Virus record (IMG/VR): IMGVR_UViG_3300044644_000765
Span: 1 to 33,697 of that record
Strand: one strand, 5' to 3'
Length of the DNA: 33,697 bases
Source: a virus
Lineage: Duplodnaviria; Caudoviricetes
The translations under genes were made by a program, and so were the position numbers. A model generated the notes under the pieces. The model was not told the origin of the DNA. It did no database searches and was given only the letters and a program-made list of their open reading frames with translations. Shown here one piece after another: positions 1 through 33,697 of the stretch (the stretch's first letter is position 1; each line of letters starts with the position of its first letter).

Positions 1-127
1 AGCTTATTTCTTGAATGGGAAAATAGATGCTTTAAATGTTTGGACTAAAGAATTGACAACCACTGAAATAACAGAATTATATAACTCTGGTAACGGAAAA
101 CAATATCCTTATTAATTATGAAAGTAA
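1..127. repeat. Terminal direct repeat, left copy (circular assembly overlap)
   Basis: 1-127 is identical to 33571-33697; 127 is a common assembler k-mer, so the unit genome is ~33,570 bp. Confidence 0.95.
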
Positions 128-348
128 GAAAATTAACAATTGAACAAAAAGACCTTTTAGTAGGCAAAGTTTGGGGTTACGAAAATCAAATATTTAACCC
201 TGTTTTAGATGCAAATGGAAACTGGTTTATTTCAAATCAAGAAGTAAACGGATGCACGTTAGCACGAGCACAATTAATTGGCTGTGATAGTTGGCTATTA
301 ACATTACCAGAAATTGATTATAACCCTATAATAGTTGAAATGATATGA
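118..348 (+). CDS. Hypothetical protein following the LamG tail gene
   Basis: 76 aa ORF starting 3 nt after the LamG gene stop across the circular junction; overlaps next ORF by ATGA. Confidence 0.75.
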   Translation: MKVRKLTIEQKDLLVGKVWGYENQIFNPVLDANGNWFISNQEVNGCTLARAQLIGCDSWLLTLPEIDYNPIIVEMI

Positions 349-959
349 ACTATTTAAAAGACATCATAGAGCAACTGAGAAAGGCGAAAACAATCCTTTT
401 AATACTTCTATTTGTTAGCTTTATTTTGTTTTATTACAAGTCTTTAATAACAGAGGTTGTAGAAACAAAGGTGAAAAAACCAGACGAAGTAAAGAAAGAC
501 ATTAACGGGAATGTTTTAATCCAACAAATGTTAAATGAATTAATGTTGAAGTATAAAGCCGATAGGGTGTATATATTTCAATTTTCAAACAACGTTTATT
601 ACTACGATGGATCACACAGAAATCACACTTCTATGAGTTTTGAAGTGTGTGCAAGTGGTATTAGTTACGAGTCAATAAATTTACAAAAATTGCCCGTTAG
701 TCTTTATCCTATTTTTTTACAGGAAGTAATGCTTGATAAGTGTATTTACAAAAATATTAATTGTATGCAAGAAACTTCAACACGCTTATCACTAACTAAG
801 CAAGGTATTAAATCAATGGTTGTTGCTCCTTACTTTAAAGATGGTTATTTTGTAGCATATATAGGAGTAGATTATGTAAAAGAATATAATGATTTAGATT
901 TTGATTACGATCAATTCAAAAGAGAAACAAATGAAATTGGTAAAATTTTAACACAATAA
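345..959 (+). CDS. Single-TM protein with C-terminal GAF-like domain; T4 T-like holin candidate
   Basis: Amphipathic N-terminus, TM TILLILLFVSFILFYY, GAF-like motifs ADRVYIFQF and GIKSMVVAPYF..YFVAYIGVDY; lies in the lysis cassette. Confidence 0.55.
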   Translation: MNYLKDIIEQLRKAKTILLILLFVSFILFYYKSLITEVVETKVKKPDEVKKDINGNVLIQQMLNELMLKYKADRVYIFQFSNNVYYYDGSHRNHTSMSFEVCASGISYESINLQKLPVSLYPIFLQEVMLDKCIYKNINCMQETSTRLSLTKQGIKSMVVAPYFKDGYFVAYIGVDYVKEYNDLDFDYDQFKRETNEIGKILTQ

Positions 960-971
960 AAACAAATAACT

Positions 972-1178
972 ATGAACATTTTTAAGAGAATCAAGGCAAA
1001 AACGCCGAAAAAAAACAAAGTAATTGGACAAGTAACAGCTGTACTAGGTGCGGTATCGTTAGCAGTAGCAGAAAGCGGAGCTGTAGATAACCGACCAATG
1101 TTAAAGCTAGGTTTAGAGGTGTTAGCGGTGAAATTAGGAGCTGTATCAGTTTATAACGCTCAAAAAGTAGAGGAATGA
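972..1178 (+). CDS. Small membrane protein, putative holin/antiholin
   Basis: Basic N-terminus (KRIKAKTPKKNK) and two hydrophobic segments; immediately upstream of the endolysin. Confidence 0.55.
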   Translation: MNIFKRIKAKTPKKNKVIGQVTAVLGAVSLAVAESGAVDNRPMLKLGLEVLAVKLGAVSVYNAQKVEE

Positions 1179-1693
1179 GTTATGACTGGTTAAGAGCCGA
1201 GAAAAGCCCAAAAATCTTAGTCCAAGCCGTTAAAAATTTAGGAGTTAAAGAAATCGTTGGAAAAGTTCACAACCCTATAATATTACAGTGGGCTAAGGAT
1301 TTAAAACTAGATAAGGTTTACACTAATGACGAAATTCCGTGGTGTGGTTTATTCGTTGCTCATTGTTGTTATTCAGCAGGCGTAGAAGTAGTAAATAAAC
1401 CTTTGTGGGCTTTATCATGGTCAACGTGGGGTAATGAAGTCAAAGATCCTATGTTAGGGGATGTATTAACCTTTAAACGTGATGGTGGCGGTCATGTAGG
1501 TATTTACGTAGGTGAGGACACAACACACTTTCACGTGTTAGGGGGTAACCAGGGGAATGCAGTAAGTGTTTCAAGAATTGCTAAGACTAGACTATTTAAA
1601 GCACGTAGAACAGCGTGGAAAATTGCACAACCTAGTAACGTTAGAAAAATTATTTTAGAAGGTAAAGGGAATGTATCTACAAATGAAAAATAA
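1175..1693 (+). CDS. Endolysin, NlpC/P60-CHAP-type cysteine peptidase (TIGR02594-like)
   Basis: DEIPWCGLFV (catalytic Cys), GGGHVGIY (His), VLGGNQGNAV motifs. Confidence 0.85.
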   Translation: MSYDWLRAEKSPKILVQAVKNLGVKEIVGKVHNPIILQWAKDLKLDKVYTNDEIPWCGLFVAHCCYSAGVEVVNKPLWALSWSTWGNEVKDPMLGDVLTFKRDGGGHVGIYVGEDTTHFHVLGGNQGNAVSVSRIAKTRLFKARRTAWKIAQPSNVRKIILEGKGNVSTNEK

Positions 1694-1742
1694 TTGTTAT
1701 ATTTGACTTCATTCTTTTCATAATTTTTTAAATTAAACAATT

Positions 1743-1768
1743 AGAGCTATTTCGGTAGCTCTTTTTTA
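1743..1768 (+). terminator. Rho-independent terminator
   Basis: AGAGCTA-TTTCGG-TAGCTCT followed by a T run, after the endolysin. Confidence 0.85.
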
Positions 1769-1772
1769 TTGT

Positions 1773-1967
1773 ATGAAACTAGCAGAATTAGAAACCAAAA
1801 TTAAAGAGATTAAAGAGTTTAAAAATCTTAATCTTAAACATGGGAAAATCAACGACCCCAAAAAATTCATTGATTTAAATATTTCTTATTTAAAAGCTCA
1901 GTCTGGAAATCGTAGGTTTTTGCCTTATTATGAGCGACTTATAGAGTTTTATCTCTTAAATAAGTAA
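1773..1967 (+). CDS. Hypothetical protein (DUF6965-like)
   Basis: 64 aa; KINDPKKFI...RFLPYYERL pattern resembles small Bacteroidota phage proteins. Confidence 0.55.
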   Translation: MKLAELETKIKEIKEFKNLNLKHGKINDPKKFIDLNISYLKAQSGNRRFLPYYERLIEFYLLNK

Positions 1968-1995
1968 ATCAAATATTAAAATATTCTTAGAAAAT

Positions 1996-2037
1996 ATAAC
2001 TTTTATTTTGCAGTTAGGTTATTCAGCATTATATTTG
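1996..2037 (+). promoter_or_regulatory. Bacteroidota sigma70-type promoter with overlapping inverted repeat
   Basis: TTTG 2007-2010, 19 nt spacer, TATATTTG 2030-2037; ATAAC 1996-2000 / GTTAT 2018-2022. Confidence 0.8.
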
Positions 2038-2056
2038 TCGTATCAAACTAAATGAT

Positions 2057-2338
2057 ATGAGAGATAAAGAAATGTTTAAGAAGTATAAAGAGTATTTTGA
2101 TAAAGATATTCCGAATACAATCGAGTTTACTCAGCTAAAAGTAATAGCTATAAAGAGACTAAAAGCAAACAGGTTTAAGCTTAATGAAATTCAGGAAGCG
2201 ATCGGAATCTGTTACAAAAATGTTTTAAAGCTGAATTCCAGAGAAATTAATAAAGAGCTTGAATTATTATTCGATACTTTATTAAGTGAAAAAATTTATC
2301 CAATTAAACAAAACAACAGAACATCATGGACAAAGTAA
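2057..2338 (+). CDS. Hypothetical protein, possible HTH
   Basis: First ORF after the promoter; FKLNEIQEAIGICYKNVLKL is HTH-like. Confidence 0.55.
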   Translation: MRDKEMFKKYKEYFDKDIPNTIEFTQLKVIAIKRLKANRFKLNEIQEAIGICYKNVLKLNSREINKELELLFDTLLSEKIYPIKQNNRTSWTK

Positions 2339-2511
2339 TTTATTTAGGCGTAATGATAGGCTTTTTATTCGTTGTAAGAGCTTTATTTATTAGAATGGAA
2401 GAAAGAGCCAAGTATAGAAATAAAATGGAAACTAAGCGACGTAACGCACGTTTTTACGAAACTATCGACTATACAAATTTCAACAAAGAAACAGGGAAGT
2501 ATGAAAACTAA
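2326..2511 (+). CDS. Small membrane protein
   Basis: N-terminal hydrophobic helix, coupled overlaps with neighbours. Confidence 0.6.
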   Translation: MDKVIYLGVMIGFLFVVRALFIRMEERAKYRNKMETKRRNARFYETIDYTNFNKETGKYEN

Positions 2512-2800
2512 AAAGAAATACCACACAAAACACTTTAAGAATTTACCCTTAGAAGTTCAAACAAGGATCTATAATTTAATTAGCAGAGGTAAAACATTGT
2601 ACCAAATAATCAAGTTAGAGAAAGTAAGTGTATCAAGTTTACATTTATTGTTTGAAGACGTTAAAAAGCCTGTTTCACGTGCAAAAATTGGACATAGAGA
2701 CGAGTCTTATTACACGGAGGACTATATGATTAATGGTTATCAAACACCAACTTATGACGAATTAAGTGAAAGTGAAAAATTTATATATAACACATTATGA
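2501..2800 (+). CDS. Hypothetical protein, possible HTH
   Basis: RGKTLYQIIKLEKVSVSSLHLLF is HTH-like. Confidence 0.55.
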   Translation: MKTKKKYHTKHFKNLPLEVQTRIYNLISRGKTLYQIIKLEKVSVSSLHLLFEDVKKPVSRAKIGHRDESYYTEDYMINGYQTPTYDELSESEKFIYNTL

Positions 2801-3024
2801 TAGAATCAACTATTTACATGGCACGGTTAATGTTTAGGGACTTAATCGAAGACTATACACCAGAAAGTTTAGAACGTTTTGCGAACGATTTTAAAAACTT
2901 AGAAGAGCTATTTGAAGAGCAAATGAAACAAGCGTATTTGCAAGGATGGGAGGATAAATGGCACGTTGACCGCACAGATTTAAATCAAGCATTTGAAGAT
3001 TTTTATAAAACTTATAAGAAATGA
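2797..3024 (+). CDS. Hypothetical protein
   Basis: ATGA-coupled ORF; EEQMKQAYLQG...FEDFYKTY pattern. Confidence 0.65.
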   Translation: MIESTIYMARLMFRDLIEDYTPESLERFANDFKNLEELFEEQMKQAYLQGWEDKWHVDRTDLNQAFEDFYKTYKK

Positions 3025-3242
3025 CACCAAAAGAAAAAGCAGAAGAATTGTTTAATAAATATTGTTACGCAATAAGAACAGAAGAAACAGACAGCGGTTA
3101 TTTTACAAATGTAATATATGCCAAAAATTGTGCAATAATTGCAGTTGATGAGATAATTTTAGAAATGCCTATGATTATAGGAGAACCTAATATTAAAAGA
3201 TTGTATTGGCAAGAAGTTAAAAAAGAAATAGAAAAATTATGA
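3021..3242 (+). CDS. Hypothetical protein, paralog family A (copy 1)
   Basis: MTPKEKA...CAIIAVDEI...YWQEVK shared with 13106-13303 and 14069-14338. Confidence 0.8.
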   Translation: MTPKEKAEELFNKYCYAIRTEETDSGYFTNVIYAKNCAIIAVDEIILEMPMIIGEPNIKRLYWQEVKKEIEKL

Positions 3243-3493
3243 AACAATTAAACATAATGTACCAGATAATTTTATTATCTCAGGTTACACTCGAAAAATT
3301 AGAGGACCTAGAAGATAATAATATTTTCAAAAAGAACAACAAGGAACTATTTGATAAGTTTTATGAAGTGATTACAGACCTAGCTGAAAACAGCACTAAC
3401 AAGCTAACAGATCAACAAATCAAATCCTTTCAATATAACACGGATAGGATGAGAAAATTAGTAGATAAAATAAATATAAAATCAGTATTATGA
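3239..3493 (+). CDS. Hypothetical protein
   Basis: 84 aa coupled ORF. Confidence 0.65.
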   Translation: MKQLNIMYQIILLSQVTLEKLEDLEDNNIFKKNNKELFDKFYEVITDLAENSTNKLTDQQIKSFQYNTDRMRKLVDKINIKSVL

Positions 3494-3927
3494 AAATAGG
3501 TCAAGAAGTAAAAGCAATCAAACAATATGTTTACGGTGCTGGACACCCACAAGGAGGGCGTAACGCTTTAATAGTAGGTGCAAAGTATAGAGTAACAGAT
3601 TTCAGTTGGTCTATGAGTACGTTTGCAATAGTGGACATCCACGGGAATAAATTATGGTTTAATTTAAATAATGAACATTTTGAAATGGAGAAAAAAGATG
3701 CTATTGTTGAGAGTGTAGTTGCTAAATATTTACAAAGATCTAAACTAGGCATAAAAAAGTACGGAACCACCTTAGAAGAAAATAACGTAGATAACTTCCT
3801 TTTGCACTTACAAGAGGAATTAATGGATGCCTCACTTTATATTGAGAAACTATTAAGTCAAAGAAATGGAAACAATGAAGATAAGCTCCTATTACTTGAT
3901 GATAAACTATCAAAATCTAAAAAATAA
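3490..3927 (+). CDS. Two-part protein with C-terminal all-alpha NTP-pyrophosphatase-like domain
   Basis: From the internal Met at 3685: RSKLGIKKYGTTL...LHLQEELMDASLY (EExxD). Confidence 0.55.
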   Translation: MKIGQEVKAIKQYVYGAGHPQGGRNALIVGAKYRVTDFSWSMSTFAIVDIHGNKLWFNLNNEHFEMEKKDAIVESVVAKYLQRSKLGIKKYGTTLEENNVDNFLLHLQEELMDASLYIEKLLSQRNGNNEDKLLLLDDKLSKSKK

Positions 3928-4109
3928 TGAAAATTGATAAAGCCCCTATCTCATTCACATGCCCATCTATAGATTCAGCTATTGATATCATTCAACACGT
4001 TGAAATGCCTGAATATGATAGGTATTTAGTTTTAGATTTACTAGAAGAGCTAAGATCGGACAACGCAAAACTTCGGGAATGTATTAACGAAATATTAGAA
4101 AATAATTAA
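3927..4109 (+). CDS. Hypothetical protein
   Basis: 60 aa; TCPSID...LEELRSDNAKLR. Confidence 0.65.
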   Translation: MKIDKAPISFTCPSIDSAIDIIQHVEMPEYDRYLVLDLLEELRSDNAKLRECINEILENN

Positions 4110-4114
4110 AAAAA

Positions 4115-4156
4115 GTAACCTTTGTTTGTTTTATAAGTTTCTTTGCCTTATATTTG
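4115..4156 (+). promoter_or_regulatory. Bacteroidota promoter with inverted repeat
   Basis: TTTG 4125-4128, TATATTTG 4149-4156; GTAAC 4115-4119 / GTTTC 4137-4141. Confidence 0.75.
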
Positions 4157-4181
4157 TTCTATAATTAAAAACCAAAACAAA

Positions 4182-4361
4182 ATGAAAGCATACAACAACT
4201 TTACAGACAAATTTAATAACGAATATAAATTTGATAATTATTTAGATTTTGCAACTTTTTGGTTTAGACTAAATAAAAAAGTGCAAATGAGTTATTTCTC
4301 AAATTATAAAGAATTAAATAAGTTAGCTTGTAATTCTAAAGAAGCAAGAATAAAATTATAA
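4182..4361 (+). CDS. Hypothetical protein (start moved to ATG 4182)
   Basis: The track start TTG 4143 lies inside the promoter; ATG 4182 follows an A-rich leader. Confidence 0.65.
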   Translation: MKAYNNFTDKFNNEYKFDNYLDFATFWFRLNKKVQMSYFSNYKELNKLACNSKEARIKL

Positions 4362-4396
4362 ATAAAACAGGGGTGCGACTGTAACGCACATTAATC

Positions 4397-4549
4397 ATGA
4401 AAATAACTACCAAGAAAATAATTAGAGAACTTGAAAAGCTAGGATATAGAGTTGAACATTTTGATCGAGGTGAAGAAGTGTTAATTAGAGACGTTAGAAA
4501 CATAATAGATGAAATTTTAAAACAACACAAAAACATATCAATAAGATGA
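4397..4549 (+). CDS. Small hypothetical protein (50 aa, not in track)
   Basis: MKITTKKIIRELEKLGYRVEHFD...; ATGA overlap with next ORF. Confidence 0.6.
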   Translation: MKITTKKIIRELEKLGYRVEHFDRGEEVLIRDVRNIIDEILKQHKNISIR

Positions 4550-4701
4550 ATTACGCAATCGAATTAATAGAAAGAGAAATAAGCCTTTTAGAACGCTGTT
4601 TAAATGCATGGGAGTGTAAAGAGTACCCAGATGCTAAAAAGCAACGTGATAAACGTTTAAATGAGCTAAATGAAGCGTTGAACGTGTTAAAACAAAAATA
4701 A
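4546..4701 (+). CDS. Small hypothetical protein (51 aa, not in track)
   Basis: MNYAIELIEREISLLERCL...; coupled to the previous ORF. Confidence 0.6.
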   Translation: MNYAIELIEREISLLERCLNAWECKEYPDAKKQRDKRLNELNEALNVLKQK

Positions 4702-4710
4702 TTTCTTTGT

Positions 4711-4851
4711 ATGAAAGTATTTATACCAAATTACAACGACTGGTTTAATATCCTTCAAAGGTCTGGGAATTACGCCTTAATAGACTTTAATAAAAAGAAA
4801 ATAGTATTTAATATTTTAGGGTATGAAATACAAGAATTTAATAACCAATAA
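4711..4851 (+). CDS. Small hypothetical protein (46 aa, not in track)
   Basis: MKVFIPNYNDWFNILQRSG...; fills the gap in the operon. Confidence 0.5.
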   Translation: MKVFIPNYNDWFNILQRSGNYALIDFNKKKIVFNILGYEIQEFNNQ

Positions 4852-4862
4852 ATAAAAACAAA

Positions 4863-5084
4863 ATGAAAAAATTAGTATTAGTATTAGCGACAGCTTTAAT
4901 GTTGTTTAGCTGTGGGAAAGAAATAAACCACGCAAATCAATCATGCGGTTTAATCGTATCGGATAACGTAGAAGATTATTCTATAACAATTAGAAAGTCA
5001 AACGGAAGTTATGAAACAGTTACATTATATCCGGGTGATTGGGTGAATGCACACGTAGGAAGTGAAATTTGTGTAAATAAATAG
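4863..5084 (+). CDS. Lipoprotein
   Basis: Type II signal peptide MKKLVLVLATALMLFS-C. Confidence 0.75.
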   Translation: MKKLVLVLATALMLFSCGKEINHANQSCGLIVSDNVEDYSITIRKSNGSYETVTLYPGDWVNAHVGSEICVNK

Positions 5085-5101
5085 TTCTAATTAAAAAAAA
5101 T

Positions 5102-5362
5102 ATGAATATTTTAGAAAAAGCAAATGAAATTGTAAACCTTAGATCCGAAGAAAAGGATAGACAATACGGGGATTTTCATGAGTGTATGGAGCGTACTAGC
5201 AAATTGGCCTCTATTATGTCTAGCAAAGCTATAGACGTTAATGATTGCTATAATGTATTGATGGCATTAAAATTAGCCCGCCAATCAAATTGCCACAAAG
5301 AAGACAATTTACTTGATTTGGTAGCTTATGCCGGCTCGTTAAATGATTACTTAAATAAATAA
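5102..5362 (+). CDS. DUF6378-like protein (all-alpha nucleotide hydrolase-like)
   Basis: R...YGDF...MALKLAR...HKEDNLLDLVAY pattern. Confidence 0.7.
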   Translation: MNILEKANEIVNLRSEEKDRQYGDFHECMERTSKLASIMSSKAIDVNDCYNVLMALKLARQSNCHKEDNLLDLVAYAGSLNDYLNK

Positions 5363-5365
5363 ATT

Positions 5366-6145
5366 ATGAATACTTTTGAAAAAGAATATAGCAATATAAT
5401 TAAAAATTGTTGTAAAAAAGGTTACAAATTAGTTGGTAGAAATGGAAAAGTAAGACAACTAACAGCCGTGCAAGTAAGAGCAAATTTGGCTGATGGTTTC
5501 CCTATAGTGACAGGGAAACAAATTTTTCCTAAATCTGTTTTTATAGAGTTAGAATGGATGTTAAATGGCTTTACCAATATTAAATGGTTAAATGAAAGAG
5601 GTGTAAAAATATGGGATCAATGGGCGGATAAAGATGGAGATTTGGGACCTGTGTATGGCTACCAGATTTTAAACTTTGCGGGGATAAACCAATTAAATAA
5701 AATTTCTGAAGAATTTAGAAAAAACAAAAATAGTAGGAGGCTATTGGTTAGCATGTGGAATCCTTCCGACTTAGACAAAATGGCTTTACCTCCTTGTCAT
5801 TATGCTTTTCAATTTGTATTAGAAAATAATATAGCAGATATTGTTGTGAGTATGCGCTCTTTAGATTTATTTATAGGTTTGCCTTATGATATGGCCATGT
5901 ATGCAACTTTATTAGTCTCGTTTTGTAAAGAACATAATTTAACACCTAGAGAAATTATAATAAATGCTGCTAATGGACACATTTACGAGGAACATATTGG
6001 ATCCGCTGCTGTATATGCAAATAGATTAAAATTTAATTTACCAAAAGTTTTAAATATTCCGGCATTATCTGCTTATAAGGCAGATGGAATTGTTATAGAT
6101 GGCTATGAATACCATTCAAGATTAAAAGTAGACGTTAAAAAATAA
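5366..6145 (+). CDS. thyA: Thymidylate synthase A-fold enzyme with Asn->Asp specificity switch (probable dCMP methylase/hydroxymethylase)
   Basis: ELEW, IWDQWAD, GPVYG, SRR, PPCH, RSLD and HIY are conserved; GLPYD replaces canonical GLPFN. Confidence 0.9.
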   Translation: MNTFEKEYSNIIKNCCKKGYKLVGRNGKVRQLTAVQVRANLADGFPIVTGKQIFPKSVFIELEWMLNGFTNIKWLNERGVKIWDQWADKDGDLGPVYGYQILNFAGINQLNKISEEFRKNKNSRRLLVSMWNPSDLDKMALPPCHYAFQFVLENNIADIVVSMRSLDLFIGLPYDMAMYATLLVSFCKEHNLTPREIIINAANGHIYEEHIGSAAVYANRLKFNLPKVLNIPALSAYKADGIVIDGYEYHSRLKVDVKK

Positions 6146-6155
6146 AATTAATATT

Positions 6156-6458
6156 ATGAAAATGACAAATGAATTTCAGTCAATAAGAGACTGGGCAGAA
6201 GCAAAAGGAATATTTGAAAAAGGAGATGTAAAAACTCAATATGTAAAATTACAAGAAGAAGCCGGAAAATTAGCAAAAGCAATTATAAAAGATGATAAAG
6301 ATGAGTTTATAGACGCTTTGGGGGACTGCACTATAGTATTAGTTAACTTAGCCAAATTGGGTGGTTATAACTTAGAGGATTGCATAAACTCAGCATATAA
6401 CGTAATTGCTAAAAGAACAGGCAAAATGGTTAATGGTTCTTTTAAAAAAGATTTTTAA
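6156..6458 (+). CDS. MazG-like nucleotide pyrophosphohydrolase
   Basis: KLQEEAGKLAKAI...EFIDALGD...AYNVIAKRTGKMVNGSFKK. Confidence 0.85.
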   Translation: MKMTNEFQSIRDWAEAKGIFEKGDVKTQYVKLQEEAGKLAKAIIKDDKDEFIDALGDCTIVLVNLAKLGGYNLEDCINSAYNVIAKRTGKMVNGSFKKDF

Positions 6459-6488
6459 GTTTTATTAATTATAAAAAAATAAAAAGGT

Positions 6489-6496
6489 TATATTTG
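6489..6496 (+). promoter_or_regulatory. Bacteroidota -7 box for the replication operon
   Basis: TATATTTG in the intergenic gap; no clear -33 box. Confidence 0.6.
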
Positions 6497-6502
6497 TAAA
6501 AT

Positions 6503-6593
6503 AGTTCGCTCCTACAATATAGAACTTAAAGAAATTTGAAACCCTAATGATGAGTAACGAGGTAGGAGCCGTGAAAATTGTTAGGGTTTTTTT
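6503..6593 (+). ncRNA. Structured leader RNA / attenuator with loop-loop pseudoknot
   Basis: Stems AGTTC/GAACT and 6538-6551/6577-6590 plus T run; loop segments GCTCCTAC and GTAGGAGC are perfectly complementary. Confidence 0.6.
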
Positions 6594-6636
6594 ATTAACT
6601 AAAAGTTACTGGTTATCTTAAAACCTTTAAAAAAAT

Positions 6637-6828
6637 ATGATTAGTTTAAATTTTCATGATGTACAAGACGGTACAATTTTAACAGTTGACTCAATTCCAG
6701 AAAATGGAACTATTTTTATTCACCTTGATTGTGAAAGTGAAGATAAAAGTTGGGGTATTTATTTAGATAGATCAACTGCTATAAAATTTTCAAAAGAATT
6801 ACGCAAACAAATTGCTCAAATTGATTAG
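6637..6828 (+). CDS. Hypothetical protein
   Basis: 63 aa; IYLDRSTAIKFSKELRKQI. Confidence 0.7.
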   Translation: MISLNFHDVQDGTILTVDSIPENGTIFIHLDCESEDKSWGIYLDRSTAIKFSKELRKQIAQID

Positions 6829-6830
6829 TT

Positions 6831-7562
6831 ATGGCAGAAGATAAAAAAGGATTTTTATTGTATGCTGATCTAATACATACAATTGAAAAAATGCCAAATG
6901 ATAAGGCTGGTTTATTATTTAAACATATACTAAACTATGTAAATGATTTGAACCCTGTAACAGATGATTTGATAGTTGAATTGACTTTTGAACCAATCAA
7001 ACAACAGTTAAAACGTGATTTATTAAAATACAAAGAAACTAAAATTGACAAAAGCAATGGCGGTAAATTAGGCAATCTTAAAAGGTGGCATAAAGATTTA
7101 CACGATAAAGTTGTTAAAAATGAGTTAGATATAAATGAAGCGTTAGAAATCGCTAACAATCGCAAAACATTGCATACCGATACTATGCAATCGCAACCGA
7201 TCGGACAAATCGCTGTTAATGTAAATGATAATGTAAATGTAAATGATAAAGTAATAAATAATATTAAAGACCGCAAAACAAGTTTTGCTATTTCTTTAGA
7301 GCCTTATTTAGAATTTTATAATAGAGAAATGTTAAACAACTTTTATCTGTACTGGACTGAACATGGTGAAAAAGATAAAAAGATGAGGTATGAAAAAGAA
7401 AAATCATTTGATATAAAATTAAGGTTGCTGAATTGGAGTAAAAGAAGTGAAAGCTTTAAACAAAAAGAATTTAAAAAAGATGTTTTATTTGTAACACCAG
7501 AGGGAATAGAAATCACTGATAAGTTAGCATTACACGTTTACCAACAAACAGGAAAAGTATGA
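6831..7562 (+). CDS. Replication initiator / replisome organizer (DUF6291-like N-terminus)
   Basis: KKGFLLYAD..., GGKLGNLKRW, VNVNDNVNVND linker, FYLYWTE...RLLNW C-terminal domain; upstream of the helicase. Confidence 0.7.
   Translation: MAEDKKGFLLYADLIHTIEKMPNDKAGLLFKHILNYVNDLNPVTDDLIVELTFEPIKQQLKRDLLKYKETKIDKSNGGKLGNLKRWHKDLHDKVVKNELDINEALEIANNRKTLHTDTMQSQPIGQIAVNVNDNVNVNDKVINNIKDRKTSFAISLEPYLEFYNREMLNNFYLYWTEHGEKDKKMRYEKEKSFDIKLRLLNWSKRSESFKQKEFKKDVLFVTPEGIEITDKLALHVYQQTGKV
7148..7265. repeat. Iteron-like repeats and AT-rich tract, candidate origin
   Basis: AATCGC x4 (7148, 7158, 7189, 7208), palindrome ATTGCATA/TATGCAAT, then GTAAATGATA repeats. Confidence 0.5.
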
Positions 7563-8533
7563 TACTTAAAGACGGACATTCAACACAAACTATTTTAGAT
7601 TATAAAAATGGTTTGATGCCTAAAGGACTTGAATTAGGTATTTACTTTGATGAGTTTTTTGTGCATAAGCAAGGACAATTAAATTTTGCTTTAGGACATG
7701 ATAACGTAGGTAAAACTTATTTTATGGAGTGGTATTTTTTAGCACTAGCAACAAATCATAATTTAACTTTTACTTTGTTCATGGATGAAAATCCACCTTA
7801 TAAAGTGCTTAGAGATATGCTTAAAATGTATTTAGCAAAACCACTAGAGCAAATGAGTGAATTAGAAATTAAAAGAGGTTTAATTAAATTAGAGCATCAT
7901 TTTAAGTTTGTAGACAATACCAAAAGGTACACACCAGAAGAGCTTTTAAACGTATTTAATGAAACTAATACAGATGTTTATTTAATAGATCCTTTTAACG
8001 CTTTAAAATCCTCAATGACTTATGCAGGTAATTACGATGTATTAAACGAATTAAAAATGTTTTGTAAAAAAACAGGTAAAACTATTTACATAAACGCTCA
8101 TCCGTCAACTGCTGCAGGTCGTAAACAATCTGTATATCCAAAAAATCACACGTGGGAGGGTCATATAATGTTTCCTTTTAAGGATGATATTGAAGGAGGT
8201 AAACCATTTTCAAATAAAGCAGATGATTTTATAATTATCCACCGTTTTAATGGACATGAAAATTTAAGGTTTACAACACTAGTAGAAGTTAAAAAAATAA
8301 AAGATACTGATACAGGTGGAAGACAAACTCTAAATGAACAGCCTATTATGTTTGATTATAATTATGGTTATGGGTTTAAATGTGGTGGTAAAGACGTTAT
8401 TAAAAGACCTAAACACGTGCAAACAGATGCTTTTATACCAAAAGAAGAACCGATAAAACCAGCTAATCTAATGAATATAGGAAGGGAAGTAAACGAATTT
8501 AAACCACTAGAAGACAAAGATTGTCCTTTTTAA
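7559..8533 (+). CDS. DnaB/RecA-family replicative helicase
   Basis: Walker A GHDNVGKT, Walker B YLIDPFN, AHP, NKADDFIIIHR. Confidence 0.85.
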   Translation: MILKDGHSTQTILDYKNGLMPKGLELGIYFDEFFVHKQGQLNFALGHDNVGKTYFMEWYFLALATNHNLTFTLFMDENPPYKVLRDMLKMYLAKPLEQMSELEIKRGLIKLEHHFKFVDNTKRYTPEELLNVFNETNTDVYLIDPFNALKSSMTYAGNYDVLNELKMFCKKTGKTIYINAHPSTAAGRKQSVYPKNHTWEGHIMFPFKDDIEGGKPFSNKADDFIIIHRFNGHENLRFTTLVEVKKIKDTDTGGRQTLNEQPIMFDYNYGYGFKCGGKDVIKRPKHVQTDAFIPKEEPIKPANLMNIGREVNEFKPLEDKDCPF

Positions 8534-8535
8534 TT

Positions 8536-8901
8536 ATGAAAGAACTAGATTTAATATTGAGCCAACAAAGGCTATTGAAAAATATCATTAAGATTCAAAA
8601 CTCTGTTCAAGATATAGAACTAAAGCATAAAGATCGAAAAGATTTAATCGACTCGATGAATGAAAGCATTTACGAACTTACGGACGTTTTAAAAGATTTT
8701 AGGAATTTAGAACAAAACTTTAAAACAGTCTCTTTAATGAACGATAAAGTTAATGAACGGTATTATATACTAAAAAGAGAATATAATTCACTAGAAGCCG
8801 CTAAAACGTCAAATATCGATAATGAAACTTATATCTTATCTTTGGAAAGTGAGAATAGGGAATTGAAAAATAAATTAGATATTTTAATAAAAGAATTATA
8901 A
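8536..8901 (+). CDS. Coiled-coil hypothetical protein
   Basis: Heptad-rich; ATG 8536 follows the helicase stop (track start 8521 is TTG). Confidence 0.65.
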   Translation: MKELDLILSQQRLLKNIIKIQNSVQDIELKHKDRKDLIDSMNESIYELTDVLKDFRNLEQNFKTVSLMNDKVNERYYILKREYNSLEAAKTSNIDNETYILSLESENRELKNKLDILIKEL

Positions 8902-8903
8902 AA

Positions 8904-8935
8904 GTAACTTATATTAAAAATAAAAGTTATATTTG
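8904..8935 (+). promoter_or_regulatory. -7 box overlapped by inverted repeat
   Basis: GTAACTT 8904-8910 / AAGTTAT 8924-8930; TATATTTG 8928-8935. Confidence 0.7.
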
Positions 8936-8957
8936 TAGAAATTTAAAACTAAAAGTT

Positions 8958-9119
8958 ATGAAAGTAGTAGTAAACAACATTGCAAAAGATAAAGCAAAAA
9001 AAGTAATGGATGCTTTATTTGAATGTATGAATGATAAAAGTTTATCAAAAGAAGAAAGAAAACAATACTATCAAGATTACTTGGAGGTTTCAGCTAATTA
9101 TTTAATACTTTGCAGATAA
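8958..9119 (+). CDS. Small hypothetical protein (53 aa, not in track)
   Basis: MKVVVNNIAKDKAKKVMDALFECM...; follows the promoter; TAATG coupling to next ORF. Confidence 0.6.
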   Translation: MKVVVNNIAKDKAKKVMDALFECMNDKSLSKEERKQYYQDYLEVSANYLILCR

Positions 9120-9358
9120 TGGAAAAGAAAATAATTAAGGGTTTAAGACTGGGGTTAGGGAGTCAAGGAATATGGACTCCTGAGTTAGAAGAAATTATTT
9201 TAAAAGAAATAATGATACAAATAAATAAAAATGAAATGTTAGATGAAATAATCGAACAAATGATTAAAAAAGGATATGGTGAAAACTTTATGAATGGAGA
9301 TTTAGTGGTAGCAATGATTAAAGATGTGTTAGAAATCATAGAAAAGAATAAGATATGA
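9119..9358 (+). CDS. Hypothetical protein
   Basis: ATG 9119 overlaps the upstream stop. Confidence 0.6.
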   Translation: MEKKIIKGLRLGLGSQGIWTPELEEIILKEIMIQINKNEMLDEIIEQMIKKGYGENFMNGDLVVAMIKDVLEIIEKNKI

Positions 9359-9615
9359 CAGCAGTAGAATTTTTAGAAAACAAATTAAATGATAGGTTAA
9401 ATCATTTAGTTAACCATAGAATACATATAAAAGAATTTGTTAGAACGGCAAAATGTGCAGAAATTCGCAAAATTTTAGAGGTAATTCATATAGCAGAAGA
9501 AATGGAATTAAAAGAAAAAGCAAAAAAAGAATTATTTATAGGGAAAGTTTCAGAGATAATTGGAGCAGAGAAAACAATAGAGTTATTAAAAGAAGTAAAC
9601 AACGAAATAAAATGA
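9355..9615 (+). CDS. Hypothetical protein (MTAVEFL type)
   Basis: 86 aa coupled ORF. Confidence 0.65.
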   Translation: MTAVEFLENKLNDRLNHLVNHRIHIKEFVRTAKCAEIRKILEVIHIAEEMELKEKAKKELFIGKVSEIIGAEKTIELLKEVNNEIK

Positions 9616-9773
9616 GAATAGAATTTGAAGGTATATTAAAACACAACGGCGAAGTGATTCAAAGTAATTGCATTATTCAAAAAGTAATGATGGACGGTTT
9701 ACATATATTATTATCGGTAAATGGAAGATGGGCAAGAATATATAATGAATCTTTAAAAATAAAAATGTTATGA
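9612..9773 (+). CDS. Small hypothetical protein (start moved to 9612)
   Basis: ATG 9612 overlaps the end of the previous ORF; the 5' extension in the track is shadow sequence. Confidence 0.55.
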   Translation: MRIEFEGILKHNGEVIQSNCIIQKVMMDGLHILLSVNGRWARIYNESLKIKML

Positions 9774-10057
9774 TTAATAAAGAGATTAAAGAGAATGTGA
9801 CTTATTTACTAAGAAACTTTCCAGAGACGAGAGATTGTGATTTGCGCCTAGTTGCAAGATACTGGAATGAATTTGACAACTGTCACGTAGATATATCAAT
9901 AAACCAAATATACAACGGTCACGTAACACACTTTGAATCAATACGTAGAATGAGACAACGTTTACAGGAAACAAATGAAGATTTGAGAGGGTTAAGGTAT
10001 AAGACTAGAAAAAACAAGTTAGAGAAAGAGGTTCGTGAATTAATTAAAAATGATTAA
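9770..10057 (+). CDS. Hypothetical protein, possible DNA binding
   Basis: PETRDCDLRL...ESIRRMRQRLQE pattern. Confidence 0.65.
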   Translation: MINKEIKENVTYLLRNFPETRDCDLRLVARYWNEFDNCHVDISINQIYNGHVTHFESIRRMRQRLQETNEDLRGLRYKTRKNKLEKEVRELIKND

Positions 10058-10250
10058 GAAGATACACCTACTTTTTAAACGCTTAGATAAACTCTTTGAA
10101 CTTCCAAAAGGTACAAGTAAGATTGAAGTAAAAAAGCATTTAAAGATTGAAAGTATTAAAGATTTAAACCACGAAGATTTAAGTTATCTTTTAAGATTTA
10201 TAGATAACATATTTTTAGAACATAATATTGATATTGATGAACACAAATAG
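10050..10250 (+). CDS. Hypothetical protein
   Basis: 66 aa, upstream of NinG. Confidence 0.6.
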   Translation: MIKKIHLLFKRLDKLFELPKGTSKIEVKKHLKIESIKDLNHEDLSYLLRFIDNIFLEHNIDIDEHK

Positions 10251-10803
10251 AAAGATAAAACAAAAGAAGTGTAAATACTGCGAGACTCTTTTTTATCCTT
10301 TTAAAACCACTCAAGTGGTATGTAACCACCACTGCGCTCAATTGTATGCAGAAGAAAAAAGAAAAAAAGACGAACAAAAAGAGTGGAATAAGGAAAAAAA
10401 AGAACGCAAAGAAAACCTAATGACTTTAAGCGAATGGACAAAGATTGCTCAAGGTCATTTTAATCACTTTATAAGGTTAAGAGATAAAGGGAAGCCTTGT
10501 ATAAGTTGTGATAAAGTTTTTTCAAAAGATGAGATAGTACACGCTTCACATTATAAACCTGCTGGAACTTGTCAAAATGTTAGATTTAATGAAGATAATG
10601 TTTGGGTGTCTTGTGTTAAATGTAATACTCATTTATCTGGTAACCCTAGCGAGTACCGTGAAAGATTAGTAAAAAATATAGGGCTTGAAAGAGTTGAGTA
10701 TATTGAAAGCATAGCAAATGAAACTAGAAAGTTTACTATTCCAGAGGTTAAAGAGATAATTGAGATTTACAAAGAGAAAGTTAAAACATTAAAAAATTAT
10801 TAA
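10237..10803 (+). CDS. ninG: NinG/Rap-like recombination endonuclease
   Basis: CKYC..CNHHC, FNHFIRLRD..PCISC, HASHY, RFNEDNVWVSCVKCN, YRERLVKNIG. Confidence 0.85.
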   Translation: MNTNRKIKQKKCKYCETLFYPFKTTQVVCNHHCAQLYAEEKRKKDEQKEWNKEKKERKENLMTLSEWTKIAQGHFNHFIRLRDKGKPCISCDKVFSKDEIVHASHYKPAGTCQNVRFNEDNVWVSCVKCNTHLSGNPSEYRERLVKNIGLERVEYIESIANETRKFTIPEVKEIIEIYKEKVKTLKNY

Positions 10804-10807
10804 AAAG

Positions 10808-10849
10808 ATAACTTTTATTTTGTAGATAAGTTATTTATTATTATCTTTG
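10808..10849 (+). promoter_or_regulatory. Bacteroidota promoter with perfect 7-bp inverted repeat
   Basis: TTTG ending 10822, 19 nt spacer, TATCTTTG 10842-10849; ATAACTT-N13-AAGTTAT. Confidence 0.8.
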
Positions 10850-10873
10850 AATATAATTTAAAAATAAAGAAAG

Positions 10874-11389
10874 ATGAAAATTTACGAAAAGTTACTGAAT
10901 GCTAAAAAAAGCATTGGTAAAGTTCACAAGAACGCAAAGAACCCACACTTTAAAAACAATTATGCTGATATAAATGCATTGATTGAAGCGGTTGAACCTA
11001 TCTTATTGGAAAATGGTTTAGTGTTATTACAGCCTGTTTTAAACGGCAAAGTGATCACTAGGATAGTGGATGTTGAAACAGGTGAAAATGTTGAGTCAAT
11101 TATGGAGTTACCAACTTTAACAAATCCACAACAGATGGGTAGTGCAATTACTTACTATCGTAGATACACTTTACAAAGTCTTTTAAGTTTACAAGCGGAT
11201 GATGATGATGGGAATGCAGCTAGTAAACCACAAACTAAAGCAAAGCCAACATTAAACGATAAAGGGTTTTCACAAGCTATTGAAAGAATTTTAAACGGTG
11301 AAATCGAGTTAGTAGATAAGATCAAGCAAACATTCACACTAACGCCACAACAAGAAGTAGAACTTAATGAAGTGTTAAATGGAAGATAA
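10874..11389 (+). CDS. erf: ERF-family ssDNA annealing protein
   Basis: KNPHFKNNYAD, PQQMGSAITYYRRYTL, DDDGN. Confidence 0.9.
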   Translation: MKIYEKLLNAKKSIGKVHKNAKNPHFKNNYADINALIEAVEPILLENGLVLLQPVLNGKVITRIVDVETGENVESIMELPTLTNPQQMGSAITYYRRYTLQSLLSLQADDDDGNAASKPQTKAKPTLNDKGFSQAIERILNGEIELVDKIKQTFTLTPQQEVELNEVLNGR

Positions 11390-11531
11390 TTTGTATAAAA
11401 TTCCTGAATTTACCGAGATGGTAATCAGCATAATTGAAGTAGACGAGCTTGAAATGTTTAGTAAGGATTTTGTTTTATACTTACTAAATGAGATAAAGAA
11501 AAATGAACTATTAAGAATAGAAAGGATATGA
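11379..11531 (+). CDS. Small hypothetical protein (50 aa, not in track)
   Basis: MEDNLYKIPEFTEMVIS...; bridges erf and the exonuclease with an ATGA overlap. Confidence 0.55.
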   Translation: MEDNLYKIPEFTEMVISIIEVDELEMFSKDFVLYLLNEIKKNELLRIERI

Positions 11532-12157
11532 AAATAAGATGTTCAAGTTTACCAAAGATAATGACTAACTCCCGTACAAAAGACGGGGGTTTATCTGAGA
11601 CCGCTAAATCTGAAATGATTAAAATAGCAAAGGAGGATTTCTATGGGTACAGCTCGCAAATGAGTAATAAATACGTCGAAAAGGGTATCGAAGTAGAGGA
11701 TAAATCAATCGAGCTATTAAGTTTAGTTAAGTTTGGTCAATACACAAAAAACAAGGTTAGAGTAAATAACGATTTTCTAACAGGTGAGTGTGATATTAAC
11801 GATGAGGTGAACGATGAAATAATAGATATTAAATCTTCATGGAGTTTAGAAACATTCCCAGCATTACCTAGTGATATAAACATCAAAGATTATGAAATGC
11901 AATTACGTGGTTACATGATGTTATACAACCGTTCAAAAGCAAGTGTATGCTATTGTATGGTGTCAACTCCAGAGGGACTAACGATGTATGAAAATAAGCT
12001 GTTGCATGAAGTTGACCACATAGACCCATTTGCACGTGTAACCATGTTAACAATTGAAAGAGATTTAGAAATAGAGAAACAAATAGAAGAGCGTTGCAAA
12101 CTAGCGATTGAGTTCTATTATGATTATATTAGACAATTATCAAATAAAAACGTATGA
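11528..12157 (+). CDS. YqaJ/lambda-exo-like PD-(D/E)xK exonuclease
   Basis: RCSSL, KGIEVE, GECD...IIDIKSSW, YEMQLRGYM. Confidence 0.85.
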   Translation: MKIRCSSLPKIMTNSRTKDGGLSETAKSEMIKIAKEDFYGYSSQMSNKYVEKGIEVEDKSIELLSLVKFGQYTKNKVRVNNDFLTGECDINDEVNDEIIDIKSSWSLETFPALPSDINIKDYEMQLRGYMMLYNRSKASVCYCMVSTPEGLTMYENKLLHEVDHIDPFARVTMLTIERDLEIEKQIEERCKLAIEFYYDYIRQLSNKNV

Positions 12158-12471
12158 AAACAATAATAGCAGCAATGTGTTTCTTTTGCCTTTGTTCATT
12201 TAAAGCGTCGTATTACAGTGATGCATTCCACGGACGTAAAACAGCAAGCGGAGTAATATACGATAAGAACAAATTAACGTGTGCATCAAACACTCACAAG
12301 TTAGGGGCTAAGCTAAAAGTAACCAATACGCAAAACAATAAATCTGTAATAGTTACAGTAACTGATCGAGGTGGATTTAGTAAAGTTACCCTAGACTTAT
12401 CAAAGAAAGCATTTAGTACAATAGCTGAATTAAAAAAAGGAATAATTAACGTAACAATAAAAGAATTATGA
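12154..12471 (+). CDS. rlpA: RlpA-like double-psi beta-barrel lytic transglycosylase
   Basis: ASYY..FHGRKTASG, TCAS, VTVTDRGG, LDLSKKAF; short signal-like N-terminus. Confidence 0.85.
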   Translation: MKTIIAAMCFFCLCSFKASYYSDAFHGRKTASGVIYDKNKLTCASNTHKLGAKLKVTNTQNNKSVIVTVTDRGGFSKVTLDLSKKAFSTIAELKKGIINVTIKEL

Positions 12472-13109
12472 AAGTAGAATTAATTTCGGTATTTGGAAGT
12501 GATACTATGGTTGTTGACACAGCTCGTGTGTCGTATTCAAAAGAAGCATCTAATTATACAGAAGAACAAAATGAGAAGTTGATTAATTTCTTATCAAAGC
12601 ACAATCATTGGAGTCCATTCAGTCACCCTAAAGTACAATTTAGATTGCAAATCCCTATCTATGTTGAACGTCAATTGATTAAAACACAAGCAGGTGTCGA
12701 GTATAACTCGGTAAGTGGTCGTTATGTCGATTTTTCAGATACATATACAACTATTAAAGAGTGGCGTAAACAATCAAAAGATAGCAAACAAGGAAGTGAG
12801 GGTACATTTGATAATGAAATTAATGAAAGACTTAATTTGATTCAAAATGAAATAATTTCAACATGTAGAATTGCTTATGATTCAATGATTGCAGCTGGTG
12901 TAAGTAAAGAACAAGCGAGAACAATATTACCACTGAATTTAAACACCACTATGATATGGACTGGATCACTTTACTCATTCATAAGATTATGTAAGCAGAG
13001 GTTAAAAAAAGACGCACAACAAGAAACAAGGGAGGTAGTTGAATTAATGTTACAACAGGTTAAAGAAAATGGAAGTTTTGAACAATCATTAAAAGCATTT
13101 GAATTATGA
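12468..13109 (+). CDS. thyX: Flavin-dependent thymidylate synthase
   Basis: ARVSY, HWSPFSH, RQL...NSVSGRYV, GVSKEQARTILP, R...DAQQETR. Confidence 0.9.
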   Translation: MKVELISVFGSDTMVVDTARVSYSKEASNYTEEQNEKLINFLSKHNHWSPFSHPKVQFRLQIPIYVERQLIKTQAGVEYNSVSGRYVDFSDTYTTIKEWRKQSKDSKQGSEGTFDNEINERLNLIQNEIISTCRIAYDSMIAAGVSKEQARTILPLNLNTTMIWTGSLYSFIRLCKQRLKKDAQQETREVVELMLQQVKENGSFEQSLKAFEL

Positions 13110-13303
13110 AACCACAAGAAAAGGCTAAACTACTACTTGTGCATTTTTTAAATACGCATTATAATATGCGTAAAGATATAGCCAAACAATGTGCATTAAT
13201 TGCAGTTGATGAGATAATTTTAGAAATGCCACTTATTATAGGTGAAAGAAACGTTAAAAGAACATTTTGGCAAGAAGTTAAAAAAGAATTAGAAAAATTA
13301 TAA
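13106..13303 (+). CDS. Hypothetical protein, paralog family A (copy 2)
   Basis: AKQCALIAVDEIILEMP...FWQEVKKELEKL. Confidence 0.8.
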   Translation: MKPQEKAKLLLVHFLNTHYNMRKDIAKQCALIAVDEIILEMPLIIGERNVKRTFWQEVKKELEKL

Positions 13304-13316
13304 AATCATTTGAATT

Positions 13317-13685
13317 ATGACAATAAGAGAATTACAAAAGAAAGTACACGAGAACGCAATGGATAAAGGATTTTGGGACACTCCACACAATTTCGGAACT
13401 GATTTAATGCTAGTGGTATCTGAATTAGGGGAATGTGTAGAAGCTCACAGGTGCGGTGAATTTGCAAACATGGAAGCCTTTAACGAGTTGATGGTAAATG
13501 AAACGTACGACTTTGAAACGTGCTTTAAACGTGAGATAAAAGATAGTGTTGAAGATGAGTTAGCGGATGCATTGATAAGGATCTTAGACATTGCAGAGGG
13601 TTACTCAATAGATCTTGAAAAACATATAGAGTTAAAAATGGAATACAATGAGAAACGCCAAAGATTACACGGGAAGAAGTACTAA
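13317..13685 (+). CDS. MazG-like NTP pyrophosphohydrolase
   Basis: KGFW, LVVSELGECVEAHR, EDELADALIRILD, KMEYN..R..LHGKKY. Confidence 0.85.
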   Translation: MTIRELQKKVHENAMDKGFWDTPHNFGTDLMLVVSELGECVEAHRCGEFANMEAFNELMVNETYDFETCFKREIKDSVEDELADALIRILDIAEGYSIDLEKHIELKMEYNEKRQRLHGKKY

Positions 13686-13783
13686 GTTTTCAAAAAGAGA
13701 ACTAAGGCTCAAAAGAGTAAAATTAAGAGGTAACAAATGCCACTTTAGAAGTCAAATAAATAAACAATTAAATAATAACAACG

Positions 13784-13963
13784 ATGACAACAACTGAAAA
13801 GATTAAAGAGCTACAAAGTAAGCTAACAGGGGATTTAATGAATGATTGTGAAACTCATAACGAAATCTATAAGTTAAAGATTGAACTTGCAAAAGAACAA
13901 GGGATAACAATAGAGCAGTATGAAGAAGATAACAGAGGGGAATGCGAAGCCTGTGGAGCTTAA
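13784..13963 (+). CDS. Small protein with C-terminal CEACGA motif (59 aa, not in track)
   Basis: MTTTEKIKELQSKLTGDLMND...GECEACGA. Confidence 0.65.
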   Translation: MTTTEKIKELQSKLTGDLMNDCETHNEIYKLKIELAKEQGITIEQYEEDNRGECEACGA

Positions 13964-14041
13964 TTACTTATAACGTTTACAGCTATACGTCAGGTTTTGT
14001 TTTTCACAAAACTTGCGTATAGGTGGTGTTATAAGCCGTTT
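13962..14041. mobile_element. attC-like hairpin site 1
   Basis: CTTATAAC...CTATACG-T-CAGGTTTTGT/ACAAAACTTG-CGTATAG...GTTATAAG, with one extrahelical base and an unpaired spacer. Confidence 0.6.
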
Positions 14042-14068
14042 ATTATTAATAAATAAAATAGAAATAGA

Positions 14069-14338
14069 ATGACAAATACAGAAAAAAAAGCAAATGAACT
14101 TATTGAAAGTTTTTACTTATGTATGCCTTTCAAAGATGTAAAATTAACCGCCTGTGCAGAAAGACCAGATTTGATAATTAAGATGGAAAAACTTTCAGCA
14201 AAGCAATGTGCAATAATTGCCGTTGATGAAATATTAGCCAACATTGATGCTACTATTTTCTACCACAAAGAAAGTATTGCTTTGCCTTTCAATAAGGAAT
14301 ATTGGTTAGAAGTACGGTCTGCCTTAAATGGCTTATAA
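14069..14338 (+). CDS. Cassette-borne hypothetical protein, paralog family A (copy 3)
   Basis: MTNTEKKANELI...AKQCAIIAVDEIL...YWLEVR; stop codon inside TAAC of hairpin 2. Confidence 0.8.
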   Translation: MTNTEKKANELIESFYLCMPFKDVKLTACAERPDLIIKMEKLSAKQCAIIAVDEILANIDATIFYHKESIALPFNKEYWLEVRSALNGL

Positions 14339-14390
14339 CAAAGAAATAAGCAATCGGTTTAATGTTGCTTATGGAATGTTATGAGTAGTT
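14326..14390. mobile_element. attC-like hairpin site 2
   Basis: CTTATAAC-N6-ATAAGCAA/TTGCTTAT-N5-GTTATGAG. Confidence 0.6.
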
Positions 14391-14423
14391 AAAAAAAGTA
14401 ATTAATTAATAAAAACAAATAAT

Positions 14424-14747
14424 ATGAGTACAGAAGTAAAAGGAACGATTAAAGAAATCAGACCAACACAAGTAGTAAGTGAGAAATACAAAAAAAGAGA
14501 ATTTATACTAACCACGGAAGAAAAATACCCACAAGATGTATTATTCCAATTGTCACAAGATAATTGTGATCTAGTAAATATCTTTAAAGACGGGGATAAG
14601 GTAGTGTTAGCCTATAATCTAAGAGGTAAAGGATGGATCAACCCACAGGGTGAAACAAAGTATTTTAACACCTTAGAAGTGTGGAAAATGAATTACCAAG
14701 ACGAAACAATTAAACAAGTAGAAGAGGAATCTGATCTTATGTTTTAA
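14424..14747 (+). CDS. DUF3127-family putative ssDNA-binding protein
   Basis: KKREFIL..EKYPQ, NLRGKGW, YFNTLEVWK; acidic tail ending DLMF. Confidence 0.85.
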   Translation: MSTEVKGTIKEIRPTQVVSEKYKKREFILTTEEKYPQDVLFQLSQDNCDLVNIFKDGDKVVLAYNLRGKGWINPQGETKYFNTLEVWKMNYQDETIKQVEEESDLMF

Positions 14748-14757
14748 AATAAATTAG

Positions 14758-14816
14758 TATATTTGTAAAGCGTAAAAGTCTAAAGGGTAGTCGGCCAAAC
14801 GAGGTGTTGCCCTTTT
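14758..14816 (+). promoter_or_regulatory. -7 box followed by a leader hairpin ahead of the packaging operon
   Basis: TATATTTG 14758-14765; AAAGGGTAG 14782-14790 pairs with TTGCCCTTT 14807-14815. Confidence 0.55.
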
Positions 14817-14830
14817 CTAATTTAATCAAT

Positions 14831-15061
14831 ATGACAAATATTATAATAAGTCTTTTTGTAGCTTTCATAATTTACCAAGAATTAAATTTTGGGTATTATG
14901 TAAGAAAGTTTACAGGGACTAGAATAAGTAAACCAATTAAAGTATTAGACTGTTTTCCATGTTTCTCTTTTTGGATAGCAGTTTTAATCAGTTTATTCAC
15001 TCATGACTATCTAACGCCGTTAGCAGTCTTTTTAATAATTAAATTTTATGATAATAAGTAA
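14831..15061 (+). CDS. Small membrane protein with CxxC (DUF1360-like)
   Basis: Hydrophobic helices, LDCFPCFSFW; ATG 14831 preferred over GTG 14804. Confidence 0.65.
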   Translation: MTNIIISLFVAFIIYQELNFGYYVRKFTGTRISKPIKVLDCFPCFSFWIAVLISLFTHDYLTPLAVFLIIKFYDNK

Positions 15062-15326
15062 AGAAGCGTTTGAGTCATTTTTAAAAGTAAAAGACTTAAT
15101 CAAAAAGCCACAATTGAAATATTCTAATGAAGAATTTTTATTACTTTCAGAAGTATATGCAGAGATAACAAAGAAACCTTTAACTAAGGGGTGTGCTGGA
15201 TGTCTTGAGACAGGTTTGAAGATTTTAAATAATTGGATGAATCTATTTGAAGAAGCGACAAGATTAGCATACGAGACTCAGGAAGTGATTAAGAAAGTAA
15301 GGAAGCCAAGAAAACCAAAAGCATAA
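15048..15326 (+). CDS. Hypothetical protein with CxxC
   Basis: GCAGC motif, basic tail. Confidence 0.65.
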   Translation: MIISKEAFESFLKVKDLIKKPQLKYSNEEFLLLSEVYAEITKKPLTKGCAGCLETGLKILNNWMNLFEEATRLAYETQEVIKKVRKPRKPKA

Positions 15327-15330
15327 AGCA

Positions 15331-15729
15331 ATGGGACGAGTAAAGCTTATAGAAACTCCAGAAAAGCTATGGGATCTATTTACAGAGTATAAAAACGAAG
15401 TAAAAAGCAATCCAAGAGTAAAACATGTATTTGTAGGTAAAGACGGAAGTAGTGATTACGAAAGACTCGAAAGACCTTTGACAATGGAAGGCTTTGAATG
15501 TTTTTGCTATGATAAAGGCGTAACAGTAAGCAATTATTTTGAAGATAAGCATAATGCATACGCTGATTATTACGCTATCTGTTCACGTGTAAAGCGAGAA
15601 ATACGCCACGATCAAATAGAGGGCGGTATGGTTGGACAATATAACACCTCTATTACTCAAAGACTTAACGGACTTACCGACAAACAAGAAATCAAAACAA
15701 TCCAAGAACAGCCTTTATTCCCTGAATAA
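15331..15729 (+). CDS. Terminase small subunit (P22 gp3-like)
   Basis: ETPEKLW..F.EY, RPLTMEGF, GGMVGQYN..ITQRLNGL; directly upstream of TerL. Confidence 0.85.
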   Translation: MGRVKLIETPEKLWDLFTEYKNEVKSNPRVKHVFVGKDGSSDYERLERPLTMEGFECFCYDKGVTVSNYFEDKHNAYADYYAICSRVKREIRHDQIEGGMVGQYNTSITQRLNGLTDKQEIKTIQEQPLFPE

Positions 15730-16895
15730 TGTTTATTCGTACAACTGCAATCAATAAGATACTTCGACTTAATAAATTTGTTAGAGGTGTTCAAGGTGGG
15801 ACTTCAGCAGGCAAAACGTTTGCGATCCTTCCGATATTGATTGATATGTGTGCAAAGAATCCAGCCTTAGAGGTTTCTGTAGTTGCTGAATCAATACCAC
15901 ATTTAAAGCGTGGTGCAATGAAGGACTTTAAGAAGATCATGATTAATACCAATAGGTATGTAGATAGTCGTTGGAATGCTTCAGATTTTAAATATAACTT
16001 TGCTAACGGATCACAAATAGAATTCTTTTCTGCTGATAACGATGCTAAATTAAGAGGTGCAAGGCGTGATGTGCTTTATATGAATGAGTGTAACAACATG
16101 ACTTTTCATGCTTATACTGAATTAGCGTCAAGGACTAAACGATGTGTGTTTTTAGATTGGAATCCCACAAATGAATTTTGGTTTCACAATGAACTAAAAG
16201 AAGATAACGACGTTGATTTTCTAATAGTAAACTACCTAGATAATGAAGCGTGTCCCGAAAGTGCTTTAAACTTTATCCTAAAAGCAAAAGAGAAAGCGGA
16301 AACATCTGAGTTTTGGGCTAATTGGTATAAGGTTTATGGATTAGGTGAAATAGGATCTCTGCAAGGGGTTGTATTCGATAATTGGGGAGTAGTTGATACA
16401 ATACCAGAAGATGCAAAGTTAGAGGGTTATGGTTGTGACTTTGGATATACAAACGACCCTACAACAATCACAGCAATATACAAGTATAATAATCAATATT
16501 ATTTTGATGAGGTTATATATCAAACAGGATTAACAAACGGAGAAATAGCAAAACTATTTAAAGCAAAAGGGGGTGACGTTCACGAATACATTTACGCTGA
16601 TAGTGCTGAGCCTAAATCAATACAAGAACTTAACAACGCTGGTTTAAATGTAATCAAAGCAGAGAAAGGAAAAGACTCTATTATGTACGGAATTCAAAAG
16701 ATTCAACAGGATAGGTTTTATGTGACTAAACAAAGCGTGAATTTGATTAAAGAGTTACGTTCTTATACGTGGGATGTGGATAGGTCAGGAACTAAACTAA
16801 ACAAGCCAATAGATGCATTTAACCACTGTATTGATGGTATAAGATATTTTTTCACAACAAAAGATAAATACGATGGCTATTTTGAAGTATATTAA
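15729..16895 (+). CDS. Terminase large subunit (PBSX/SPP1-type)
   Basis: QGGTSAGKT, YMNE, LDWNP, DFGYTNDP, ADSAEPKSI, NHCIDGIRY. Confidence 0.95.
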   Translation: MFIRTTAINKILRLNKFVRGVQGGTSAGKTFAILPILIDMCAKNPALEVSVVAESIPHLKRGAMKDFKKIMINTNRYVDSRWNASDFKYNFANGSQIEFFSADNDAKLRGARRDVLYMNECNNMTFHAYTELASRTKRCVFLDWNPTNEFWFHNELKEDNDVDFLIVNYLDNEACPESALNFILKAKEKAETSEFWANWYKVYGLGEIGSLQGVVFDNWGVVDTIPEDAKLEGYGCDFGYTNDPTTITAIYKYNNQYYFDEVIYQTGLTNGEIAKLFKAKGGDVHEYIYADSAEPKSIQELNNAGLNVIKAEKGKDSIMYGIQKIQQDRFYVTKQSVNLIKELRSYTWDVDRSGTKLNKPIDAFNHCIDGIRYFFTTKDKYDGYFEVY

Positions 16896-17478
16896 TATTA
16901 AAGCCCCAAAGACTTTAAATGATTTAAGGATTAACCACCTCAAAGCATTAACGGATGAGAAGTATCAGAAAGCAATGGATTTGGGTACTATTATTGAGTT
17001 TATATGTTTAATCACAGGGGCTAAAAGAAACGATTTAAACAAGGTTAATATCTCGGAACTTAGAAACATTCATGAACACTGTATAGGGTTGTTTAAAGAC
17101 TTCCAATTGACCAAACCAAAAGAAGAAATTATAATTAATGGAGTGAGCTATTTATTAGTCGATCCTGCAAAAGTTGGCATTGGTTGGCATATAGATATCA
17201 GTAACTCAGATCTACAAAATGATCCTAGTCGATTAGCTAGTTTGATGTACATAGAAAAAGGCACTACATACGGGGAGCTTGACGAAAATCTAAACATGAG
17301 ATATTCAAATCAAGAACGTGCGAAACTCTTTGAACAACATATGCCACTACCCGACTATCTTAATTTAGTTAGTTTTTTTTTGCGACAATCAATCGAATTA
17401 ATGAGCAACTCTATGGTCAACAAAAAGACGAGAATAAGTCTACTAAGGGCAGTGAGAGGTTTGTTTGGGAAAAATTGA
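16873..17478 (+). CDS. Putative tail assembly chaperone (gpG-like) with a -1 frameshift product ending at 17618
   Basis: T TTT TTT slippery run at 17373-17381; the -1 frame is open to TGA 17616-17618. Confidence 0.6.
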   Translation: MAILKYINIKAPKTLNDLRINHLKALTDEKYQKAMDLGTIIEFICLITGAKRNDLNKVNISELRNIHEHCIGLFKDFQLTKPKEEIIINGVSYLLVDPAKVGIGWHIDISNSDLQNDPSRLASLMYIEKGTTYGELDENLNMRYSNQERAKLFEQHMPLPDYLNLVSFFLRQSIELMSNSMVNKKTRISLLRAVRGLFGKN

Positions 17479-17604
17479 TTCACTATCTAAGCAAAGAATA
17501 TAATCAAACGTGGGAGCAAATTGTGAAATGGAATATATTTACTTTCAATCATAGACTTAAATTTATTAACTTTACAAAACAAGAAGAGATAAAAGTAATA
17601 CAAC

Positions 17605-18156
17605 GTGAGCGACGCTGATATAATTAATAGTTTAAATTTTGGGAGGTCTGAAGATATTTTAAAGAATACTTCGGATAATCCAATGACTGAGCTATTATTA
17701 AGACTTACAAACGAGCTTATAGAAGATTGGCGTAAACAATTAATTAAAGATAAATCCTACGCTACAGGGGATTTGGCACAATCTTTAAGACCCACAAGCA
17801 TCAAGCCAGATTCAATTGAAACTACAGGGGCATCACATTGGAAGTATATAAATTACGGTGTGAATGGTACTATGGTTAATCGAGGGGCTCCTTATCATGG
17901 TAAAGCTCCAAAGGGTAACTTATCTTTTTACGATGCTATTTACAAATGGATAGGGGATAAGGGGATAGTACCAGATGAAGGAATGACACGTGAGCAATTA
18001 GCTGGTGCAATAGTTAATAGTGTACGAATGAAAGGTATTGAAGCGACTCACTTCTTTGATAAGGTACTAACGCCACAAAGAGTTGAAGAAATGGGTCAAA
18101 GAGTAAGCGACCTAGTTGGTGAAGCAATAAAAATAGTAATAAAAAAACCTAAATAA
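17605..18156 (+). CDS. HK97 gp10-like tail completion protein
   Basis: ATGDLAQSL, WKYINYGV, IYKWIGDKGI, GIEATHFF. Confidence 0.65.
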   Translation: MSDADIINSLNFGRSEDILKNTSDNPMTELLLRLTNELIEDWRKQLIKDKSYATGDLAQSLRPTSIKPDSIETTGASHWKYINYGVNGTMVNRGAPYHGKAPKGNLSFYDAIYKWIGDKGIVPDEGMTREQLAGAIVNSVRMKGIEATHFFDKVLTPQRVEEMGQRVSDLVGEAIKIVIKKPK

Positions 18157-19410
18157 ATGGCTATAACGATAACACAAAACCCACAGAAATACACGCCGAG
18201 TGATAACCCTATTGTCTTTGAATTTAAGCAACCTTTAACAGTTAGCGGTAATGATAAGTACAATGTATCATTCGTGGTTAAAGCGTTTATTAACGGGGCG
18301 GAAATAGGCACTTTTGAGGTATATTCTGAGCTAGTAACGAATTTCTTTTACGGTAAAATAAACTTAAGTGATAAAGTTAGGGCGTATATAGCTAACCATT
18401 CTGTAAGTAATGCAACGGCAAGCCCTGTTTTTGTTTATGACACTCAGAATTATGTTGAAACTTATATAACTATTTACGAAAAATATTCGACTGATCCTAA
18501 CGTAGAGCCAACAACACAACCAACGGGAGTAACTAGTATTACTGTAATACCGTTCAAAGGGTCTTTAAGTCGATCGGAGTTTAAAGTTTGGGACTATACC
18601 GTTTATAAAAAGGGTGGACTAGGCAAGAAATTCTTAACTGATAAATATAACACTGATTTGTTTGGAGCTACTGTTTACTCAGTAACTGAGAAAAAAGGAG
18701 GTACAACAATCTTATCATGGTTAGATAATAGTGATTTAGACACGCCTGCAAATTATTACGTTAAATTTATTTACTTACTTCCAAGTGGTAACGTAACACA
18801 AACGACAACCTTTAATACAGCTTATCAAGGTGCGGTTTCTGCATTACGCTTTAACTTAGATGAACAACTAGATCTAGGGAATATTACACAAGCCACTTAT
18901 GACAATTGCACAGGTGTACAAATAGCAGTGCAAAACTTATCTAGTGTTGGTATTATGGGAGTGTATGGTATTACATTTTCAGATGTTTGTTTCGATAAGG
19001 GAGCTAATATTCTTTGGTTAAATAAATACGGATCGTATGACAATTTCAGATTCACATATAACTCAAGATACAAAGCTAAGATTGAAAGTAAATCATTCAG
19101 CAAAAAGCAAGGTGAATGGAACGCTTTAACTAATACATACAATGTAAATAATAACACGTTTGGTAAAATAGACTATTTAAAAACGATCACAAAACAATTA
19201 GAGCTATCCTCCGACTGGTTAGATGAGACTACTCAAAATTGGTTAGTGCAATTATATGAAAGCCCTTTGATTTACTTAAACGAAAGCACAGAGATGGAAA
19301 ATGTAGTTGTAACAGATTCAAGTTACCAAGTAAAACAATTTGAACACGACGAACTATTTAATGAAGTGATAAACATTGAGTTTACTGATTATAAAAGCAT
19401 TACGTTATGA
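18157..19410 (+). CDS. Tail/baseplate structural protein
   Basis: WLNKYGSYDNFRF, SDWL...WLVQLYESP pattern typical of Bacteroidota phage tail proteins. Confidence 0.6.
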   Translation: MAITITQNPQKYTPSDNPIVFEFKQPLTVSGNDKYNVSFVVKAFINGAEIGTFEVYSELVTNFFYGKINLSDKVRAYIANHSVSNATASPVFVYDTQNYVETYITIYEKYSTDPNVEPTTQPTGVTSITVIPFKGSLSRSEFKVWDYTVYKKGGLGKKFLTDKYNTDLFGATVYSVTEKKGGTTILSWLDNSDLDTPANYYVKFIYLLPSGNVTQTTTFNTAYQGAVSALRFNLDEQLDLGNITQATYDNCTGVQIAVQNLSSVGIMGVYGITFSDVCFDKGANILWLNKYGSYDNFRFTYNSRYKAKIESKSFSKKQGEWNALTNTYNVNNNTFGKIDYLKTITKQLELSSDWLDETTQNWLVQLYESPLIYLNESTEMENVVVTDSSYQVKQFEHDELFNEVINIEFTDYKSITL

Positions 19411-21608
19411 ATAGTAGATTAGTTGTAAATGGGTACGAATTAGATTTAAGCGACAATATTGCAGTACCTTTGAATTTGTCAATCACTGATGTAAAAGAAC
19501 CTGAGAAACGTAAACGATCCTTTTCAAAAACTTTGATGTTAGAGGGTACTAGCAATAACATGGCTTTCTTTCTTTCAGCTTATTCCTTAGATATAAATAT
19601 AGAAGAAAGTACAAACATTCAATTTACGCCAAATCTACGTTACGATTGTGAGTTTTTTAAGAATGATTTAAGGGTATTCAAAGGTAAATTTAAGCTCAAT
19701 GAAGTAAAAGTCTTAAATAATAACTACTCTTTTGATTGTAATCTAATCAGTGAAACTGTAGATATTTTCGCTAAGTTAAAAGATAAGAAGTTGAATGAGT
19801 TGGACTGGTCCGAATACGATCACAACTTAACTAGAACTAACGTAATTAAGTCATGGAATGAAGGGATTAAACTAAACGGTGTTGATAACAGAAACTTTGG
19901 TTCAGACACTAGAGGGTATCAACCTAAATCATATGGTTATATTTATCCGCTTGTGGATTATGGTTATAACATGGTAGGTAATTCACCTTTAAATTTTAGA
20001 ATAAATCAACTGTACCCATTCATATACGTAAAAGAAGCTATAAAGAAAACCTTAGACTTTGCACTAGAAGATACAAATATTGAAGTAGATTACACAACTG
20101 ATTTCTTTACCAACGTCAATATGCAAAAACTAATATATGGTTTCGGAGGTGGTGAGCAAATTAAATTAAATCCAGATCAGATAAATGATGCAATTGTTTC
20201 TGTAAGTGATGCCACGAAAAACGAAGTTATCTTTGGAGTTAGTAATGGATTTGGAAGGATATACAACTTAATAAAAGATTTTAATTATAGTATATTCACT
20301 CAGGATAATAACACTATAAACAAACCAACAGGTCAAGTACTTTTTAATGTGCCGAGTGTTTATACATTAAACTTTTCAAGTGATGTACAATTATTTTACT
20401 CTGGTTCAGGTAACAATCAATCAACAATAGACAATACAGTTACTGTATATGTAGATGGTGTATCAACTTATGTTTACAGTTGGAAACAAAATTTCGGATC
20501 GAAAAGTATTTCTTTCACTACTGATTTAAATTTAAAAGCTGGTCAAAAGGTTTATTTAGAATTTCAGATAAATGCAAGAGTGGCTGTAACGGGTGTGACT
20601 CCAAGCTTTTCAGTATCGGTAAGTAATACGGATTTTACATTTACAGCAAGTAAAAATGTAGCTCTAACAGATAATTCACCCATCTCATTAAATGCAACTA
20701 TTCCAGATATTAAATGTAGTGAGTTCTTTAAAGGCATTTTGAACTTATTTTATGCTTACATGAGTGAGCCAATTTACAACGCTGTTACAAATAAATCAAC
20801 AATTTACATAGATTCATTCATAAATTACTACGAACCACAAGAAAACTACGATAATTGGACTGATTTAATAGATGAAAGTAAAGAGATTACAATACAATCT
20901 AATTCATTAATCGAGGGTAACATATATCAATACACGTTTAGTGAAGAGAAAGACGTTCTAAATGCGAAATATAGGGAGCTTGTTGGTATTAGTTACGGGG
21001 AAAAACAACTAGAAATAGAGACTTGGATGAATGGAGTGGTTAAATTTGACCTACCTTTTAATACTTATGTGCCTTACAAGATTGAAAACAGTCAATTAAT
21101 TTACCCTATTATTAAGGATCAAACAACCGACTCTAACAACGTAACAGTTTCAAAGCCTTATAAAGGTAAAGGAATGTTAACGTTTTACAATGGTTTGCGA
21201 AGTGGAGTAGTAAATATCTATAATGCTGAAGGAAGTGCCACAGGGGATTGGCAAATTAAATATGATTTTCCTATGATTCACCACTTGAGATTTAAAGACA
21301 ATTATAATTTCGAACCTCTTTTCGATTTACACTTTGCACCTCGTAACGCAACGTTTGACGGTATTAAATTAGTTCCAGATGTTAACATATTCACAAAATA
21401 TCATGATAAATTCGTAAACGAAATAACATCAAAGAATTCTAAATTAGTATCTTTATACCTTAAGTTATCATACAAAGATATTAACGAATTAGACTTTGCA
21501 AAATTGAAAATGATTGACGGCGTACTATACCGACTGAACACTATCAAAGATTTTGATTCAGATGCTTATGGAACTACTGAAGTTGAACTAATAAAATACC
21601 TAGGGTAA
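19407..21608 (+). CDS. Tail tip/hub protein
   Basis: LDL..NIAVPLNLSITDV..PEKRKRSFSKT, YIYPLVDYG; C-terminal IDGVLYRLNTIKDFD. Confidence 0.65.
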   Translation: MNSRLVVNGYELDLSDNIAVPLNLSITDVKEPEKRKRSFSKTLMLEGTSNNMAFFLSAYSLDINIEESTNIQFTPNLRYDCEFFKNDLRVFKGKFKLNEVKVLNNNYSFDCNLISETVDIFAKLKDKKLNELDWSEYDHNLTRTNVIKSWNEGIKLNGVDNRNFGSDTRGYQPKSYGYIYPLVDYGYNMVGNSPLNFRINQLYPFIYVKEAIKKTLDFALEDTNIEVDYTTDFFTNVNMQKLIYGFGGGEQIKLNPDQINDAIVSVSDATKNEVIFGVSNGFGRIYNLIKDFNYSIFTQDNNTINKPTGQVLFNVPSVYTLNFSSDVQLFYSGSGNNQSTIDNTVTVYVDGVSTYVYSWKQNFGSKSISFTTDLNLKAGQKVYLEFQINARVAVTGVTPSFSVSVSNTDFTFTASKNVALTDNSPISLNATIPDIKCSEFFKGILNLFYAYMSEPIYNAVTNKSTIYIDSFINYYEPQENYDNWTDLIDESKEITIQSNSLIEGNIYQYTFSEEKDVLNAKYRELVGISYGEKQLEIETWMNGVVKFDLPFNTYVPYKIENSQLIYPIIKDQTTDSNNVTVSKPYKGKGMLTFYNGLRSGVVNIYNAEGSATGDWQIKYDFPMIHHLRFKDNYNFEPLFDLHFAPRNATFDGIKLVPDVNIFTKYHDKFVNEITSKNSKLVSLYLKLSYKDINELDFAKLKMIDGVLYRLNTIKDFDSDAYGTTEVELIKYLG

Positions 21609-22168
21609 TGGCTATCGTAAACGTAAAACAATTCGAGGACTATATTCTGCAAGCTGAAATATTAACGGGTACTTATACTTGGAACGGTTCTGCAGGTTCT
21701 GTTTTAATCGGTGCTAACGATACAGCAACGGGTGAATTTAATTCTCAGTTAATAAGTACCTCACAAGGAGCGAGCGGTTCGGCAAATGATGTGTGTCAAA
21801 CTCATGTAAGTGGTGGTTATAACGATTGGTATTTACCCTCAAACGATGAACTAGAATTATGTTTTGAAGCTGGTGTTTTAAGTGCAACCGATTATTGGTC
21901 TTCCACAGAATACGACGTTAATAACGCTTACACTATAAGTGCAGTAGGAACTATTACAGAGCTTTTAAAAGGTTTTGGAACTTATAATATAGTAGCCGTT
22001 AGAAAAGAATACACAACGAGCTACGTTACGATTGACAGGATGAACGTACAATCTAAGCAAGCCCCTATATTAAGCGGAGGGGTAAACAATGCAGATGAGG
22101 ACGTTTATAAAATGTTAGGGGGAATAAATGGAATATCTAAAAATTCAAATATAATTAGCAATGAGTGA
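21608..22168 (+). CDS. Virion protein with DUF1566/Lcl-C (C-type lectin fold) domain
   Basis: GGYNDWYLPSNDEL, YWSSTE, VAVR. Confidence 0.75.
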   Translation: MAIVNVKQFEDYILQAEILTGTYTWNGSAGSVLIGANDTATGEFNSQLISTSQGASGSANDVCQTHVSGGYNDWYLPSNDELELCFEAGVLSATDYWSSTEYDVNNAYTISAVGTITELLKGFGTYNIVAVRKEYTTSYVTIDRMNVQSKQAPILSGGVNNADEDVYKMLGGINGISKNSNIISNE

Positions 22169-23192
22169 CGAAACAAGAAGAATAATAATTAAGAAAGGGG
22201 CTGGAGTTCCTACGATTCCAACAAGTCCAGACCATAGAGATGGTAGTTGGTTAGCAACGGATATTTATGAAGGTGAATTTTATATGAATACAACAACAGG
22301 GAGTATTTATACAAGAACCTCATTAGGTATAGAGGAAATAATTTATGATGTTGCAGATTTTGAAGTTTTAGCAAATAAAGCGACAAATTTTAGTGTAATA
22401 AATAATACAAAGTACCCGACAACACAAGCAGTAGAAAATCAAATTGATGCTAAATTAGTAGCTGAAAATTATTGGACTGTTAAAAGTGATGAAATAGCAA
22501 GAGGATATAGAGCACAGCACAATTCAACAACGGTATTATCTGAGAATATCGCAACAGGAACACTGCAAGGTACAGCAACAGCGGTGGCGGTGTCTAACAC
22601 TTCAATACAAACTAAAAAAACAAGGTTAAAAATCGGAGTGTCCACACCTGCTGCGAATGGTATATGTGGTTATAGATCAACATCCGCATTTAATATCATG
22701 GAAATGGGATGGCGTATGTGTGTTGCTTTTGGTGTTTCTGATACAGGATTCAATACAGGCGCACGTCAATTTTACGGAATGACAAGTTCAACAGCTTCTT
22801 TAGGTATCTCATCCACTGTAACAGTAGCAAGTTTGACAAATATAGTAGGTATAGGCTCAGATGCAACAGATACTAATTTGCAAATATTTTACAACGATGG
22901 AACGGGAACGGCAAGTAAGATTGATTTAGGCTCTAATTTTTTAGCAAATAGAACAAGTGGTGCGGCTGCTACTGATTTTTTTGTTTTAGATATGTACAAC
23001 CCGTATAGTTCAAATACTGTTTATTATAAAGTAACTTCATTAGAGAATAATTTTACAGTTGAGGGTTCTGTTTCAACAGATTTACCAAGTAACACAACGC
23101 CAATAACAATTCAAGCCGTTAGAACTTCGGGTGCATCTTCAAACGCTTGTAGTTTTGATATTAGTCAATTAACATTAAATTGTGTGTCATGA
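22161..23192 (+). CDS. Tail fibre/spike-like protein
   Basis: IIIKKG.GVP...GEFYMNT anchor, KYPTTQAV fibre motif, Ser/Thr-rich beta C-terminal domain. Confidence 0.6.
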   Translation: MSDETRRIIIKKGAGVPTIPTSPDHRDGSWLATDIYEGEFYMNTTTGSIYTRTSLGIEEIIYDVADFEVLANKATNFSVINNTKYPTTQAVENQIDAKLVAENYWTVKSDEIARGYRAQHNSTTVLSENIATGTLQGTATAVAVSNTSIQTKKTRLKIGVSTPAANGICGYRSTSAFNIMEMGWRMCVAFGVSDTGFNTGARQFYGMTSSTASLGISSTVTVASLTNIVGIGSDATDTNLQIFYNDGTGTASKIDLGSNFLANRTSGAAATDFFVLDMYNPYSSNTVYYKVTSLENNFTVEGSVSTDLPSNTTPITIQAVRTSGASSNACSFDISQLTLNCVS

Positions 23193-23347
23193 TAGAAGTA
23201 ATACAAGAAGTAAGAGGTGCTTACACTTATGTAGAAAGTGTTTATTTTAATATTATTAGAGTAGGTAACGAAGTTTTGAACGCTGATGTTTCAACAGAAA
23301 TTACAAATCAAGAAACAATTATAAACGATTATATAGCTTCATTATAA
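23189..23347 (+). CDS. Small hypothetical protein (52 aa, not in track)
   Basis: MIEVIQEVRGAYTYVES...; ATGA and TAATG coupling at its two ends. Confidence 0.6.
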   Translation: MIEVIQEVRGAYTYVESVYFNIIRVGNEVLNADVSTEITNQETIINDYIASL

Positions 23348-25551
23348 TGGCACAAGAAGAAATAATTTTTAAAGTAGGAGTTGACACGGGGGATAGTGTC
23401 CAAGACGTTAATAAGGTAGGGGATGCAATTGAGAATGTAGGTAAAGATGCAAAGAAAACCGATGGTTCATTTGTTAATTTACGTAAAGAGTTAAAACAAC
23501 TTACTATTCAACTTCAGAACCTAGACCCCGCTAGTAAAGAGTTTGAAACAGTTGCTAAAAGAGCTGGTCAAATCAAAGAACAAATGAGGGGCGTTGCTGA
23601 TGCTATAAACGACGCCGACCCTGAAAAGTTTGGAGGTAAATTTCAAAGAACAGCCGAAGGAATTGCAGGTGCTTTCTCAGCGGTAACAGGTGCTCAAGCT
23701 TTATTCGGTCAACAGTCTGAAGAAATCGAAAAGCAAATGTTAAAAGTTCAGGGTGCTATTGCTTTAACACAAGGTATTAGTGCAATGAAAGAACTACGTA
23801 ATGATGCAACCGACTTATTTAATGCTGTTAAAACAGGCGGTGTAAATGCTTTTAAAGCACTTCAAAAAGCTATTGGATCAACGGGTATCGGTTTATTATT
23901 AGTAGCGTTAGGGACGTTAGTAGCTTATTGGGATGAGATAAAAACGGCAATTAGTGGCGTGTCTAAAGAGCAAGAAAAATTAAACTCACAAGCTCAGCAA
24001 AATATAAAAATCCAAGATTTAAAAAAACAAAGTCTAAGTGATCAAGATAATATATTAAAACTACAAGGTAAAAGCGAACAGGATATTTTAAAGATCAAAC
24101 AAAGACAAACAGAGCAACAAATAAAAGCATACGAAGTAGGTATTGCTAATAGCAAATCAACTTTAAAATTACAAGTTGAAGCGGAAAAAAGAAATCAAGA
24201 ATTTTTAAAGAACACCGTTCGTGTCGGGGCTGAAATAGCGGTTGTATCGTTAAGGGCTTTGGCTGCACCTTTTGACCTATTGATTAAAACATACAACACA
24301 CTTGCTTCTAAAATTGGACTAAAAGAAATTGCTTTCAGTATAAATGATGAGATTACTAAAATGACTAAGTTAGCTAGTAATACGGTGGCAAAATTAGCAT
24401 TTGATGCTGATAAAACACAAGCGGAGGGACTAAAGACAATTTACGCTCAAGAAACGACGTTAAACAAGCTTAAAAATGAACAGGCTGGTTATATCTTAGA
24501 GTCCCAGGCTTTAGACAAAAAAGCTGGTGAAGATAAAAATAAAAAAGATAAGGATAACGGTAAAAAAGCTGTAAAAACTTTAGAAGAAACTGAAAAGGAA
24601 AAATTAGATCTTAAGCGTAAACTAGAGGACTTAACGGTTGCCAATATACAGGACTCTTACACAAGGGAATCATTAGCTTTAAAGTATAAACACGAGCGTG
24701 AATTAGAGGACTTAAAAAAGCAATATGAAAATAAAAAAATATTAAAAGAGGACTATGAGAAAATGGTTCTCGAAATAGACAAAAAACAAGCAGATGAAAA
24801 GGCTAAGTTTGAGGAAGAGCAAAAGAAAATCAAAGACGAGAAAGAAATAGCAGACAAAAATAAAGCGTTTGAAGATCAAAAAGCAAGCCTAGAAGCTGAA
24901 ATAATAACCAACGCCGAGAACTTTGCGGTTAAACAACAAAAGCAGTTAGAATTAGAGAATGCAGATTATGAGCAAAAGAAACTAAATGCACAAGGTAACA
25001 AATCGCAATTAGAGTTAATAGAAGCACAACACGCCTCAAATGTTAAAGCTATAAACAAAGAAAGTGTTGATTATCAAAAAATGCTCGATGAAGAGTTGAA
25101 AAACGCTAAAATGAGTTTAGTAGATCAAACTTCTGCTATGTTTGGTGAATTAGCAAACGCTTCGGAGCAAGGTAGTGCAATTCAAAAGGCTTTTGCTATT
25201 ACTCAGTTAACGATTGACACCGCTAAATCAATTTCTTCTACTATTGCAGGAGCTACAGCAGCCGCAGCCGCAGGAGGTCCTGCTGCACCTTTTTTAATTG
25301 GTGGATATATTGCAAGTGGAATAGCAACCGTAACTAAATCAATGAGTGCGGCTAAGAAGCTATTAAATGCACCTATGCCAAATGTACAACCACCAACGGC
25401 AAGTAGACCTAATGAAACAACACAAACAACCCAACAAGGCACAACACAAGGCATACAAGCACAATCTACTTATAAGGTAGTAGTAGTTGATTCAGATATT
25501 ACAAAAATGCAAGACAAGACAAAAAAAGTTAATGCAATAAGTACTATTTAA
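23347..25551 (+). CDS. Tape measure protein
   Basis: 734 aa, helical, Ala/Lys/Glu rich; STGIGLLLVALGTLVAYW motif. Confidence 0.8.
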   Translation: MAQEEIIFKVGVDTGDSVQDVNKVGDAIENVGKDAKKTDGSFVNLRKELKQLTIQLQNLDPASKEFETVAKRAGQIKEQMRGVADAINDADPEKFGGKFQRTAEGIAGAFSAVTGAQALFGQQSEEIEKQMLKVQGAIALTQGISAMKELRNDATDLFNAVKTGGVNAFKALQKAIGSTGIGLLLVALGTLVAYWDEIKTAISGVSKEQEKLNSQAQQNIKIQDLKKQSLSDQDNILKLQGKSEQDILKIKQRQTEQQIKAYEVGIANSKSTLKLQVEAEKRNQEFLKNTVRVGAEIAVVSLRALAAPFDLLIKTYNTLASKIGLKEIAFSINDEITKMTKLASNTVAKLAFDADKTQAEGLKTIYAQETTLNKLKNEQAGYILESQALDKKAGEDKNKKDKDNGKKAVKTLEETEKEKLDLKRKLEDLTVANIQDSYTRESLALKYKHERELEDLKKQYENKKILKEDYEKMVLEIDKKQADEKAKFEEEQKKIKDEKEIADKNKAFEDQKASLEAEIITNAENFAVKQQKQLELENADYEQKKLNAQGNKSQLELIEAQHASNVKAINKESVDYQKMLDEELKNAKMSLVDQTSAMFGELANASEQGSAIQKAFAITQLTIDTAKSISSTIAGATAAAAAGGPAAPFLIGGYIASGIATVTKSMSAAKKLLNAPMPNVQPPTASRPNETTQTTQQGTTQGIQAQSTYKVVVVDSDITKMQDKTKKVNAISTI

Positions 25552-25589
25552 CATAATATTTTTTATATTTACAAAAACGTTCTTTTATT

Positions 25590-26117
25590 ATGCTACCTTT
25601 TTACGAATTGGTTATCGACGAGTCTAATGATACAGGTGTTGATTTTAATGCCTTTGTATTAAGACCTGCACACGGAAAGCCCTATTTTGCATTTAACAAA
25701 GAGCAAAAAATTCAGTATTTCTTTAATGAAGAAAAAAGAATTGTTACGGGCGTTATGATGAGTGCCAACACTCCGATATATCGAAGTAATCCAGACCGAT
25801 TCGTATTATTTAAAGGTGAAACAATAAAGGCAATAAGAACGAAATTCCACACAAACGGATTCCACAATAATGTGAACGAGGAACACAATCCAGATTTAAA
25901 ACTTGAGGGTGTTAATATGATATCTAGTTATATCGTTTCTCATCCCTCACACATTCCAAGCCAATTTAAAGCAATGAATTTACAAAACGGGACATGGATA
26001 GCTTCATACAAAATTAACAATCCTACGGTATGGAATAAAATTAAAAAAGGGGAGTTTAGTGGGTATTCTGTAGAAGGATATTTCGATCAAAAAGAAATTA
26101 AAATAAAAACAAAATAA
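25590..26117 (+). CDS. XkdF-like prohead serine protease
   Basis: EKRIVTG, VNEEH, GTWIASYKI..VWNKIKKGEFSGYSVEG. Confidence 0.8.
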   Translation: MLPFYELVIDESNDTGVDFNAFVLRPAHGKPYFAFNKEQKIQYFFNEEKRIVTGVMMSANTPIYRSNPDRFVLFKGETIKAIRTKFHTNGFHNNVNEEHNPDLKLEGVNMISSYIVSHPSHIPSQFKAMNLQNGTWIASYKINNPTVWNKIKKGEFSGYSVEGYFDQKEIKIKTK

Positions 26118-26618
26118 ATGAGTAAATCAATTTTCGATTTCTTCAAGAGAGAAGAAAACAAAATAGTTTTTTCGGAAGTAAAGACTATTGATGGGATTGT
26201 TCTACAATATGATGGTGAACTAAAAGCGGACACCGGAAATAATGACGGAACAAAACTTTTTGTATTGGATGAGCAAGGCAACCAAATTCCTGCACCAGAA
26301 GGTGAATACCAAGTTGAATATGAAGATCAACTATGGGTTGCATCTATTGACGTGAATGGTGTTCTAGTGAAATTAGAAGCTGTTAACGTAGAAGAGGAGC
26401 CTATGTCTGAAGAGGAGCCTGTAAATGAAATGATGTCAAAACAAGAATTTGATGCAATCATTCAACAAGTTATCACAGATACAGATTCAAGAATTACAGC
26501 ATTAGAGGCGAAATTTGCTGAGTTGTTAGAAGTAAAAGAAAGTAAGTTTAAAGACGAAAGAAAAAAAGTTGAAATGTCGAAAGAACTTACAGTAAGAGAA
26601 ATATTAACTAAAAAATAA
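26118..26618 (+). CDS. Putative scaffolding protein
   Basis: Acidic, PAPEGEY, C-terminal coiled coil; between protease and capsid genes. Confidence 0.6.
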   Translation: MSKSIFDFFKREENKIVFSEVKTIDGIVLQYDGELKADTGNNDGTKLFVLDEQGNQIPAPEGEYQVEYEDQLWVASIDVNGVLVKLEAVNVEEEPMSEEEPVNEMMSKQEFDAIIQQVITDTDSRITALEAKFAELLEVKESKFKDERKKVEMSKELTVREILTKK

Positions 26619-26626
26619 AAATCAAA

Positions 26627-27595
26627 ATGTCAATCAAAAGAACATTAAAAGAAAAGTTCGGTTACGATGTATCTGGACTAGCTGCTTGGAAAGATAATAC
26701 ACTTCCAAACATTACACCAGATTTAATATCTACGTCTCGATTTTTAGAGAAATTGATGTTGGAAGAAGGTGTAAAAGGATCTAGAGAAATCGCATTATTA
26801 TCTTCATCTGTAGCGTTACAAGCGAAGGCTGCGTGTACACCATCACCAGATGGATCAGTTGTTTTCACGGAAAAAGTTTTAACTACTAAACCATTATACA
26901 TGGGTGTTGAGTTTTGTAACGAAACTTTAAACACAAAAATGACTCAGGTATTGAATGCTTTAGGGATGAAGAATCAAGAAGGTCAACTTCCTGCACCACT
27001 TGAAACTATCTTAATGGCTTACTTAACTAAACAATTACAGAAAAAAGCTGAGAGATTAGTATGGTTGGGTGACACTGCATCTTTAGATACTGAATTAGTA
27101 CATTTTGACGGATTAGTTAAAGCATTGAAAGCAGATACAGCGGTATTAAAAACTACTACTACATTTGCAACTTTGACTACTTCAAACGCTTATGATGCTG
27201 CTTATGAAGTATTCACTAAAATCCCTGCTGAGATTTTCGACAACCAAATGGAAATCGCTTTATACACTGGTCGTACAGAGGCTTTAGCTATTATTTCTGA
27301 TTGGAATGCTTCTAACGCTTACGATCGTATTCAATACACTTCAGAAGGTGGTTCTATTCGCTTTATTTTACCACAAACAAACGTAGAAGTAATTACTGTA
27401 CCTGCGTTAGACGGTCAAAACGAAATCTTTGCTATTCCTACAGCGTTAGTGTTCTTAGGAGTTGACGCTAGAGAAGATGAAAACTTTGATATTAAATACG
27501 ACGCTTACAATGAGAAATTGAAGGTTGATACTTCTTTCAGATTAGGTGTACAATACGTATTTCCTCAATATTTCGTGAGAGTTAAAAGAGCTTAA
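26627..27595 (+). CDS. Major capsid protein
   Basis: 322 aa after protease/scaffold; ERLVWLGD...FDGLVK; followed by a terminator. Confidence 0.8.
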   Translation: MSIKRTLKEKFGYDVSGLAAWKDNTLPNITPDLISTSRFLEKLMLEEGVKGSREIALLSSSVALQAKAACTPSPDGSVVFTEKVLTTKPLYMGVEFCNETLNTKMTQVLNALGMKNQEGQLPAPLETILMAYLTKQLQKKAERLVWLGDTASLDTELVHFDGLVKALKADTAVLKTTTTFATLTTSNAYDAAYEVFTKIPAEIFDNQMEIALYTGRTEALAIISDWNASNAYDRIQYTSEGGSIRFILPQTNVEVITVPALDGQNEIFAIPTALVFLGVDAREDENFDIKYDAYNEKLKVDTSFRLGVQYVFPQYFVRVKRA

Positions 27596-27605
27596 TTATT
27601 AATCT

Positions 27606-27626
27606 AGGGGTGTAAAGCCCCTTTTT
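27606..27626 (+). terminator. Rho-independent terminator
   Basis: AGGGG-TGTAAAG-CCCCT-TTTT. Confidence 0.75.
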
Positions 27627-27640
27627 AAAATATTAAAAAT

Positions 27641-28165
27641 ATGTGCGAATTAAGTGCGGGATTTAATGCCCTAAATTGTGACTCGGCTGGAGGTGTTGCT
27701 ACACTTTACATAGGGTCATTAAGAGATGCAACTACAGGAGCTGCTAACTATACGTATACACGTACGGATGGAACTGTTTCAGCGATGGCAAATGTAGGAG
27801 CTAAATTATTCTATACAGTAACTGTAGATGCTGAAATGTCTGATTTTACTGTTAATGCTATCGGTTCACGTGAAAACGCTTCGACTGGTTTCGAAATAAC
27901 AGGAAACATCAAATTGGCTGGTAACACAGCTACAATGATTGAACAATTAGAAAAATTATCTAAGGATCGTGTTTGTGTTATTGCTAAATTAAACGATGGT
28001 ACTAACGAAATTTTAGGTATCGACAATGGTTGTAAGTTCTTGTTTAATCGTGTTTCGGGAACGAAGTTTGATGATATGAACGGAGTTACTTTAACTTTCT
28101 CAGGACGTGAAAAGAAAAATTGTCCTAAGGTATCTGATGTTATAGTAGCTGCTTTATTAGTATAA
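27641..28165 (+). CDS. Major tail tube protein (putative)
   Basis: MC.L..G....C....GG, GIDNG, SGTKFDDMNGVTLTFSGRE pattern. Confidence 0.65.
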   Translation: MCELSAGFNALNCDSAGGVATLYIGSLRDATTGAANYTYTRTDGTVSAMANVGAKLFYTVTVDAEMSDFTVNAIGSRENASTGFEITGNIKLAGNTATMIEQLEKLSKDRVCVIAKLNDGTNEILGIDNGCKFLFNRVSGTKFDDMNGVTLTFSGREKKNCPKVSDVIVAALLV

Positions 28166-28188
28166 TTAGAATTATGTTAAATAGAATT

Positions 28189-28217
28189 AGGGGATTATTA
28201 GTTTAGTCCCCTTTTTT
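28189..28217 (+). terminator. Rho-independent terminator
   Basis: AGGGGATTA-TTAGTT-TAGTCCCCT followed by a T run. Confidence 0.75.
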
Positions 28218-28229
28218 AATACTTATATT

Positions 28230-28421
28230 ATGGAATATTTAGAAAATTTCAAAGGTCAAAACGTCTATATAGATAAAATCAAAGGTTTTTTAGTGGCAAA
28301 TGATGAGAATAAAGATATTTTATTTAAATTATTACCTAATATTTTTGTAGAAATCACTAACTTTAACGAAACAAAATCAAAGAAACGTGTTCTTTCTAGT
28401 CGAAAAAAACCAAAACAATAG
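28230..28421 (+). CDS. Hypothetical protein
   Basis: 63 aa with basic tail. Confidence 0.55.
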   Translation: MEYLENFKGQNVYIDKIKGFLVANDENKDILFKLLPNIFVEITNFNETKSKKRVLSSRKKPKQ

Positions 28422-28758
28422 CATTTGTTTGACTCTTAACGAGAAAATGAATGATAACTATCCTGAAACATGGTTGTTTAGGTTTGTAAATGAACAATCA
28501 AAAAAAGAATATTACTGCAATCTAACGGATTTATCTACCTCCAAAAAGCGTTTTAATCTATTCAACTTATACGAGGGTACTAGTATCACTTTACCTTTGG
28601 GTGATTATAGTTATTTCGTTTATCAAATGGAGATTGAAGACGAAGAAAATTATACATTAGGCTTTTTATGTGAACAAGGTAAAGCAAGAGTGAAAACTGA
28701 TTCAACTCCTATACCTACATTCACGCAAACAACAACAATAAAGAACATTTATGAGTGA
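28387..28758 (+). CDS. Hypothetical virion protein
   Basis: GTG start; RFNLF, GDYSYFVYQ, EQGKARV; precedes the portal. Confidence 0.6.
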   Translation: MFFLVEKNQNNSICLTLNEKMNDNYPETWLFRFVNEQSKKEYYCNLTDLSTSKKRFNLFNLYEGTSITLPLGDYSYFVYQMEIEDEENYTLGFLCEQGKARVKTDSTPIPTFTQTTTIKNIYE

Positions 28759-30628
28759 TAACTATATATTTAGAGAAGCGAAAATTCCTTTACCAATTGA
28801 AAAGCAGAAAGCTGGTCAAACGTGGGTAAGTTGGGGGGAGAATAACGACTATCCTCAATTTTTAATTGGACTTTACTATAATAGTTCTATTCATGGGGGA
28901 ATAGTTAACTCTAAAGTAAAATATATTGCTTCAAGTGGCTTGGATGCTCAAACAACTGATTTACCTAAATGGGAATTAATCAAAAAGAATGGTAACGCTC
29001 CTTTTAGCTTAGATGAGATCAGTTTAATGATAGCAAAAGATTTTGAGTTATTAGACTCGTTTGCTATAATGTTTAGAAAAAATCCTATTTCTAAATTTTG
29101 GGACGCTCACCATGTATCTACAGAATTGATTCGTAAAGGTGAAGATTCTAGTTTCTTCTACTACTCAGAAAATTGGAAGGAACGTAACCAAAGTGAAGAA
29201 AAAACAGGGTTTAAAAAGATCAAGAATATTGAAGATTTAAGCTTAGAAGATAAAGAATGTTTGTTATATGTTAGCTCAAGAAGTAAACAGCATATAATCG
29301 ACGAAAAAACAGGTCTATTGACTAAATCCGTTTACCCTATTCCATCTTATTCTGGAGCTATTAAGTCAATCATGGCGTCTATTGAAATGAACTATTTTAG
29401 ATATTCAGAGGTTGTAAATAGTTTCAAGGGTGGCACAATGATAAACATTCCAACCGGTGCACCAGATAATGAGCATGATAAAAAGAAATTAATTGCACAA
29501 CTAAAAGGTGAGGCAACTGAAAGAGATAAACAAGGTGGAATAGTAGTAACATTTTCTAGAGGTTCTGAAAACGCCCCAACTGTTACGCAAATAAACGGGA
29601 ATAATTTAGATCAACGTTACCTATTAACACAGGAAAGTATCATCGACGATATTATGGTTGGTCATTCTGTAATTAGTCCTACTTTATTCTCAATTAAAAC
29701 AGCTGGTCAATTAGGTGGGTCAAGTGAGTTAGAAACAGCGTATCAATTATTCATGAACAACTACGCTTTAGAACGTCAAAAGATAATTACAGATGCTTTG
29801 CAGTACGCACATTATACGCTTAATAGTTTTGTAGGGGATATATTTTTTATAAGTAAACCTTTAAATTTAAGCGGTAAAACGGAGGAAGTTTCTGAGATAG
29901 CTAAAAAAATAAACGTATTAGAGCCTAATTTGCAAAATGTAGTATTAGGTAAATTAACAATAAACGAGTTACGTGGATTAGCTGGTTTAAATCCTTTACC
30001 AAACGGTGACGTGATTCAACAATCATTCAAAAATGAAGTTAGCGACGAAACTGTAATTTCATGGTTTTCTGAATTAGGACGTACGGAATACAAAGAGGTT
30101 TATTCTCAACAAGTAAAGGATTTTTCTAAACTTGAAATGAGTGAAAAAGAATTACTTTCAAAATATTCATTTGCTAACGACTTAACGGCTGATCAATTGA
30201 AAATAGTTGAAATGATTAACAACGGAGAAAGCTACGGAGCTATTGTGAAAGCAATAGACAAAGGTGCTACTTATGTATCTAGGCAACTAGTAGAGTTGGA
30301 AAAGTTAGGAATGATTAAAGGCTTTGAACTAACGCCAAAAGGAAAAACAAATGTAGGTGAAGTTTCTTTCGAGGTTGTTTACCAATACCGTGAACGTGAA
30401 GGAATACCTCCATTAAAAGGTGAAAGCCGCCCTTTTTGTAAGAACTTAATTAATTTAAAAAGAGTGTTTACACGTGAGGAAATCGACCAGATTACAGCAC
30501 GTTTAAAAGCAAACGGAATAGATAGAAATGTCTGGGAATATAAGGGCGGATGGTACACTAATCCAGAAACAGGAGTACATACACCTTCATGCAGGCACAC
30601 GTTTTTCCAAATCGTTATAAATAAGTAA
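28751..30628 (+). CDS. Portal protein with C-terminal wHTH-like and MuF-like extension
   Basis: WGENNDYPQFL..LYYNSSIHGGIVNSK, YPIPSY, LTINELRGLAGL; then an HTH-like segment and SRPFC...YKGG...CRH. Confidence 0.8.
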   Translation: MSDNYIFREAKIPLPIEKQKAGQTWVSWGENNDYPQFLIGLYYNSSIHGGIVNSKVKYIASSGLDAQTTDLPKWELIKKNGNAPFSLDEISLMIAKDFELLDSFAIMFRKNPISKFWDAHHVSTELIRKGEDSSFFYYSENWKERNQSEEKTGFKKIKNIEDLSLEDKECLLYVSSRSKQHIIDEKTGLLTKSVYPIPSYSGAIKSIMASIEMNYFRYSEVVNSFKGGTMINIPTGAPDNEHDKKKLIAQLKGEATERDKQGGIVVTFSRGSENAPTVTQINGNNLDQRYLLTQESIIDDIMVGHSVISPTLFSIKTAGQLGGSSELETAYQLFMNNYALERQKIITDALQYAHYTLNSFVGDIFFISKPLNLSGKTEEVSEIAKKINVLEPNLQNVVLGKLTINELRGLAGLNPLPNGDVIQQSFKNEVSDETVISWFSELGRTEYKEVYSQQVKDFSKLEMSEKELLSKYSFANDLTADQLKIVEMINNGESYGAIVKAIDKGATYVSRQLVELEKLGMIKGFELTPKGKTNVGEVSFEVVYQYREREGIPPLKGESRPFCKNLINLKRVFTREEIDQITARLKANGIDRNVWEYKGGWYTNPETGVHTPSCRHTFFQIVINK

Positions 30629-30631
30629 GTT

Positions 30632-31153
30632 ATGGCACATTTAATTAGCACAACAAATTTAAAAGCGTTATCTTACATTAGTTCAAATGTGGATGATCTT
30701 TTACTTTCTACTTTAATCACTAGGGTACAAGACACTGTTTTAGAGTCGATTCTAGGGAGTCAATTATTTAATAGACTTTTAACGGGTGTGGATAACGACG
30801 ATTTAAACCCTGATGAGGTTCTTTTGTTAGACACTTATATTAGTCCTTGTTTAGTTTCAGCTGTTGAAAAAAGAGCTACTGATATGACTACTTTGGAACT
30901 AAGACAAATTGGAGTATCTAGAGTTAGCTCGGAGGGCGTAAACACTGTAAATGAAGCTGAATTAAACCGTTTAAGCAACTCTTTAAATAAAGACTATAAT
31001 TTCTACAGAGAAAGGCTAATAAGGTTCTTAAAATTGAATTATACGGTTTATCCTGAATACACTTCTTATTATGATTATCTTTACCCGTGTGATGATCTAA
31101 ACCAGATTAATCCAGATAGGGGCTTTTCAGATACAAATATAAACTTCGCATGA
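30632..31153 (+). CDS. Head-tail adaptor (DUF6712-like)
   Basis: NVDDLLL..I..VQD..LESILG..LF, YRERLIRFL. Confidence 0.6.
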   Translation: MAHLISTTNLKALSYISSNVDDLLLSTLITRVQDTVLESILGSQLFNRLLTGVDNDDLNPDEVLLLDTYISPCLVSAVEKRATDMTTLELRQIGVSRVSSEGVNTVNEAELNRLSNSLNKDYNFYRERLIRFLKLNYTVYPEYTSYYDYLYPCDDLNQINPDRGFSDTNINFA

Positions 31154-31770
31154 TAACGAGCATAAACCAACTTTCAGCGGAGCTTAAGGCTATTCAGGAC
31201 TCACACTATCAATTGAATTCTTATTACTTTGGTGAGTTTAATTTAGCCCTACAAAATAGGGAGTTAGAATATCCTTTACTAGTTTGTGATTATAACAACG
31301 GATCTATTAATATATCTAACACTTCGGTGCAATTATTCATAATAGTAGCAGATAAGGTTTATAAAGATAATTCTAATTTAATAGAAACTAAGTCGGACAC
31401 GCTACAAATTTGCAGAGATATATTTAACGTAATGAAGAAATCCCAAAGGTGGCAAGTTTTAGGACGTGTTACACAAGGGAATGTGACTTCATTTGTTGAA
31501 AGGGGAAAAGATGAGGTTGCAGGGCATGTAATGAATGTGACAATTGAGCTAAGAGATACAAACGGTATTTGTGATTTACCTTTGAACGGGTACGATTTTG
31601 GAGGTTCTGGAGCTTATGCGTGTGATCCTGTTTTAATCGTGAATTCAAATGGTACTTTCAGCGTGTCGGTTGCAAGTGGCTCAACTTATGAGTTGGAAGA
31701 TATGATTTTTGAGGTATATGTAAATAGTAATTTTAAAGAAGATATAACAATAATAACACTAGATAATTAA
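31150..31770 (+). CDS. Tail terminator-like neck protein
   Basis: YPLL, SDTLQICRDI, FVER..DEVAG, CDLP. Confidence 0.55.
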   Translation: MITSINQLSAELKAIQDSHYQLNSYYFGEFNLALQNRELEYPLLVCDYNNGSINISNTSVQLFIIVADKVYKDNSNLIETKSDTLQICRDIFNVMKKSQRWQVLGRVTQGNVTSFVERGKDEVAGHVMNVTIELRDTNGICDLPLNGYDFGGSGAYACDPVLIVNSNGTFSVSVASGSTYELEDMIFEVYVNSNFKEDITIITLDN

Positions 31771-31772
31771 TT

Positions 31773-32969
31773 ATGGCAAATACTGTAAATATTACCATTG
31801 ATAAGGCGTCAATGGGATTAGATCAAGTTAACAACACAAGCGACGTTAACAAGCCAATTTCAACAGCTACGCAAACAGCTCTGAATGGTAAAGAAGATGT
31901 GTCTAACAAGTCGACAAATACAAGTTTGGGAACCTCGGACACGCTTTATCCAAGTCAAAACGCTGTTAAAACGTATGTAGATACTGCTGTTAGTGGTGCA
32001 ACTATACCAACGTTAGACCAGGTTACAACCTCTGGAGCTATTACGGATAACCCTATTACAGTGGCTAACGTAACCTTTTCAAATAGTATGACTTCTAGTG
32101 AGCACGCTGTTCAAAGATTAACCACTAATAAAAAGGTTTCAATGAAAGCGGATGGTGAGATAATAGTTAACACAAACGGGAACTTTGAAGCGTCTTTAAA
32201 AGCTACTAATTTAACAGCAAATGTAAATATTGAGCTACCTAATAAAGCGGCTGGAACTTATACACTTGCCACAACTGATATTATAGGAGCTGCAAATGGA
32301 GTGGCTGAATTAGATGGTACGGGAAAAGTTCCAAGTTCACAACTACCGTCTTATGTGGATGATGTTGAAGAGTACGCCAATTTAGCTGCATTCCCTGTTA
32401 CGGGAGAAAGTGGTAAGATATACATTGCTTTAGATACAAATTTAACTTATAGGTGGGGGGGTACTGCATACGTTGAAATTAGTCCAAGCCTTGCATTAGG
32501 TGAAACCTCATCAAGTGCTTACAGAGGTGACCGAGGCAAAATTGCTTATGATCATTCACAAAGTACAGGTAATCCACACGGAGCGACTACAAATGACATT
32601 TCAGATTATACAAATAAACGTTATGTAACAGACGCACAATTAACAGCAATTGACAACGCAGCAACTAAAAATTTAACCTTAGACCGAAAAACAGCATCCT
32701 ACACGTTAGTATCTGGAGATAATAACAAGTTAATCGAAATGAACGTTGCAACTGCTAATAACGTAACTATAAACAATAGTGTGTTTAGTGCAGGAAATCA
32801 AATTTTAGTTTCTCAATATGGAGCTGGTCAAGTTACATTCGTAGCAGGTGCTGGAGTTACTTTAAGAAGTCCGAGCGGAAAATTAAAGTTAACGGGTCAA
32901 TATTCAATGGTTTCAATTATTTGTATTTCAGCAACGGAGTTTTATATTAGTGGTGATTTAACAGCGTAA
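31773..32969 (+). CDS. Tail fibre protein
   Basis: GLDQVNNTSDVNKPISTATQTAL, LDGTGKVPSSQLPSYVDDV, AYRGDRG, QYGAGQVTF...SGDLTA modules. Confidence 0.75.
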   Translation: MANTVNITIDKASMGLDQVNNTSDVNKPISTATQTALNGKEDVSNKSTNTSLGTSDTLYPSQNAVKTYVDTAVSGATIPTLDQVTTSGAITDNPITVANVTFSNSMTSSEHAVQRLTTNKKVSMKADGEIIVNTNGNFEASLKATNLTANVNIELPNKAAGTYTLATTDIIGAANGVAELDGTGKVPSSQLPSYVDDVEEYANLAAFPVTGESGKIYIALDTNLTYRWGGTAYVEISPSLALGETSSSAYRGDRGKIAYDHSQSTGNPHGATTNDISDYTNKRYVTDAQLTAIDNAATKNLTLDRKTASYTLVSGDNNKLIEMNVATANNVTINNSVFSAGNQILVSQYGAGQVTFVAGAGVTLRSPSGKLKLTGQYSMVSIICISATEFYISGDLTA

Positions 32970-32971
32970 TT

Positions 32972-33685
32972 ATGATAGTAGCAACTCATGGAATATTAGC
33001 AAACTCAGCACCTACCAGCACATTAAACAATAGTTTATATGCTGTTTATAATGCAGAAAATAACACTAACGACTCATTAGGTTCTTATAACGGAACTGCT
33101 AACGGAGGATTAACATACACAACGGGTAAAATAAACAATGCGTTTCAATTTAACGGGTCTAATGCCTATGTGAGAATACCAAAAACAACAAATAATTTTG
33201 ATTTTATAGGGAATTTTTCAATTAGTTGTTGGTTTAATCAAACAAATGTTGGTGCTTTATTCAATAATTATTATTCTATATCAAATTCGAATAGATATGG
33301 CTATTATTTGTATCTGCAAGGTGGTAGGGTAAGGTTTGCGACTTACAAAGGTAACACGGGAGGAACATCTGCATCTAATGTAGGTCAGGCAGGAATGGTA
33401 ATCAATACAAATACATGGTATCATGTAGTCGTAACAAAAGTAGTTGGAAATGCGTTTAAAATATATATAAATAATGTGTTGCAATCATTAACAGTTATAG
33501 ATGGAGATCTAAGTTTACATCCTGTGTATAGTCCGTTAACTACAATTAATTTAGGTGCAGAGCAGGGTCAAGCTTATTTCTTGAATGGGAAAATAGATGC
33601 TTTAAATGTTTGGACTAAAGAATTGACAACCACTGAAATAACAGAATTATATAACTCTGGTAACGGAAAACAATATCCTTATTAA
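32972..33685 (+). CDS. LamG/concanavalin A-like lectin, probable receptor-binding protein
   Basis: GKINNAFQFNG, FSISCWF, WYHVVVT, GKIDALNVW..EL...EITELYNSG. Confidence 0.85.
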   Translation: MIVATHGILANSAPTSTLNNSLYAVYNAENNTNDSLGSYNGTANGGLTYTTGKINNAFQFNGSNAYVRIPKTTNNFDFIGNFSISCWFNQTNVGALFNNYYSISNSNRYGYYLYLQGGRVRFATYKGNTGGTSASNVGQAGMVINTNTWYHVVVTKVVGNAFKIYINNVLQSLTVIDGDLSLHPVYSPLTTINLGAEQGQAYFLNGKIDALNVWTKELTTTEITELYNSGNGKQYPY

Positions 33686-33697
33686 TTATGAAAGTAA
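33571..33697. repeat. Terminal direct repeat, right copy
   Basis: Identical to 1-127. Confidence 0.95.

Follow-up and report, generated by a model that had tools for sequence, protein, structure and literature searches.

The window analysed here is the whole stretch of 33,697 nucleotides, which represents a circular, complete and AT-rich phage genome of 33.6 kb from lake water (127-nt end repeat; completeness 100%). Three consecutive genes of this genome encode a DUF6378 protein, a ThyA-fold enzyme and a MazG-like pyrophosphatase (Table 1). No cultured phage of this clade was found among 50,697 records, in which the best match reached 39.6%, and the host is probably a member of the Bacteroidota. 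A contig that binning groups with a Flavobacterium MAG holds the full cassette, binning being weak evidence, and of ten genome matches to the DUF6378 profile four are titled Bacteroidota and four Bacillota. No Flavobacterium phage with modified cytosine was found in the literature searched, which included few subscription papers. A sigma-70 scan and a repeat search around the cassette gave nothing above chance; the Bacteroidota element TAnnTTTG occurs at position 6489, but the genome holds 61 copies of it. A small family, PHROG 21441, has three paralogues in the genome (3021-3242, 13106-13303 and 14069-14338).

Table 1. Features of the cassette and of related genes in the window
Feature	Position	Strand	Basis or remark
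Accessory cassette; variable slot flanked by a Cor-like lipoprotein gene and replication genes	5101..6475	+	Comparison with L311 and L309
DUF6378 protein, 86 aa, all-helical, candidate modified-dNMP kinase	5102..5362	+	Pfam E 6e-12; model pLDDT 72
ThyA-fold enzyme, 259 aa, predicted dCMP C5-methyltransferase (5-methyl-dCMP synthase)	5366..6145	+	Thymidylat_synt E 5e-68
Asp175 codon GAT, motif GLPYD	5888..5890	+	Equivalent to E. coli ThyA Asn177 and T4 gp42 Asp179
Single-domain MazG-like all-alpha NTP pyrophosphatase, 100 aa, predicted dCTPase	6156..6458	+	MazG E 6e-6; PHROG 1992/715 E 5e-25
Codon AAA, Lys38 at an EExxE motif position that is normally Glu	6267..6269	+	Glu in 77/78 family members
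DUF6291 protein (putative replication initiator) and DnaB-like helicase	6831..8533	+	Outside the cassette
ThyX, intact ORF, independent accessory gene	12468..13109	+	TIGR02170 130 bits, cut-off 88
Second MazG-like pyrophosphatase	13317..13685	+	PHROG 9236 E 4e-35

The ThyA-fold enzyme scores above the TIGR03284 cut-off and retains all catalytic and phosphate-binding residues, in agreement with the initial annotation, which had described its catalytic motifs as intact. The residues kept include, in E. coli numbering, E58, W80, W83, Y94, R126, R127, L143, C146, H147, R166, S167, D169, H207 and Y209, and the C-terminus is full. Q165M, C168L, F176Y and N177D distinguish the enzyme from E. coli ThyA and are all invariant in the 28 loci of its clade, as are Leu141 (Leu143 in E. 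coli) and Asp167 (Asp169) in 28/28. The proposed equivalence of Asp175 with the uracil-selecting Asn177 holds in a gap-free alignment to E. coli ThyA (PDB 2TSC), and Asp175 likewise pairs gap-free with Asp179 of T4 gp42. An Asn codon (AAT) at 5888 is not what other contigs give: a contig from the independent lake run X2 covers positions 5404-5952 with 0 differences, and a contig from run X3 also matches the GAT codon, yet there the codon is only 5 nt from the contig end. Among the 120 matches listed, the closest 79 homologues include 77 with Asp at this position, the other two being truncated or frameshifted; of the next 41, one has Asp and 40 have Asn. A sequencing error at 5888 is ruled out by the independent contig together with these homologues.

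Phage dCMP methyltransferases with Asp177 are already known experimentally, from Xp12 and from MetaGPA. By published rules, Asp177 goes with dCMP selection, an acidic residue at 143 with hydroxymethyl products and D169N with hydroxy products (PMC13326640), and the change from Asn to Asp shifts preference to dCMP in three studies cited by PMC8670742. The window enzyme has the fold, C146, R126/R127/R166/S167, E58, H207 and Y209 of a canonical ThyA and lacks only Asn177 of that set; it shares Asp177, a non-acidic residue 143 and Asp169 with the Xp12-type dCMP methyltransferases. The acidic 143 of the T4 gp42-type hydroxymethylases is absent (Leu141 versus Asp in T4), as is the D169N of the RB69 gp48-type 5-hydroxy-dCMP synthases (Asp167). 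Overall identity is about 39% to canonical ThyA versus 29% to the Xp12 enzyme, with which the motif DLFxGLPYD is nevertheless shared. The Xp12 enzyme is validated, having served as the positive control of an assay for 5mdC in E. coli in which five of seven metagenomic Asp-type enzymes made 5mdC and two of seven made none (bioRxiv 10.1101/2024.12.05.627091). Position 147 is described as a second site separating modified from unmodified contigs in MetaGPA (PMC8670742); His147 is kept here, and Xp12 has Pro and T4 has Thr. The enzyme is thus predicted from its residues to be dCMP-specific, as had been proposed, and of the two products left open, methyl or hydroxymethyl, methyl is favoured by the retention of Leu143, Asp169, Trp80 and Trp83, although the rules are correlations, given that His147 is kept here and that Xp12 aligns Asn at 143.

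The MazG-like enzyme, whose gene context suggests dCTP as its substrate, belongs to a family that is not diagnostic of dCTP removal, because the same family occurs in the absence of any TS gene in 10 of 49 related loci. The EExxE motif of such enzymes has a metal-binding role. Glu38 of this motif is present in 77 of 78 distinct sequences, and Lys38 is private to the population of this genome: position 6267 is A in run X1, the probable source, and G in three contigs of run X3 and in one of run X5; near-identical contigs of another lake run carry Glu38. The E38K change is probably damaging, and dCTP removal may therefore be weak, which favours a partial substitution here. The second MazG-like gene, which is also present in the cassette-less loci L309, L310, L311, L312, L313, L314 and L323, could buffer the change. 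The description of the synthase gene as flanked by nucleotide hydrolases is borne out on the MazG side only, DUF6378 having yielded no hydrolase evidence.

The order DUF6378-TS(Asp)-MazG is contiguous in 28/28 IMG/VR clade loci (55-89% identity), so that the three-gene module postulated initially is well founded as an arrangement of genes. Its partners distinguish Asp-type from Asn-type enzymes more widely. Among 144 classified TS genes (the window included, near-duplicates kept, and nine partial or second hits and two reference phages set aside), 57/66 Asp-type versus 0/78 Asn-type genes have a MazG-family neighbour within 600 bp, 35 versus 0 have DUF6378 within that distance, and 6 versus 0 a deaminase. 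Since members of this clade served to build the profiles, the informative figure for MazG is that outside it, where MazG adjoins 28 of 37 Asp-type genes. The suggested test of whether Asp variants co-occur with thyX and MazG gave such co-occurrence for MazG but not for thyX, which is found in 1/66 Asp-type loci, this genome itself, the loci being partial. On a quick tree of 79 retained rows, from which the filter had dropped most short T4-gp42-like enzymes, six Asp/Asn label changes are needed and at least two are forced by strong branches, so the pairing of MazG with Asp-type enzymes does not reflect one event. A search with DUF6378 alone gave 55 viral loci, many overlapping the clade loci, of which 51 have an Asp-type TS, one a truncated TS, three none at the threshold and none an Asn-type TS.

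The same cassette order also occurs with a 212-aa T4-gp42-like enzyme (Asp143) in the TS slot (L278:1152-2767 and L279:2399-4014), and enzymes of this Asp143 type are present in 3 of the 55 loci found with DUF6378; a third TS type is found in the cassettes of L301-L306. By these sequences the TS of the cassette is exchangeable, sister cassettes swapping methyl-type for hydroxymethyl-type enzymes. At L303:7163-9746, and also in L301, L302, L304 and L306, the gene for DUF6378 is followed in a row by those for a divergent Asp-type TS, for an amidotransferase of the asparagine-synthetase-like kind (439 aa in L303) and for MazG, an array that possibly serves a different cytosine modification. In L005, a locus of the clade, a deaminase gene adjoins the cassette. 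In 17/28 clade loci a fourth gene follows; it encodes 139 aa directly 3′ of MazG (L001:9420-9839 and 16 other loci) and has no Pfam or PHROG match, and its structural model (pLDDT 80) matches almost only PD-(D/E)xK nucleases, best DpnI (E 5e-3). By its modelled fold the protein may cut unmodified DNA; the gene is absent from the genome in the window. Elsewhere, a PF18909 (dGTP_diPhyd_N) domain occupies the slot of DUF6378 upstream of an Asp-type TS (L047:1555-1845), and a conserved family of about 90 aa lies just upstream of the Asp-type TS in 60-kb marine phages in which no kinase was recognised (L087:723-1013 and 21 other loci). This marine family has no profile relationship to DUF6378, Nmad1 or gp1.7 and was rejected as a relative of any of them.

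Comparison with related genomes provides an empty site. L311 aligns to window positions 4831-5100 and resumes at 6476, in blocks 72-96% identical; the edges of the cassette are uncertain by a few bases because they lie in A-runs. In L309 the slot is taken by an unrelated ORF of 98 aa, and no TS gene was found in 49 loci retrieved via the window helicase, 36 of which include at least 2.5 kb upstream. Judged from these alignments, the 1.37-kb three-gene cassette is evidently a mobile accessory insertion. Family searches agree with the initial remark that no phage polymerase, kinase or glycosyltransferase is recognisable: the complete genome gave no match to DNA polymerase A (PF00476), T4-type dNMP kinase (PF21448) or thymidylate kinase families, and its 61 ORFs none to deaminase (PF00383) or glycosyltransferase families, nor to carbamoyltransferase families or phage DHFR. 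The DUF6291 protein and DnaB-like helicase provide a context that shows reliance on the host polymerase.

The genome carries a signature in its restriction sites. The backbone avoids all-G/C palindromes (7 observed versus 66 expected), and the cassette, which makes up 4.1% of the genome, holds 6 of the 13 CCGG/GGCC/GCGC/CGCG sites (p 6e-6), CGCG itself being absent from all 33.6 kb. In the flanks of dereplicated loci, the ratio of observed to expected all-G/C palindromes is 0.61 in 21 cassette-bearing versus 0.31 in 22 cassette-less loci (p 0.002), and 0.53 versus 0.31 in a GC-matched subset (p 0.049), in a comparison that ignores relatedness among loci; mixed palindromes do not differ (0.76 versus 0.72). 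The cassette-bearing loci L001 and L277 are exceptions that still strongly avoid all-G/C palindromes. Relief from restriction would be expected to produce such weaker avoidance, and DNA of Xp12 is reported to resist about 90% of type II enzymes (PMC7653180). Together with reliance on a foreign polymerase, the palindrome signature supports, at the level of probability, the suggestion of a host-dependent system for restriction evasion. For GATC the ratio is 0.80 here versus 0.45 in related loci with the cassette and 0.36 in those lacking it. No C-to-T excess was found on the branch of this genome (18/110 versus 18/133), and no CpG depletion in the genome.

A separate thyX was correctly placed at 12468, but its proposed role as the supplier of dTMP within the module is not supported, for ThyX is absent from 4/4 other complete cassette genomes. 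It occurs in 5 of 49 cassette-less loci and is missing from the close relative L311; on this distribution it is an independent accessory gene, and its coupling to the cassette was rejected. Its motif reads KTQ, shared with L325, and KHQ in relatives; the usual motif in solved structures is RHR.

The DUF6378 protein is the least understood of the three. Across 151 sequences, residues Y22, G23, K57, R60, D68, D72 and Y76 are conserved in 96% or more. The hydrolase function first assigned to it is not supported; profile comparison points instead to a remote relative of Nmad1/DUF1599: its profile matches a phage Nmad1-like family at 86% (E 5e-6), this family links to the DUF1599 profile at 94%, and the direct link from DUF6378 to cellular DUF1599 is 0.7%, PF07659 (DUF1599) having no match in this genome. 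The Nmad domains were reportedly defined in a paper by Iyer of 2013. The Nmad1-like family includes the C-terminal half of QNN97215, the pyrophosphatase beside the Xp12-type enzyme (E 4e-37), and among 92 scanned relatives there are fusions to PRA-PH/MazG (3), dUTPase (2) and a UDG-like domain (1). The profile link to the MazG family is 2%. Structure searches were uninformative: PDB-wide they gave generic helical matches only (best Z 8.0), the best 50 in BFVD are DUF6378, unnamed or otherwise-named proteins that offer no functional lead, and the Atlas returned DUF6378 clusters only. Neither Pfam nor the fold supports the PHROG label "phosphofructokinase", and homology to T7 gp1.7/DUF3310 was rejected at 0.1-0.25% in three profile comparisons. 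Twelve TS loci (L029-L045) have domains of the T7 gp1.7 type near canonical Asn-type TS genes, and in two cassette-less loci (L327 and L330) such domains adjoin MazG-family genes. No established function for DUF6378 or DUF1599 was found in the literature searched, mostly outside subscription journals.

A lead arises from the kinase step. No DNMK or thymidylate kinase match was found in five complete cassette genomes, and no kinase was recognised among 42 scanned ORFs of Xp12; the 5mdC assay in E. coli needed T4 gp1 (bioRxiv 10.1101/2024.12.05.627091). Among 14 control genomes, B. thetaiotaomicron alone has no thymidylate kinase and alone has DUF1599. In a set of 121 genomes, a strong thymidylate kinase match is lacking in 27 of 28 with a two-domain DUF1599 protein versus 2 of 93 others, an exclusion weakened by the probable membership of the DUF1599 genomes in a single clade, for which any clade marker would give the same picture; all five weak thymidylate kinase matches that were checked are deoxynucleoside kinases. 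The cellular two-domain gene usually lies between folP and a MauE/DoxX gene, folP adjoining it in six of nine loci examined (L357-L365), while in two more the matching ORF lay outside the scan. Archaeal viruses are described as having Nmad1 next to dUTPase and ThyX. No DNMK, DUF1599 or DUF6378 was recognisable in five complete marine phages of the Asp type, in a search whose DUF6378 part lacked a positive control, and the test of mutual exclusion in these phages failed to discriminate. No account of a Bacteroidetes thymidylate kinase was found in the literature covered, again with few subscription papers. DUF6378 and Nmad1/DUF1599 proteins might then be P-loop-free dNMP kinases, the phage copy acting on 5-methyl-dCMP and the cellular two-domain copy being the missing thymidylate kinase of the Bacteroidota, in which case the 1.4-kb cassette would suffice together with the host replisome; we regard this proposal as tentative and more doubtful than not.

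The residues of the ThyA-fold enzyme, the gene order, the empty site and the absence of any recognisable polymerase, kinase or deaminase from the genome are best explained by a cassette that would build 5-methylcytosine into phage DNA via the host polymerase and so shield it from restriction, a reading to which we assign a probability of about 0.66. Against it count the retained His147, the greater similarity to canonical ThyA than to Xp12, the two of seven Asp-type enzymes that made no 5mdC, the E38K change, the occurrence of the MazG family in loci lacking a TS, the missing C-to-T excess, the exceptions L001 and L277 in a palindrome comparison uncorrected for relatedness, and the five marine phages in which no kinase, DUF1599 or DUF6378 was recognisable. 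We infer its catalytic steps as follows. The MazG-like enzyme would convert dCTP to dCMP, which the ThyA-fold enzyme, as predicted from its residues, would methylate to 5-methyl-dCMP; the modified nucleotide would be phosphorylated by the host or, conceivably, by the DUF6378 protein; host polymerase would insert 5-methylcytosine into phage DNA; and the modified base would likely protect that DNA from restriction enzymes. Here such substitution is probably either partial or of recent date, given that the MazG-like enzyme has lost a conserved Glu, that the nuclease gene of many sister cassettes is absent and the backbone still avoids G/C palindromes.

The same enzyme chemistry could end elsewhere. 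A host deaminase might turn 5-methyl-dCMP into thymidylate, as the initial annotation had allowed, so that the cassette would be a route to dTTP and leave little 5-methylcytosine in DNA. In favour, Xp12-type phages are described as deriving dT from 5mdCTP (bioRxiv 10.1101/2024.12.05.627091), ThyX is missing from the four other complete cassette genomes, L005 places a deaminase beside the cassette, the control genome of B. thetaiotaomicron has PF00383, and the genome in the window is AT-rich. We nevertheless consider it unlikely: no phage deaminase was found in four complete cassette genomes or here, the T4-gp42-like enzymes that hold the slot elsewhere would not give dTMP, and the nuclease gene and the relaxed palindrome avoidance would be left unexplained in a phage that already has ThyX. 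A different doubt concerns this genome alone, for the cassette may work in the clade and be decaying or silent here, with the DNA essentially unmodified. The private E38K change, the absent nuclease gene, the lack of a mutational signature and the strong avoidance of G/C palindromes by the backbone all fit such decay. Still, the three ORFs are full length, the TS is unchanged at catalytic positions, near-identical contigs from another lake run have Glu38, and the backbone is accounted for just as well by a recent arrival of the cassette; we take decay to be quite unlikely.

The remaining alternatives concern the enzyme. It could act on dCMP and yield 5-hydroxymethyl or another C5 product, in keeping with the Asp143 gp42-type enzymes of sister cassettes, the lack of a phage DHFR match and the correlative nature of the Leu143 rule, given Asn in Xp12; we judge this very improbable in view of the retained Leu143, Trp80, Trp83, Asp169 and full C-terminus and of the absence of glycosyl- and carbamoyltransferase matches. 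It could instead be an Asp-tolerant thymidylate synthase that methylates dUMP, the MazG-like enzyme then being a dUTPase. The score above the TIGR03284 cut-off, the retained His147, the existence of MazG-family genes in loci that have no TS and the pairing of Nmad1 in archaeal viruses with dUTPase and ThyX are compatible with this, but the shift of preference to dCMP in the three cited studies (PMC8670742) and the absence of the partner genes from all 78 Asn-type loci make it highly unlikely.

If the cassette works as a source of 5-methylcytosine, modified DNA would be a trait that common phages of lakes and coasts gain and lose with ease, and the cassette would be a compact tool for producing 5mC DNA in vivo; the cassette-less relative is a natural control for a 1.4-kb swappable insert in a host-polymerase-dependent phage of 33.6 kb. 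If the kinase proposal is true, DUF6378/DUF1599 would be a new enzyme family and would fill the thymidylate-kinase gap of DUF1599-bearing genomes. Descriptions of cytosine substitution across a whole genome usually concern phages that encode a polymerase and a kinase themselves. Both the class of enzyme and what it serves are known already; in the literature searched, no description was found of the cassette as a swappable insertion in polymerase-less phages with an empty-site control, of the palindrome signature or of the DUF6378-Nmad1-kinase lead.

Among known proteins, Nmad1/DUF1599 (PF07659) resembles DUF6378 in being a helical domain with [DQ]YG, KxxR and DxxxY motifs, to which a phage family is intermediate, but the direct match is 0.7% and PF07659 is not matched in the window. 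T7 gp1.7/DUF3310, a small helical P-loop-free domain implicated in nucleotide kinase activity (PMC10700055), is a precedent for P-loop-free kinase chemistry, though it has no profile similarity to DUF6378. In T4, gp56 is the dCTPase and gp1 the kinase, and endonucleases II and IV complete the system. The cassette shares with T4 the logic of synthase, dCTPase and nuclease and the equivalence of gp42 Asp179 with Asp175; gp42, however, has Asp143 and Thr147 and makes hydroxymethyl products, which are glucosylated, and T4 has its own polymerase and P-loop kinase, whereas the window has no PF21448. The Asp177 TS homologues of MetaGPA have the same residue as the window enzyme and are enriched in modified-cytosine contigs (PMC8670742; bioRxiv 10.1101/2024.12.05.627091), but the set was picked for a neighbouring deaminase and often has DNA polymerase A, both of which the window clade mostly lacks; the MetaGPA sequence sets could contain members of this clade. 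The closest parallel is the Xp12/PaMx74 module (MT664984, QNN97214 and QNN97215), which has a ThyA fold with Asp177 and GLPYD and an adjacent all-alpha pyrophosphatase, and which would have the same three functions, since the C-terminal half of QNN97215 belongs to the Nmad1-like family to which DUF6378 is remotely linked. Identity to the Xp12 enzyme is only 29%, and His147 is kept here. Xp12 has a 64-kb genome with a deaminase, DHFR and DNA polymerase I, none of which was matched in the 33.6-kb window genome, and the module here, unlike that of Xp12, is an accessory insertion.
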